64,000 nt of DNA from Alphaproteobacteria bacterium (GCA_964291285.2 OZ219786.1:640001-704000); one strand, 5' to 3'. Shown: positions 1-64,000, numbered from the stretch's first letter. Notes: a model not told the origin generated them from the sequence alone. A program made the numbers and translations.

Positions 1-52
1 TCCGCGCAAGACGCAGCCATATCGGCGGCCGACGACCTCCCGGAGCGAGGGC

Positions 53-346
53 TCAGCCCAGTCTGGAAAAGGTCTTGATGAGCCTACTCCGGGTGCTGGG
101 ATGGCCACTGGAAAGCGTCGATTTCCCCGTCTTCTTCATGACCCAGGTAGAGATGGTTGGGTTGACGTTGCCGGGGCCGGACAGACGGGGCGTCCGGTAT
201 TGGTCGCAGAGCGCGTTGTACTCGCGAAGCAGGGCCGAATCTCTCTCGATGATCTCGAACAGATCATGCACCACCTCTTCGGTGTGCCGCAGAGGCAAAC
301 GGTCAAGCGCGGCTTGGACGAGTTTGTCAATCGACGATCGGGGCAT
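53..346 (-). CDS. hypothetical protein (97 aa)
   Basis: ATG-started ORF after GAAAGGAA RBS-like sequence, protein-like composition; no family recognised. Confidence 0.5.
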   Translation of the reverse strand: MPRSSIDKLVQAALDRLPLRHTEEVVHDLFEIIERDSALLREYNALCDQYRTPRLSGPGNVNPTISTWVMKKTGKSTLSSGHPSTRSRLIKTFSRLG

Positions 347-839
347 ATCATTTCCTTTCGATATGCGCTGTCAGGGCGCCTGCCCATGGTGCAGACGGCA
401 CCGACGACCTCGCCGATGCTTGCATATATACAGTCGAAGAGAAAAATCGGCGAAGCACGGCGGTAATTTTATTCGCGATTGCGATCTTGCGCCGCAGTCT
501 GACGGTCGTGCTCGTGATCTCGAAATACGGTTCGTCACGGCCGGTGAGGGGCGTGGGGAAGAGCGCTATCCGCCTGCGGCAGCGACTGGAACCCTTTGCA
601 AATCTCTCCACCGTGGCGCAGCCGCCGTGCGGAAAACTCGTCCGGACGGAAGTGCAGTAGCAGCAAATCGACCAGAAATCCTGACTGACCGCGCATTGCG
701 CGCGTATGTCGGTCGTATATCGGTCGATCCTTATGCCGTGTTCGGGCACATGTCGGTCATGTATCGGTGAGCTAGGGACAGGCGGGGTCCTGCGGGGGCA
801 GGAGGATGACGATTCGCGTGTATCGGTGCGATACACGCG

Positions 840-1085
840 CACGCCTCGCACGCGGTCATGAATGGGGAAAGCCTGCATGTCGCCGGACTCCTGCTCGGGC
901 ATCGGCGCGCAAGCACGACAAACCGTTATGTTGACCTCGACGATGCGACCCTGGGCCAAGCTGATGAGCGGGTGGCGGAGAACATGGAGCGCAAGTTGAG
1001 ACGAGATCATCAGCGCGATTGTGCGACTTCCCCAAGACCTGAGGAAGGAAATTCCCGTGGCGAAAGGTACGGTAGATTTCGCTAG
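840..1085 (+). pseudogene. C-terminal remnant of tyrosine recombinase/integrase
   Basis: HASHAVMNGESLHVAGLLLGHRRASTTNRY resembles the catalytic tail of the integrase at 40682-41836 (THAVMNGVPVPVVSRMLGH...TLRY); N-terminal and core domains absent. Confidence 0.75.
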
Positions 1086-3099
1086 CCCGACTTCCGCAAC
1101 TCGGCTTGAGAATCGACTGATTTGACGGTTTTCCGGCGCGAGAAGTGTCGGATTTCGGTGCAGTACCTCTCGGGACCGGCTTGTAGTGCCGACCTACCCC
1201 CTTGATCGGGCTGGCGAAGATCCGGACGCTGCGCTGATGTTCGTGCGCTGCAAGAGACGCTTCAAGGACGGCAAGGAGCACCGCTACTGGAGCGTTGTGG
1301 AGAACGTCCGGGTCCACGGCGGTCGGGTTGTTCAGCGTCAGGTGCTCTATCTCGGGGAGATCAACGACAGCCAGCGAGCGGCGTGGTGCCGCTCGATCGA
1401 GGTGGTGGAGGGCAAGTCGCGATCACGGCAGATGGCGCTGTTTCCCGAGGACCGGGAGGCGCCGGCGCTGACTTGCGAAGTGGTGAAGATCGACCTCTCG
1501 CAGGTGGCGCTTCACGACCCGCGCCAGTGGGGGGCGTGCTGGCTGGCGCTGTCCTTGTGGGACCGCCTGGACCTGGACCGCTTCTGGGAAGAGCGGCTGC
1601 CGGCGAGCCGGCAAGGCACGCGGTGGCTGGACATCCTGAAGATCCAGGTCTGCTACCGGCTGATCGACCCGGGCAGCGAGTGGCGCCTTCACCGTCACTG
1701 GTATGAGCACAGCGCGCTTCGCGATCTTCTGGGTGGCGAGCGGGCGATCGCCGACGACACACTCTATCGCTGTCTCGACAAGCTGCTGGCGCACAAGCAG
1801 GGCTTCTTCTCGTTTCTGCGCGACCGCTGGGCGACGCTGTTCGAGGCGCGCTTCGACGTGCTGCTCTACGACCTGACCTCGACCTACTTCGAGAGCGATC
1901 CGCCGTTCGATGACAAGCGCCGCTTCGGCTACAGCCGGGACAAGCGGCCCGACTGCGTGCAGGTGGTGATCGCCCTGATCGTTACGCCGCAGGGCTTTCC
2001 GCTGGCCTATGAGGTGATGCCGGGCAACACCTCCGACGACACCACGCTGGCGGCGTTCCTCAAGAAGATCGAGGATCAGTATGGCCGCTCCGAGCGGGTG
2101 TGGATCATGGACCGCGGCATCCCCACCGAGGAGACGCTGGCCGCGATGCGCGAGGGCGAGGCGCCGGTGCGCTACCTGGTGGGCACGCCCAAGGGCCGGC
2201 TGACGCGGCTCGAGAAGGTGTTCCTGGGCCTGCCCTGGCAGGAGGTGCGCCAGTCCGTGACTGTCAAGCTTCTGGTCGAGGATGGCGAGCTCTACGTCCT
2301 GGTGCGCAGCGAGGGGCGGCAGGTGAAGGAACGCGGCATGCGCCGGCGCCGGCTGAAGAGGCTGTGGCGTCGATTGGCCGAGTTGCAAGGGCAGTCGAAC
2401 AGCCGGGATCAGTTGTTGCTCAAGCTCGGCGCCGCCAGGAAGGAGGCCGGCCGGGCCTGGAGCCTGGTCGACATCACCGTGCCCGGGACCGACAGCGAAC
2501 TCGCCGCCAACGGCTTCTCATTCCGCCTGCAGCGCGACCGGCTGCGCCAGGTCCGCCGCCGCGAGGGCCGTTACCTGCTGCGATCCAACATGGTCGCCGA
2601 AGACCCCGCCACGCTGTGGCATCTGTACATGCAGCTCGTCGAGATCGAGCAGGCGTTCAAGGAACTCAAGCACGACCTCGCGATCCGCCCCATCTTCCAT
2701 CAGCGCCAAGAGCGCATCGAGGCGCATATCTTCGTCTCGTTCATCGCCTACTGCCTGCTGGTGACCCTGAAGAACCTCGCCCGGCCGCACGCCCCGGGCC
2801 TCACCCCACGCGCCATCCTTGAGGCCTTCGCCACCATCCAGATGGTGGACGTCCATCTGCCAACCACCGACGGCCGGCACCTCGTCCTGCCGCGCCACAC
2901 CCGGCCGAACAAGGAGCACGAGCTACTGCTGCAACAGCTCGGCATGACCTGGCCGCAGCAACCCGCACCCCGGATCTCCGCCTGACGGCACACGGCGCCG
3001 CCTCTCCGTTCGCCGCCTTGTAGTGCCGACCCTCGGGGAGACGATCAAGGCTATTCAATGAGTTAGCATCCTCATGACCCCCGAGTTGCGGAAGTCGGG
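1086..3099 (+). mobile_element. IS1634-family insertion sequence, copy 1 (2014 bp)
   Basis: 19-bp terminal inverted repeats CCCGACTTCCGCAACTCGG; CTAG at 1082-1085 and 3100-3103; near-identical copies at 31990 and 36627. Confidence 0.93.
1237..2985 (+). CDS. IS1634-family DDE transposase
   Basis: MFVRCKRRFKDGKEHRYWSVVEN N-terminus, LYDLTSTYFE, IMDRG, IEQAFKELK motifs; ATG 1237 preferred over GTG 1186. Confidence 0.9.
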   Translation: MFVRCKRRFKDGKEHRYWSVVENVRVHGGRVVQRQVLYLGEINDSQRAAWCRSIEVVEGKSRSRQMALFPEDREAPALTCEVVKIDLSQVALHDPRQWGACWLALSLWDRLDLDRFWEERLPASRQGTRWLDILKIQVCYRLIDPGSEWRLHRHWYEHSALRDLLGGERAIADDTLYRCLDKLLAHKQGFFSFLRDRWATLFEARFDVLLYDLTSTYFESDPPFDDKRRFGYSRDKRPDCVQVVIALIVTPQGFPLAYEVMPGNTSDDTTLAAFLKKIEDQYGRSERVWIMDRGIPTEETLAAMREGEAPVRYLVGTPKGRLTRLEKVFLGLPWQEVRQSVTVKLLVEDGELYVLVRSEGRQVKERGMRRRRLKRLWRRLAELQGQSNSRDQLLLKLGAARKEAGRAWSLVDITVPGTDSELAANGFSFRLQRDRLRQVRRREGRYLLRSNMVAEDPATLWHLYMQLVEIEQAFKELKHDLAIRPIFHQRQERIEAHIFVSFIAYCLLVTLKNLARPHAPGLTPRAILEAFATIQMVDVHLPTTDGRHLVLPRHTRPNKEHELLLQQLGMTWPQQPAPRISA

Positions 3100-4929
3100 C
3101 TAGGAGAAGAGGAGTTTGGCAGACTGTATACCGGCGTCGTCCTGGAGATGTCGCCGCTGCCGGGCTTCCGGCCCGGCCGGGGGAAGCCGGGTCTGCAGCG
3201 TCTGCTCTGGCCCTGGCTGCGCGGATTCGGCGATCCGCTCGCATATGCGGGCGCCTGCGGGTTGCTCCTTGCGCTGCCGGGGATCGCCATTCCGTTGCTG
3301 CTCGCGGGCTTCGTCGACTACACACTCGAAGGTGGCGAGCAGGCTTGGGGCGCGGTGTTCGTCGGCGCGATGCTGGTGGCGTCCGCGCTCTTGTATGCGC
3401 TCACATGGTTGCAGCAACGCTGTTTGCATCGCCTGACCCTGCATGTCTCCGTGGAGCAGGCGGATCGCTTCGTCACGCGGCTCCTGCAACTCCCGATCGA
3501 CTACTTCTCGCGCCGCCAGCCCGGTGACATAGTGGCTCGCTTGAAGTCCATCGACGAGACGGCGGCCACGGCGTCGAGGGAACTTGTGGCGCTCTGCATC
3601 GAGCTGGCGATGAGTGCGCTCTTTCTTGTTCTGATGTTTGCGATGGACGGCTTGCTGGCGGCCATGGTGGCCACGCTGGCCGTCATGTGCGTGGCTCTGA
3701 TGCGCCTGCTTTCGCGATATCGAGTGGACACCAATCAGATCTGGAGCAAGGAGAAGGGCCAGCTACACGGCATCGAGATGGAGAACATCGGGCGAATCGA
3801 CTCCGCTCACGTCAAGGCACAGGAACACGATTGCCTCGCCCGGATGGGCGGGCACCAGGCGCGCGAGGTAGTCGCCCGACAACGGGTCTTCGCGCTCGGT
3901 CAAGTGATCGCGTCGTTCCCCGCGCTGTTCCAGGTGCTGGGCAGCGCGCTCGTACTGGGCTTCGGCGGCTGGCGCGTCATGGTCGGCGACATGAGTCCTG
4001 GTCTTCTGATGGGGTTCTTCCTCGTGGCGGAGAACTTTCTGCGCCCGGTGGCCCGCTTTGTGGAGTTCGCTGATCGGATGCGCGTTCTCGAAGCCGGCCT
4101 CCTGCGCGTACGCGATATCGCAGACGCCGCGCCTGACGAGGGCCAGACAACATTGCAGGACGGCACGGCTGCCCGGACGATTTCCACGATCGACGGCCGC
4201 CTGCGGACGGTCGGCCGCGTTCGCTTCGAGGACGTTACCTTCGGATACCGTCGCGGCGTGCCTCTCATCGAGAATTTCAGCCTGTCCGTCGAACCCGGCC
4301 AGCGGGTGGCCATCGTCGGGTCGAGCGGCTCCGGCAAGTCGACACTCGCCGGATTGCTCGCCGGCCTCAACCGGCCGTGGTCGGGACGCATCCTGCTCGA
4401 CGGCCATCCGCATGCCGACATTCCCAACCCCGTCCTGACCCGGTCCGTGGCAATCGTGGAGCAGCGCATCCAGCTCTTCGAGGGCAGCATTCGCGACAAC
4501 CTGACCATGTGGGACCCGACCGTGGCGGACGAAGCCATCATGGCGGCCGCCCGCGATGCGGCGATACACGACGAAATCATGGCCCGCGCAGATGGCTACG
4601 ATGCGCGTGTCGCCGAGGGAGGGCACAACTTCAGCGGCGGCCAGCGTCAACGGCTGGAAATCGCCCGCGCCCTCGTCAGCGACCCGTCCGTGTTGATCCT
4701 CGACGAAGCAACGGCGTCCCTGGATCCTGTGGTCGAACTGCGGGTGGACGACGCGTTGCGCCGTCGCGGCTGTACTTGCTTCATCGTCGCCCACCGTCTC
4801 AGCACGATCCGCGACGCCGACCTGATCGTTGTGCTCGAAAGCGGCAGGGAGGTGAAGCGCGGCTCCCACGAGCAACTGCTAGCCGAGCCCGGCGGCGCCT
4901 ACGGACGCCTGTTGGAGAGCGCGTCGTGA
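3100..4929 (+). pseudogene. NHLP-type bacteriocin export ABC transporter (peptidase/permease/ATPase type), N-terminal C39 domain lost
   Basis: TM domain plus NBD (GSSGSGKST, FSGGQRQR, ILDEAT); begins with LGEEEFGRLYTGVVLEM, resembling the tail of a C39 domain, directly at the IS end; longest ORF 3148-4929. Confidence 0.75.
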
Positions 4930-7900
4930 CGACGGCCAGGCCACGGGACGACGCCGTTGCCGTCGTCGACGCATTTCGGGAGCGGGCGACGGGAGCGGGC
5001 GAACCGGTCCGCGGCGGCGCCAACAGGATGGTCGTCCTCGACGACGCGAACGTTGTCTGGTTCGTCGAGAGCGGCTCGCTGGACGTCTTCGTTGTCGAGT
5101 ACCACGAGGCCGATGCCGCTCTTAGCGCGTCGAGACTCAAGCACGTGTTCCGGGCGGGGCCGGGAGAAGTTGCGTTCGCCTTCCTGCCCACCGAGTCCGC
5201 GTTGCGGCTCGTCGCAAAGGGTTCGGCGGACGCCCGACTGCGCCGGGTACCGGTCTCGGCCTTGCTCGACAAGGAATTTGTCAACGCGCTGTCCGGGCGA
5301 GTGGATGTGTGGGTGACGGCGCTCTGCGCGGCGGTCGTGCGCGACATCACGCTGCGCCCACGGATCGCCCGGCGCATCGAAGCTCCCGGCGAGGTGGAAC
5401 TGCCGGCGGGAGCCGTCGTGGCCGCCCGGCGCGGCGTGGCATGGATCACCTTGCCGGAAGACGGCGGAGGGGCAGCGTATCTGGACACCGAAGCGCTCGA
5501 CGGAGAGGGCCTCACGTTCGCCCCCGTTACCCGGGAAGCGTGGCTACGGCTCGGGGATCCGATCGCGCTGCCATGCGCCACCACCGAACAACTGCTGAGC
5601 AGCGGGGCTCTGTCGCGGGCTCTGGCGGATTTCCACTGTCTGATCGCGCGCGCCGAACTGTTCAACCGCCAACTGCTGTTGGCCGACGTGGCTCAGGCGC
5701 AGATGGAGTCGCGTCGCCATCAGCTTGCCAGCGAGCATGGTGCCCGGCGTGGCCTTGCCGGCCTCCTCCGACACGGTGCCGGCTGGCTGCGCGCGCGGGC
5801 GGATGCGGTTCCCGACGGTCGGCAAAGCGCGTTGGCGGCGGCACTCGCCGCCATCGGCGAGTGGGATGACATTCGATTTCGCGAACCCCGCACCGAGGGG
5901 CGGGACTCCGACACGATGCCGATGCTCGATGACATTCTGCACGCTTCCGGCGTGCGCGGCCGACGTGTCACACTGGCGGTCGAGGATCGCTGGTGGCGTG
6001 GCGACAGCGGCGCCCTGTTGGGGTTCCTGCGCGAGGGCGACGAGCCGGTGGCGCTGCTGCCGGGGCGGACGGGCGGCTACCGCATGGTGACTCATCGCGG
6101 TACCCGACGCATCGATGCCGCCGGGGCGCGGTTGCTCCACCCGCATGCGTGGACATTCCTTCGATCTTTGCCCGATGAGCGCAAGGCCACCGGCGGCGAT
6201 CTTCTGCGCACTGCCGGGACGCGTTTGGGCCTCGACCTGCTCCGCGTCTCACTGCTCGGCTTGGTAGTCGGCATGGTGTTGCTGGCTCCGGCTGTCGTGT
6301 TCGGCTTGCTGACCGACCACTTCATCCCCGCCGGCGCCGCTAGCGCGCTGCTGCAGTTGACCGCGCTGCTCGTCGTGCTGGGCGCGGCTGGCGCGGTGCT
6401 GCAAATTCTTCAGGGCACGACGATGCTGAAGCTGGAGGCGCGCATCGCCCTGCACCTCGATGCGGCGATTCAGGACCGAATGTACAAGCTGCCGCCGGCT
6501 TTCATGCGCAGATTCACAACCGGCGACCTCGCCATGCGTGCGTCCTCCTTCCGCACCCTTCGCGATCGTGTCTCGGGCATGATCCTGCAATCCCTGCTGT
6601 CCGCGGTCTTTCTGCTGCCCACATTCCTGTTCCTGTTCTTCTACGACATCGCCATGGGCTGGATCGGTCTGGCCCTGGGGGCGACCGTCCTAGCGCTCGG
6701 CGCCGTGCTCGGGTTCAGGCAGATCGAGCCTCAGCGTCGCTGGTTCGACGCGTCACGGGAGGTGGCGAGCGTACTGCGGCAGTTCCTGAACAGCATGGGA
6801 AAACTGCGAACCACCGGAGCCCAGGCGAGCGCATACACAATCTGGGCGCAACGATACCGGGAGCAGCAACGAGCGTTTGTCGACATCGGCACTTTCGACC
6901 ATCACCTGGTGGCGCTCGGCGTCGCGGCACCCGCATTCGCGGGGACGGTGCTTCTCTGGGCCGCGTGGACGCATTTCGATGGCACCACCGGTGACTTTCT
7001 CGCCATCTTTACTGCATTCATGGTCTTCAATCTGGCGATCACCCGGCTGGCAAATTCCTTCTCCGCGCTTGCCGGCGTCTGGCCGGGCGTGGACCAGGTG
7101 CGCCCGCTGCTGGAGCAGCAGCCGGACCCTCGTCTGGTGAGCGCCGAAACAACGAGCGGCAATGGCCGCGGCACGGTCGGCGGCGCGAGGAGCCGCAGCC
7201 GGCTCGCGCGATACGCGAACGCTGCGCCGGATTCCGAACCGGACACATCCACGAGAAGAGATATCGAGATCAGAGGCGGAATCGGTATCCACCACGTAAT
7301 ACCAACGGTCGTTGATTGGAACCGATAGCAGATCCTCCCTCCGCAGCTCGCCCCCTGAGCCGAGGCCTCCTACTGCAAGAGGTAATCTCCGCCGAGAGAG
7401 GCTAATCGGTTCTTATCTGTGGCCGGTGGTATAAGCTGGGGCTATGACGATGGGCCGCTGGTGCTCGAGGATGTGTCGCTGCATGCCGACCCCGGCGAGT
7501 TCATCGCCATCGTCGGCGGATCGGGCGCCGGCAAGAGCACCTTGCTGCGTCTGGCGCTCGGTCTGGCACGGCCGACATCGGGTTTCGTCAGCTATGACGG
7601 CCGGGATCTGGAGCATCTGGATGCGGTGTCGATACGGCGGCAAATCTCGGTCGTGCTGCAGGACGGCGACCTGCCGGAAGGCTCGGTGGAGGACGCGATT
7701 CTCGGGGTCTCGAACAGTCTCACCATCAACGACGCCTGGCAGGCGGCCCGCCTCGCGGCCGTCAGCGACGATATCGCCGCCATGCCGATGGGCATGCACA
7801 CCGTGATCGGATCCAGCGGGACAACGCTGTCCGGCGGCCAGGTTCAGCGCATCCAGATCGCCGCAGCGTTGGTGCGCAACCCCCACATCCTGATTCTCGA

Positions 7901-8126
7901 CGAAGCGACCAACTGGCTGGACAACCGGAAGCAGGCCGAGGTGATGCACAACATCGAACATCTGGAAATCACCCGCATCGTGGTAGCCCATCGGATGTCC
8001 ACGATTCGCCATGCCGACCGCATCTACGTACTTGAAGCGGGCAAGGTCGTTCAGCAGGGTTCCTATGGCGCCCTGGCCGACCGGGAGGGAACCTTTCGCG
8101 ATCTGATCCGGCGCCAGCTCGCTTGA
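4926..8126 (+). pseudogene. NHLP-type bacteriocin export ABC transporter permease/ATPase partner, interrupted by a 132-bp element
   Basis: GTGA overlap with upstream gene; WWRGDSGALLGF motif, TM domain, NBD (GGSGAGKST, LSGGQ, ILDEAT); removing 7300-7434 restores IGIHHV-SWGYDDGPLVL in frame. Confidence 0.85.
7300..7431 (+). mobile_element. 132-bp non-autonomous element (MITE-like), copy A
   Basis: TAA duplicated at 7297-7299 and 7432-7434; imperfect terminal inverted repeats TACCAACGG/CCGGTGGTA; 130/132 identical to the reverse complement of 25495-25626. Confidence 0.92.
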
Positions 8127-8337
8127 GCGGGCGGGCAACCGTGATCGGCAAGCCGGAACGCCCGCCGGTCATGTGACCCGGTCGAGAGCGCAGAGGGACG
8201 ATGCCGCGCCCGAGGCGCGGGGCATGCCGGATCGTGTTCCTCGTTGTTGACGGGCGGATCGTGTCCGGACGGTCCGGAGAGTCACGAATTGCCAAGGATC
8301 ACAACTGTAGTACCCGTCTACGGACCGGCCGACGCAG

Positions 8338-11300
8338 TCACGCATCCACGCCGTGCATGGATGCTACACCGGAGTTCGGGTCCGGCCGCGCCGGGAAGAT
8401 GTCCTCGAGAATCAGATAGAGGCATGGAGCAAGGAACAGGGTGGTCCCAGTGGCGAAGAGCACGCCCCAACCGAGAGAGATGGCCATCGGCACGACAAAC
8501 GAGGTGGCCGGGTTGTTGATTGTCATCAGCGGCAGCAGCCCGGCAAAGGTGGTAGCGGAAGTGATCAGAATGGGACGGAAGCGGACGATTCCGGCTGTCC
8601 GCACGGCAACGTCCACGGTCGCGCCACTGCGGCGTTGCCGGTTGATGCAGTCGAGCAGGATCAGGCTGGAGTTGACCACTACACCGGTCAGCGCGATCAG
8701 TCCGAAAATGGAGGTGATGATCAGCGGCCAGCCCATCACCAAGTGGCCGACGATGGCTCCCACCACACCGAATGGAATGACGCTCATGATGACCAGCGGC
8801 TGCACGTAGGACCGCAGCGGGATCGCGAGTAACGCGTAAATTGTCAGCAGCGCTACGGGTATGAGCCTGAGCAGGCTTCCGTATGTCGAGGCGCGCTCCT
8901 CGGATTCCCCGGCAAAGGAGTAGCTGATGCCACCATAGCGGGCCAGTACCTGCGGCAGAATTTCGGTCTCAAGACGGCGTATGACCGACTCGGGAGAAAC
9001 GACACCGCGGTCGACGTCGGCGCTCACGGTCACTACCCGCCGCCGGTCGATGCGCGAGATGCTAGAGGCGCCCCTGCCGAGTTCCACGCTCGCCACTGCG
9101 CCGAACGGTACCTCGAAACCGTCGCCCAGTCGCACGTGCATGTTTTCCAGATCGCCGAGCGAGCGGCGTTCAGCTTCGGGATAGCGCACCATGACGCGCA
9201 CGTCCTCCGCGCCACGTTGCACGCGCTGTACTTCCTCGCCGTAAAACGCCTGGCGCACCTGGCGGGCCAGCATGTCCAAGGTCACCCCGAATTGCTCGCC
9301 GTCCGGACGTAGCTGCAGTTTCGCCTCCAGCTTGCCGGACCGGAACGAGTCGGAAATATCCGCGACACCGTCCAGACGCGCCAGCTCTGCGCGCAGTTCA
9401 GCCGCCGCGCCCGCCAAATCGGCAACATTGCGCCCGAACAGACGAAACGCGATTGCGTCACCGACACTCAGATCGCTGCTCGAAAACGTGAGCCGCACGC
9501 TGTCGTAGACCGGGCCGGTGAGTTTCCGCCAGCGCCCCGCCAGATCGGTCACGGATACATCTCCGCGCAGCGACAGCGGCAGAATCGAAAGCACCACTTC
9601 AGCGGTGTGGCTTTGCGGGGCGCCTGGCGCGCCGCCCAGGACCTGGCCGACAGACGTGAAACTGTGCCGAATCAGCGACGGCAGCTCAGGGTAGGCTTCG
9701 TCAAGTTCGGCCCGCAGGGCAAGCGCGGCAGCTTCGATCTGGCGCGCCGCCCGCGCCGTTTCGTCCACATCGACACCCTCCGGCATCTCAAGTTGAGCGA
9801 CGACTCTGTCGCCCTCCACTGCAGGCATGAACTGCACGTCGATGTGTCCGCCGAGGATCCCTCCCGACGCCAGAATCAGCACGCCGACGGCGCTGGCAAG
9901 CACCAGGTGACGCCACTCCAGCACGCGGTCCAGAGCGGGGCCGTATACGTTCTGCGCAAGCCGGTCCATCGAAGAGCCGATACGCTGTTGCAATCGCTGC
10001 CAACGCCCGGAGCGTGGATTGGCGTGCGCCACTGCGCGCCTGCGGCGGTGCGCCAGATGCGCCGGGAGAATCAACTGTGATTCGACCAAACTGAAGAAGA
10101 GGCAGATGATGACAATATAGCCGATGATCGAGAACATTTTGCCGATGCTGCCGGGTGTGAACAGCATGGGCATAAATGCTGCGACGGTGGTCAGCACCCC
10201 GAAGATGACAGGTGCGGCGACCTCCTCGGTACCGTCCACGGCGGCGGCGACCGGGGCTTTGCCCGAGCGTTCGTGGGCGTATACGCGTTCGCCAACCACG
10301 ATCGCGTCGTCCACCACGATACCGAGAACCAGAATGAATGCGACCACCGAAAGCGTGCTGATGGTGATACCCAGCGGCCCGAATGTGGCCAGCGCGCCGA
10401 GAATGGCGACGGGAATGCCAGCCGCCACCCACATGGCCAGCCGGAAATCCAGCGGCAGGGCAAGCAACACCAGTACCAACGCGAGGCCACCGGCGGCCGC
10501 ACCGAGGAGAATTGCGAGGCGATCCCGCAGCGCGTCCGATTCGTCGTACCAGACCTCGAGCTGGACCCCTGCGGGCATGCCGGCACGTGCTTCCTCCACA
10601 TGCGCCCGTACCCGCCGGGCAATGTCGACCACATCCTCATTGCCGACCTGGTAGACTTTGATCATCGCCGCAGGATGACCGTCGAAGCGGGCCTGGGTGA
10701 TCCCTTCGCGAAATCCGTCGACGATGTTCGCGATCTCGTGCAGACGCAAGCGCGTGCCGTCCTGCCCGGACACCACCACTACACCGCGCAGATCATCGCC
10801 TCGGTACGCCTGCCCCTGGGTCCGCAGCCGGATTTCGCCGCCACCCGACCGGATCGCGCCGCCCGGCAGATCCAGCGAGGCTCGCTGAACCGCGGCAGCG
10901 ATCTGGTCGAACGTCAACCCGTGGCGCCGCAAGGTCTGCTCGGACACCTCGACGGAAATTTCGTCGCCGCGCACATAGAGCAGTTCGACCTGCGAGATTC
11001 CGTCGATCGAGGCAATTCCATCGCGCACTCCCTGAGCGAGCTCCTTGAGCGTGCGTTCGTCCGCGTGGCCGTAAATGGCGATCTCCAGCGCGGTCGTTCT
11101 CAGCGTCTGCCGCTGCACGATCGGCCTTTTCGCTTCCGCGGGAAACGTGGATATGGAAGCCACCCGCGTCTTCACTTCGTCGGCGACGCGTGCGGCGTCG
11201 GCGGAGGCCGACAGCGTCAGGGTCACGGTGCATATTCCTTCGCTGGAAACGGACTCCATCCGCTCGATCCCCTGCGCGCCTTCGAGCGTTTCCTCGATTC

Positions 11301-11499
11301 GCAGGCACACGCCTGTTTCCACTTCCTCGGGCGCAGCGCCCGGATAGTTCACCGTGATCAGCAGGGTGCCCAAGTCGACGGCGGGAAGACCCTCCTGGCG
11401 CAACTGCGTGACGGACAGGCCGCTGCCAAGCAGCAACAGCATCATCAGCATGTTCGCCGCAACGGGATTGCGCACGAACCAGGCGATAATGTGCTTCAC
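8338..11499 (-). CDS. RND efflux permease (AcrB/AcrD/AcrF family)
   Basis: 1053 aa; LVLGIVVDDAIVVGE, GVVVNSSLIL, RFRPILITSATTFAGLLP motifs. Confidence 0.93.
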   Translation of the reverse strand: MKHIIAWFVRNPVAANMLMMLLLLGSGLSVTQLRQEGLPAVDLGTLLITVNYPGAAPEEVETGVCLRIEETLEGAQGIERMESVSSEGICTVTLTLSASADAARVADEVKTRVASISTFPAEAKRPIVQRQTLRTTALEIAIYGHADERTLKELAQGVRDGIASIDGISQVELLYVRGDEISVEVSEQTLRRHGLTFDQIAAAVQRASLDLPGGAIRSGGGEIRLRTQGQAYRGDDLRGVVVVSGQDGTRLRLHEIANIVDGFREGITQARFDGHPAAMIKVYQVGNEDVVDIARRVRAHVEEARAGMPAGVQLEVWYDESDALRDRLAILLGAAAGGLALVLVLLALPLDFRLAMWVAAGIPVAILGALATFGPLGITISTLSVVAFILVLGIVVDDAIVVGERVYAHERSGKAPVAAAVDGTEEVAAPVIFGVLTTVAAFMPMLFTPGSIGKMFSIIGYIVIICLFFSLVESQLILPAHLAHRRRRAVAHANPRSGRWQRLQQRIGSSMDRLAQNVYGPALDRVLEWRHLVLASAVGVLILASGGILGGHIDVQFMPAVEGDRVVAQLEMPEGVDVDETARAARQIEAAALALRAELDEAYPELPSLIRHSFTSVGQVLGGAPGAPQSHTAEVVLSILPLSLRGDVSVTDLAGRWRKLTGPVYDSVRLTFSSSDLSVGDAIAFRLFGRNVADLAGAAAELRAELARLDGVADISDSFRSGKLEAKLQLRPDGEQFGVTLDMLARQVRQAFYGEEVQRVQRGAEDVRVMVRYPEAERRSLGDLENMHVRLGDGFEVPFGAVASVELGRGASSISRIDRRRVVTVSADVDRGVVSPESVIRRLETEILPQVLARYGGISYSFAGESEERASTYGSLLRLIPVALLTIYALLAIPLRSYVQPLVIMSVIPFGVVGAIVGHLVMGWPLIITSIFGLIALTGVVVNSSLILLDCINRQRRSGATVDVAVRTAGIVRFRPILITSATTFAGLLPLMTINNPATSFVVPMAISLGWGVLFATGTTLFLAPCLYLILEDIFPARPDPNSGVASMHGVDA

Positions 11500-12680
11500 T
11501 CGCGGCTTCCGTATTCCTGCGCGTCGTCCGCGATCCGCACGGACATGCCGTCCACCACAGCTTGCAGCACGGAGATGCAGACGCGTTCGCCGGCGTCGAG
11601 CCCGGCGCCGATGTAAGCATCGTCGTCGCCGATACGCACCACTTGCACGGGACGGAACCTCAGCCGATCGCCCGCATCGACCACGAGCACCTGATTGCCA
11701 TCGCGAACCGCCGAGCGCGGCAGCACCACGATGTTGTCGAATGACCTTCCCAAGATCTCGGCATGCACGAACAACCCGAAGGGCGGCAGCAACAACCGGT
11801 CCTGGCCCCCCGCGCCACCGCCACGCGCGTCGATGCGTGCCACCACGTACACCATGCGGCTACGCGGGTCGATTTCTGCCTCGGCTCGCACTACACGGCC
11901 CTTCCAGCGGTGTTGCCGCCCGGCATATTCGGCGGTCAAGGTCACCGGCGGAGCGGTCGCCGGATCGAGTTCGCCGCGCTGCTCGCGCGGAAGGTCGAGC
12001 CAAGCCATTTGCCGATCCGCAACCGGCAAGCGCACTTCCACGTAATCCACTGCGTACAGAGTTGCGATAGTCGCACCGCGGCTCACGAAATTGCCGGTGT
12101 CCACCTGTTTCGCCTGCACCATCCCATCGAACGGAGCCCGCACTTCCGTGCGCGCAACGTCCAGCTCCGCTCGCTCGAGCGCCGCCTTCGCGTCGGCAAG
12201 CATGGCGTCGGCCACTCGCGCGGTCTGCACCCCCGCTTCCAGGGCGGCGCGACTGATCACCTAGCGCTCTTTCAGCTTCTGCAGCCGACGAAGTTCGAAC
12301 CAAGCGAACTGACGCTCCGCCTCAGCGCGGTCCACCGTAGCGCGCGCCCGATCCGCCTCGATGCGGTAGTCCCGACTGTCTATTCGCAGCAGTGGTTCGC
12401 CCGCCTCGAAATGGCCGCCGGTGACGAGACTGGCGGACGTCCAAACCACCATACCGGACACCTCCGACGTCAGGTCGGCCACGCTTCGCGGTGACACGGT
12501 CCCCTGGGATTCGACTACCATGTCCACCGGGCCGGGCCGCACATCGACCACCCGTACGAAGGGGAAGCCGAACTGCGCCTCGGCCAGCGGCAAGGGCGGG
12601 CTGGACATAGCCAGCGCGATCGCCGCGACGACGGAGACGAAAATTACCGCCAACGGTGCAAAGAGCTTTCGTACGATCAA
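11496..12680 (-). pseudogene. RND periplasmic adaptor (MFP) with in-frame TAG at 12261-12263
   Basis: ORFs 12261-12680 and 11496-12260 are one frame split by a single TAG; SEVSGMVV, EVRAPFDG lipoyl/hairpin motifs. Confidence 0.85.
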
Positions 12681-12764
12681 TGCGCAAGGCCCAGCCTGCT
12701 CACGCCTTTGACGATCTCCATTGTCCTGTCCTCCCTAGTCTTCAGTGCGTCCGCACACCGGTCC

Positions 12765-12938
12765 AAGGCGTCCCTGAAGTCGGCCTCGGCTACTTTGGAC
12801 CCGCCATGTGCGGCATAGTCGGTTTTAGAGTTGAACGGCGGGTTGCGACGGGTCGAGGTAGATCGGGTCCACCGACGCTGTGTTCATGCCCCGCCAAATG
12901 TCCGGGTTGTCGCCCGTCCAGATCGACCGCCTGAACCG
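12765..12938 (-). pseudogene. remnant of N6/N4 DNA methyltransferase N-terminus
   Basis: IWTGDNPDIWRGMNTASVDPIYLDP then, frameshifted, FNSKTDYAA...DFRD; resembles GDNL...SVDLIYLDPPFNS of beta-class MTases; boundaries approximate. Confidence 0.7.
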
Positions 12939-13429
12939 GCTCCGGACGCTTACGGACGCGCTCCCGAGGCCGGCCCGGTGCGGATCCCGGCCTTGTCCCT
13001 GTATGCCATAAGTCCTTGCCAGCACCGTGTCTCTCACCGCCGACGCGTGGCTCTGACGCCACGGCTGCACTGGTCATCCAAATCCACTCGAATACTCCAA
13101 TTCTCCAGCGATCTGCTTCCGGTCGCTCGAGTTCCGCAGCCCTCCCGGCATGGTGGTACCCGAAGGATAGAGGTATTTTATGCCGCTCTACAAGGCCACG
13201 AAAGCTTCGCGTATCGCTCGCCATAGCTCCTGTGGCAGGCCGGCTCGCGAGCGACGGCTCGCGCCCGGTACAGTCCAGATCGCAGCTTTCTCGCCCCGCC
13301 GCCGGAAAACCGCGGAACTTAGCGACCCCCTTCCGCCCGGCACGCTTCGCCAAGCGGGGTGGCGTCTCAGCCACTGGTCGATCATCGGTACGATCAAGCT
13401 GTTGATTTAGATCATGTTTCCTCTCCTTC

Positions 13430-13740
13430 TTGACCATCACGGCGCTCCGGCGCAGCTTGGCTGCCTGCTTGAAGGGATCCACCGGTGCAACCCGACCCGG
13501 ACGTGGCACCCGTCACGGGCCGGCTGACGGGTGGCAAATGGACCCATCCGACAGGATTGTCACGGCGGCGGCGCGGATGTTGTGATTCGCTTCCGGGCAT
13601 GCCGGACGAATCGGAGATCGACGCGCTGAAGGCCGTGCTGGCGATGGCAGAGGCCAATGCGACTGACGCCGAGGCGCGGCCACGGTTGCGGAGGCCGAGG
13701 TTTGCAACGCCGTGGCGAAGGTGTTGGACGCCGAAGCGCA
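13430..13740 (+). pseudogene. IS66-family remnant (tnpB 3' end and tnpC 5' end)
   Basis: AQLGCLLEGIHRCNPTRTWHPSRAG* resembles the IS66 TnpB C-terminus; followed by MPDESEIDALKAVLAMAEA, a TnpC-like coiled start; boundaries approximate. Confidence 0.6.
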
Positions 13741-13751
13741 GTTCGCCGCCA

Positions 13752-15090
13752 CGGAGGAAAGGTCAACCGCGGGATCACGATCACGCTCGAGAACGAGCCT
13801 TCGATGTTCTTCGCCTACAACAACGGCATTACCGCCACGGCCGAGCAGGTCGATATCGCGAACGAGGGAGGACAGCTGCTGCTCCGCGGTCTCCGCAACT
13901 TCCAGATCGTGAATGGCCGGCAGACGACCGCCTCCATTCGCGTCGCGAAGCTCCGGAAGCTCGATCTCGCCCGGACATTCGTGCAGATGAAGCTGTCGGT
14001 CGTGACGCCCGAAAGGGCGACGGAGCTGGTGCCGCGAATCTCCGAGTACGCCAACAGCCAGAACCGGGTCAGTGCAGCCGACTTCTTCGCCAATCATCCG
14101 TTCCATGTCCGGATCGAGGGATTTTCCTGCCGCATTCATGCGCCTTCTCCGGACGGCACCTTTCGGCAGAGCAAATGGTTCTACGAACGGGCCCGCGGTC
14201 AATATGCCGATGCCCGGGCCAACCTCACGCCCGCCCAGCGCAGGAAGTTCGACCTCGAGAGCCCCAGGAGCCAGCTCTTCACCAAGACGGATCTCGCAAA
14301 GTTCCTGAATGTCTGGGAGGGCCGCCCGCACGAGGTGAGCCTGGGTGCGCAGAAGAATTTCGCCGCTTTCGCACAGCGAATCGGCCGGGCCTGGAGAAAA
14401 TCCGCCGACGACTTCAACGAAGCCTGGTATCGCACGGCCGTCGCAAAGGCGATCATCTTCAAGTCCACGGAACGCATCGTGTCGGCGCAAACCTGGTACC
14501 AGGGCGGGTATCGGGCAAACATCGTCGCGCATACGATCGCGAAGCTCGCCCACGATGTCGCCGATCGGAACCGGGCGGTCGATTTCGAGACCATCTGGCG
14601 CCGACAGTCACTGGGGAGCGTCCTGGACGACGCCATTGCGATCGCTGCCACGGAGGTCCACGAGGTCCTCGTCCACCCACCTGCTGGCATAAGCAACGTG
14701 ACCGAATGGGCCAAGAAACAGGCATGCTGGGAACGAGTTCGAAACCTCGATATCGACTGGCCCGACGCTTTTCTTCAAGGACTAATTTCTGTTCAGGGAC
14801 AGAGAGATTCCGCACGAACCGCCCGTCGCGAACAACGAGAGCTGAACGGGATCGAGGCGCAGATTGCGGTCGTCAACGCCGGTGGCCAGTTCTGGTCGGA
14901 CGCACTGGCGTGGGGCCGGGCACGACGTTTGCTGACGGCGATGGAAACAGGAATTCTAGAGTTGGCTGCTCGGGTACCGACCCGGACGCCTACGGACAAG
15001 CAGTCGTCCAGGGCCATCGAGATCTTGGACAAGCTGAATGGGGAAGGATATTCGGGAGAGCTTCCCATCCCGTCAGAACAACCGAAGTAA
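13752..15090 (+). pseudogene. AIPR-family abortive-infection protein, 5'-truncated
   Basis: GKVNRGI..TLENEPSMFFAYNNGITATA, QIVNGRQT, ISEYANSQN, WFYERARGQY; N-terminal part replaced by the IS66 remnant. Confidence 0.8.
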
Positions 15091-15447
15091 AGGGAACGAA
15101 CGTGATCAACCTGGGCCTATCAGGGTCGGCATCACATAGCGACTGGGGCCATCCGTTCTGCGGACAGCTTCCACCATAGTCCCAACAAAAAGCAAGACAT
15201 ATCAATAGGCTGTAACGTCGATCAGCGTCCTATATGCCAGCTGACCCAACGGCCTTCGCAACGGTCGACGCCCGCTGCGTGACCTTCCGGCCGATAATGA
15301 CGCGAAATCCGTCGCGGGCAAATGTTGTCAGGTATCGCAGTCAATCCGTGGTCATGCCACAACCTATTGAAAACAAACCAAGTTTGAGAGACAGCGAAGA
15401 CGCCGGATGGTAGGCGTCAGGATTCCTACAGAAATTCCGATCCCCTC

Positions 15448-15537
15448 TGGCGGTGGGGGTGGGATTCGAACCCACGGTACGCTTGCGCGTACAACGGTTT
15501 TCGAGACCGCCCCGTTCAACCGCTCCGGCACCCCACC
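15448..15537 (-). tRNA. tRNA-Ser (anticodon CGA)
   Basis: GGTGGGG/CCCCACC acceptor stem, encoded CCA, anticodon loop CT-CGA-AA, long variable arm, GTTCGAATC T-loop; 90 nt. Confidence 0.97.
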
Positions 15538-15650
15538 GCTGACGGGTTGTCGCGCGGCTTCTTACAGTGAGGCACGCCCTGCGCCAACCTCTTTCTGCGG
15601 CGGATGCACGGCATCGCCCTGCCCGCCCGCGCGGCCGCAGGCCTTGTTGA

Positions 15651-18465
<2,815 letters not shown>

Positions 18466-18469
<4 letters not shown>

Positions 18470-19722
18470 GCGAAGACGCAATCGAAATCGTGGCCCGGCT
18501 CGGCCGGGAGGCGCGGGCAGCGGCGGACAGGCTGGCGGTGACGCCGGGCGAGGTGAAGGACCGCGCGCTCTACGCCGCGGCGGAGGCGGTGCGGGACCGC
18601 TGCCCGCGCCTGCTGGAAGCGAACGCCCGCGACCTGGAGGACGCGGCCCACCTGCGCGCCTCGCTGGCGGACCGGCTCCGGCTCGACGAGGACCGGGTCG
18701 AGGCGATCGCGCGCGGGCTGGAGGAGGTCGCCGGGCTTCCCGATCCCGTAGGCTCCGTCGCCGCCTCCTGGACGCGGCCGAACGGGCTGCGCTTCGAGCG
18801 CATCCGCACGCCGCTCGGCGTGGTCGGCATCATCTACGAGTCCCGTCCCAATGTGACCGCGGACGCGGGCGGCCTCTGCCTGAAATCCGGCAATGCGGCG
18901 ATCCTGCGCGGCGGGTCGGAGAGCTTCCATTCCAGCGCGGCCATCGTCGAGGCGCTGCACGAGGGACTGGCAGCGGCCGGCCTGCCGAAGAGCTGCATCC
19001 AACTCGTGCCGACGCGGGACCGGGCGGCCGTCGGGGCCATGCTCTCCATGCGCGGCGCGGTCGATGTGGTGGTGCCGCGCGGCGGCAAGGGGCTGATCCA
19101 GCGGGTGCTGGACGAGGCGCGGGTGCCCGTGATCGGCCATCTGGAAGGCCTCTGCCATGTCTATGTGGACGGCGCGGCGGACCTCGAGAAGGCGCGGCGG
19201 GTCGCGGTCAACGCCAAGATGCGCCGCACGGGCGTCTGCGGGGCGGCGGAAACCATCCTGTTCGACCGCGCCGTCGTCGAAAGTCACATGCCGGCGATCC
19301 TCGAAGACCTGATCGCGGCGGGCTGCGAGGTGCGCGGCGACACGGAAGTCTGCGCGGCGGACGGGCGCGCGTTGCCCGCCGGCGAGGAGGACTGGAACAC
19401 GGAATATCTGGACGCCGTGATCTCGGCCCGGGTGGTGGACGGCGTCGAGGAGGCAGTCCGCCATATCCAGCGCTACGGCTCCCGGCACACCGACACGATC
19501 CTGACCGAGAACGATGCAGCCGCGGCGCATTTCCTCGCCCATGTGGACAGCGCCATCGTGCTGCACAACGCCTCCACGCAATTCGCGGACGGTGGCGAGT
19601 TCGGCTTCGGGGCGGAAATCGGCATCTCGACCGACAAGTTCCACGCCCGCGGCCCGGTCGGGGCCGAACAATTGACGAGTTACAAATATGTGGTGCGGGG
19701 CGACGGCACGGTGAGGCCCTGA
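18466..19722 (+). CDS. proA: gamma-glutamyl phosphate reductase
   Basis: [44 protein letters not shown]. Confidence 0.97.
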
Positions 19723-19725
19723 GCT

Positions 19726-20724
19726 GTGCGGCCGGGGCGCGTTCGCGCCGCGTCGTCGGCCGCGCGTGTCCGCATCGCGCCGTCGACGGGCCGGATCGGC
19801 CTTCTCGGTGGGTCCTTCAACCCCGCCCATGCCGGCCACCGGCATATCTCGCTCGAAGCGCTGAAGAGGCTCCGCCTCGACCGGGTGTGGTGGCTGGTGT
19901 CGCCGCAGAACCCGCTCAAGGAGGAGGATGGCATGGCGCCGCTGGCGGAGCGCGAAGCGGTCGCCGCCGCCGTCGCCGACCATCCGCGCATTGCCGTATC
20001 CTCGCTCGAGACCGGCCTCGGCACCCGCTATACGATCGACACCGTCCAGGCGTTGAAGCAGCGGTTCCCGGCGGCTGATTTCGTCTGGCTGATGGGGGCC
20101 GACAACCTCCGGCAACTGCCCCGCTGGCGGGACTGGCAGCAACTGTTCCGCGAGGTCCCGATTGCCGTCTTCGCGCGCGCGCCCTATCATGCGAATGCGG
20201 CTTCCGGCATAGCGGCGCTGCGGTTCGCAAGGGCGCGGCTGCGCCCGGAACGCTCCGCGCTTCTGGCCGGCGGCAAGCCCCCTTTGTGGTGCTACCTGCC
20301 GGTCCGCCGCCACCCGGCGTCCGCGACGGCTATTAGGAGTCTCCGTTCGTCGATGCAGACATTCATGGCGACCGCGCCCGCACCGCCCGGCGATCCCGAC
20401 CTCATGGGGGCCGTGCGCGCGGTACTGGACGAAATGAAGGCGCTCGACGTGGTGGAAATCGATATGCGCGGTAAGACGGCCGTCTGCGATGACATGGTCG
20501 TCGCCTCCGGCGGCTCGCAGCGCCATGTCCAGGCGATCGCCGACAAGCTGGTCGAGGCGCTGAAGCCGATGTTGCCGGCGGTCCCGCCGGTCGAAGGCGC
20601 GGCCCAGGGGGACTGGGTGCTCATCGACGGCGGCGACGTCATCGTCCACCTGTTCCGCCCGGAGGTCCGCGACTTCTACCGTCTCGAGAAGATGTGGGGC
20701 TCGCTGCCGCAGGAGCGCCCCTAG
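19726..20724 (+). CDS. nadD: NadD (nicotinate-nucleotide adenylyltransferase) fused in frame to ribosome silencing factor RsfS
   Basis: GGSFNPAHAGH, WLMGADN, SATAIR, then with no stop KALDVVEID...DWVLIDGGDVIVHLFRPEVRDFYRLEKMW. Confidence 0.9.
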   Translation: MRPGRVRAASSAARVRIAPSTGRIGLLGGSFNPAHAGHRHISLEALKRLRLDRVWWLVSPQNPLKEEDGMAPLAEREAVAAAVADHPRIAVSSLETGLGTRYTIDTVQALKQRFPAADFVWLMGADNLRQLPRWRDWQQLFREVPIAVFARAPYHANAASGIAALRFARARLRPERSALLAGGKPPLWCYLPVRRHPASATAIRSLRSSMQTFMATAPAPPGDPDLMGAVRAVLDEMKALDVVEIDMRGKTAVCDDMVVASGGSQRHVQAIADKLVEALKPMLPAVPPVEGAAQGDWVLIDGGDVIVHLFRPEVRDFYRLEKMWGSLPQERP

Positions 20725-21207
20725 ATGCGCTTCGCCGTGGTCGCGGTCGGCCGGATGCGCGGCGACCCGGCAGCGGCGCTGTTCGAGCGCTACCGCAAGC
20801 GGTTGCGGGCGCCGCTCTCGGTCACGGAAATAGAAGTTCCGGCCGGGCCGGCGCGCGCCCGCCGCGAAGGCGAACGCCTGCTTGCCGCGGTGCCGACGGG
20901 CGCTGCGGTCGCGGTACTGGACGAGGGCGGCGAGATGCTCTCCAGCGAGGGTCTCGCCCGGCGCCTCGCAAGCTGGCGCGACAGCGGGCGGCGCGATTGC
21001 GCGTTCCTGATCGGCGGTGCCGACGGACATGGCGCCGATGTTCTGGAGAAGGCCGATTTCCGCCTCTCGCTCGGGCGCATGACATGGCCCCATCTCCTCG
21101 TCCGCGCTATGTTGGCCGAGCAGCTCTACCGGGCGGAGACGATCCTCGCCGACCATCCCTACCACCGGGGCAGGCAGAAGCCGGCCTTTCGCGCCGGCGC
21201 CAATTGA
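20725..21207 (+). CDS. rlmH: 23S rRNA (pseudouridine-1915-N3)-methyltransferase
   Basis: LDEGG, FLIGGADG, MTWPHLLVRAMLAEQLYRA..I..HPYHR. Confidence 0.96.
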   Translation: MRFAVVAVGRMRGDPAAALFERYRKRLRAPLSVTEIEVPAGPARARREGERLLAAVPTGAAVAVLDEGGEMLSSEGLARRLASWRDSGRRDCAFLIGGADGHGADVLEKADFRLSLGRMTWPHLLVRAMLAEQLYRAETILADHPYHRGRQKPAFRAGAN

Positions 21208-21286
21208 ATAAGCTGGGTGGGCGTCGCCCGCGCTTCGGGCCTGCCGGACCCCCTTCCGGCAGGCCGGGAAAGGACAGGTAACCGTT

Positions 21287-22531
21287 ATGGTCATTCGCTT
21301 TCTGGCCATCCTTGCCCTGGCGGCCTTCGCTGGTTCGGCTGCGGCTGAGGACGACGACAATTACGACCAGATCTCACTGTTCGGGACCGTGCTGGAGCGC
21401 ATCCGGGCGGACCATGTGGCGGAGCCCGAGGTCGAGGCGCTGATCGAGGCGGCCATAAACGGCATGCTCTCCTCCCTGGACCCGCACTCGGCCTATCTGT
21501 CGCCGCGCAGCTTCAAGGAAATGCAGGTCCAGTCGAAGGGCGAATTCGGCGGGCTCGGAATCGAGGTCACGATGGAAAACGGCCTGATCAAGGTGGTCTC
21601 CCCCATCGACGACACGCCGGCCTTCCGCGCCGGCCTGAAGCCGGGAGACCTGATTACCCATATCGACGACGAGGTGGTTCTGGGACTCACGCTCAGCCAG
21701 GCGGTGGACAAGATGCGCGGGCCGGCTGATTCGCCGATTACCGTCACCGTCCGGCGCGCAGGCGAGGCGCCTTTCGACGTCACCATCGTGCGGGCCGTCA
21801 TCCGCATCCAGTCCGTCCGCCGCCGTGCCGAAGGCGATGTCGGCTATGTCCGCATCACCTCCTTCAACGGCAATACGCTGACGGGGCTGGAAAACGCCGT
21901 TTCGCGCCTGAAGGAGGAGATCGGCGACGGGCTGAAGGGCTATGTGGTGGACCTGCGCAACAATCCGGGCGGGCTGCTGGAGCAGGCGATTTCGGTTTCC
22001 GATGCGTTTCTGGAACAGGGCGAGATCGTCTCCACGCGGGGCCGGGACGAGGATTCCGCCCAGCGCTTCAACGCAAAGCCGGGCGACATTGCGGGCGGCC
22101 TGCCGCTGGTGGTGCTCATCAATGAGGGGTCCGCCTCGGCATCCGAGATCGTGGCCGGCGCACTCCGGGACCACCGCCGCGCGATCGTCATGGGCACAGG
22201 CTCGTTCGGCAAGGGCTCGGTGCAGTCCATGATCCCGATTACGGGCCATGGCGCGCTGAAACTGACGACGGCACGCTATTACACGCCGTCCGGGGCATCG
22301 ATACAGGGCAAGGGCATCGAGCCCGACATCGAGGTCGAGCAGGCGGTGCTGTCGCCCGTCGAGGGCAGGCGCCGGGTTCGCGAGGCGGACCTGCGCGGCA
22401 CCCTCGACAAGGTCGAGACACCCAGCTCCGGGGACGAAAAGAAGCCGGCCGAGCGTTCCGACTACCAGTTGACGCGCGCGCTCGACCTTCTGCAGGCGCT
22501 GTCCTTCTACAACAGCGCCGCCTCGCATTAG
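21287..22531 (+). CDS. ctpA: carboxyl-terminal processing protease (S41)
   Basis: signal peptide, LDPHS, PDZ domain, DLRNNPGGLL, SASASEIVAG, FGKGSVQ. Confidence 0.93.
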   Translation: MVIRFLAILALAAFAGSAAAEDDDNYDQISLFGTVLERIRADHVAEPEVEALIEAAINGMLSSLDPHSAYLSPRSFKEMQVQSKGEFGGLGIEVTMENGLIKVVSPIDDTPAFRAGLKPGDLITHIDDEVVLGLTLSQAVDKMRGPADSPITVTVRRAGEAPFDVTIVRAVIRIQSVRRRAEGDVGYVRITSFNGNTLTGLENAVSRLKEEIGDGLKGYVVDLRNNPGGLLEQAISVSDAFLEQGEIVSTRGRDEDSAQRFNAKPGDIAGGLPLVVLINEGSASASEIVAGALRDHRRAIVMGTGSFGKGSVQSMIPITGHGALKLTTARYYTPSGASIQGKGIEPDIEVEQAVLSPVEGRRRVREADLRGTLDKVETPSSGDEKKPAERSDYQLTRALDLLQALSFYNSAASH

Positions 22532-22551
22532 AGGAGGCGCGCGCAAAAGCG

Positions 22552-23049
22552 GTGAGCGTTCGTCCCCCTGCGGGCTACCGGGCCAATGTCGGAATCGTGC
22601 TGGTGAACCCGGCCGGCGAAATATTTGTCGGCCGGCGCCGTGACACGCCGGACGCCTGGCAGATGCCCCAGGGGGGCATCGACAGGGGCGAGACGGTCCG
22701 CGCCGCAGCCGCGCGCGAGCTTGCCGAGGAGGCCGGAACCGACAAGGCCGAGGCGGTCGCCGAAACGCCCGGCTGGCTCACATACGAGCTGCCGGGAAAC
22801 CTTGCCCGGCGCCTCTGGGGCGGTCGCTACCGGGGGCAGGCCCAGAAATGGGTGCTGATGCGCTTTACCGGAACCGACGCCGATATCGACCTCTTCCGGC
22901 ACAGGCCGCCGGAATTCGACGCTTGGCGGTGGGTTTCGCCGCCGGAGTTGCTGGCGAGCATCGTCGCCTTCAAGCGCCCCGTCTACGAACAGGTGCTCAC
23001 CGCCTTCGCCGACGACCTTCAGCGCCTGCGGGAGCGTGGCCTGGCATAG
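22552..23049 (+). CDS. rppH: RNA pyrophosphohydrolase (Nudix)
   Basis: YRANVG, WQMPQGGID..E...AAARELAEE, GQAQKW, FKRPVY. Confidence 0.92.
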   Translation: MSVRPPAGYRANVGIVLVNPAGEIFVGRRRDTPDAWQMPQGGIDRGETVRAAAARELAEEAGTDKAEAVAETPGWLTYELPGNLARRLWGGRYRGQAQKWVLMRFTGTDADIDLFRHRPPEFDAWRWVSPPELLASIVAFKRPVYEQVLTAFADDLQRLRERGLA

Positions 23050-23161
23050 GCCGGCAGCCGCCGTCCGGCACCCGTATTGACCCGCCCGGACGGAGCGGGT
23101 TTGATCCTCGAGGTTTTTCCGAGGGTTGCACGGCTGCGCCCGGGGCAAGCGGAGGGCAGGC

Positions 23162-23953
23162 ATGAGCCGTCGCATCGTCGATATTTCGGTTGCGTTGAAG
23201 GCCGGTATTGCGAGCGACCCGCCGCATATGCTGCCCGAGATCGACTATCTGGACCACCACGACACCGCGCCCGCCATGGCCGAGTATTTCGGCGTCGGCG
23301 TGGACGCGCTGCCGGACGGCGAATACGCCGCCGTCGAGAAGGTCCGCATCTCCACCCACAACGGCACGCATCTGGATGCGCCCTGGCATTTCTTCTCGAC
23401 GATGAACCACGCGCTGAAGGAGGGCGGCGAGCCCTCCTGGCGGATCGACGAGGTGCCGCTGGAATGGTGTTTCCAGCCGGGCGTCAAGCTGGATTTCCGC
23501 CATTTCGAGGACGGCTATGTGGTGCAGCCGGAGAATGTCGAGGCGGAGCTCGACCGGATCGGCCATGCGCTGCAGCCGCTGGAGATCGTGCTGGTGAACA
23601 CCCGCGCGGGCGCGCGCTACGGCGAGGAGGACTTCATCCATGCCGGCTGCGGCATGGGCAAGGCGGCGACGCTCTGGCTGCTGGAGCGGGGCGTACGCGT
23701 CACCGGCACCGACGGCTGGAGTTGGGATGCGCCCTTCTCATGGACGAGGGAACGGGTGCAGGAGACGGGCGACGCCGGCCTGATCTGGGAAGGCCACCGC
23801 GCCGGGCGCGAGATCGGCTATTGCCACCTGGAGAAGCTGAGTAACCTCGAAGCCCTGCCGGCGGACGGCTTCCAGGTCGCCTGCTTCCCGGTCAAGGTAC
23901 ATCGCGGTTCGGCAGGCTGGACGCGGGCCGTTGCGATTCTCGACGGAGACTGA
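23162..23953 (+). CDS. cyclase / kynurenine formamidase-family metal hydrolase
   Basis: HNGTHLDAPWH motif, GTDGWSWD. Confidence 0.9.
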   Translation: MSRRIVDISVALKAGIASDPPHMLPEIDYLDHHDTAPAMAEYFGVGVDALPDGEYAAVEKVRISTHNGTHLDAPWHFFSTMNHALKEGGEPSWRIDEVPLEWCFQPGVKLDFRHFEDGYVVQPENVEAELDRIGHALQPLEIVLVNTRAGARYGEEDFIHAGCGMGKAATLWLLERGVRVTGTDGWSWDAPFSWTRERVQETGDAGLIWEGHRAGREIGYCHLEKLSNLEALPADGFQVACFPVKVHRGSAGWTRAVAILDGD

Positions 23954-23954
23954 G

Positions 23955-24713
23955 ATGGGCTTTGCGCAATCCCTGAGGCTCGACGACAGGACCGCGGTCG
24001 TTACCGGTGCGGGGCGCGGCCTCGGCCGCGGCTGCGCGCTGGCTCTGGCGGAACTGGGCGCGCATGTCGTGGCGGCAGCCCGCTCCGGCGACGAGCTGGA
24101 AAGCCTGGCCGTCGAGATAAGGGCGGACGGCGGCAGCGCGGAAGCTCTGGTGCTGGACGTGACCGACAGCGATGCCGTGCGCCGCGCCTTCTCGGAGCTT
24201 CCGCGCGTGGATGTGCTCGTCAACAATGCCGGCTGGAACCGGCCCCAGCATTTTTTCGACGTCGAGGAATCGGTGCTCGACGCCATGCTGGCGCTCAATG
24301 TCAAGGCGGCGTTCATCGTGGCGCAGGCGGCGGCGCAGCGCATGGCAGAGGGCGGCGAGGGCGGCTCGATCGTTAACATGTCGTCTCAGATGGGGCATGT
24401 CGGCGGGCCCGAGCGCACCGTCTATTGCGCGACCAAGCACGCGCTCGAAGGCATGACCAAGGCGATGGCCATTGAGCTTGCGCCCCACCGCATCCGGGCG
24501 AACACGGTCGGCCCCACCTTCGTCGAGACGCCGCTCGCCGGGCCGTTCCTCCAGAACAGGGAGTTCCGCGAATTCGTGCTGGACAGCATCCCGCTCGGGC
24601 GGCTCGGCGAAGTCGCGGAGGTGGCGGCGGCGGTGGCCTTCCTCGCCTCGCCGGCGTCCTCGCTGATTACCGGGACGAGCCTGTTGGTGGACGGGGGCTG
24701 GACGGCGAAGTAA
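23955..24713 (+). CDS. short-chain dehydrogenase/reductase
   Basis: TGAGRGLG, NNAG, YCATK. Confidence 0.93.
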   Translation: MGFAQSLRLDDRTAVVTGAGRGLGRGCALALAELGAHVVAAARSGDELESLAVEIRADGGSAEALVLDVTDSDAVRRAFSELPRVDVLVNNAGWNRPQHFFDVEESVLDAMLALNVKAAFIVAQAAAQRMAEGGEGGSIVNMSSQMGHVGGPERTVYCATKHALEGMTKAMAIELAPHRIRANTVGPTFVETPLAGPFLQNREFREFVLDSIPLGRLGEVAEVAAAVAFLASPASSLITGTSLLVDGGWTAK

Positions 24714-25290
24714 GCGCAGCCACGCGGGCCTGCAATTCGGGCACGACCTCCGCCTCGAACCAGGGGTTCAGTTTCAGCCAGTTGTTCACCCGCCAGCTCG
24801 GATGCGGGATCGGCAGGAAGTCGGGCAGGTAGCCGCGCCACGCCGCCACGGTCTCGCCGAGCGTCTGTCTGCGCCGCTTCCCGAGATAGCGGGCCTGGGC
24901 GTAGGCGCCGGCCAGCACGGTGAGTTCCACTGCCGGGAGTTCGGCGCGCAGGCGCGGATGCCAGAGCGGCGCGCATTCCGGGCGGGGCGGAGCGTCGCCG
25001 CCACGCGGCAGCCGGCCCGGATAGCAGAAGCCCATCGGCAGGATGGCCACCCGGCTTGCATCGTAGAAGTCCTCGGGCGCGAGGCCGAGCCAGGCGCGCA
25101 GCCGCCTACCGCTTGCATCGTCCCAGGGCACGCCGCTCGCATGGACCTTCGTGCCGGGCGCCTGGCCGACGATCATCAACCGTGCGGCCGTTTCGGCCCG
25201 CAGCACCGGCCGGGGGCCGAGCGGCAGACGGTCGGCGCAATGCGTGCAACCGCGCACCTCCGCCAGAAGCGCCTCAAGCCGCGTGCTCAC
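24667..25290 (-). CDS. uracil-DNA glycosylase-family protein
   Basis: GQAPG, WDDASG, MGFCYPG, PHPSWR. Confidence 0.88.
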   Translation of the reverse strand: MSTRLEALLAEVRGCTHCADRLPLGPRPVLRAETAARLMIVGQAPGTKVHASGVPWDDASGRRLRAWLGLAPEDFYDASRVAILPMGFCYPGRLPRGGDAPPRPECAPLWHPRLRAELPAVELTVLAGAYAQARYLGKRRRQTLGETVAAWRGYLPDFLPIPHPSWRVNNWLKLNPWFEAEVVPELQARVAALTSPSSPRPPTGSSR

Positions 25291-25970
25291 GGCGCGAAGG
25301 CCTCGCCGCCGAAGGGATAGCGGACTTCCTCGCGATAGACCGGCGCCGCGCCGCCGAGCCGGCTCGACATGAGCGAGAAGCCGTCCACGGCGAAGGCCGG
25401 CAGGCGGAACGCGCCACGGTCCCCAAGCCAGGCTGCGACGGCGGCCGGGCGCGCGCCGGCCGTGCGGGCAAGGGTTATGTGCGGCGTGAACTTATACCAC
25501 CGGCCACAGATAAGAACCGATTAGCCTCTCTCGGCGGAGATTACCTCTTGCAGTAGGAGGCCTCGGCTCAGGGGGCGAGCTGCGGAGGGAGGCTCTGCTA
25601 TAGGTTCCAATCAACGACCGTTGGTATTACGCTCTTCCGCGGGAAGGCCGGCACGGACGAGCGCCGATTCGACGCGTCGCCTGAGCGCGGTCAGCGGCGC
25701 CGAGCCGGCGACCCCCGCCCAGACCGCCCGTGGCCGCGCACCCCCGAAGCTGCCCAGCGACTCGATGGCGAGCTCGAATTTCTCGCTGCCGACATGGCTG
25801 AGCGCGTCCGCCAGCTCCTCGGCAAAGCCCCGATCCACCTCGCCGATGAAGCGCAGCGTCAGGTGGTAGTTCTCCTCCGGCGACCAGCGCGCGCCGGGAA
25901 GGCCGCCCGCGAGTCCGGCAAGCTGCCGGCGGATGTCCTCCGGCAGGAGTATCGTGGCGAAGAGGCGCAA
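25287..25970 (-). pseudogene. thpR: RNA 2',3'-cyclic phosphodiesterase (2H family), interrupted by a 132-bp element
   Basis: MRLF, YHLTLRFIG; removing the insertion restores ER-KFTPHITLAR (second HxT motif) and an open frame to TGA at 25287. Confidence 0.9.
25495..25626 (-). mobile_element. 132-bp non-autonomous element (MITE-like), copy B
   Basis: TTA duplicated at 25492-25494 and 25627-25629; reverse complement of 7300-7431 with 2 substitutions. Confidence 0.92.
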
Positions 25971-25982
25971 GGTCCGGCCCGG

Positions 25983-27122
25983 CTACTCGAACAGCGTGAG
26001 GACGCCTGTATAGCCGTAGATCCGCCCGCCCGAGAACTCTCCGTTGGCGAAGAAGCCGGCAAGCGGCAGGTCGCCGATCTCCTCCCGGACGATTTCCATC
26101 TCGCCGTCCTCGGTGCCGAACATGTGGGGGCCGCGCGCGAGGCAGGAGACATAGACGCCGCCCTGCGCCGGCCGCGAGAGGCGGTCCTTCACGCTCCGCA
26201 GCATGCGGCGCAGGTCCGCTTCCGCCGCCACCGGGTCGCGCCGCACGAAGAACAGGCGCTCGCCCGGATCGATCAGCGCGCCGAGCGCAACGATGCCGTC
26301 CTGCGCGTCGAGGCCGATGATGTTGCGGACGAGATAGTCGGCCTCGGACGACCCCGGCACCGGCCGCGCGGCGTGCAGCCAGTGCGCCACCTCGCGGATG
26401 CGGGCGACGGAATCGAGGCCGAGATCGCTGCAGAGCACGTCGAAGGCCGGCTCGCCGTCGATCTCCAGCACGAGATTGTTGTGGGATCGCGTGACCGTAC
26501 GGGCGGGGCCGATGGGCGCGCAGCCCTGGCTGAGCCCCGAGACGACGCCGACCGCCTCGCCGAAGACCAGGCCCGAAACCACCCCCTCCTCGACGGAGCC
26601 GGCAAGCTGGGATGTCGGTCCTTCGGCGGACGCGATGCCGCCGACTGTGAACGCGCCGAGCGTTTCGGAGAGGTCGGCAACGATCTCCCCCATGTTCCCG
26701 TTGCGCGGGTCGGCATGGAGCAGCGCCGTTGCGCGCGCCTGTCCAGCGGCCCAGCCGGCGAGGCCCACGCCCGCTTCGGCCGTGTCCTCCCTGATGCCAG
26801 GCACGAGGCGCACGGCGTCCTCCGGGAACCCGAAGGCGGCCGCGGCAATTGCGGGCCGGCCGAAGGCGGCGCGGCCAGTGCCGCAAACGCCCATGCCGAC
26901 CGTGCCCGCCCAGTCGATGATCCCGGTGTCTTCCTTGAGCGTCTCGACGACCTCGGGCAGACGGTCGGCGATGCTGTCGCTCACATAGACGATGCCGGTA
27001 TTCGCCCCGGCGGCGCCTTCCGCCAACGCCGCCCGGACGGGGCCGAGCGCCGCCTGCCAGTCGCCGCCCTCACCGAACCCTGCCGCGATAGCCGCCGGCC
27101 TTTCTTCTCCCGCGCCGCTCAT
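25983..27122 (-). CDS. FIST domain signal-transduction protein
   Basis: SQGCAPIG, YLVRNIIG, YVSCLARG, LAGFFANGE..GYTGV. Confidence 0.88.
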   Translation of the reverse strand: MSGAGEERPAAIAAGFGEGGDWQAALGPVRAALAEGAAGANTGIVYVSDSIADRLPEVVETLKEDTGIIDWAGTVGMGVCGTGRAAFGRPAIAAAAFGFPEDAVRLVPGIREDTAEAGVGLAGWAAGQARATALLHADPRNGNMGEIVADLSETLGAFTVGGIASAEGPTSQLAGSVEEGVVSGLVFGEAVGVVSGLSQGCAPIGPARTVTRSHNNLVLEIDGEPAFDVLCSDLGLDSVARIREVAHWLHAARPVPGSSEADYLVRNIIGLDAQDGIVALGALIDPGERLFFVRRDPVAAEADLRRMLRSVKDRLSRPAQGGVYVSCLARGPHMFGTEDGEMEIVREEIGDLPLAGFFANGEFSGGRIYGYTGVLTLFE

Positions 27123-27132
27123 GCTGCCCGCC

Positions 27133-27915
27133 TTACTCCCGGCCGCTGGCGCCGGGCCGTCCGGAGGATAGCGCCAGAAGGCTCGCGACGTAAGGCTTGA
27201 GGCGGGCGGCGACTGCGGCGGCGCCTTCGGCATTGGGATGGATGCCGTCCGGCTGGTTGAGCAGGGGGTCCGCTGCCACACCCTCCAGGAGGAAGGGGTA
27301 GAAGACCACATCGTAGCGCGCCGCCAGCCGGGGATAGAGGCTGTCGAAGGCTTCCACATAGGCGCGGCCCAGATTGCGCGGCGCCTTCATCCCGGCGAGC
27401 AGGACCGGAATGCCCTCGGCCGCCAGCCGGTCGAGAATGGCGGCGAGCGCGGCTTCGGTCTCCGCCGGGTCGAGCCCGCGCAGCGCATCGTTGCCGCCGA
27501 GCGCCACCACGGCATGGCTCGGCCGGTCGCCGAGCATCCAGTCGAGGCGTGCCAGCCCGCCTGCCGCCGTGTCGCCGGAGACACCGCCGTCCAGCACCGC
27601 CGCGTCGATGCCGTCCGCCCTGAGCCGCTTGCGCAACTGCGCCGCAAGGCCGTCTTCCGGCGCCAGGCCGTAGCCCGCCGCGATCGAATCGCCGAGGAGC
27701 AGCAGCCGCGCCTCCGCCGCCGCTGCGCCGGATGCGTCGAAGAGCGCGACGGCAAATCCGCAGGCGAGCGCGACATGAAAAATTCTGGCGATATTTTTCC
27801 ATCGCGCCGGAAAATGGAAAGAACTTTTCCATCGTGGCCGGCCGGCTTGCCGGACAGGCGTTTCGGGTCGACACTTCTTCATCGGCGTTTCGATGGGCTG
27901 GGGTTTCGCCATCAT
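27133..27915 (-). CDS. tesA: arylesterase / acyl-CoA thioesterase I (GDSL/SGNH); start uncertain
   Basis: LGDSIAAGYG, GVSGDT, LGGNDALRG, DGIHPN. Confidence 0.9.
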   Translation of the reverse strand: MMAKPQPIETPMKKCRPETPVRQAGRPRWKSSFHFPARWKNIARIFHVALACGFAVALFDASGAAAAEARLLLLGDSIAAGYGLAPEDGLAAQLRKRLRADGIDAAVLDGGVSGDTAAGGLARLDWMLGDRPSHAVVALGGNDALRGLDPAETEAALAAILDRLAAEGIPVLLAGMKAPRNLGRAYVEAFDSLYPRLAARYDVVFYPFLLEGVAADPLLNQPDGIHPNAEGAAAVAARLKPYVASLLALSSGRPGASGRE

Positions 27916-28717
27916 GTCTGCTGCACAAAGGGCCGGACACTATATCCGGGCAGCGCGCCGCCGTCCTGCCGCGCTGGCGGCCGGGGCGGCGCTGGCGCTG
28001 GCGGCGGGTTCGGCGGCGGGCGCCGGCGACCTCTACCTGCGCCTCGGCGCCGGCCTCGACCGCCCCGCCGGGACCGCGTTCGCCGACCGCGACTGCTCTC
28101 CCCCGTCCGGCCAGGCGCTTTACGGCTGCGGCAGGGGCGCGGACGGCGCTCCCTACCGCACGGTGGGCGGCTTCGGGACGGCGGCCGTGCTGGAGGCCGG
28201 TCTCGGATGGGCCGTCCGGCCGCGGGTCCGGCTGGAGGCGCTGGTCGAATACCGCCCGCGCCTCGCGTTCGAGGGCCGGGCCAATTTCCTCGCGCCCGGC
28301 CGCCGGCAGGAGGTTGCGGCGCGCCTCTCGACGCTTTCGGCCATGGGCGCCGTCTATCTGGGCCTTGCCCCGTCCGGCCTCCTGCGGCCCTTCGTCGGGG
28401 CGGGCGCGGGCCTTGTCCGCACGAGGACCGGGGATGTCCGCATGACGTTCCCGGCGACGACGACAATCGTGCCGGGCGCGGGGCGGACGGGTTTCGCCTG
28501 GATGGCGACGGCAGGGGTCGCAGTCCCGCTCGGCGCGCGCACGGCGCTCGACCTCTCCTGGCGCTACAGCGACCTCGGCGAGGCGCATACGGGCACAGGG
28601 GGCGGCCGCGTCGTCTGGCGCGACGGCAGCAGGCCGGCGCGCCCGCTCGACCTCGCCCCGACGCGGGCGCGGCTCCGCTCCCACGGCCTCCGGGCGGCGC
28701 TGCGCTACACCTTCTGA
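27914..28717 (+). CDS. outer-membrane beta-barrel protein (opacity/Omp25-like)
   Basis: signal-like N-terminus, PFVGAGAG, LDLSWRYSDLG, terminal ALRYTF. Confidence 0.78.
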   Translation: MSAAQRAGHYIRAARRRPAALAAGAALALAAGSAAGAGDLYLRLGAGLDRPAGTAFADRDCSPPSGQALYGCGRGADGAPYRTVGGFGTAAVLEAGLGWAVRPRVRLEALVEYRPRLAFEGRANFLAPGRRQEVAARLSTLSAMGAVYLGLAPSGLLRPFVGAGAGLVRTRTGDVRMTFPATTTIVPGAGRTGFAWMATAGVAVPLGARTALDLSWRYSDLGEAHTGTGGGRVVWRDGSRPARPLDLAPTRARLRSHGLRAALRYTF

Positions 28718-28814
28718 AACGCCGGCGCCCGCTGCGGCATCCGGCGCGTTGAACGGGGCTGCCGCCGGGCCATATGCGCCGGGGGGACCGGCCGGAAACA
28801 GGGGATGCGCGCGC

Positions 28815-29492
28815 ATGGCAGGCTCGGACTGGGCGGTGGAGCTGGAAGATGTCCGCCTGACATTGGTGAGCGCCGCCGGTCCGGTCGATGTGCTGCGCGG
28901 CATCGACCTCGCCGTGGCGCCCGGCGAATCGGTCGCCGTGGTCGGCCCGTCCGGGTCCGGCAAGACCTCGACCCTGCTGGTGGCCGCCGGGCTGGAGCGC
29001 GCGACCGGGGGCCGGGTCGCGGTCGCCGGCCGCGACCTGGGGACCATGACCGAGGACGAGCTCGCCATGCTGCGGCGCGAGAAGGTCGGCATTGTCTTCC
29101 AGTCCTTCCACCTGATGGCGACGATGACGGCGCTGGAGAACGTGGCCGTGCCGCTGGAACTCGCCGGGCGGCGCGATGCGCTTGAGCGGGCGCGCGCCTG
29201 CCTGGAAGCGGTCGGCCTAGGGGCCCGCACCGGCCACTATCCGGGCCAGCTGTCCGGCGGCGAGCAGCAGCGGGTCGCGATCGCGCGCGCCTTCGGGCCG
29301 GCTCCGGCCGCGATCTTCGCCGACGAGCCGACCGGCAATCTCGACGTCGAGACCGGCCGCCGGGCGCTGGACGCGCTGTTCGGCCTCGCCGCGGACGGCG
29401 GCACCACGCTCGTCCTCGTGACGCACGATGCGGACCTTGCGGCGCGCTGCGCGCGCCAGGTGCGGATCGAGGACGGTCGCATTGCGGACTGA
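28815..29492 (+). CDS. ABC transporter ATP-binding protein (YbbA-like)
   Basis: GPSGSGKT, LSGGEQQRVA, ADEPTGNLD. Confidence 0.92.
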   Translation: MAGSDWAVELEDVRLTLVSAAGPVDVLRGIDLAVAPGESVAVVGPSGSGKTSTLLVAAGLERATGGRVAVAGRDLGTMTEDELAMLRREKVGIVFQSFHLMATMTALENVAVPLELAGRRDALERARACLEAVGLGARTGHYPGQLSGGEQQRVAIARAFGPAPAAIFADEPTGNLDVETGRRALDALFGLAADGGTTLVLVTHDADLAARCARQVRIEDGRIAD

Positions 29493-31989
29493 CCTCGCGC
29501 TCGCCTGGCGGCTGGCGCGGCGCGAAATGCGCGGCGGGCTCGCCGGCTTCCGCATCTTTCTCCTCTGCATCGCCATCGGCGTTGCGGCGATTGCGGCGGT
29601 CCACTCCGTCAGCATGGCGGTCCAGACCGGCATTGCCCGCGACGCGCGCGCGCTGCATGGCGGCGACCTTGCGGTCCGCACCACCTATGTGCCGGCGGAC
29701 GCCGCCGCCCGGGCCGATTTCGCCTCGCTCGGGCGCGTCTCGGAAGTGGTCGAGATGCGGGCCATGGCGCGCGCCGGCGGCGGCGCGGCCCTGGTCGAGC
29801 TCAAGGCGGTGGACGGTGCCTATCCGCTCGCGGGCGCTCTGCGCCTTTCCGGCGGCATGGCGCTGGCGGATGCGCTCGGCGACGGCGGCGCCGTCGCCGA
29901 GGCGACCCTGCTGGAGCGGCTGGGCGTCTCCGTCGGCGACCGGATCGAGGTGGGCGACGGGTCCTTCGCCATCCGCGCGACCCTCGAGCGCGAGCCGGAC
30001 CGCGCCGTCGGCCTCTTCTCCTTCGGGCCGCGCTTCATGCTCGACAGGGACGGGCTCCGGCGGACCGGCCTGGTGCAGCCCGGGAGCCTGATCCGCTACA
30101 AATACCGCATCGCGCTGGACGAGCCCGGCCGCACGATCGCGGAGCACCGCCGCCTTGCGGGCGAGTATGCCGACCGGGGCTGGCGGGTAACGGGCATCGG
30201 CTCGGCCGCCCCCGGCCTCAGGCAGACTATCCGGCGGCTCACGCTGTTCATGACGCTCGTCGGGCTCGCGGCGTCGATCATCGGCGGCATCGGCGTCGCC
30301 AATGCGGTGCGCGTGCATCTCGCCTCGCGCCGGCCGGCGATTGCGACGCTCGGCTGCCTCGGCGCGACGCCCCGGCTGATCGGCCTCACATTCGGCCTCC
30401 AGATCGCGGCGATGACAGTGCTGGCCATCGCCATCGGGCTCGCCCTGGGCGCGGCTGCGCCCTACCTGTTCGTCGGGCTGCTGGAGACCTATCTGCCCGT
30501 CGATCTGGCGCTCGGCGTTTATCCGGGGCCGCTTCTACTGGCGGCCGCTTTCGGGGCGCTTACGTCCGCCGTCTTCTCCCTGCCGCCGCTTGCCGCCGCC
30601 GCCCGGCGCCCGCCGGTTGCGCTCTTCCGCGATGTCGAGGCGGCGGGCGGCGAACGGGCCGGCCCTGCCGCGGTTCTGGCGTCCGCAACGCTGGCGGTAC
30701 TGCTCGCCGCGCTTGCGGTTGCGACGGCGCCGGACCGGGTGCTGGCGCTCTGGTTCGTCGCCGGTACGCTCGCGGCCTACGGCATCTTCTTCGCGGCGGC
30801 GACGGCAACCGTGCGGCTTGCGCGCCGCCTGAAGAGCGCCGGTCCGGGGGCGCTCCGCCGGGCGCTGGCGGCGCTCGCGCGGCCCGGCGGCGAGACCGGG
30901 GGCCTCCTGCTGTCGCTCGGTTTCGGCGTCACCGTGCTGGTCGCCGTCGCCTCGGTCGAGGAGGGGCTGTCCCGCCAGTTGAGCGAAGAGATCCCGGCCG
31001 ATGCGCCGACCCATTTCTTCATCGACATCCAGCCCGGCCAGGCGACGCGGTTCGACGCCGTCATAGCGGAGACGCCGGGCGCCGTGCTGGACCGGCGCAC
31101 GCCGCATCTGCGCGCCCGCATCGCCTCGATCGACGGCGTGCCGGCGGCGGAGGCGCAGGTGCCCGAGGACGCGCGCTGGGCGATCCGCGGCGAGCGCGGC
31201 CTCACCTGGTCGGCAAAACAGCCGGAGGGAACGGAGATCGTGGCGGGAAACTGGTGGCCGGCCGACTATCGGGGACCGCCGCTCGTCTCCTTCGACGCCA
31301 ATCTGGCCCATGCCTTCGGCCTCCGGCCGGGAGACCGGATCGGCTTCAACATCCTCGGACGCACCATCGAGGCGGAGGTCGCCAATCTGCGCCGCATCGC
31401 CTGGCGGACGCTCAGGATGCAGTTCACCACCATCTTCGCGCCGGGCGCGCTGGAGCGCGCGCCGCAGACCTATATCGCTACCGTCCGCACGCCGCCGGAG
31501 GCCGAAGCGGACCTGACCGCCGCCATGGCCACGGCGCTCCCCAATGTCTCGGCGATCCGGGTGAAGGACGCGCTCGCGCTGGTGACGGAGCTGGTGGCGC
31601 AGATGGGCGTCGCGATCCGCCTCGTCGCCGCGGTCGGGCTGGCGGCCGGTCTCGCGGTGCTGGCCGGCGCCATCGCTGCGGGACGCCGCCGCCGCCAGCG
31701 TGACGCGGTGGTCTTCAAGGTGCTGGGCGCGACCCGGGCCGACCTCGTGCGCAGCTACATGCTGGAGTTCGCCATGCTCGGGGGCGTGGCGGCGTTGCTC
31801 GGCTCGCTGCTCGGCCTCGCCGCCGGCTATGTGCTGCTGGAGAGGGTCATGGACATCGCCTGGACCGCGCCCGTCGTGACGGCGGCGGCGACGGCGCTGG
31901 CGGCGGTCGCGGTGACGGCGCTGTTCGGCTTCCTCGGCACATGGCGCCTGCTCGGCCAGCCCGCCGTCCCGGCGCTCAGGGAGCCCTAA
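29482..31989 (+). CDS. ABC transporter permease (YbbP/FtsX-like)
   Basis: AWRLARREMR, FFIDIQ, KVLGATR; its stop TAA lies in the IS target CTAA. Confidence 0.9.
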   Translation: MRTDLALAWRLARREMRGGLAGFRIFLLCIAIGVAAIAAVHSVSMAVQTGIARDARALHGGDLAVRTTYVPADAAARADFASLGRVSEVVEMRAMARAGGGAALVELKAVDGAYPLAGALRLSGGMALADALGDGGAVAEATLLERLGVSVGDRIEVGDGSFAIRATLEREPDRAVGLFSFGPRFMLDRDGLRRTGLVQPGSLIRYKYRIALDEPGRTIAEHRRLAGEYADRGWRVTGIGSAAPGLRQTIRRLTLFMTLVGLAASIIGGIGVANAVRVHLASRRPAIATLGCLGATPRLIGLTFGLQIAAMTVLAIAIGLALGAAAPYLFVGLLETYLPVDLALGVYPGPLLLAAAFGALTSAVFSLPPLAAAARRPPVALFRDVEAAGGERAGPAAVLASATLAVLLAALAVATAPDRVLALWFVAGTLAAYGIFFAAATATVRLARRLKSAGPGALRRALAALARPGGETGGLLLSLGFGVTVLVAVASVEEGLSRQLSEEIPADAPTHFFIDIQPGQATRFDAVIAETPGAVLDRRTPHLRARIASIDGVPAAEAQVPEDARWAIRGERGLTWSAKQPEGTEIVAGNWWPADYRGPPLVSFDANLAHAFGLRPGDRIGFNILGRTIEAEVANLRRIAWRTLRMQFTTIFAPGALERAPQTYIATVRTPPEAEADLTAAMATALPNVSAIRVKDALALVTELVAQMGVAIRLVAAVGLAAGLAVLAGAIAAGRRRRQRDAVVFKVLGATRADLVRSYMLEFAMLGGVAALLGSLLGLAAGYVLLERVMDIAWTAPVVTAAATALAAVAVTALFGFLGTWRLLGQPAVPALREP

Positions 31990-34003
31990 CCCGACTTCCG
32001 CAACTCGGCTTGAGAATCGACTGATTTGACGGTTTTCCGGCGCGAGAAGTGTCGGATTTCGGTGCAGTACCTCTCGGGACCGGCTTGTAGTGCCGACCTA
32101 CCCCCTTGATCGGGCTGGCGAAGATCCGGACGCTGCGCTGATGTTCGTGCGCTGCAAGAGACGCTTCAAGGACGGCAAGGAGCACCGCTACTGGAGCGTT
32201 GTGGAGAACGTCCGGGTCCACGGCGGTCGGGTTGTTCAGCGTCAGGTGCTCTATCTCGGGGAGATCAACGACAGCCAGCGAGCGGCGTGGTGCCGCTCGA
32301 TCGAGGTGGTGGAGGGCAAGTCGCGATCACGGCAGATGGCGCTGTTTCCCGAGGACCGGGAGGCGCCGGCGCTGACTTGCGAAGTGGTGAAGATCGACCT
32401 CTCGCAGGTGGCGCTTCACGACCCGCGCCAGTGGGGGGCGTGCTGGCTGGCGCTGTCCTTGTGGGACCGCCTGGACCTGGACCGCTTCTGGGAAGAGCGG
32501 CTGCCGGCGAGCCGGCAAGGCACGCGGTGGCTGGACATCCTGAAGATCCAGGTCTGCTACCGGCTGATCGACCCGGGCAGCGAGTGGCGCCTTCACCGTC
32601 ACTGGTATGAGCACAGCGCGCTTCGCGATCTTCTGGGTGGCGAGCGGGCGATCGCCGACGACACACTCTATCGCTGTCTCGACAAGCTGCTGGCGCACAA
32701 GCAGGGCTTCTTCTCGTTTCTGCGCGACCGCTGGGCGACGCTGTTCGAGGCGCGCTTCGACGTGCTGCTCTACGACCTGACCTCGACCTACTTCGAGAGC
32801 GATCCGCCGTTCGATGACAAGCGCCGCTTCGGCTACAGCCGGGACAAGCGGCCCGACTGCGTGCAGGTGGTGATCGCCCTGATCGTTACGCCGCAGGGCT
32901 TTCCGCTGGCCTATGAGGTGATGCCGGGCAACACCTCCGACGACACCACGCTGGCGGCGTTCCTCAAGAAGATCGAGGATCAGTATGGCCGCTCCGAGCG
33001 GGTGTGGATCATGGACCGCGGCATCCCCACCGAGGAGACGCTGGCCGCGATGCGCGAGGGCGAGGCGCCGGTGCGCTACCTGGTGGGCACGCCCAAGGGC
33101 CGGCTGACGCGGCTCGAGAAGGTGTTCCTGGGCCTGCCCTGGCAGGAGGTGCGCCAGTCCGTGACTGTCAAGCTTCTGGTCGAGGATGGCGAGCTCTACG
33201 TCCTGGTGCGCAGCGAGGGGCGGCAGGTGAAGGAACGCGGCATGCGCCGGCGCCGGCTGAAGAGGCTGTGGCGTCGATTGGCCGAGTTGCAAGGGCAGTC
33301 GAACAGCCGGGATCAGTTGTTGCTCAAGCTCGGCGCCGCCAGGAAGGAGGCCGGCCGGGCCTGGAGCCTGGTCGACATCACCGTGCCCGGGACCGACAGC
33401 GAACTCGCCGCCAACGGCTTCTCATTCCGCCTGCAGCGCGACCGGCTGCGCCAGGTCCGCCGCCGCGAGGGCCGTTACCTGCTGCGATCCAACATGGTCG
33501 CCGAAGACCCCGCCACGCTGTGGCATCTGTACATGCAGCTCGTCGAGATCGAGCAGGCGTTCAAGGAACTCAAGCACGACCTCGCGATCCGCCCCATCTT
33601 CCATCAGCGCCAAGAGCGCATCGAGGCGCATATCTTCGTCTCGTTCATCGCCTACTGCCTGCTGGTGACCCTGAAGAACCTCGCCCGGCCGCGCGCCCCG
33701 GGCCTCACCCCACGCGCCATCCTTGAGGCCTTCGCCACCATCCAGATGGTGGACGTCCATCTGCCAACCACCGACGGCCGGCACCTCGTCCTGCCGCGCC
33801 ACACCCGGCCGAACAAGGAGCACGAGCTACTGCTGCAACAGCTCGGCATGACCTGGCCGCAGCAACCCGCACCCCGGATCTCCGCCTGACGGCACACGGC
33901 GCCGCCTCTCCGTTCGCCGCCTTGTAGTGCCGACCCTCGGGGAGACGATCAAGGCTATTCAATGAGTTAGCATCCTCATGACCCCCGAGTTGCGGAAGTC
34001 GGG
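31990..34003 (+). mobile_element. IS1634-family insertion sequence, copy 2
   Basis: same terminal inverted repeats; CTAA duplicated at 31986-31989 and 34004-34007. Confidence 0.93.
32141..33889 (+). CDS. IS1634-family transposase
   Basis: same as copy 1 except R for H in LARP(R/H)AP. Confidence 0.9.
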   Translation: MFVRCKRRFKDGKEHRYWSVVENVRVHGGRVVQRQVLYLGEINDSQRAAWCRSIEVVEGKSRSRQMALFPEDREAPALTCEVVKIDLSQVALHDPRQWGACWLALSLWDRLDLDRFWEERLPASRQGTRWLDILKIQVCYRLIDPGSEWRLHRHWYEHSALRDLLGGERAIADDTLYRCLDKLLAHKQGFFSFLRDRWATLFEARFDVLLYDLTSTYFESDPPFDDKRRFGYSRDKRPDCVQVVIALIVTPQGFPLAYEVMPGNTSDDTTLAAFLKKIEDQYGRSERVWIMDRGIPTEETLAAMREGEAPVRYLVGTPKGRLTRLEKVFLGLPWQEVRQSVTVKLLVEDGELYVLVRSEGRQVKERGMRRRRLKRLWRRLAELQGQSNSRDQLLLKLGAARKEAGRAWSLVDITVPGTDSELAANGFSFRLQRDRLRQVRRREGRYLLRSNMVAEDPATLWHLYMQLVEIEQAFKELKHDLAIRPIFHQRQERIEAHIFVSFIAYCLLVTLKNLARPRAPGLTPRAILEAFATIQMVDVHLPTTDGRHLVLPRHTRPNKEHELLLQQLGMTWPQQPAPRISA

Positions 34004-34053
34004 CTAAAGGGTGGTTCCCGGCAGGCGGGTAACGGAAAGGGTAGCTGAGCGTA

Positions 34054-34467
34054 TCAGGAGCACTTCTTCTTCAGCTTGGCCTCGTAGAGCTGACGTTCCC
34101 TGTCGCGGATCTTCTGGCGAGCGATATGCTCCAGTTTCTCATCGGCCATCACCGACCACAAACCGCCCCAGAATATCTGCTTGGCCTGTCCGCTGGTGGC
34201 CTCTTGGTCAACACCTCTCTCATGGCGTTGCAGCAAAAGAAACTCCTGCTCAATGTCGTCGCATGACATCGCGCGCAGTTTGGCCGCGTCGAGCGGAGGC
34301 ATTTGCTCGAACTCCTTCGTGGCACAGGCGCCGAGTGTGAGCAGTGCCGCCGCGGCAGCTAAGCAAATGGCGACCTTTGTCTTCCCCGAAACGGGGAGAA
34401 AGTGGGGTGAACGCATCAAATTGAGGCCTCTGATCCGGACAGCTGGCGCACAATTGTACCGATGCAA
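34054..34467 (-). CDS. hypothetical lipoprotein; start uncertain
   Basis: AAAALLTLGAC lipobox-like motif, lower GC than flanks. Confidence 0.65.
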   Translation of the reverse strand: MHRYNCAPAVRIRGLNLMRSPHFLPVSGKTKVAICLAAAAALLTLGACATKEFEQMPPLDAAKLRAMSCDDIEQEFLLLQRHERGVDQEATSGQAKQIFWGGLWSVMADEKLEHIARQKIRDRERQLYEAKLKKKCS

Positions 34468-34538
34468 TCACACTTAAATATCATCTTTGCAGATGTCAAA
34501 CTCTCAGCGCTATTGGGGAAGTTGCGGTCCCGTTTCTT

Positions 34539-34622
34539 GGTTTCCTCCGCACATGGCGCCTGCTCGGCCAGCCCGCCGCCCCGGCGCTCAGGGAGCTGTA
34601 AAGGGTGGTTCCCGGCGGGCGG
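34539..34622 (+). repeat. 84-bp direct repeat, copy 2 (duplicate of ybbP 3' end)
   Basis: matches 31927-31989 plus 34008-34028. Confidence 0.85.
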
Positions 34623-34672
34623 CGGCGCGCTATGCTGGCCGGGACATCCATGCGGACGGGGGAGAGAGCGTC

Positions 34673-35440
34673 ATGGCGGGAATGCTGGCGGGCAAGGCGG
34701 CGCTGATTACCGGAGGTGCGAACGGGATCGGGCGGGCGACGGCGCTGCTTTTTGCGCAGGAAGGGGCGCGGGTCGCGGCGGCCGACCTCAATCTCGAAGG
34801 GGCGGAGGAGACCGCCGCCATGATCCGCGAGGCCGGCGGCGAGGCGATTGCGCTCTCCGTCGAGGTGTCGGACGCCGGACAGGTCGAGGCGATGGTCGAG
34901 GCGACCGTGGAGGCGTTCGGGCGGATCGACTGCGCCTTCAACAATGCCGGCATTGCGCCCGTCAATGTCGGCAACAACGCCAAGCGGACGCATAGCTGGT
35001 CGGAGGAAGGGTTCGACCGGATGATCGAGGTCAATCTCAAGGGCGTGTGGCTGTGCATGAAGAGCGAGATCGCGCGCATGCTGGAGACCGGCGGCGGGAC
35101 CATCGTCAACACCTCCTCCATCGCGGGCCTCGCCGGCCTGCCGACCTCGTCCGGCTATGTCGCCGCCAAGCACGGCGTCTCCGGCCTCACGCGCACCGCC
35201 GGCATCGAATACGCCACCGACAATATCCGCGTGAACGCCGTCTGCCCCGGCTTCATCGCCACCGACATGACCCGCGAGGTCATGTCCCGGCGCGGCAACG
35301 AGCTCATGGCCCTGGTGCCGGCGCGGCGGATGGGCGAGGCGCGGGAGATCGCCGAGATGGTCTGCTGGCTCTGCTCGGACCGCTCCGGATTCGTCACCGG
35401 GGCCACCTACAATGTCGATGGCGGCTACATGGCGTCCTGA
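34673..35440 (+). CDS. short-chain dehydrogenase/reductase, tandem paralog 1
   Basis: TGGANGIG, FNNAG, YVAAK. Confidence 0.93.
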   Translation: MAGMLAGKAALITGGANGIGRATALLFAQEGARVAAADLNLEGAEETAAMIREAGGEAIALSVEVSDAGQVEAMVEATVEAFGRIDCAFNNAGIAPVNVGNNAKRTHSWSEEGFDRMIEVNLKGVWLCMKSEIARMLETGGGTIVNTSSIAGLAGLPTSSGYVAAKHGVSGLTRTAGIEYATDNIRVNAVCPGFIATDMTREVMSRRGNELMALVPARRMGEAREIAEMVCWLCSDRSGFVTGATYNVDGGYMAS

Positions 35441-35467
35441 CGGGCGGAACGGGGAGGAGACAGGGGC

Positions 35468-36238
35468 ATGGCCGGAATGCTGGCGGGCAAGGCGGCGCTG
35501 ATTACCGGGGCCGCGAACGGCATCGGGCGGGCGACGGCGCTGCTTTTCGCGCAGGAAGGCGCGCGGGTGGCGGCGGCCGACCTCAACCTCGAAGGGGCGG
35601 AGGAGACCGCCGCCACGATCCGCGAGGCGGGCGGCGAGGCGGTTGCGCTTCCCGTCGAGGTGGTCGAGGCCGAGCAGGTCGAGGCGATGCTGGATGCGGC
35701 GGTCGAGGCCTTCGGGCGGATCGACTGCGCCTTCAACAATGCGGGCATCGGACCGGCGAATCTCGACCATTACGCCCGGCGCACCCATGAATGGACCGAG
35801 GAAGGCTTCGACCGGATGATCGCGGTCAACCTCAAGGGCGTGTGGCTCTGCATGAAGGGCGAGATCGAGCGGATGAAGGCGGACGAAGGCGGCGGGGCCA
35901 TCGTCAACACCTCCTCGGTCGCCGGCCTGCTCGGCCTGCCGGGCGGCAGCGCCTATGTGGCGGCCAAGCATGCCGTCTCGGGCCTCACGCGCACCGCCGG
36001 CATCGAATACGCCTCGGACGGCATCCGCGTGAACGCCGTCTGCCCCGGCTATATCGCGACCGACATGACGCGCGAGGCCCGCGCCCGGCGCGGCAACGAG
36101 CTCATGAACCGCGTGCCGGCCCGGCGCATGGGCGAGGCGCATGAGATCGCCGAGATGGTCTGCTGGCTCTGCTCCGAGCGCTCAAGCTACGTCACCGGCG
36201 CCACCTACAATGTCGATGGCGGCTACGTGGCATCGTGA
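35468..36238 (+). CDS. short-chain dehydrogenase/reductase, tandem paralog 2
   Basis: TGAANGIG, FNNAG, YVAAK; highly similar to the upstream gene. Confidence 0.93.
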   Translation: MAGMLAGKAALITGAANGIGRATALLFAQEGARVAAADLNLEGAEETAATIREAGGEAVALPVEVVEAEQVEAMLDAAVEAFGRIDCAFNNAGIGPANLDHYARRTHEWTEEGFDRMIAVNLKGVWLCMKGEIERMKADEGGGAIVNTSSVAGLLGLPGGSAYVAAKHAVSGLTRTAGIEYASDGIRVNAVCPGYIATDMTREARARRGNELMNRVPARRMGEAHEIAEMVCWLCSERSSYVTGATYNVDGGYVAS

Positions 36239-36349
36239 CCACAGAGGGGCGCGAAAGCCGGGCCGTCGCCGTCCCCGGCCGGTCGGCCGGCGGCCCGGCG
36301 CGCTGGCGCGGCTCCTGGACGAACGGCGAGGCCGTGCCTGCAGCCAGGA

Positions 36350-36420
36350 CTTTTTTCGTTCGATTTTTATGAAATAATTCAGAATTAAAGCTTAACCTCT
36401 GAGAAGTCCGATCTAATATA
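36350..36420 (+). promoter_or_regulatory. AT-rich putative promoter/operator
   Basis: palindrome TAATTC-A-GAATTA 36375-36387; TTAACC-N16-TAATAT 36392-36419. Confidence 0.35.
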
Positions 36421-36626
36421 GGGCGAGAGGAAGGGAGCGGTATCCGCGCGGGGCCGCTTCTTCTCCCGGTTCGCGCCGGCGCACAAAACCCTGAGAAATG
36501 GACGGGAGATGTACGCCCTGCGTTCGGGCCTCGCGCGCGCGGGCGCAATCAGGCGCGCGATTCGCGCCGCCGCGGGACGTGCGCAGGCGCGCGCGGGGGC
36601 GCCCGCGCAGGATACGCGCGAATTAG

Positions 36627-38640
36627 CCCGACTTCCGCAACTCGGGGGTCATGAGGATGCTAACTCATTGAATAGCCTTGATCGTCTCCCCGAGGGTCGG
36701 CACTACAAGGCGGCGAACGGAGAGGCGGCGCCGTGTGCCGTCAGGCGGAGATCCGGGGTGCGGGTTGCTGCGGCCAGGTCATGCCGAGCTGTTGCAGCAG
36801 TAGCTCGTGCTCCTTGTTCGGCCGGGTGTGGCGCGGCAGGACGAGGTGCCGGCCGTCGGTGGTTGGCAGATGGACGTCCACCATCTGGATGGTGGCGAAG
36901 GCCTCAAGGATGGCGCGTGGGGTGAGGCCCGGGGCGCGCGGCCGGGCGAGGTTCTTCAGGGTCACCAGCAGGCAGTAGGCGATGAACGAGACGAAGATAT
37001 GCGCCTCGATGCGCTCTTGGCGCTGATGGAAGATGGGGCGGATCGCGAGGTCGTGCTTGAGTTCCTTGAACGCCTGCTCGATCTCGACGAGCTGCATGTA
37101 CAGATGCCACAGCGTGGCGGGGTCTTCGGCGACCATGTTGGATCGCAGCAGGTAACGGCCCTCGCGGCGGCGGACCTGGCGCAGCCGGTCGCGCTGCAGG
37201 CGGAATGAGAAGCCGTTGGCGGCGAGTTCGCTGTCGGTCCCGGGCACGGTGATGTCGACCAGGCTCCAGGCCCGGCCGGCCTCCTTCCTGGCGGCGCCGA
37301 GCTTGAGCAACAACTGATCCCGGCTGTTCGACTGCCCTTGCAACTCGGCCAATCGACGCCACAGCCTCTTCAGCCGGCGCCGGCGCATGCCGCGTTCCTT
37401 CACCTGCCGCCCCTCGCTGCGCACCAGGACGTAGAGCTCGCCATCCTCGACCAGAAGCTTGACAGTCACGGACTGGCGCACCTCCTGCCAGGGCAGGCCC
37501 AGGAACACCTTCTCGAGCCGCGTCAGCCGGCCCTTGGGCGTGCCCACCAGGTAGCGCACCGGCGCCTCGCCCTCGCGCATCGCGGCCAGCGTCTCCTCGG
37601 TGGGGATGCCGCGGTCCATGATCCACACCCGCTCGGAGCGGCCATACTGATCCTCGATCTTCTTGAGGAACGCCGCCAGCGTGGTGTCGTCGGAGGTGTT
37701 GCCCGGCATCACCTCATAGGCCAGCGGAAAGCCCTGCGGCGTAACGATCAGGGCGATCACCACCTGCACGCAGTCGGGCCGCTTGTCCCGGCTGTAGCCG
37801 AAGCGGCGCTTGTCATCGAACGGCGGATCGCTCTCGAAGTAGGTCGAGGTCAGGTCGTAGAGCAGCACGTCGAAGCGCGCCTCGAACAGCGTCGCCCAGC
37901 GGTCGCGCAGAAACGAGAAGAAGCCCTGCTTGTGCGCCAGCAGCTTGTCGAGACAGCGATAGAGTGTGTCGTCGGCGATCGCCCGCTCGCCACCCAGAAG
38001 ATCGCGAAGCGCGCTGTGCTCATACCAGTGACGGTGAAGGCGCCACTCGCTGCCCGGGTCGATCAGCCGGTAGCAGACCTGGATCTTCAGGATGTCCAGC
38101 CACCGCGTGCCTTGCCGGCTCGCCGGCAGCCGCTCTTCCCAGAAGCGGTCCAGGTCCAGGCGGTCCCACAAGGACAGCGCCAGCCAGCACGCCCCCCACT
38201 GGCGCGGGTCGTGAAGCGCCACCTGCGAGAGGTCGATCTTCACCACTTCGCAAGTCAGCGCCGGCGCCTCCCGGTCCTCGGGAAACAGCGCCATCTGCCG
38301 TGATCGCGACTTGCCCTCCACCACCTCGATCGAGCGGCACCACGCCGCTCGCTGGCTGTCGTTGATCTCCCCGAGATAGAGCACCTGACGCTGAACAACC
38401 CGACCGCCGTGGACCCGGACGTTCTCCACAACGCTCCAGTAGCGGTGCTCCTTGCCGTCCTTGAAGCGTCTCTTGCAGCGCACGAACATCAGCGCAGCGT
38501 CCGGATCTTCGCCAGCCCGATCAAGGGGGTAGGTCGGCACTACAAGCCGGTCCCGAGAGGTACTGCACCGAAATCCGACACTTCTCGCGCCGGAAAACCG
38601 TCAAATCAGTCGATTCTCAAGCCGAGTTGCGGAAGTCGGG
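36627..38640 (-). mobile_element. IS1634-family insertion sequence, copy 3 (inverted, flanks not duplicated)
   Basis: same terminal inverted repeats; flanks are TTAG (36623-36626) and CTAA (38641-38644). Confidence 0.93.
36741..38489 (-). CDS. IS1634-family transposase
   Basis: protein identical to copy 2. Confidence 0.9.
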   Translation of the reverse strand: MFVRCKRRFKDGKEHRYWSVVENVRVHGGRVVQRQVLYLGEINDSQRAAWCRSIEVVEGKSRSRQMALFPEDREAPALTCEVVKIDLSQVALHDPRQWGACWLALSLWDRLDLDRFWEERLPASRQGTRWLDILKIQVCYRLIDPGSEWRLHRHWYEHSALRDLLGGERAIADDTLYRCLDKLLAHKQGFFSFLRDRWATLFEARFDVLLYDLTSTYFESDPPFDDKRRFGYSRDKRPDCVQVVIALIVTPQGFPLAYEVMPGNTSDDTTLAAFLKKIEDQYGRSERVWIMDRGIPTEETLAAMREGEAPVRYLVGTPKGRLTRLEKVFLGLPWQEVRQSVTVKLLVEDGELYVLVRSEGRQVKERGMRRRRLKRLWRRLAELQGQSNSRDQLLLKLGAARKEAGRAWSLVDITVPGTDSELAANGFSFRLQRDRLRQVRRREGRYLLRSNMVAEDPATLWHLYMQLVEIEQAFKELKHDLAIRPIFHQRQERIEAHIFVSFIAYCLLVTLKNLARPRAPGLTPRAILEAFATIQMVDVHLPTTDGRHLVLPRHTRPNKEHELLLQQLGMTWPQQPAPRISA

Positions 38641-38664
38641 CTAACAAACTTCTCGATCAGCACA

Positions 38665-38970
38665 CTAGCAGCCCGCCAACCGCTCGACACGCTCGCGCCA
38701 TGCCTCTTGCCCTGTGATCTCGCGCCTCGCCTCGCTGGCGCTCTTGCGGGCATGGCAATCGGCACATAGGCCCTGCCAGCCTTCCCGATTCCAGAATGTT
38801 TATGCCGTCCGGTTGGTCCGCAGCAGCTGGATATGGTCGAGTTCGCTTGCGGCGCGGACAATGCCGTTGCGCCTGCATTCCGCGCATAGGGGATTGGCGG
38901 CGAGGAAAACCCGCCTCGCGTGCCTGTAGCGGCGCGTAGAGCGCGCCCGGCGCGGGTCGAAGCCCGTCAT
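38665..38970 (-). pseudogene. phage HNH endonuclease with in-frame TAA (38800-38802)
   Basis: MTGFDP...NPLCAEC...ELDHI...* TFWNREGWQGLCADCHARKS; ATGA overlap with the portal stop; not in the ORF track. Confidence 0.8.
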
Positions 38971-39983
38971 TGCCCTTCCTCAATCAAGCCCGCGATATAG
39001 AGCGCCTCGCGCGTCGGAACGCCAAGCCGGCCCAGGGCGTCGGCCGCCCTCGCCTGCATCGCGGTGTCGGAAGCCCGTAGCGCGGCGAAGTCGAGCGAAA
39101 CCGGGCGGCCCAGCTTCAGGGACGCTTCGTCGGCAAGAATGCGGCCCAGCGGCTCGATAGTCGCCCGCACAAGGCGCCTGTAGCTTTCGCGCGATGCAGC
39201 GCCGTCACCATCCCCGCGCAATAGGTTCGTGGGGACGCCCGCCGCCGCCGCAACCCCTTCGGCGCTTGTCCGCCTCGCCGCGTCGATCGACGCGGGCGGG
39301 TCCGGCTTCACGCGGTCCGTTTGCAGCCGTTCGGGCGCAAAGAATGTCCGCCCGTTCGGCGAGTTCTTTATCCGGTCCGCCAGCACGCCCAGGAATTCGG
39401 CGGCAACCGACGCCTTGTCTTCACGGTCGATTGAAAGCATGGCGTAGGACTTGATTGCAGACTCGCCCTTCAGCGCCAAATCGCCCGCCAGCGCCAGCTC
39501 GGCATCGGACATGGCGCCTTTGAGCGGCGAGCGCCCGCGCCAGGGCGTCCCTATGGTGCCGCCGACGCGGACATGCAGCACGGCATCGGCGGGCGCCAGC
39601 ACTTGCTCGCTGCCGGCATAGGGCGAAGGGACATAGAGGCGATAGCCCCACTCGCGCGGGTCCGGCGAGCGGCCCATAACATCGGCGCTCGACGCGGGCG
39701 CAATCATGCCGTCCGCCAGTATCGCGCCTATGAATTCGCCATGGAACAGGAGCGCCCGCCCGATAAGGTCCATAAGGCCCGGCGTCAGCCCGTCCGCGCC
39801 CTCGACGCGGGCGGCGGCGAAGGCCCGCCCATAGACGCCCGCGCAGGCTTCCGCGACGCTCAGGCGGCGCAAGTCCGCCGGGGCGCCCGCCGCCCGTTCC
39901 AGCGCCCATTCCTCGATTGAGTCGCCAATGTCGGCCCGCGTTTCGGCGGGCGCTTCGGCTTGCCGCGACCAGGGCCAGCGCAT
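38967..39983 (-). CDS. phage portal-like protein (HK97 type, short)
   Basis: VLHVR....PWRGRSPL, VAAAAGVPTNLL, TIEPL..I..E motifs; context between protease and HNH. Confidence 0.72.
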   Translation of the reverse strand: MRWPWSRQAEAPAETRADIGDSIEEWALERAAGAPADLRRLSVAEACAGVYGRAFAAARVEGADGLTPGLMDLIGRALLFHGEFIGAILADGMIAPASSADVMGRSPDPREWGYRLYVPSPYAGSEQVLAPADAVLHVRVGGTIGTPWRGRSPLKGAMSDAELALAGDLALKGESAIKSYAMLSIDREDKASVAAEFLGVLADRIKNSPNGRTFFAPERLQTDRVKPDPPASIDAARRTSAEGVAAAAGVPTNLLRGDGDGAASRESYRRLVRATIEPLGRILADEASLKLGRPVSLDFAALRASDTAMQARAADALGRLGVPTREALYIAGLIEEGQ

Positions 39984-40549
39984 TACAGGACGCCAAGCAG
40001 CCGGCGGCGGCGGTCGCGCTCGCGCAACGAAACCGCCGTGCCCGGATAGGACGGGGCGGCGACAAGCCCTATGCCGACAAGGACCGCCTCGCCCACTTCA
40101 CGGATACCCGCGACCGATTGCGAGACGGCCCGGTTGAATTCGACGCTGAAGCCCGCCAGCCGGCCCGCGCGCACTTCCTCAAGCGCCGCCAGCCCTTCGG
40201 GCGTGTCGTCAACCGTTATGGTCGCCTCAAGCCCTTCCGCGCCGTCGCGAAGCTCGACCGCGCCGGGCCAGCCGGCAATCGGGCGCGAGCGGTCATGCGC
40301 GGCATGGACAAGGCCGCGCGGGGCGGCCCGAAGCGCGCCCGGCAGGAACCTTTCGCGGTGCGAAGGCGAAACGCGCCCGTAGGGCATCACCACGCCCGCC
40401 AGGGTGCGCTTGTCGAGGTCCGCGCGGATCTCGGCGGCCGTTTCGCGGGTTTCGGTTTCCAGCATCAGCCGGTCGAAACGCGCGCGGCGAGCTTTCGATA
40501 GGCGTTCATGTTGAAGGTTATGGACAAGTCCATGAGCGCCATGGATCAC
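39983..40549 (-). CDS. HK97-family prohead protease (start may be 40465)
   Basis: LAGVVMPYG, ERFLPGA, HD..RPI, GFSVEF, IGLVAAPSYP. Confidence 0.82.
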   Translation of the reverse strand: MIHGAHGLVHNLQHERLSKARRARFDRLMLETETRETAAEIRADLDKRTLAGVVMPYGRVSPSHRERFLPGALRAAPRGLVHAAHDRSRPIAGWPGAVELRDGAEGLEATITVDDTPEGLAALEEVRAGRLAGFSVEFNRAVSQSVAGIREVGEAVLVGIGLVAAPSYPGTAVSLRERDRRRRLLGVL

Positions 40550-40681
40550 AAACCGTCAAGTGCGTTTGCGGCCCAGCAGTCGATGGTTTCCACGCCGGTT
40601 TCGGGCGCGGTCGCGTCGGAGAGCTGCGTTAGCTGACATATAAGCCCCATCAAAAGGTGGTGGGAATCCGAATGGCGGCTT

Positions 40682-41836
40682 TCAAAGGGGATCGACCGCC
40701 ATGGCCCTTGCGACAGCTTGCCCAATGCGCTCTGCTGCCTCCTCAATGTCGCGGTCTCGGACATGAGCGTAGCGCAGCGTCATGCGGACGTTGGAATGAC
40801 CGAGCATCCGGGAGACGACCGGCACCGGCACGCCGTTCATGACGGCATGGGTCGCCACCGTGTGACGCAGATCGTGGAGGCGGACGTCCTCGATCCCGGC
40901 CTCCCGGCGAACCCGATACCAGAGTTTGAGGTTGACGCTGCGTGAACTGGCGGGATTGGACAGCGAGGGAAACACGAAGGGGCTGCCGCTGCGGGGCTGG
41001 CGTTCAAGAATGCGTCGGGCCTGGCTGTTGAGGGGAACCTTTCTCGGACCCGTCTTGCTGTCCGCCAGGGCCAGCATGTCCTCCTGAACCTCGGACCAGT
41101 GGAGATTGACGATCTCGCTCCTGCGGCAACCGGTGAGCAGAAGAAGCCGGATTATATCGGCCTGCTGCCTGTCGCTCTTGCGGGTCTGCCTGTCGAGAGC
41201 CTCGTGCAGGCGGGCGATTTCCTCCTGCGACAGGAACCGGGTGAGCGCAGGGCGGCGGTTCCGTTCGAGGCCCTCGGTGGGATTGCTCCTTGTATGACCG
41301 CAGGCGACGGCGAAATTCATGATCTGACGGAAAATGTCCAGGGTGCGGTTGGCCCCGCCAGGCGCCGTCCGGCTGTACCGGTCGAACCAATGTCTGACCT
41401 GCGCATGCGTGATCCGGTCCAGTGGCCTCGACCCGAAGGCAGGCAAGAGCTGGCGCGTAAGAGCAGACAGCGTTCGTTTCCTTGTTAGCGGCTTGTAGCG
41501 GTCCAGATGCGCTTCCTTCCAGGATCCGGCGACGAAGTCCCGGAAAAGAGGAACTACGGGTGCCGGTACAACGGTTTCCTCCGGCTCCGGCCTCGCGCGG
41601 CGCGCATGGCATTCGCGGCGGGCCTCGACGACGGTTTTGGTGGAGACCGGGCCGAGCGAAACGCGCTTCGAACGCCCGCCCGCGTCCAGCAGCAGGATCC
41701 AGCTTTGCCCGCCGGAGGGCCGGACCCGAACCCCGAGGCCGGGCACGCGGCTGTCCCAGACGGTATATTCCCGCTCGCGGGGACGGAGTCGGGCGACGGC
41801 GGCATCGGTCAATTTCATGCGTTCCCTGGCGGCCAT
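40682..41836 (-). CDS. tyrosine recombinase/integrase with arm-binding N-domain (intact)
   Basis: LTDAAVARL, WDSRVPGLGVRV, LLLLTGCR, HDLRH, LGH, TLRY. Confidence 0.93.
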   Translation of the reverse strand: MAARERMKLTDAAVARLRPREREYTVWDSRVPGLGVRVRPSGGQSWILLLDAGGRSKRVSLGPVSTKTVVEARRECHARRARPEPEETVVPAPVVPLFRDFVAGSWKEAHLDRYKPLTRKRTLSALTRQLLPAFGSRPLDRITHAQVRHWFDRYSRTAPGGANRTLDIFRQIMNFAVACGHTRSNPTEGLERNRRPALTRFLSQEEIARLHEALDRQTRKSDRQQADIIRLLLLTGCRRSEIVNLHWSEVQEDMLALADSKTGPRKVPLNSQARRILERQPRSGSPFVFPSLSNPASSRSVNLKLWYRVRREAGIEDVRLHDLRHTVATHAVMNGVPVPVVSRMLGHSNVRMTLRYAHVRDRDIEEAAERIGQAVARAMAVDPL

Positions 41837-43007
41837 GGATCAGCCTCCTCCCAGCACGGCGCCGATTTTCTCGGCGGCTTCCCGGATCATGGCGTCGGCG
41901 GCATGCGTGTATTTCAGCGTCGTTTCCGGCTTGCGGTGGCCGAGCAGCCTGCCGATGGCGAGCACCGTCTCGCCCTGCCGGAGCGCCAGGCTCGCATGCG
42001 TGTGACGCAGGTCGTGGAGGCGCACATCGTCAATATTCGCCTCCGCCCGGACCCGGGCCCAGAAGAAATCCAGCCAGCGCGCCGTCAGCGGTCGGTCGGT
42101 CCGTGCCGCGGGGAATACCCACCGGCCTTTCCGGTCCAGGGCGTTCAGGATGTCGCGGGCCGGCGTGGATAGCCAGACGGTTCGGGGTCCCGTCTTGCTA
42201 TCGCGCAAGAACAAGTGGCCGTCGCGGTAGTCGGACCATTGCAGGGTAAGGATCTCGCCCTTGCGGCAGCCCGTGAGCAGCAGCAGGCGGATGGTGGCGA
42301 CCTGCAGCGGCCATCGGGTCTCATGTGCCGTGAGCCTTGCGGACAGGCGGCGGATTTCCTCGTCGGCGAGGAACCGTTCCCGTCCCTTGCGGCGGTTGCG
42401 CCGGATGCCCCGGCAGGGATTGGAGTCCTCGGGCCTGAGGCCCATCTTCTCCGCCTCCTGCATGATGACGGAGAGCACGGGCAGGGACCGGTCGGCCGCC
42501 ACCGGGGTCGCGTGGAGAGAGGCGAACCAGTTCCGTACCTCCTGTCCGTCGATGTTTGCAATCTGGCGGCCTGCGAAATGCGGCATGATCCGCTTTCGCA
42601 GGTAGCTGCGGTTCACACGAAGCGTCCCGGCCTTCCAGACGCGGGCATAGCGCTCGAAGACGGTCCCGGCGACGGCTTCGAAGAGCGTCTCGTCAGGTCG
42701 ATGGAGGCCTCCCTTCCCGCGCCGGATGGCGGCAAGCATTTCGGCGGCGAGCGCCCGCGCTTCGCCGACGCTCGCGGTCTCCGCGTCGCCGACGACCTTC
42801 CAGACGCGTTCCCCGAGATACTGGCACTGGACGAAGAAGCATTTGCGGCCCGAGGGCAGCACCCGGACCCCGAACCCCCTGAGTTTTGCGTCGCGGATGT
42901 CCCGGGCATTCCTGCGGGGCTTGAGCGCCCAGGGCGAATTAATTGTCTGCCTGTGGGCCATGTTGAGGTGGGGTCCGGGGTGGCCATTTTTTTCTTGATA
43001 TGTCAGT

Positions 43008-44804
43008 GTGCCGGTCATGGCGAGGTTTCTGTTTGCGGGTGTTTGGGTTGATCTTCGCGCGGTCACGGTGCGCCCGACCTGGGGGGCACGGGAGCACCGG
43101 CGCTGGGACGATTTGGTAGCGGCGCACCACTATCTGCGGTTCCACGGCATCATCGGCAAGGGTCTGCGCCATGTCGCGGTTCATGGCGAGGCCTGGCTTG
43201 CCCTGGTTGGCTGGCAGCCTGGAGCGTTCAAGGTGGGAGCGCGGGACCGCTGGATCGGGTGGTCGGCGGAGCAGCAGTTCCGTCGCCTGCATCTGGTTGC
43301 CAACAACTCGCGCTTTGTCATCCTGACGCCTGAGCGGGTTCCCAACCTTGCCTCGCGGGTGCTGGGGCTGAGCGTGCGGCGGCTGTCGCAGGACCTGCGG
43401 GCGGCGCATGGCTATCCGGCTGTTGTGGCGGAGACGTTTGTGGACGTCTCGCGCTTCGCCGGCACCTGCTACCGCGCGGCCAACTGGCGCTCTCTGGGTC
43501 TGACGCGCGGCTTTGCCCGCGAGCCCGGAGGGGTGGCGCGCTGGCGTCACCACGGCCAGCCCAAGGAGGTCTTCGTGTTCGAACTGACACACGGCGCCCC
43601 CGAGGCGCTGAGCCATCCCGAGATACCGGCAGACTGGAACGCTGAGCAGCACACCGAGCCGATGGCGGCGCCCCGGCTGCGCAGCCTGTTCGAGTGTTTG
43701 GGCGAGGTGCCCGAATACCGCCATGCCCGGGGCAAGCGCTATGCGCTCACCACCATTCTGACGCTGGCCGTTGCCGCCCGGCTTGCCGGATACCGGGGTG
43801 TGAACGCCTTCGCCCAGTTCGCCGCCCTGCTCTCCCAGAAGCAACTCAAGGCGGTGGGCGCCTTCTGGAGCCCATCCAGGCAGTGCTACACGCCGCCGGC
43901 GGTCACCACCTTCCACAACATCCTCGCCGCCCTGCCGCCACAGACCCTGGACAATGCCATCGGCCAGTGGGCCGGACAGCACAGCAGTGCGCACGCGCCT
44001 GTGGCCATGGACGGAAAGGATTTGCGCGGTGCCTCGAAGCAGACCGAAGACCGGCGCAGGAGGATGGTCGCTGCGGTGGCGCATGACACCGGCGTGGTCC
44101 TCGGGCAGGTCGAAGTCAGCTCCAAAAGCAACGAAATCCCGGCCGTGCGCGAACTTTCCAGCGGTCTCGACCTCACAGGCCGGATCGTCACCATCGATGC
44201 GATGCACGCCCAGCACGAGACCGCGCGTTGCCTGCTCGAACGCCGTGCCGACTACGTGGTCAGCGCGGTGAAGGGCAACCAGCAGACCATCCTCGAAGAC
44301 CTCAAGGCGATCGACTTCAGCGATGCGCCCTGGCACGAAACCGTCGACAAGGGCCATGGTCGCATTGAGCGCCGACGCTGCGCCGTCGTCGACCTCTGCG
44401 CTGCCGAGTGGGACGGCTACGCCCACCTTCACGGGCGCCGCCAGGCAATGCGCATGGAACGCGAGCGCAAGATGCTCAAAACCGGCAAGCGCAGCATCGA
44501 GGTCACCTGGAGCCTGACGTCGCTTGGCGCAGAGCGAGCCGGCCCCAAGGAGCTTCTCGATCTGGTGCGCAACCACTGGCACATCGAGAACCGTGTGCAC
44601 TATGTGCGTGACTTCACCTATGACGAAGACCGTTGCCGGGCATATGTGCGCCACCTGCCCGGAAATCTGGCCTGCTTGAGCAACGCGGCCATCGCTATCG
44701 TGCGCTGCGACGGACGCTTCCGATATGTACCCGAGGCCAACCGGCACTACGCCGCCCGCGCCCAAGAGGCCCTCGACGCGATTATGATCGCGCCCAGCGG
44801 CTGA
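43008..44804 (+). CDS. DUF4338 (DruA-like) domain fused to ISAs1-family transposase
   Basis: N-terminal HHYL, RDRWIGWS, NNSRFVIL, PNLASRVL, ETFVD, GTCYRAANW; C-terminal MDGKDLRG, KSNEIPA, TIDAMH, VKGNQ, HWHIENRVHYVRD. Confidence 0.87.
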   Translation: MPVMARFLFAGVWVDLRAVTVRPTWGAREHRRWDDLVAAHHYLRFHGIIGKGLRHVAVHGEAWLALVGWQPGAFKVGARDRWIGWSAEQQFRRLHLVANNSRFVILTPERVPNLASRVLGLSVRRLSQDLRAAHGYPAVVAETFVDVSRFAGTCYRAANWRSLGLTRGFAREPGGVARWRHHGQPKEVFVFELTHGAPEALSHPEIPADWNAEQHTEPMAAPRLRSLFECLGEVPEYRHARGKRYALTTILTLAVAARLAGYRGVNAFAQFAALLSQKQLKAVGAFWSPSRQCYTPPAVTTFHNILAALPPQTLDNAIGQWAGQHSSAHAPVAMDGKDLRGASKQTEDRRRRMVAAVAHDTGVVLGQVEVSSKSNEIPAVRELSSGLDLTGRIVTIDAMHAQHETARCLLERRADYVVSAVKGNQQTILEDLKAIDFSDAPWHETVDKGHGRIERRRCAVVDLCAAEWDGYAHLHGRRQAMRMERERKMLKTGKRSIEVTWSLTSLGAERAGPKELLDLVRNHWHIENRVHYVRDFTYDEDRCRAYVRHLPGNLACLSNAAIAIVRCDGRFRYVPEANRHYAARAQEALDAIMIAPSG

Positions 44805-44973
44805 TACCCCACCCCCCACCGCAATACAGGCTCGGGCCGAAGAACGGCGCAGCAAAACAACTGCGCCCGTCGAGGACGAAAACACTGGACCGCGGCATCA
44901 AGAAACCACCATGACGGCGGCCAGAAACGTCTGGGGTTCCCCAAAACACCGGCAGCCAGACCGAAATCACTCA

Positions 44974-45904
44974 GAGCCTGACCCAAAAAGAGTTGAGCGG
45001 TTTCAAGGGATTGTGATTCAGTTCGGTTATGCATCTGAACGGAGCCACGAATGCCCTGGACCGAAACCGCTCGCCGGGAGTATCGGCGGGACTGCCCACG
45101 ATATGCAAGCGATCTGACCGACGCTGAGTGGTCTCTGATCGAGCCCTTCATGCCGTTGCCCTGCCGTATCGGTCGCCCGCGCCAGACCGATCTGCGCGAG
45201 GTCGTAAATGCGGTGCTGTATATGGCCACGACCGGTTGTCAGTGGCGCCAGCTGCCGAAGGACTTTCCGCCGGTCTCGACGGTGCAGCGCTATTTCTACG
45301 AGTGGCGCGACAACAGGCTGTGGCAGACGATCCGGTTCCACCTGGCCGTGCAGGCGCGCGAACGCGAGGGGCGCGAGGCCCAGCCGAGCGCGGGCGTGAT
45401 CGACAGCCAGACGGTGAAAACCACGGAGGCAGGCGGGGTTAGCGGCTATGACGCCGGCAAGAAGGTCAAAGGGCGCAAGCGCCACGCTGTCGTCGACACC
45501 ATCGGCATGCTCTTCGGCCTCGTCGTACATGCCGCCGACGTTCAGGACCGCGACGGCGCCCCGGCCGTGCTGAAATCCATCCGCCACGCCTGCCCCTGGC
45601 TGCGTCATCTGTTCGCCGATGGCGGATATGCCGGGCCGAAACTGCGCGGCGCCCTCGACAGGATCGGCAAGTGGACGCTCGAAATCGTCAAACGCTCCGA
45701 CACCGCCAACGGCTTCGAAGTCCTCCCCGGACGATGGGTCGTCGAACGCACCTTCGCATGGCTCGGGCGCTGCCGCAGGCTGGCAAAAGACTGGGAAAAA
45801 TCCATCGCCTCAAGCGAAGCATGGATCAACATCGCCCATATCCGGCTCACAACACGCCGACTCGCAAGGCCTTGAAAAACTTCAGCGAGTTTCGAGTCAG
45901 GCTC
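44974..45904 (+). mobile_element. IS5-family element (IS1031-like)
   Basis: inverted repeats GAGCCTGAC/GTCAGGCTC; TCA at 44971-44973 and 45905-45907. Confidence 0.9.
45051..45875 (+). CDS. IS5-family transposase
   Basis: YASDLTDAEW, GCQWRQLP, IDSQTVK, GRKRH, ADGGY, RWVVERTFAW. Confidence 0.93.
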   Translation: MPWTETARREYRRDCPRYASDLTDAEWSLIEPFMPLPCRIGRPRQTDLREVVNAVLYMATTGCQWRQLPKDFPPVSTVQRYFYEWRDNRLWQTIRFHLAVQAREREGREAQPSAGVIDSQTVKTTEAGGVSGYDAGKKVKGRKRHAVVDTIGMLFGLVVHAADVQDRDGAPAVLKSIRHACPWLRHLFADGGYAGPKLRGALDRIGKWTLEIVKRSDTANGFEVLPGRWVVERTFAWLGRCRRLAKDWEKSIASSEAWINIAHIRLTTRRLARP

Positions 45905-45930
45905 TCAGCTCGACTTTGTACAAAATTACC

Positions 45931-46218
45931 TCACGTCCATGTCCAGAAGATCTCGTTTTTGGCGATTTCGTCGAGGGCCTGTTCGAGCGGGAGCACGATG
46001 CCCCCCATGTCTCCGACGTCCTGCCAGGACTGGCGCCAGGACCAGTAGCGCACCCTCATCTTGTCACCTGAGCCTTTCGGCTGGAGCCTTGCGATCGGTG
46101 CCTGCGTGGCCGTGAGATACAGATTGTAGCCGCCGCGCACCCTGGTGACCGTCACGCCCCCGCCCCTGGATTTGTTGAACGCTTCGATGCGCGCCAGACA
46201 GGGGTCGGATGCGGCCAT
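45931..46218 (-). CDS. small hypothetical passenger protein (95 aa) inside the IS701-like element
   Basis: MAASDPCLARIEAF...APIARL...RVRYW...ALDEIAKNEIFWTWT; possibly DUF3024-like (uncertain). Confidence 0.65.
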   Translation of the reverse strand: MAASDPCLARIEAFNKSRGGGVTVTRVRGGYNLYLTATQAPIARLQPKGSGDKMRVRYWSWRQSWQDVGDMGGIVLPLEQALDEIAKNEIFWTWT

Positions 46219-46327
46219 GAAGCAGTGATATCGGATTGGATGGCTTCTGTCGCTGCAGCGATGCTGATTCACCCGGTCGCATGCGGGCGCCCTTGCATGC
46301 CGGATGCTTCTGGATTCGAAGGTCGTC

Positions 46328-47710
46328 ATGACACATTTCGACGACCCTTCGAGCGCCATCGGCGATCCGGTTCCGCCGTTCCTGATCGACTGGCTGGAGC
46401 CCTTTCGAGGCGCCTTCTCATCCCCGACCTGGCGGCTGGTGGCGGTTCTGGTCATGGGAGCGTTGCTGGCGCCGGGCAAGAGAACCGTGTCGGCCTGCCT
46501 GCGGGTGACCGGGCGGGCGATGTGCGAGACATTCTCGTCCTACCATCAGGTTCTCAATCGCGCCCGCTGGGACCCGCGTGACCTTTCACGCCGGCTCGTG
46601 CTCGTGCTGGTGGCGCGGCTTGCCGGGCAGGGACCGATCATCATCGGGCTCGATGACACCATCGAGCGCCGCTGGGGCGCGCGTATCAAGGCGCGCGGCA
46701 TCTATCGCGACCCGGTGCGTTCCAGCCATGGCCATTTCGTCAAGACCAGCGGGCTGCGCTGGCTCAGCTTCATGCTGCTTGTCCCGCTGCCCTGGTCGCC
46801 GGGCATCAGGGCCCTGCCCTTCCTGACCATCCTGGCCCCGTCCGAACGCTTCGCCGCCAGGCAAGGCCGGCGTCACAAGCAACTCACCGACTGGGCGCGA
46901 CAGGGCATGCTTCAAATCCTTCGCTGGGTCCCGCAACGCGCGATCGTCTTCGTCGCCGACAGCAGTTTCGGAACCCACGAACTCGCCTGGCGCATCGGAC
47001 AGCGCGCAACCCTCATCAGCAGGCTGAGGCTCGATGCCAACCTCTTCGCGCCCCCGCCGCCGCGCGACCCGAACAAACGCGGTCGACCCCGGCAAAAGGG
47101 GCCGCCCCTGCCCAAGCTCCAGACCCGCCTTGACGACCCCGATGCCCGCTGGACAAGCATCACGCTTCCGCGCTGGTACGGAAGTTCGAAGGAAAAGACA
47201 CTCCAGATCATCTCCGATACCGCGCTCTGGTATCGTCCCGGCACACCTCCCAAGGCCATCCGATGGGTGCTGGTGCGAGACCCGGAAGGCGAGCGGGACC
47301 CGCAGGCGTTCTTCTGCACCGACACCAACATGGAGCCGGCCAAGATCATCGCCACCTTCGTGCGGCGCTGGCAGGTCGAGGTCACCTTCCAGGAACTGCG
47401 CGCCCATCTCGGGCTCGAAACACAACGCCAGTGGTCACACGCGGCGATCGCACGAACCACCCCCGTCCTCTGCGGGCTCTACAGCCTCGTCTGCCTCTGG
47501 GCCACAGACGTGCTCTCGACAAACCACCTGTCCTACGCCGCCGCCTGGTACCAGAAAACCAGCGTCACATTCTCCGATGCAATCGCGGCCATACGATGCC
47601 AACTCTGGCTTGGAAACAATTTATCGCGCTCCCCGCCACACCGGGAACCAAACATAATTCCGCCCGACAAGATAAGGCGGATGCAGTACGCCCTCTGCTT
47701 CGCAGCATAA
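46328..47710 (+). CDS. IS701-family (DDE_5) transposase
   Basis: IGLDDTIERRWG, VADSSF, RLRLDA, RRWQVEVTFQE. Confidence 0.85.
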   Translation: MTHFDDPSSAIGDPVPPFLIDWLEPFRGAFSSPTWRLVAVLVMGALLAPGKRTVSACLRVTGRAMCETFSSYHQVLNRARWDPRDLSRRLVLVLVARLAGQGPIIIGLDDTIERRWGARIKARGIYRDPVRSSHGHFVKTSGLRWLSFMLLVPLPWSPGIRALPFLTILAPSERFAARQGRRHKQLTDWARQGMLQILRWVPQRAIVFVADSSFGTHELAWRIGQRATLISRLRLDANLFAPPPPRDPNKRGRPRQKGPPLPKLQTRLDDPDARWTSITLPRWYGSSKEKTLQIISDTALWYRPGTPPKAIRWVLVRDPEGERDPQAFFCTDTNMEPAKIIATFVRRWQVEVTFQELRAHLGLETQRQWSHAAIARTTPVLCGLYSLVCLWATDVLSTNHLSYAAAWYQKTSVTFSDAIAAIRCQLWLGNNLSRSPPHREPNIIPPDKIRRMQYALCFAA

Positions 47711-47901
47711 TGCACAAAGTCGAGCTCAGACAAAGCCCGCGGTTCGACTAAAAATTTTCCCTGCTTGAGCGCCTTGACGCGGGCCTCGGTAAGGGCGATT
47801 CTGGGCATGTGCATTCTCCCGTTTCCTGTGGCAATCGGGGAGCCCGGCGCTTGCGGAACCGTCCCGATTGCCACTGTTTTCGAGAGAAAAACGACGCTAT
47901 A

Positions 47902-48531
47902 TCAAATAGTTAGCACCGAAGGTGCGCGGGCGGTGTGGCCCGCCGGCCCCGCGTCTTCGAGCGCGTCTTCCAATGCCCGCCAGGACCGGAAGACGGGGCA
48001 GGCATGGACGAGGCCGACCGGGCCGAACCGGGTCTCGACCCGCGCGGAGAAGGGCAGGACCTTCAGCATGTCCATCCAGGCGCGCACGCTGTCTTCCGGG
48101 CTCCGCTCACGCCACCAGCCGCCGCCGTTCATCCGCCAGAGGCCCCAGGGGCCGCCCGCCCTGCGCAGCCCGCCGGGCGGCGGCAGGGGCGAGGAGGCGA
48201 GCGCCTCCAGCATCATCTGCTCGTGATTGCCGCGGACCACGAGGTCGAAGCGGGCCGACGGGTCCCTGCCCGCGATCCATGTCCTGGCCTCGAAGGAGTC
48301 CGGTCCGCGGTCGATCAGGTCGCCGAGCGAGAACAGCCGGTCGCCCTGCCCGAATTCCAGCCCGGCCAGCGCCCGGCGCAGCGTGGCGAAATGGCCGTGA
48401 ACATCGCCGACGACAAGGTCGCGGCCATTCCGGTTCGGCCCGAGGCTCACGCTGAGCGCCGCGCCGGGCGGAGAGAAGCTGTCGAGTCTCACGGGGCTGC
48501 CGCCTTTCCTGCTGCGAGTGAAGCGGAACAT
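47902..48531 (-). pseudogene. metallophosphoesterase (PrpA/lambda-phosphatase-like), probably 3'-truncated
   Basis: GDVHG, GDLIDRG, RGNHE, LVHA; ends abruptly in AT-richer sequence next to the integrase leader. Confidence 0.72.
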
Positions 48532-48641
48532 AGGACAGCCTGGGCGCGAGGCCAGCGCCGAAGTCCGGTATTCCGGCCGGGTGCGGCGGCGCCGGACGGG
48601 CGCTATGCTGGACGGGCGCACGATGCCCGGAGACGACGCCC

Positions 48642-49607
48642 GTGAGACCCTATTCCGCTGCCGCCGGATGGCGCGGGGAGCCGCGCTACCCCGACCCGCT
48701 GATCGAAATCCTGGACCCGCGCTTCGAGCGCTACCGCATCTTCAGCGCGGCCGTGGAGCGGCTCTGGACGGGATGCCGCTGGGCCGAAGGGCCGGTCTGG
48801 TTCGGCGACGGGCGCTGCCTGCTCTGGTCCGACATCCCCAACAACCGCATCCTGAAGTGGGAAGAGGAAACCGGGCGGGTCTCGCTCTGGCGCCGGCCGA
48901 CGGACTTCGCCAACGGCCACACCCGCGACCTGCAGGGGCGGCTGGTGACCTGCGAGCATGGCGGGCGGCGCGTCACGCGCACCGAATATGACGGCAGCGT
49001 CACCGTGCTAGCCGACAACTGGCAGGGCAGGCGGCTCAACTCCCCCAACGATGTCGTGGTGAAGTCCGACGGCTCCGTCTGGTTCACCGACCCGCTGTTC
49101 GGGATCCTCGGCGACTACGAAGGCCACAAGTCCGAGAGCGAGACGCCGATGGCCGTCTATCGCCTCGACGGCGCGACCGGGGAGATGCGCCTCGTCGCCG
49201 ACGATATCGCCGGGCCGAACGGGCTCTGCTTCTCCCCGGACGAGAGCATTCTCTACATCGTCGAATCCCGCGGCGAGCCGACCCGCAAGATCCTCGCCTA
49301 CGATGTGGGCGGGGACGGCGCGCTCTCCGGCCGGCGCGTGGCGATCGACGCCGGCCCCGGCGGCACGCCGGACGGGATGCGCGCCGATATCGACGGCAAT
49401 CTCTGGTGCGGCTGGGGCATGGGTTCGGCCGAACTCGACGGCGTGATGGTGTTCGCCCCGGACGGCGCGCCCATCGGCCGGATCGCCCTGCCGGAGCGCT
49501 GCGCGAATGTCTGTTTCGGCGGCCGCAAGCGCAACCGGCTGTTCATGGCGGCCAGCCGGTCGCTCTACGCGGTCTATGTCAACACGCAGGGCGCGCACCA
49601 CGTCTGA
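48642..49607 (+). CDS. SMP-30/gluconolactonase family protein
   Basis: WAEGPVW, LNSPND, GPNGLCFSPD, PDGMRAD. Confidence 0.92.
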   Translation: MRPYSAAAGWRGEPRYPDPLIEILDPRFERYRIFSAAVERLWTGCRWAEGPVWFGDGRCLLWSDIPNNRILKWEEETGRVSLWRRPTDFANGHTRDLQGRLVTCEHGGRRVTRTEYDGSVTVLADNWQGRRLNSPNDVVVKSDGSVWFTDPLFGILGDYEGHKSESETPMAVYRLDGATGEMRLVADDIAGPNGLCFSPDESILYIVESRGEPTRKILAYDVGGDGALSGRRVAIDAGPGGTPDGMRADIDGNLWCGWGMGSAELDGVMVFAPDGAPIGRIALPERCANVCFGGRKRNRLFMAASRSLYAVYVNTQGAHHV

Positions 49608-49618
49608 CCGGCGCGGCC

Positions 49619-50392
49619 ATGCTTGAGGCGCTGGACGGCGTCTCGGCGGCCGGGCTGGCGGTTGCCGGCGGGGCGGCTGTCGCCGGCGGGCTCGTCAGGG
49701 GGTTCACCGGCTTCGGCGGGGCGCTGGTGATGGTGCCCGTGCTGAGTCTGGTGCTGGGGCCGGGCGCGGCGCTGGCCGCGGTCTGCGCTTCGGGTGTGCC
49801 GGTCATCCTGCAATTGCTGCCGGCGGCGCTGCGCCACGGCGAACGCGGCTTCGTGCTGCCCTTCGCAGCCGCCGCCTTCGCGGCCGCCCCGGCGGGAACC
49901 TGGGTCCTGGTCGCGGTCCCGCCCGCCGCCATGAAGATCGCCATATCGCTCGCCGTGCTGGCGATGACGGCGATGATGGCCTGGGGCTGGCGCTTCCCCG
50001 CCCGCGCCGGCGCCGCCGTCATGGCGGGGCTCGGCGCAGCGGCCGGCCTGGTGCAGGGTGCGACGGGCGTCGGCGGGCCGCCGGCCGTCGCCGCCGCGCT
50101 CGCCCGGCACGGTTCCCCGGAAACCCAGCGCGGCAATGTCATCGGCGCGGTCTCCGCGCTCGGCCTCTGCGCGGCGGTCCCCTACTGGTTCCACGGCCTG
50201 TTCACCCTGGAGGCGCTGGCCGTCGCCGCTGTGATCCTGCCGGCCTATATCGGCTCCACCTGGGTCGGCATCCGGCTTTTCGCGGGCCGGGGCAAGGCCT
50301 GGTACCGCCGTGCGGCGCTCGCCGTGCTGGCGGCGGTCGGCCTTGCCACGCTCGCTTTCGCGCTGCATGACTACGTCCCGGCGGCAGGATAA
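49619..50392 (+). CDS. TauE/SafE-family membrane exporter
   Basis: GLVRGFTGFGGAL, GATGVGGPP, hydrophobic. Confidence 0.85.
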   Translation: MLEALDGVSAAGLAVAGGAAVAGGLVRGFTGFGGALVMVPVLSLVLGPGAALAAVCASGVPVILQLLPAALRHGERGFVLPFAAAAFAAAPAGTWVLVAVPPAAMKIAISLAVLAMTAMMAWGWRFPARAGAAVMAGLGAAAGLVQGATGVGGPPAVAAALARHGSPETQRGNVIGAVSALGLCAAVPYWFHGLFTLEALAVAAVILPAYIGSTWVGIRLFAGRGKAWYRRAALAVLAAVGLATLAFALHDYVPAAG

Positions 50393-50406
50393 GGAGGACA
50401 CATTCC

Positions 50407-50754
50407 GTGACCGTCACCATCTGGCACAATCCGCGCTGCAGCAAGTCGCGGCAGACGCTGGCGCTGCTGCGCGAGCGCGGCGTCGAACCGGAGATCGTCG
50501 AATATCTGAAGACGCCGCCTCCGGCCGACGAGCTTGAGGCGGTGCTGGAAAAACTCGGCATGGAGCCGCGCGACCTCATGCGCCGCAAGGAGGCGGCCTA
50601 CCGCGAAGCCGGCCTCGACGATCCCGAGCTCGGGCGCCGCGCGCTCGTCGAGGCGATGGCTGCGCATCCTGTTCTTATCGAACGGCCCGTCGTGCTGGCG
50701 GCAGGGAAAGCCGCGCTCGGCCGCCCGCCCGAGAGTGTGCTCGACATCCTGTAG
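50407..50754 (+). CDS. arsC: arsenate reductase (glutaredoxin type)
   Basis: HNPRCSKSR, LIERPVV, GRPPE. Confidence 0.92.
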   Translation: MTVTIWHNPRCSKSRQTLALLRERGVEPEIVEYLKTPPPADELEAVLEKLGMEPRDLMRRKEAAYREAGLDDPELGRRALVEAMAAHPVLIERPVVLAAGKAALGRPPESVLDIL

Positions 50755-50757
50755 CGC

Positions 50758-52566
<1,809 letters not shown>

Positions 52567-52621
52567 GGCGGCGCGGTATAGCAACCGCCCCGGCGCATGG
52601 GCAAGCGGGCGCCGGGGGCGG

Positions 52622-54094
52622 CTATCCGTCTCCGCTGCTATCGGGCGCGGCCAGCAGGCGACGGAGGATCTTGCCGACGGGGGATTTCGGGATTTCGTCG
52701 ATGAAGACATAACGGCGCGGGCGCTTGAAGTCGGCGAGCGCGCTTGCCTTGCAGTGGGCGTCGAGGGCCTCGGCAGTCGCCTCGCCCCGGGTCACGACGA
52801 AGGCGGCGACGATATGGCCCCAGCGCTCGTCGGGCAGGCCGGCGACGGCGACTTCCGCCACCGCCGGATGCAGCGACAGCACGCTCTCGATCTCCACCGG
52901 CGAGACGTTCTCGCCGCCGGTGACGATCATGTCGTCCACGCGGCCGGTGACGAACAGGTCTCCGTCCTCGTCCAGCCGGCCGGTGTCGCCCGTATGGTAC
53001 CAGCCGTCCCGCAGCGCGCGGGCATCCGCATCCGAACGCCGCCAGTAGCCCTCGAAGGCTTCGTCGCTGGCAAGCGCCGCCAGAATTTCCCCTTCTTCGC
53101 CGGGCGCGGCATCGCAGGTCCCGTCGAGGCTCCGCACGCGGATGCGCTGGTTGAGACCCGCCTTGCCGGCCGAGCCCGGCTTGGCGGGCGCGTCCGGGCA
53201 GACGGTGAAGGTGTAGATCTCCGAGGAGCCGTAATGGTTGACGAACAGCTCCGGCTCGAAGGCCTCGTCCAGCCTTTGCAGCAGGCCGTCCGTCATCGAG
53301 GCGCCGGCGAAGCCGAGCTTGCGGACCGACCGCACCCGCCCGCGCGAGAAGGCCGGATGCGCCAGCAGGTCGTGATAGAGCGTCGGCGCCAGATAGAGCG
53401 CGGTCACGCCCTCCGCCTCGATCAGGTCGAGCGCGATGCCGGGATCGAAGCGCGGCTGGCAGACGAAGACGCCGTCCACCAGCGCGGACGCCAGCAGCGA
53501 GCGCACGCCCATGGTGTGGTAGAGCGGCATGACGCCGAGCGCGACCTCGCCCGGCGCATAGCGGTTCTGCGCGACATGGGCGATGGCGGCGGCCCGCTCC
53601 GCGCGGTGGCGGCGCGGCACGCCCTTCGGCCGGCCCGTCGTGCCGGAGGTGTAGAGCATGACCGACCAGTCCTCGGCCGACGCCGCCGGCGTTGCGGGCG
53701 GCGCTTGCAGCAGGGCGTCCAGCGCCGGCCCGGCCTCGATGCGGCGGATGGACTGCGCGCGGGGCGAGGCCGCGACCGCCTCCGCCGCCGCCGGCCCGAA
53801 GACCACCGTGTCGGCCTCGGCGTCGGCGAGGCAGTAGTCGATCTCCTCGCCCTTGAGCCGCCAGTTGAGCGGCACGATCAGCTTGCCCGCTAGCTGGCAG
53901 GCTCAGTGCAGGGTCGCGGCATCGAGCGTGTTCTGGAGCACGGTTGCGACCCGCCGGCCCTCCAGCCCGCCCGCAAGCCGGAGCGCGCGGTCGAGCCACG
54001 CCCCGTAGGTCAGCCTGTCCGCGCCGGCGGTGACGGCCAGCCGGTCCGGCGCCCGCTCGGCGGCTTGCACGAGGGCCGTGCCGACATCAAGCAT
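52622..54094 (-). pseudogene. acyl-CoA synthetase (HmfD-like furoyl-CoA synthetase) with in-frame TGA at 53903-53905
   Basis: YTSGTTGRPKG, YGSSE, TGD, GRVDD; reads ATLH*ACQLAGKLIVPLNWR in one frame. Confidence 0.82.
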
Positions 54095-54527
54095 CGGCGG
54101 CGTCCAGCGCGGCGGCGACGATGGGGGTGTAGCCCGTGCAACGGCAGAGATGGCCGCTCAGCACCTCCCGCACCTCCTGCTCCGTCGGGCGGGGCTGCTC
54201 CCGGAGGAAGGCGGTCAGGCTCAGCAGGATGCCGGCCGTGCAGAAGCCGCATTGCAGCGCGAAATGGCGGCGGAAGGCGGCGTGCAGCGGGCCTTCCTCC
54301 AGCCCCTCCACCGTCACGACCTCCGCGCCCTCGCACTGGACCGCAAGCGCCAGGCAGGACCGCGCCGGCCGGCCGTCGATCAGCACCGTGCAGGCCCCGC
54401 AGACGCCGTGCTCGCAACCTACATGCGTGCCGGTCAGGCCGAGCGTGTGACGCAGGAAGTCGGAGAGCAGCAGGCGCGGTTCCGCCGCCGCGTCCACCGC
54501 CTCGCCGTTCACGGTCATGCGCGGCAT
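54087..54527 (-). CDS. 2Fe-2S subunit of a Mo-hydroxylase (HmfC/CoxS-like)
   Basis: GCEHGVCGAC, QCGFC, CRCTGY. Confidence 0.93.
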   Translation of the reverse strand: MPRMTVNGEAVDAAAEPRLLLSDFLRHTLGLTGTHVGCEHGVCGACTVLIDGRPARSCLALAVQCEGAEVVTVEGLEEGPLHAAFRRHFALQCGFCTAGILLSLTAFLREQPRPTEQEVREVLSGHLCRCTGYTPIVAAALDAADA

Positions 54528-55270
54528 GAAAGCGCCTCCTCCACCGTTGCCCGGCCGATGCGCGCCACCAGCCGGCGGCGGTAGGCCGCATCGGCGTGGA
54601 AGTCGTCGCGGGCGTCGATGGCGTCCGGGTCGATGACGAGGCCGTCCAGCACGACCGGCGTGTCCGCCACGCCGCCGACGGCGAGCCTGACGCCGTCGGC
54701 GTCGGCCACGGCCGCGAAGGCCGCGAGCGCGAAATCGCCGTGCCGGAGCGCGACCTCGCGGAAGGCGTAGCCGGCGCGCGGGTCCGGCGGCGGCAGTTCG
54801 ACCGCGGCAATCAGTTCGTCCTCTTCCCGCGCCGTCATCAGCGGCCCTTCGAAGAAGTCCGCGGCCTCGACCGTTCGCCCGCCGCGCGCCGAGGCGAGAT
54901 GGACCCGCCCGCCGAGCGCAACCAGGCAGAGCGGCAGTTCCGCCGCCGGGTCGGCGTGCGCGACCGAGCCGCAGAATGTGCCCCGGCCGCGCGTCTGGTA
55001 GTGGCCGACATGCGGCAGGGCGCGGTCGATGAGCGGGTGCAGGCCGGCGAGCTCCGCCTGGCGGACGGCCGCGCCCACCCGGAGCCCGCGCTCGCGAAGC
55101 TCGGCGAGATGCATGATGTCCACCAGCAGATCGGGCCGGGCGAGGCGCATGTTGAGCATCGCCACCAGCGACTGGCCGCCCGCAAGCGCCATCGCGCCGT
55201 CGGAAGCCAGCGCCTCCAGCGCCTCGCCGAGGCTCGCGGGGCGCAGATAGTCGAAGGGCGCGGGCTTCAC
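54515..55270 (-). CDS. FAD-binding subunit of a Mo-hydroxylase (HmfB/CoxM-like)
   Basis: MKPAPFDY, AGGQSL, ADPAAE. Confidence 0.92.
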   Translation of the reverse strand: MKPAPFDYLRPASLGEALEALASDGAMALAGGQSLVAMLNMRLARPDLLVDIMHLAELRERGLRVGAAVRQAELAGLHPLIDRALPHVGHYQTRGRGTFCGSVAHADPAAELPLCLVALGGRVHLASARGGRTVEAADFFEGPLMTAREEDELIAAVELPPPDPRAGYAFREVALRHGDFALAAFAAVADADGVRLAVGGVADTPVVLDGLVIDPDAIDARDDFHADAAYRRRLVARIGRATVEEALSCRA

Positions 55271-57600
55271 GGGATGAGCGCCGCGACGCGGGCGGGCGTG
55301 AGCGGCAGTTCCAGACCGTCCACGCCGAGCGCGTCCGCCACCGCGTTGGCGATGCAGGGGGGTGCGCTCATGGCGTTGCCCTCGCCGATGCCCTTGGCGC
55401 CGAGCGGGGTGAAGGGCGACGGGCTTTCGAGATGCAGGATCTCCGGGTCCGGCGCCTCGCAGGCGGTCGGCGGCGGATAGTCGGCGAAGGTGCCGGCGAG
55501 CGGCTGGCCCGCCTCGTCATAGACGAAGGCCTCGAACAGCGCCGCCCCCACGGCATTAGAGAGGCCGCCCCGCACCTGCCCGTCGGCCATCGGGCGGTGG
55601 AGCAGGCGCCCCGCGTCGTGGGCGGTCACATAGCGGTCGATGCGGACCCGGCCGGTGTCGGCGTCCACCTCCACGCCGCAGACATCGAAGATGAAGCCGT
55701 AGGCGGCGGAGCCGTTGATGCGGTCTTCGGCGTCGGGGGGCCCGAGCTCCGGCGGGGTCCAGAACTCGGTCGCCCGCAAGGCCGGCTCGACGCCCTGCGG
55801 CAGGGTGCCGGGCGACCAGTGTGCGAGGCCGGCGAGGCGGGCGAACGGCACCTCTTTGTCAGGTCCCGCGCCGACCATGCCGCCCTCGAAGCGGATGTCC
55901 TCCAGCGGCAGGTCGAGCCGCGCGGCGGCGAGGCGCGCCAGCCGGTCGCGCAAGGTCCGGGCCGCGCGCCAGGCCGTGCCGGCGACGGCGGGCGCGAAGC
56001 GGCAGGAATAGTTGCCGGCGGCGATCGACCAGGCGTCCCGCGCGCTGTCAAACTCCGCCACCACCCGGATGTCGCGGGGCGCAAGGCCGAACGCGCCGGC
56101 CACCACCTCCGCCAGCACGGTGCGGTGCCCCTGGCCCTGCGGGATGGAATCGGCGGTGACGGTGACGCCGCCATGCGGGTCGATGGCGACGGTGGCTGCG
56201 GCGAGCGCGCCGTTCTTGAGCCCGCCGGCCAGGCGGTCCTCATGCTCCAGCACCGTGGTGATGTAGCCCATGTTGGAGACGGTCGGCTCCACCGCCGCCG
56301 CCATCCCGACGCCGTAGAGCCGTCCCTCGGCGCGGGCTGCCGCGCGGCGGGCCCGGAGGTCTTCCAGCGCGGGCCTGGCGAGGTCGATGACCGCGCCGAA
56401 ATCGCCGGAGTCGTAGAGCGCGCCGGATGCCGTCCGGTAAGGCACCGTCTTCACGAGGTTGCGCCGCAGCACCTCCAGCCGGTCGAGTCCCAGCCCGTCG
56501 GCGATGCGGTGCATCAGCCGCTCCAGGGGGAAATAGACCTGCGGGCCGCCGAAGCCCCGATTGAGGCCGCTCGGCGTCTTGTTGGTGACGGCGATGCTGT
56601 TCTCGACCTCGAGGTTGGGGATGTCGTAGGCCCCGGTCATCGCGCCGTGCATCCGGTAGAGCGTCGCGGGCTCCGGCGCCTTGATGTAGGCGCCGCAGTC
56701 CTCAAGCTGCCGGTAGCGCAGCGCCGTCACCCGCCCGTCGGCCATGACGGCGGCCTCCAGCCGCGTTTCGCGGTTGGTGGCGGAGCCGGCGGCGGTTAGG
56801 TGTTCCAGCCGGTCCTCGATCCATTTCACCGGCCGGCCGGCGAGCCGGGCGACCGCTGCCATCAGCACGATATAGGGTGCCAAGCCCTGCTTGATGCCGA
56901 AGCTGCCGCCGGAGTCGTGCGGGGTGCGCAGGCGCAGCCGGTTGGCCGGCACGCCCAAGGCCGCCGCCATCACCGGATGCAGCGCGAACGGTCCCTGGAA
57001 GGGCGCCGTCACCTCGAAGGCGTCGGCGTCCGGGTCCCAGGCGGCGATCAGCCCGAAACACTCGATGGGCGTGACGGCGCTGCGCGGATAGCGCACCTCG
57101 ATGGCGAAGCGATGGTCGGCGGCGGCGAACGCGCCTTCCGGGTCGCCGTAGGAGAAGCGCCGCCGGTTCGCCAGATTCGTGCCGGCGGCCTCGTGCAGCA
57201 GCGGCGCGCCTTCGGCTATCGCGGCCGAGGGCGAGACGACGGCGGGAAGCGGCTCGTACCCGACCTCCACCAGCTCCAGCGCGTCCTCGGCCCGGTAGCG
57301 GTCCTCGGCCAGCACGACCGCGACCGGCTCGCCGGCATAGCGCACCTTGTCGGTCGCAACGGGGAAGTGGCGCATGGGCGTGCGCAGCGCCGCGATGAAG
57401 GGCCTGAGGCCGGCGGCGATGTCCTGTCCGGTGAACAGGCGCACGCCCTCCGGCGCGGTTATGGGGCCGAGCCGCGCATGGGCGTGGGGCGAGCGCAGGA
57501 TCGCGGCATGGAGCGTGCGCGGCGGCACGGGCAGGTCGTCGATGAACCGCCCCCTGCCGCTGAGCAGCGCCCGGTCCTCCACCCGCTCGCCGCCTGTCAC
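55267..57600 (-). CDS. molybdopterin subunit of a xanthine-dehydrogenase-family enzyme (HmfA-like)
   Basis: RVEDRALLSGRG, RSPHAHA, GGSFG, RGFG, QGQGH, KGIGE; GTG start inferred. Confidence 0.9.
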   Translation of the reverse strand: MTGGERVEDRALLSGRGRFIDDLPVPPRTLHAAILRSPHAHARLGPITAPEGVRLFTGQDIAAGLRPFIAALRTPMRHFPVATDKVRYAGEPVAVVLAEDRYRAEDALELVEVGYEPLPAVVSPSAAIAEGAPLLHEAAGTNLANRRRFSYGDPEGAFAAADHRFAIEVRYPRSAVTPIECFGLIAAWDPDADAFEVTAPFQGPFALHPVMAAALGVPANRLRLRTPHDSGGSFGIKQGLAPYIVLMAAVARLAGRPVKWIEDRLEHLTAAGSATNRETRLEAAVMADGRVTALRYRQLEDCGAYIKAPEPATLYRMHGAMTGAYDIPNLEVENSIAVTNKTPSGLNRGFGGPQVYFPLERLMHRIADGLGLDRLEVLRRNLVKTVPYRTASGALYDSGDFGAVIDLARPALEDLRARRAAARAEGRLYGVGMAAAVEPTVSNMGYITTVLEHEDRLAGGLKNGALAAATVAIDPHGGVTVTADSIPQGQGHRTVLAEVVAGAFGLAPRDIRVVAEFDSARDAWSIAAGNYSCRFAPAVAGTAWRAARTLRDRLARLAAARLDLPLEDIRFEGGMVGAGPDKEVPFARLAGLAHWSPGTLPQGVEPALRATEFWTPPELGPPDAEDRINGSAAYGFIFDVCGVEVDADTGRVRIDRYVTAHDAGRLLHRPMADGQVRGGLSNAVGAALFEAFVYDEAGQPLAGTFADYPPPTACEAPDPEILHLESPSPFTPLGAKGIGEGNAMSAPPCIANAVADALGVDGLELPLTPARVAALIP

Positions 57601-57677
57601 GCTGCGTTCCGTCCCGTCATCGCCGTTCCTGTTTAGGCCCGCGCTGGCAAGCGGTAAAGCGTCCGTCCCGAGCTCGC

Positions 57678-59309
57678 CTACGCAGCGCCGCCGTCCTTCT
57701 CCCGCAGCATGCGCTCGGCGAGGCGGCGGGCGTCTTCGCGGGTTTCCACGATCCGGTGTCCGGGCACGCTGTGCAGGCAGCGGAGCGAGTTCAGGGTCTG
57801 CGCGGCGGCGCCGTGGAGGCCGGCCACGATGCAGGAGGTTTCCGCCGCTTCCGCGAGGTCGATCAGCTGTTCGATGACCATGGCGGCGCTGTCGTCGATA
57901 TAGGCGGCGCCGGAGAAGTCGAAGATGACGATCTCGTGGTCGCGGATTTCCGGGCCGATGGCGTCGGCGAGCTTGTGGGACGAGGCGACGGTGAGGCTGC
58001 CCCGGAGCGCGACGAGGCCGGCGCGCGCGGCAAAGGCGCTCTCCTCTTCCTCTCCGTCCGCGCCGGGAAGGGTCCGGTCGAGCAGCGGCGTCGAGACCAC
58101 GCTGTCGAGTTCCAGGCGCTCCAATTGCCGCGCATGGACCATGCCGCCCGCGATGAGCCCGATGGCGACGGCCGTGATGAGGTCGACGAACACTGTGAGC
58201 GCCAGCACCGTCAGCATGACGATCAGGTGTTCGCGCCTGAGCGCATGGACGCGGGCGAGGAGGCGCCAGTCCACGATGTCCCATCCGACCTTCATCAGCA
58301 CGCCGGCAAGAGCGGCCAGCGGAACGGGCTCGACATAGCGGCCGAGGCCCAGCAGCAGCGCCAGCAGGAAGACCGCCCGCAATACGCCGGATATCGGCGT
58401 CGAGCCCCCGGACTTGATGTTGGTCACCGTCCCCATCGTGGCCCCGGCGCCGGGGAGCGCCCCGAAGAGCCCCGCCACGGCATTGCCGATACCCTGGCCG
58501 ACCAGTTCCCGGTCCGGGTTGTGGCGCGAGCCGGTCAGCGAGTCGGCGATAATCGAGGTGAGCAGGCTGTCAACGGAGCCGAGCAGGGCGAGGATCAGTG
58601 CGGGCTCCACCGCGCCGAGCAGGAAGTCCGGGGACATAAGCGGCCATTGCAGTTCCGACAGGCCGGTCGGAACTGGGCCGATGGTCGGCGCTTCGTTCAG
58701 CCAGAGCACGCCCAGCAGCGTGCCCGCAACCATCGCCGCGAGAAGGCCGGGCACGAAGCGCGCCAGCCGGCGCGGCCAGAGGAAAGCGACCGCGAGCGAG
58801 ACAGCGGCGATGGCGAAGGCGCCCGCATCGATATTGCGGACCGCGTCCGGAAGCGCCGAGACTGCGCCCATCGGGCCGCCGGGGGCAATGGGTGCGCCCA
58901 GCGCCGGCAGCAACTGGATCAGCACGATGATGATGCCGATGCCCGACATGAAGCCCGATACCACCACATGGGGCGTGTAGGCGACGAAACGGCCGATACG
59001 CGAGAGCCCGAGCAGGATCTGCAGCAGGCCCGCCATGACGACCACGGTGAGCGCTTCGGCGAGGCTGGTCGTGTGGCTGGTGATGACGACGGCCATGACG
59101 ACCGTCATCGGCGCTGTCGGGCCGGATATCTGCGACCGGGTGCCGCCGAACACGGAGGCGAAGAAGCCGACGGCGATGGCCCCGTGCAGGCCGGCAGCGG
59201 CCCCCATGCCCGAGGCGATGCCGAAGCCGAGCGCCACGGGGAGCGCCACCACGGTCGAGGTGATGCCGCCGAACAGGTCTCCCCGGAGGCTGTCGAGGCC
59301 GTATTTCAC
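57678..59309 (-). CDS. SulP-family anion transporter with STAS domain
   Basis: ALPVALGFGIASG, QISGPT, RELVGQG, YIDDSA. Confidence 0.92.
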   Translation of the reverse strand: MKYGLDSLRGDLFGGITSTVVALPVALGFGIASGMGAAAGLHGAIAVGFFASVFGGTRSQISGPTAPMTVVMAVVITSHTTSLAEALTVVVMAGLLQILLGLSRIGRFVAYTPHVVVSGFMSGIGIIIVLIQLLPALGAPIAPGGPMGAVSALPDAVRNIDAGAFAIAAVSLAVAFLWPRRLARFVPGLLAAMVAGTLLGVLWLNEAPTIGPVPTGLSELQWPLMSPDFLLGAVEPALILALLGSVDSLLTSIIADSLTGSRHNPDRELVGQGIGNAVAGLFGALPGAGATMGTVTNIKSGGSTPISGVLRAVFLLALLLGLGRYVEPVPLAALAGVLMKVGWDIVDWRLLARVHALRREHLIVMLTVLALTVFVDLITAVAIGLIAGGMVHARQLERLELDSVVSTPLLDRTLPGADGEEEESAFAARAGLVALRGSLTVASSHKLADAIGPEIRDHEIVIFDFSGAAYIDDSAAMVIEQLIDLAEAAETSCIVAGLHGAAAQTLNSLRCLHSVPGHRIVETREDARRLAERMLREKDGGAA

Positions 59310-59387
59310 GCGCGAAAGGTTACCTGCTGCCGCGCCGCCCGCAATCCGTTATTCTCGGCGGCAAATCCAACGGAGGAGACCGACCCG

Positions 59388-59789
59388 ATGCCCGACAGCA
59401 ATTCGCAGCTTCGCAAGCTCGCCCACGCCACCGAGGAGTCGGCGCCGCTGGTCCCCGGGCGGCGCGACTTCTTCAAGTATCGCGACCTCGGCGTCACCGA
59501 GGCGAGCCTCGGCAGCATGCGCGCCCAGACCATGACCGCGATCCGCGGCATGACCGAGCCGACCGGCTGGCACTACCACGAGTGCGAGGGCCAGTTCGTC
59601 TATGCGCTCAAGGGCTGGGTGGACCTCGAATTCGAGACCGGCGAGACGCTGCGCATCCAGGCCGGCGAATCGCTCTTCATCCCGGGCGGGCTGAAGCACA
59701 ACGAAATCGCGACCTCGGACGACCTCGAAATCCTGGAGCTGTCCATTCCGGCGGAGATGGGCACCGTCCCCTGCGACCCGCCGGCCTGA
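59388..59789 (+). CDS. cupin domain protein
   Basis: WHYHECE.QFVY, IPGGLKHNE. Confidence 0.85.
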   Translation: MPDSNSQLRKLAHATEESAPLVPGRRDFFKYRDLGVTEASLGSMRAQTMTAIRGMTEPTGWHYHECEGQFVYALKGWVDLEFETGETLRIQAGESLFIPGGLKHNEIATSDDLEILELSIPAEMGTVPCDPPA

Positions 59790-59810
59790 CCCGGCGCGCC
59801 GGGAGCCCGC

Positions 59811-60914
59811 CTACGCGCGCAGGCGGGAGAGGCTGTCTTCCGGCATCCGGCCCCTGTTCATCTCCGCGAGGAGGGGCCGGACCAGTTCCGCAAAGCCGGT
59901 CGCGGCGGCGGCGTGCGGAAAGCCGGACAGGCAGAAGGAGTGGCACCCCGCGTCGATGAAGGCCTGAAGCTGGTCGGCGCACTGCCGGGGATTTCCGACG
60001 ACGGCGATGCCGGCGCCGGCCCGGACCCGGGTGATGCCGGTCCAGAGATTCGGCCCGATCATCTCGCCATGCTCGCGCGCCAGTTCCTGCACGCGCCGGT
60101 TCGCCGCCGAGTTGAACGTGTTGTCGATAATCTCCCGGCGGTTCGCATCGGTGCCGTGCGCGACCAGTCTGCGGGCCGCCGCCCAGGCCTCGTCTTCCGA
60201 CTCGCGGCACATGATCTGCAGGCGCATGCCGAAGCCGATCTCGTCCCCGCGCCCGAACTCTGCGGCGCGCCGGCGGATATCGACGATGTTTTCGGCGATC
60301 CGCTCCGGCGTGTCGCCCCAGAACAGGTGGACATCCGAGTGCCGGGCGGAAATATCGGCGGCCTGCGGCGACCCGCCGCCGAGATAGAAGCGGGGATGGG
60401 GTTTCTGGTAAATCTCCGGGATGATCGAGCAATTCCTGAGGGTGTAGAACCTGCCGTCGAAGTCGATGGGTCCCGACGCTGCCCAGAGCCGCTTCATGAT
60501 GGCGACTTCTTCCCCCATCAGGGCGTAGCGTTCCTCCTTGCCGTAGCGGATGCCGTCGGCTTCGAAGTCCGCTTCCGCCTGCCCCGCTATAAGGTTTATC
60601 GCGAGGCGCCCGCCGGTCATCCGGTCGAAGGTCGCGAGCATCTTGGCCTGGAGGACCGGATTGACATAGCCGGGCTTGGCCGCGATCAGGGGTTTGATCG
60701 TCTTCGTCTTGCCGGCGAGGAAGGCGGCGATGACATAGGCTTCCCAGCAGATGTTGACGACCGGGATCAGGATGTATTCGAACCCCGCGTCTTCCGCGGC
60801 CAGAATGATCCGCTCCATCATTTCCGGCGACGGAGCGATCTGGGACTCCGGGTCGTTGAAAGCCGTGGTGTCGCCGTTCGTCGGCAGATACCAGCCGAAT
60901 TCAAGCTGCCGCAT
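59811..60914 (-). CDS. luciferase-like flavin monooxygenase (SsuD-like)
   Basis: WYLPTNGD, AEDAGF, YLGGGS, PNLWTGI..VRAGAG. Confidence 0.9.
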   Translation of the reverse strand: MRQLEFGWYLPTNGDTTAFNDPESQIAPSPEMMERIILAAEDAGFEYILIPVVNICWEAYVIAAFLAGKTKTIKPLIAAKPGYVNPVLQAKMLATFDRMTGGRLAINLIAGQAEADFEADGIRYGKEERYALMGEEVAIMKRLWAASGPIDFDGRFYTLRNCSIIPEIYQKPHPRFYLGGGSPQAADISARHSDVHLFWGDTPERIAENIVDIRRRAAEFGRGDEIGFGMRLQIMCRESEDEAWAAARRLVAHGTDANRREIIDNTFNSAANRRVQELAREHGEMIGPNLWTGITRVRAGAGIAVVGNPRQCADQLQAFIDAGCHSFCLSGFPHAAAATGFAELVRPLLAEMNRGRMPEDSLSRLRA

Positions 60915-60984
60915 ATGCCTGCCTCCCCACCAGGCAATCTAGCACGGATTTCCCGGCTCCGGCCCCACGATCCGCCGGCCCGGG

Positions 60985-62433
60985 CTACCGCGCGGGGATG
61001 GGGCGTTCCCGGCGGAGCGCCCTGCCGGGCCGCGCGCCGGTCGGGCTCCCGTCCTTCCAGACCGTCTCGCCCGCCACGAGCACCGCGCTTATGCCGTCGG
61101 CGGGCGCCATCGGGTTCTCGAAGCTCGCCCGGTCGATCACGGTCTCGGGGTCGAACAGGCAGAGGTCGGCGACCGCGCCCGGCTCCACGACGCCGCGCCC
61201 GTCCAGCCCGAAGCGGTCCGCCGGCAGGCCGGTCATGCGGCGCACGGCCTCCTCGAGCGGCATCAGGCCGAGTTCGCGGCTGTAATGCCCCAGAACGCGC
61301 GGGAAGGTGCCCCAGAGGCGCGGATGCGGGCGCGGGTCGTGCGGAATGCCGTCGGAGCCGATCATGGCGCGCGGGAAGCGCAGCACGCGCTGCACGTCCT
61401 CCTCCGACATGGCGAAATAGATCGCGCCGGCCGGCAACAGCCGCACGGCCATCTCCTCGTCGGAGACGCCGTGCTCGGCGGCGATGTCGGAGAGGTCGCG
61501 GCCCGCCGCCTCCGGATAAGGTTCCGACCAGGTAATCAGGACCCGCTTCGAATCGGCGAGGCGGTCGGGCAGCAGCACGGTGGAGCTCATGGCGTAGGGA
61601 TAGACGTCCAGCGACACCTGCTGCTCCGCCGCGGCGGCCTCGACCATCGGCAGGGAGCGGGCGGTCTTGCCGTGATGGGCGGCGCCCGAGGCCTTGTGGT
61701 GCGAGAGCACGACGGCGACGCCCGCGCGCCGGCCGATTTCCAGCGACTCCTCGACCGATTCCTCCAGGAAGGCGCCCTCGTCGCGCATGTGGGTGGCGTA
61801 GAGGCCGCCAAAGGGCGCCGCCGCCGCCGTGAGCGCGACCACCTCGTCCGTCGTCGCGGCCCTTGAAGGCGGGTAGAAGAGGCCGGTCGAGAAGCCGACG
61901 GCGCCCGCCTGCATCGCCTGTTCGACACCCGCGCGCATGGCCGCGATCTCGGCCTCGTTCGCAGGGCGGCCCAGATTCTCCACATGCTGCACGCGCAGCG
62001 TCTGGTGGCCGACCAGGAAGAGGCCGTTGACGACCGGCGGGCGGGCGTCCAGCGCCTCAAGATAGGAAGAGAATGTGGGAAAGCGGTAGTCGCTCTCGCC
62101 GCCCAGCAGGTCCATCGGCGGCGGCGGACGGCCTTCCGGGTTGAAAGGCGCCAGCGAGATGCCGCAATTGCCGGCGACCACGGTCGTCACCCCCTGGCTC
62201 GCCTTGGCGGCCATGTCGCCGTCCAGCAGCGCGCGGTCGTCATGGGTGTGGACGTCGATGAAACCCGGCGCGACGACGAGGCCGCGCGCATCGATCTCCC
62301 GTTCGCCCGAAGCCTCGTCCAGCATGCCGACCTCCGCGATGCGCCCGCCGTCCACGGCGACATCGGCCCTGCGCGCCGGCGCGCCCGTGCCGTCGATGAC
62401 GGTTCCGCCCCGGATTACCAGATCGTGGTGCAT
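60985..62433 (-). CDS. N-acyl-D-amino-acid deacylase
   Basis: PGFIDVHTHDD, GNCG, THMRDE, SHHK, GSDG, PHPRLWGTFPR. Confidence 0.92.
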   Translation of the reverse strand: MHHDLVIRGGTVIDGTGAPARRADVAVDGGRIAEVGMLDEASGEREIDARGLVVAPGFIDVHTHDDRALLDGDMAAKASQGVTTVVAGNCGISLAPFNPEGRPPPPMDLLGGESDYRFPTFSSYLEALDARPPVVNGLFLVGHQTLRVQHVENLGRPANEAEIAAMRAGVEQAMQAGAVGFSTGLFYPPSRAATTDEVVALTAAAAPFGGLYATHMRDEGAFLEESVEESLEIGRRAGVAVVLSHHKASGAAHHGKTARSLPMVEAAAAEQQVSLDVYPYAMSSTVLLPDRLADSKRVLITWSEPYPEAAGRDLSDIAAEHGVSDEEMAVRLLPAGAIYFAMSEEDVQRVLRFPRAMIGSDGIPHDPRPHPRLWGTFPRVLGHYSRELGLMPLEEAVRRMTGLPADRFGLDGRGVVEPGAVADLCLFDPETVIDRASFENPMAPADGISAVLVAGETVWKDGSPTGARPGRALRRERPIPAR

Positions 62434-62515
62434 CGCCCTGCTCCTCCCGCCGCTTGCTGGCGCCCTCTCTACCATGCGGGTAAGGTCGCCGGAAAATCCT
62501 GGGGGCGTTCCACAC

Positions 62516-63394
62516 ATGGGCACATGCGCGGTCGGCGAGGTCGCCATTCACCGGATCGAGGAAAATGCCGGTCCTTCCTTCCTGCCGGGCCAGCTCTATC
62601 CGGACTGGACGCCGGACCATCTGGAGAAGCACCGGGACTGGATGGTGCCGCGCGCCTTCCACGAGCGCAGCGGCAGGCTGACGATGAGCCTGCACAGCTG
62701 GCTGTTGCGCACGCCGCGCCACACGGTCCTGGTCGATACATGCGTCGGCAACCGCAAGACCCGCCCGCGCAAGATGTGGGACAATCTCGACACGCCCTGG
62801 CTCGACCGGCTGAAGGCGGCCGGGGTGGCCCCGGAGGAGGTGGACTTCGTCCTCTGCACCCACCTGCACACCGACCATGTGGGCTGGAACACGAGGCTGG
62901 CGAACGGGCGCTGGGTCCCGACCTTCCCGAACGCGAAATACCTGATCGGCAAGATCGACTACCAGTACCGCACGCAGCGGCTGGAGCTCTATCCCGACGA
63001 GGAGCCGATGGACGGCGCCTTCGCCGACAGCGTGCTGCCGGTGGTGGAGGCGGGGCAGGCGGTGATGGTCGAGGACGGCTACCGGATCGACGAGACCATG
63101 CTGATCGAGGCCGCGCCCGGCCACACGCCCGGCCATGTCACCATGGCGCTCGAATCCGGCGGCGAGCAGGCGCTGTTCGTCGCCGACGTCATGCACCACC
63201 CGGTCCAGGTCTACGAGCCGCACTGGAACACGTCTTTCTGCGAGTGGCCGGAGCATGCGGCGGTTACGCGAAGGCGGGTGCTGGAGCGGGTGGCGGACAC
63301 GCCGGCGCTGCTGATGCCGGCGCACTTCCCGGCCCCGTCCTGCGGCCATGTGCTGAGCGCGGGCGACGGCTTCCGGTTCCGCTTCGCCGACTGA
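62516..63394 (+). CDS. MBL-fold metallo-hydrolase
   Basis: THLHTDHVG, GHTPGH, PAHF. Confidence 0.92.
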   Translation: MGTCAVGEVAIHRIEENAGPSFLPGQLYPDWTPDHLEKHRDWMVPRAFHERSGRLTMSLHSWLLRTPRHTVLVDTCVGNRKTRPRKMWDNLDTPWLDRLKAAGVAPEEVDFVLCTHLHTDHVGWNTRLANGRWVPTFPNAKYLIGKIDYQYRTQRLELYPDEEPMDGAFADSVLPVVEAGQAVMVEDGYRIDETMLIEAAPGHTPGHVTMALESGGEQALFVADVMHHPVQVYEPHWNTSFCEWPEHAAVTRRRVLERVADTPALLMPAHFPAPSCGHVLSAGDGFRFRFAD

Positions 63395-63420
63395 GCTTCG
63401 GCGCGGCCGCTTCCTCTCCC

Positions 63421-64000
63421 ATGCCCGAAACGCCGAATGCCGGCCGCTATCCTTGGATAGTCTGCTTCACGTCGCTGCTGCTGGTCTTCTTCGGCCAAGG
63501 CGCGATGTTCGTGCTGAATGTCGAGCTGAAGCCGATTGCCGAGGACATGGGCTGGCCGCGCGAGCTGCCCTCCCTCGGCTACACCGCCGCCTTTTTCGGC
63601 GCCGGCATCGGGGCGCTTTATTTCGGCCCGCTCTCCGAACGCCTCGGCATGGGCAATGTCGCGCTGATCGGCGCGCTCTCGATCGGCTCCGGCACCTTCC
63701 TGGCGGGCTATGTCGAGACGCCCGGACAGCTGATGCTGGTCTTCGGCGTGCTGATCGGCCTTCTCGGCAATGCCTGCATGTTCGCGCCGCTGATGGCGCA
63801 CGTCATGCGCTGGTTCGACCGCAACCGGGGCCTGGCTCTGGGTATCGCCACGGCCGGGCAGAGCGTCGGCGGCGCGATCTGGCCCTATGTCATCACCTGG
63901 CTCGACGGGACGGTCGGCTGGCGCGACACCTTCCACATTTACGGCCTTCTGTGCTTCACGGTCATGGTGCCGCTGACCATGCTGCTGCGCCGCCCGGCGC
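63421..64000 (+). CDS. MFS transporter (partial, runs off the window)
   Basis: MPETPNAGRYPW..., GPLSERLG, WFDRNRGLALGI; open to the window end. Confidence 0.85.
   Translation, partial: MPETPNAGRYPWIVCFTSLLLVFFGQGAMFVLNVELKPIAEDMGWPRELPSLGYTAAFFGAGIGALYFGPLSERLGMGNVALIGALSIGSGTFLAGYVETPGQLMLVFGVLIGLLGNACMFAPLMAHVMRWFDRNRGLALGIATAGQSVGGAIWPYVITWLDGTVGWRDTFHIYGLLCFTVMVPLTMLLRRPA

Follow-up and report, generated by a model that had tools for sequence, protein, structure and literature searches.

A recently active 132-bp MITE that interrupts two genes of an alphaproteobacterial genome, duplicates TNA, and probably depends on an IS630-family insertion sequence

The window analyzed here, a stretch of 64,000 nucleotides, corresponds to C2:640001-704000 in the genome of an Alphaproteobacteria bacterium (6.13 Mb, five contigs, 68% GC). 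It contains an ABC transporter gene and a gene for a ThpR/LigT-like 2H phosphoesterase, each interrupted by one copy of the same 132-bp element, designated copy A and copy B. The features of the two loci, in coordinates of the window, are as follows.

4377..7296, plus strand: upstream part of the ABC transporter gene, transmembrane domain (ABC_membrane, E 1.4e-13)
7297..7299, plus strand: TAA target-site duplication on the left of copy A; a single TAA is kept in the empty-site contigs
7300..7431, plus strand: MITE copy A, 132 bp, TACCA...TGGTA, of the apparently youngest subfamily, with 5 identical members genome-wide
7300..7329, plus strand: left terminal inverted repeat of copy A (20/30 against the left end of the 1167-bp IS described below)
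7402..7431, plus strand: right terminal inverted repeat of copy A (reverse complement 23/30 against the same IS left end)
7432..7434, plus strand: TAA duplication on the right of copy A
7435..8126, plus strand: downstream part of the ABC transporter gene with its ATPase domain, continuing the upstream frame (ABC_tran, E 1.6e-31)
25287..25491, minus strand: C-terminal part of the 2H phosphoesterase, starting (K)FTPHITLAR with the second H-x-T motif; the end is approximate
25492..25494, minus strand: TAA duplication on the element-right side of copy B
25495..25626, minus strand: MITE copy B, 132 bp, of the commonest subfamily (14 identical copies)
25627..25629, minus strand: TAA duplication on the element-left side of copy B
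25630..25982, minus strand: N-terminal part of the 2H phosphoesterase with the first H-x-T motif (HLTLRF); the range is that of the open frame, the start codon not being fixed

Copies A and B are identical at 130 of 132 positions, with mismatches at element positions 25 and 34, and both stand in the context CG-TAA-element-TAA-G, with TAA flanking each end. The element starts with TACCA and finishes with TGGTA, and its outer 30 bp or so form an imperfect inverted repeat. In copy A, the two terminal repeats are identical at 20 of 30 positions in an ungapped comparison, and the inverted-repeat arms extend over 7292-7326 and 7405-7439 with a complementarity of 71%. The core of about 70 bp between the terminal repeats is non-coding. 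Five of the six reading frames of the MITE contain stops, and the single open frame, in the sense direction, comprises 44 codons. As a single strand, the element folds into one long hairpin (-54.4 kcal/mol and z = -3.5 as RNA; z = -3.3 as DNA). The initial annotation, made from the sequence of the window, had described two non-coding 132-bp copies with this identity and these imperfect repeats, and all of it is borne out.

In the filled allele, the upstream frame of the ABC transporter ends at the TAG at 7326-7328 within copy A. The resulting ORF (4377-7328) and the downstream ORF (7419-8126) lie in a common frame, and copy A falls between the ABC_membrane and ABC_tran domains. Copy B cuts the ThpR/LigT-type phosphoesterase immediately before its second H-x-T motif. 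Orthologues of the phosphoesterase were found in all 12 same-genus genomes searched, with open frames of 187-569 codons compared with 123 here. The seven same-genus orthologues that were fetched all contain the uninterrupted stretch ...EERKF[T/A]PH[I/V]TL..., where the gene in this genome reads EER-NTNGR(stop)...(stop)...WY-KFTPHITLAR. The two genes differ in the codon phase of the duplicated TAA. As previously annotated, both copies lie in the sense orientation of their host genes and add 135 bp with in-frame stops. The length is indeed a multiple of three, but it is merely the sum of 132 and 3 and is the same for every copy. Because stops lie inside the 135-base insert in the host frames of both A and B, the two insertions are, as the DNA stands, plain knock-outs of the ABC transporter and the 2H phosphoesterase.

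A genome-wide blastn census, which the initial annotation had proposed on the basis of two copies, identified 28 full-length copies distributed over all five contigs, and one further copy split by an unrelated IS. Such a number in 6.1 Mb goes well past what chance would give. Five copies have exactly the sequence of copy A, 14 that of copy B's type (98.5% identity to A), five show 97.0% identity, and four show 85.6-93.1%. Hence 24 of the 28 full copies lie within 97-100% identity, and the four at 85.6-93.1% are older. Merging the copies within duplicated regions leaves 24 distinct sites. All 23 intact sites carry the same trinucleotide TNA on either side of the element (TTA at nine, TAA at six, TCA at five, and TGA at three). 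The preferred target is roughly S-TNA-S, since G or C precedes the duplication at 23 of 23 sites and follows it at 19 of 23. Insertion has therefore duplicated a 3-bp target, TNA. The TAA duplicated at CGTAAG in both A and B, as originally read, stands. The alternative of a 2-bp TA duplication is excluded by the 23 TNA sites, the lone TAA at the empty site, and the lone CGT-AAG in the orthologues; a rule restricted to TWA also fails against the 23 TNA sites.

Gene context was not informative from ORF length alone at 68% GC. We therefore scored both sides of each reconstructed empty site by codon usage, with a model that had 1258 long ORFs as its training set, and checked the half-genes by Pfam. 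Eight copies are candidate intragenic insertions, as follows.

Copy A and copy B: sense
C3:271994: sense, by codon score only, without a Pfam match
C4:681524: sense, inside another IS630-type orfA, by translation and tblastn
C2:1166617: sense, in a gene for a fibronectin-III repeat protein
C1:407341: sense, in a PLD-like gene (weak Pfam match)
C1:590684: antisense, in a class I/II aminotransferase gene whose halves match consecutive parts of the profiles
C5:311369: antisense, in a Transposase_29 gene of which both halves match

At the remaining 16 sites, the element lies between genes or at a stop codon, or has no clear assignment. Six sense and two antisense copies do not depart significantly from an even distribution (two-sided binomial p = 0.29), and most copies are intergenic or at stop codons, so the oriented target choice suggested from copies A and B finds no support. 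Among the five copies identical to A, three disrupt genes.

Three public runs labelled as one organism (X1, X2, and X3) contain the flanks of copy A, and we examined their contigs. The longest contigs in these runs measure 41-169 kb, which identifies the runs as DNA. A 10,396-bp contig of X2 and a 5,991-bp contig of X3 span the site of copy A with exactly 135 bp skipped. The empty joint runs from 7296 to 7432 with three ambiguous bases, and there are otherwise zero differences across the 951 bases compared. X1 shows the same empty joint, and its contigs break there. The search for empty junctions, envisaged when the element was first noticed, thus returned the exact junction in contigs of all three runs, and the empty-site contigs link both parts of the ABC transporter gene. 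Since the contigs of all three runs agree with the assembly on either side of the site and lack just these 135 bp, copy A inserted very recently and is polymorphic among the sequenced samples of the organism. At this site, the one site compared, the assembled sequence differs from the other sequenced samples. The T at 7333, which marks the subfamily of copy A, is absent from the contigs of X2 and X3 and accounts for a small fraction in X1, which is a hint at most, since rare variants can be lost from contigs. The simplest reading of the five identical copies is that they constitute the newest burst in the assembled lineage.

The full-length element was absent from the 40 other genomes searched. 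Of 41 relatives compared, this genome was the only one in which the exact MITE family was found; two MAG lineages also carry it. Other short elements, with nothing but the left end in common with it, occur in 11 of 16 same-genus genomes. Since related species are without the MITE, the empty allele is presumably the ancestral, pre-insertion state rather than a product of excision.

The initial annotation had considered a role of the element as a switch, in which precise excision of the MITE would restore a single TNA and toggle the genes off and on, the empty alleles in the runs being excision products. If this were true, footprint-free excision would make the insertion a reversible on/off switch, a bacterial analogue of intragenic transposon relics that undergo precise elimination. 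The exact empty junction of copy A in all three runs would fit such excision, the contig break in X1 may mean that two forms coexist, and the long terminal hairpin together with the direct repeats could favor slippage deletion. However, the empty form in X2 and X3 lies within contigs of 6-10 kb at the depth of the flanks, as expected for a fixed, pre-insertion allele but not for excision products, which would be rare, and the distribution of the T at 7333 is in keeping with a fresh burst within the assembled lineage. Repair of the double-strand breaks made by excision usually leaves a footprint and not a clean single TNA. Cut-and-paste excision in this superfamily passes through such breaks at the element ends, according to an extract of PMC2170065. 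The depth of the empty form and this route of excision together disfavor precise excision. Further points against a switch are the two antisense intragenic copies, the location of most copies outside genes, and the complete absence of the MITE from related species. We consider a reversible switch very unlikely, and a recent insertion into an ancestral empty site remains our reading of copy A.

No IS630-type transposase lies within the window coordinates, in keeping with the earlier remark that no transposase in the window has matching ends. A genome-wide search with the MITE ends, tolerating up to 6 mismatches per 24 bases, revealed outside the window an IS of 1167 bp with a left end starting TACCAGCGGGCATAG..., and so the partner with TACCA...TGGTA ends that had been postulated does exist. 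It is present in 10 full-length copies of 98.5-100% identity and in truncated or interrupted copies. Its termini are TACCA...TGGTA, with matching TNA on both sides in 8 of the 10 full copies, and G/C-TNA precedes all 14 of its left ends. Two candidates from these searches were rejected. Solo ends like TACCAACGGTCATTGATCGGAACC, considered as IS ends, belong to other short non-coding elements. A copy of about 2.1 kb at C2:1295778-1297854, considered as an autonomous partner, proved to be a MITE into which an unrelated IS, with a 9-bp duplication of its own, has inserted.

The 1167-bp IS contains orfA, coding for a helix-turn-helix (HTH) protein of 169 residues, and, in the -1 frame, orfB, coding for a DDE_3 domain; a run of seven A forms the junction between the two. 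Pfam assigned orfA to HTH_33/HTH_32 (also HTH_29 in the IS transposase) and orfB to DDE_3 (E 6e-26). Both orfA and orfB match the NCBIfam model transpos_IS630 (1.4e-25 and 1.9e-44, respectively), orfB scoring 152.4 bits against a curated cutoff of 100 bits. Frameshifting or transcriptional realignment is known as a decoding mode in IS630, as noted in an extract of PMC5009743.

Compared with the left end of this IS, the two MITE ends are identical at 20/30 and 23/30 positions, and the IS's own two ends agree at only 18/30. The similarity is limited to approximately the outer 27 bp, and the cores are unrelated. Two more IS630-type groups occur in the genome, one of about 1230 bp with TACCA...TGGTA ends beside TNA and one of about 1090 bp that has this left end too; the MITE resembles the 1167-bp IS more closely than it does either group. 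In addition, within one 8-kb locus of a MAG record, a MITE of 97% identity lies together with the same IS (96% identity for orfA and 98% for orfB). We assign the MITE on this evidence to the IS630 clade of the 1167-bp IS, which may be its parent. The 1167-bp IS is probably the source of the MITE transposase, and the groups of about 1230 bp and 1090 bp could be further contributors. The earlier proposal of a non-coding MITE mobilized in trans is supported at the level of sequence comparison. Of the two partner families then named, IS630 holds, as a DDE_3 IS shares the ends; no IS5-type element appeared among the matches of the end search.

The 132-bp element is a MITE by each defining feature tested, namely size, repeats, duplication, copy number, polymorphism, and the presence of a related autonomous element. 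Copies A and B very likely represent a MITE moved in trans by an IS630-family transposase, both being ordinary knock-outs and copy A being very recent. A DDE transposase provided in trans by an IS630-family IS would move the MITE by cut-and-paste, the best transposase candidate in the genome being the 1167-bp IS with its HTH orfA, DDE_3 orfB, and seven-A run. Integration at S-TNA-S with a 3-bp stagger would then duplicate TNA, and insertion would take place without orientation preference relative to genes. For the annotation of this genome, the ABC exporter gene and the 2H phosphoesterase gene of the window, together with several genes elsewhere, are to be taken as recent knock-outs by a MITE that appears to be currently active. 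Neither the MITE nor its partner IS opens a new mechanism.

PIF/Harbinger elements and certain IS5 subgroups typically leave a 3-bp TNA duplication, and a transposase of that type mobilizing the MITE would be the conventional reading of TNA. The characterized IS630 members are in keeping with this reading: an extract of PMC2170065 gives TA as the target of IS630 and ISY100, with a 2-bp duplication, and also describes a cut-and-paste mechanism for IS630-family transposases. Against it, the matches of the end search, besides MITE copies and short non-coding elements, were only the ends of IS630-family IS; no IS5-type element with TACCAACGG-type ends was seen in this genome-wide search by MITE end sequence. 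Moreover, the three IS630-type groups of this very genome all carry TACCA ends beside TNA. Mobilization by an IS5 or PIF/Harbinger type of transposase is in our view highly improbable, and an IS630-family transposase is retained.

The TNA duplication extends to relatives of the 1167-bp IS in other genera. The structure TNA-TACCA...TGGTA-TNA was found in five of seven related IS630-family elements, in five genera (Sinorhizobium fredii, Methylobacterium sp., Sphingobium, Methylorubrum extorquens CM4, and Jiella); the ends of the other two, from Agrobacterium vitis and Novosphingobium, were not located by a simple inverted-repeat search. The TA rule of IS630 accordingly does not hold here, with TNA at 23/23 sites for the MITE, 8/10 for the IS, and 5/7 for the relatives in other genera, and the clade departs from the target rule of the characterized IS630 members. 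It is possible, though rather doubtful, that a 3-bp stagger at S-TNA-S targets is the rule in this widespread IS630 clade of Alphaproteobacteria, one that is undescribed for IS630/Tc1/mariner in the searched literature. We found no paper linking IS630 with a TNA duplication in that literature. Taken together, the 23 MITE sites, the 10 copies of the IS, and the 5 relatives from other genera form a natural data set that shows an IS630-family clade with TNA instead of TA. This blurs the rule of thumb for MITEs by which TA indicates IS630/Tc1-mariner and TNA indicates IS5/PIF-Harbinger.

The hairpin had also raised the idea that the terminal stem brings the gene halves together so that the 135 nucleotides are removed from the RNA or bypassed in translation and the host proteins are still made. 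We aligned 17 distinct sequences, comprising the copies of this genome and relatives of 78-97% identity from MAG records, and the consensus fold consists of the terminal-repeat stem with small internal hairpins. A length divisible by three, the sense orientation of A and B, and the stable fold are what such removal would lead one to expect, but its probability is close to nil: just one of the 32 pairs in the consensus has changed on both sides, in a single event that separates two subfamilies; the right-end differences between the subfamilies are uncompensated on the left; no Rfam family reached the gathering score, the best being a miRNA model with 20 bits against 44 and an E-value of 0.052; the TAA codon phase differs between A and B; antisense intragenic copies exist; and the longest contigs (41-169 kb) of the runs with the skipped form indicate DNA. 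No promoter-like or terminator-like sites were found within the element, and nothing supports an RNA function of the MITE.

Among known systems, the closest counterparts are IS630-derived bacterial MITEs, for example Nezha in cyanobacteria and the Correia elements in Neisseria. The element described here shares with them a size of about 100-150 bp, imperfect terminal repeats, the lack of coding capacity, a copy number in the tens, insertion both within and between genes, and a co-resident, related full-length IS as the source, here the probable one, of a transposase acting in trans. It differs from them in duplicating a 3-bp TNA at S-TNA-S and not a 2-bp TA. Tourist-like MITEs, PIF-Harbinger elements, and some IS5 subgroups have a 3-bp TNA or TWA duplication in common with it; here, however, the ends are tied to IS630 (DDE_3), and all four central bases are used. 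The partner IS itself resembles IS630 and ISY100 in having an HTH and a DDE_3 domain, short imperfect inverted repeats, and a target that is palindromic around T..A, whereas its transposase is split over two frames with the seven-A junction. The plasmid and phage collections searched gave no match to the 132-bp element, and the MITE in an extract of the Methylobacterium genome paper is a different one of about 400 bp (PMC2680597).

The frame-preserving length of the insert is also found in another kind of repeat. It is shared with the palindromic elements of Rickettsia, which are short, frame-keeping palindromic inserts in coding genes that are translated within the host protein. Copies A and B differ from these in carrying stops in the host frame. 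The one open sense frame of the MITE is used at perhaps one site, that in the PLD-like gene at C1:407341.

The 1167-bp insertion sequence (IS) of the IS630 family, the likely transposase source for the MITE, is represented by the following full copy and nine others in the source genome (G000).

G000:C3:88415-89581 (= L001:201-1367), 1167-bp IS630-family IS, full copy

The 3-bp TNA target-site duplication at S-TNA-S (S being G or C) was found in eight of the ten full copies, and likewise in five of seven related IS630-family elements, from five other genera (loci L015, L016, L047, L049, and L050). Whereas IS630/ISY100 produces a 2-bp TA duplication, the IS630-family clade sharing the TACCA...TGGTA ends has the 3-bp TNA duplication instead.

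Relatives of the MITE also occur in metagenome-assembled genome (MAG) records, and other short non-coding elements carry a MITE-like left end.

MAG records OZ220487.1, OZ219790.1, and OZ219791.1 (loci L033-L046), MITE relatives of 132-133 bp with TNA flanks
G000:C3:1279847, C3:22779, C1:611966, C1:615526, and C3:2019071, and loci L004-L014, short non-coding elements with a MITE-like left end

One of the MAG-record relatives is 97% identical to the MITE and adjoins the same 1167-bp IS as in the source genome. A 6-Mb record labelled Candidatus Binatia contains at least 10 relatives with 78-84% identity, the variant core of which is also found as loose ends in the public DNA runs of the source organism (X1-X3). 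Like the MITE, the short elements have TNA flanks and a left end of ~24 nt with the sequence TACCAACGGTC.TTGA...GGAACC; their interiors differ and their right ends are degenerate. They often lie directly 3' of a stop codon, and elements of this kind are present in 11 of 16 same-genus genomes.

Two MITE copies, belonging to two different young subfamilies, occupy an equivalent TCA site.

G000:C3:84957-85088, MITE copy at the TCA site
G000:C5:402268-402399, MITE copy at the equivalent TCA site

This site is the junction of two abutting genes within a ~3-kb repeat, of which at least 14 copies, 87-94% identical, were found. Two subfamilies fill one site that has no MITE in about 12 paralogous copies; the pattern points to an insertion hot spot or gene conversion.

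Across the window, Rfam gives a single match at gathering score, to a tRNA gene.

15451-15537, minus strand, tRNA gene

The right end of copy A contains a GTG that opens an ORF (window 7419-8126) in frame with the ATPase domain, which would in principle allow the ATPase to be made on its own; the closest purine-rich stretch is located 16 nt upstream, beyond the typical spacing of a ribosome-binding site. The MITE has one sense frame without stops from end to end (44 codons), and for the copy inside a PLD-like gene (G000:C1:407341-407472) the duplicated target is TTA, in codon phase 0. Translation would therefore continue through this MITE, adding 45 residues in frame and leaving the protein untruncated. 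Another copy (G000:C2:1295778-1297854, L002) is itself interrupted by an unrelated ~1.95-kb IS, which encodes a 513-aa DDE transposase and is associated with a 9-bp duplication.
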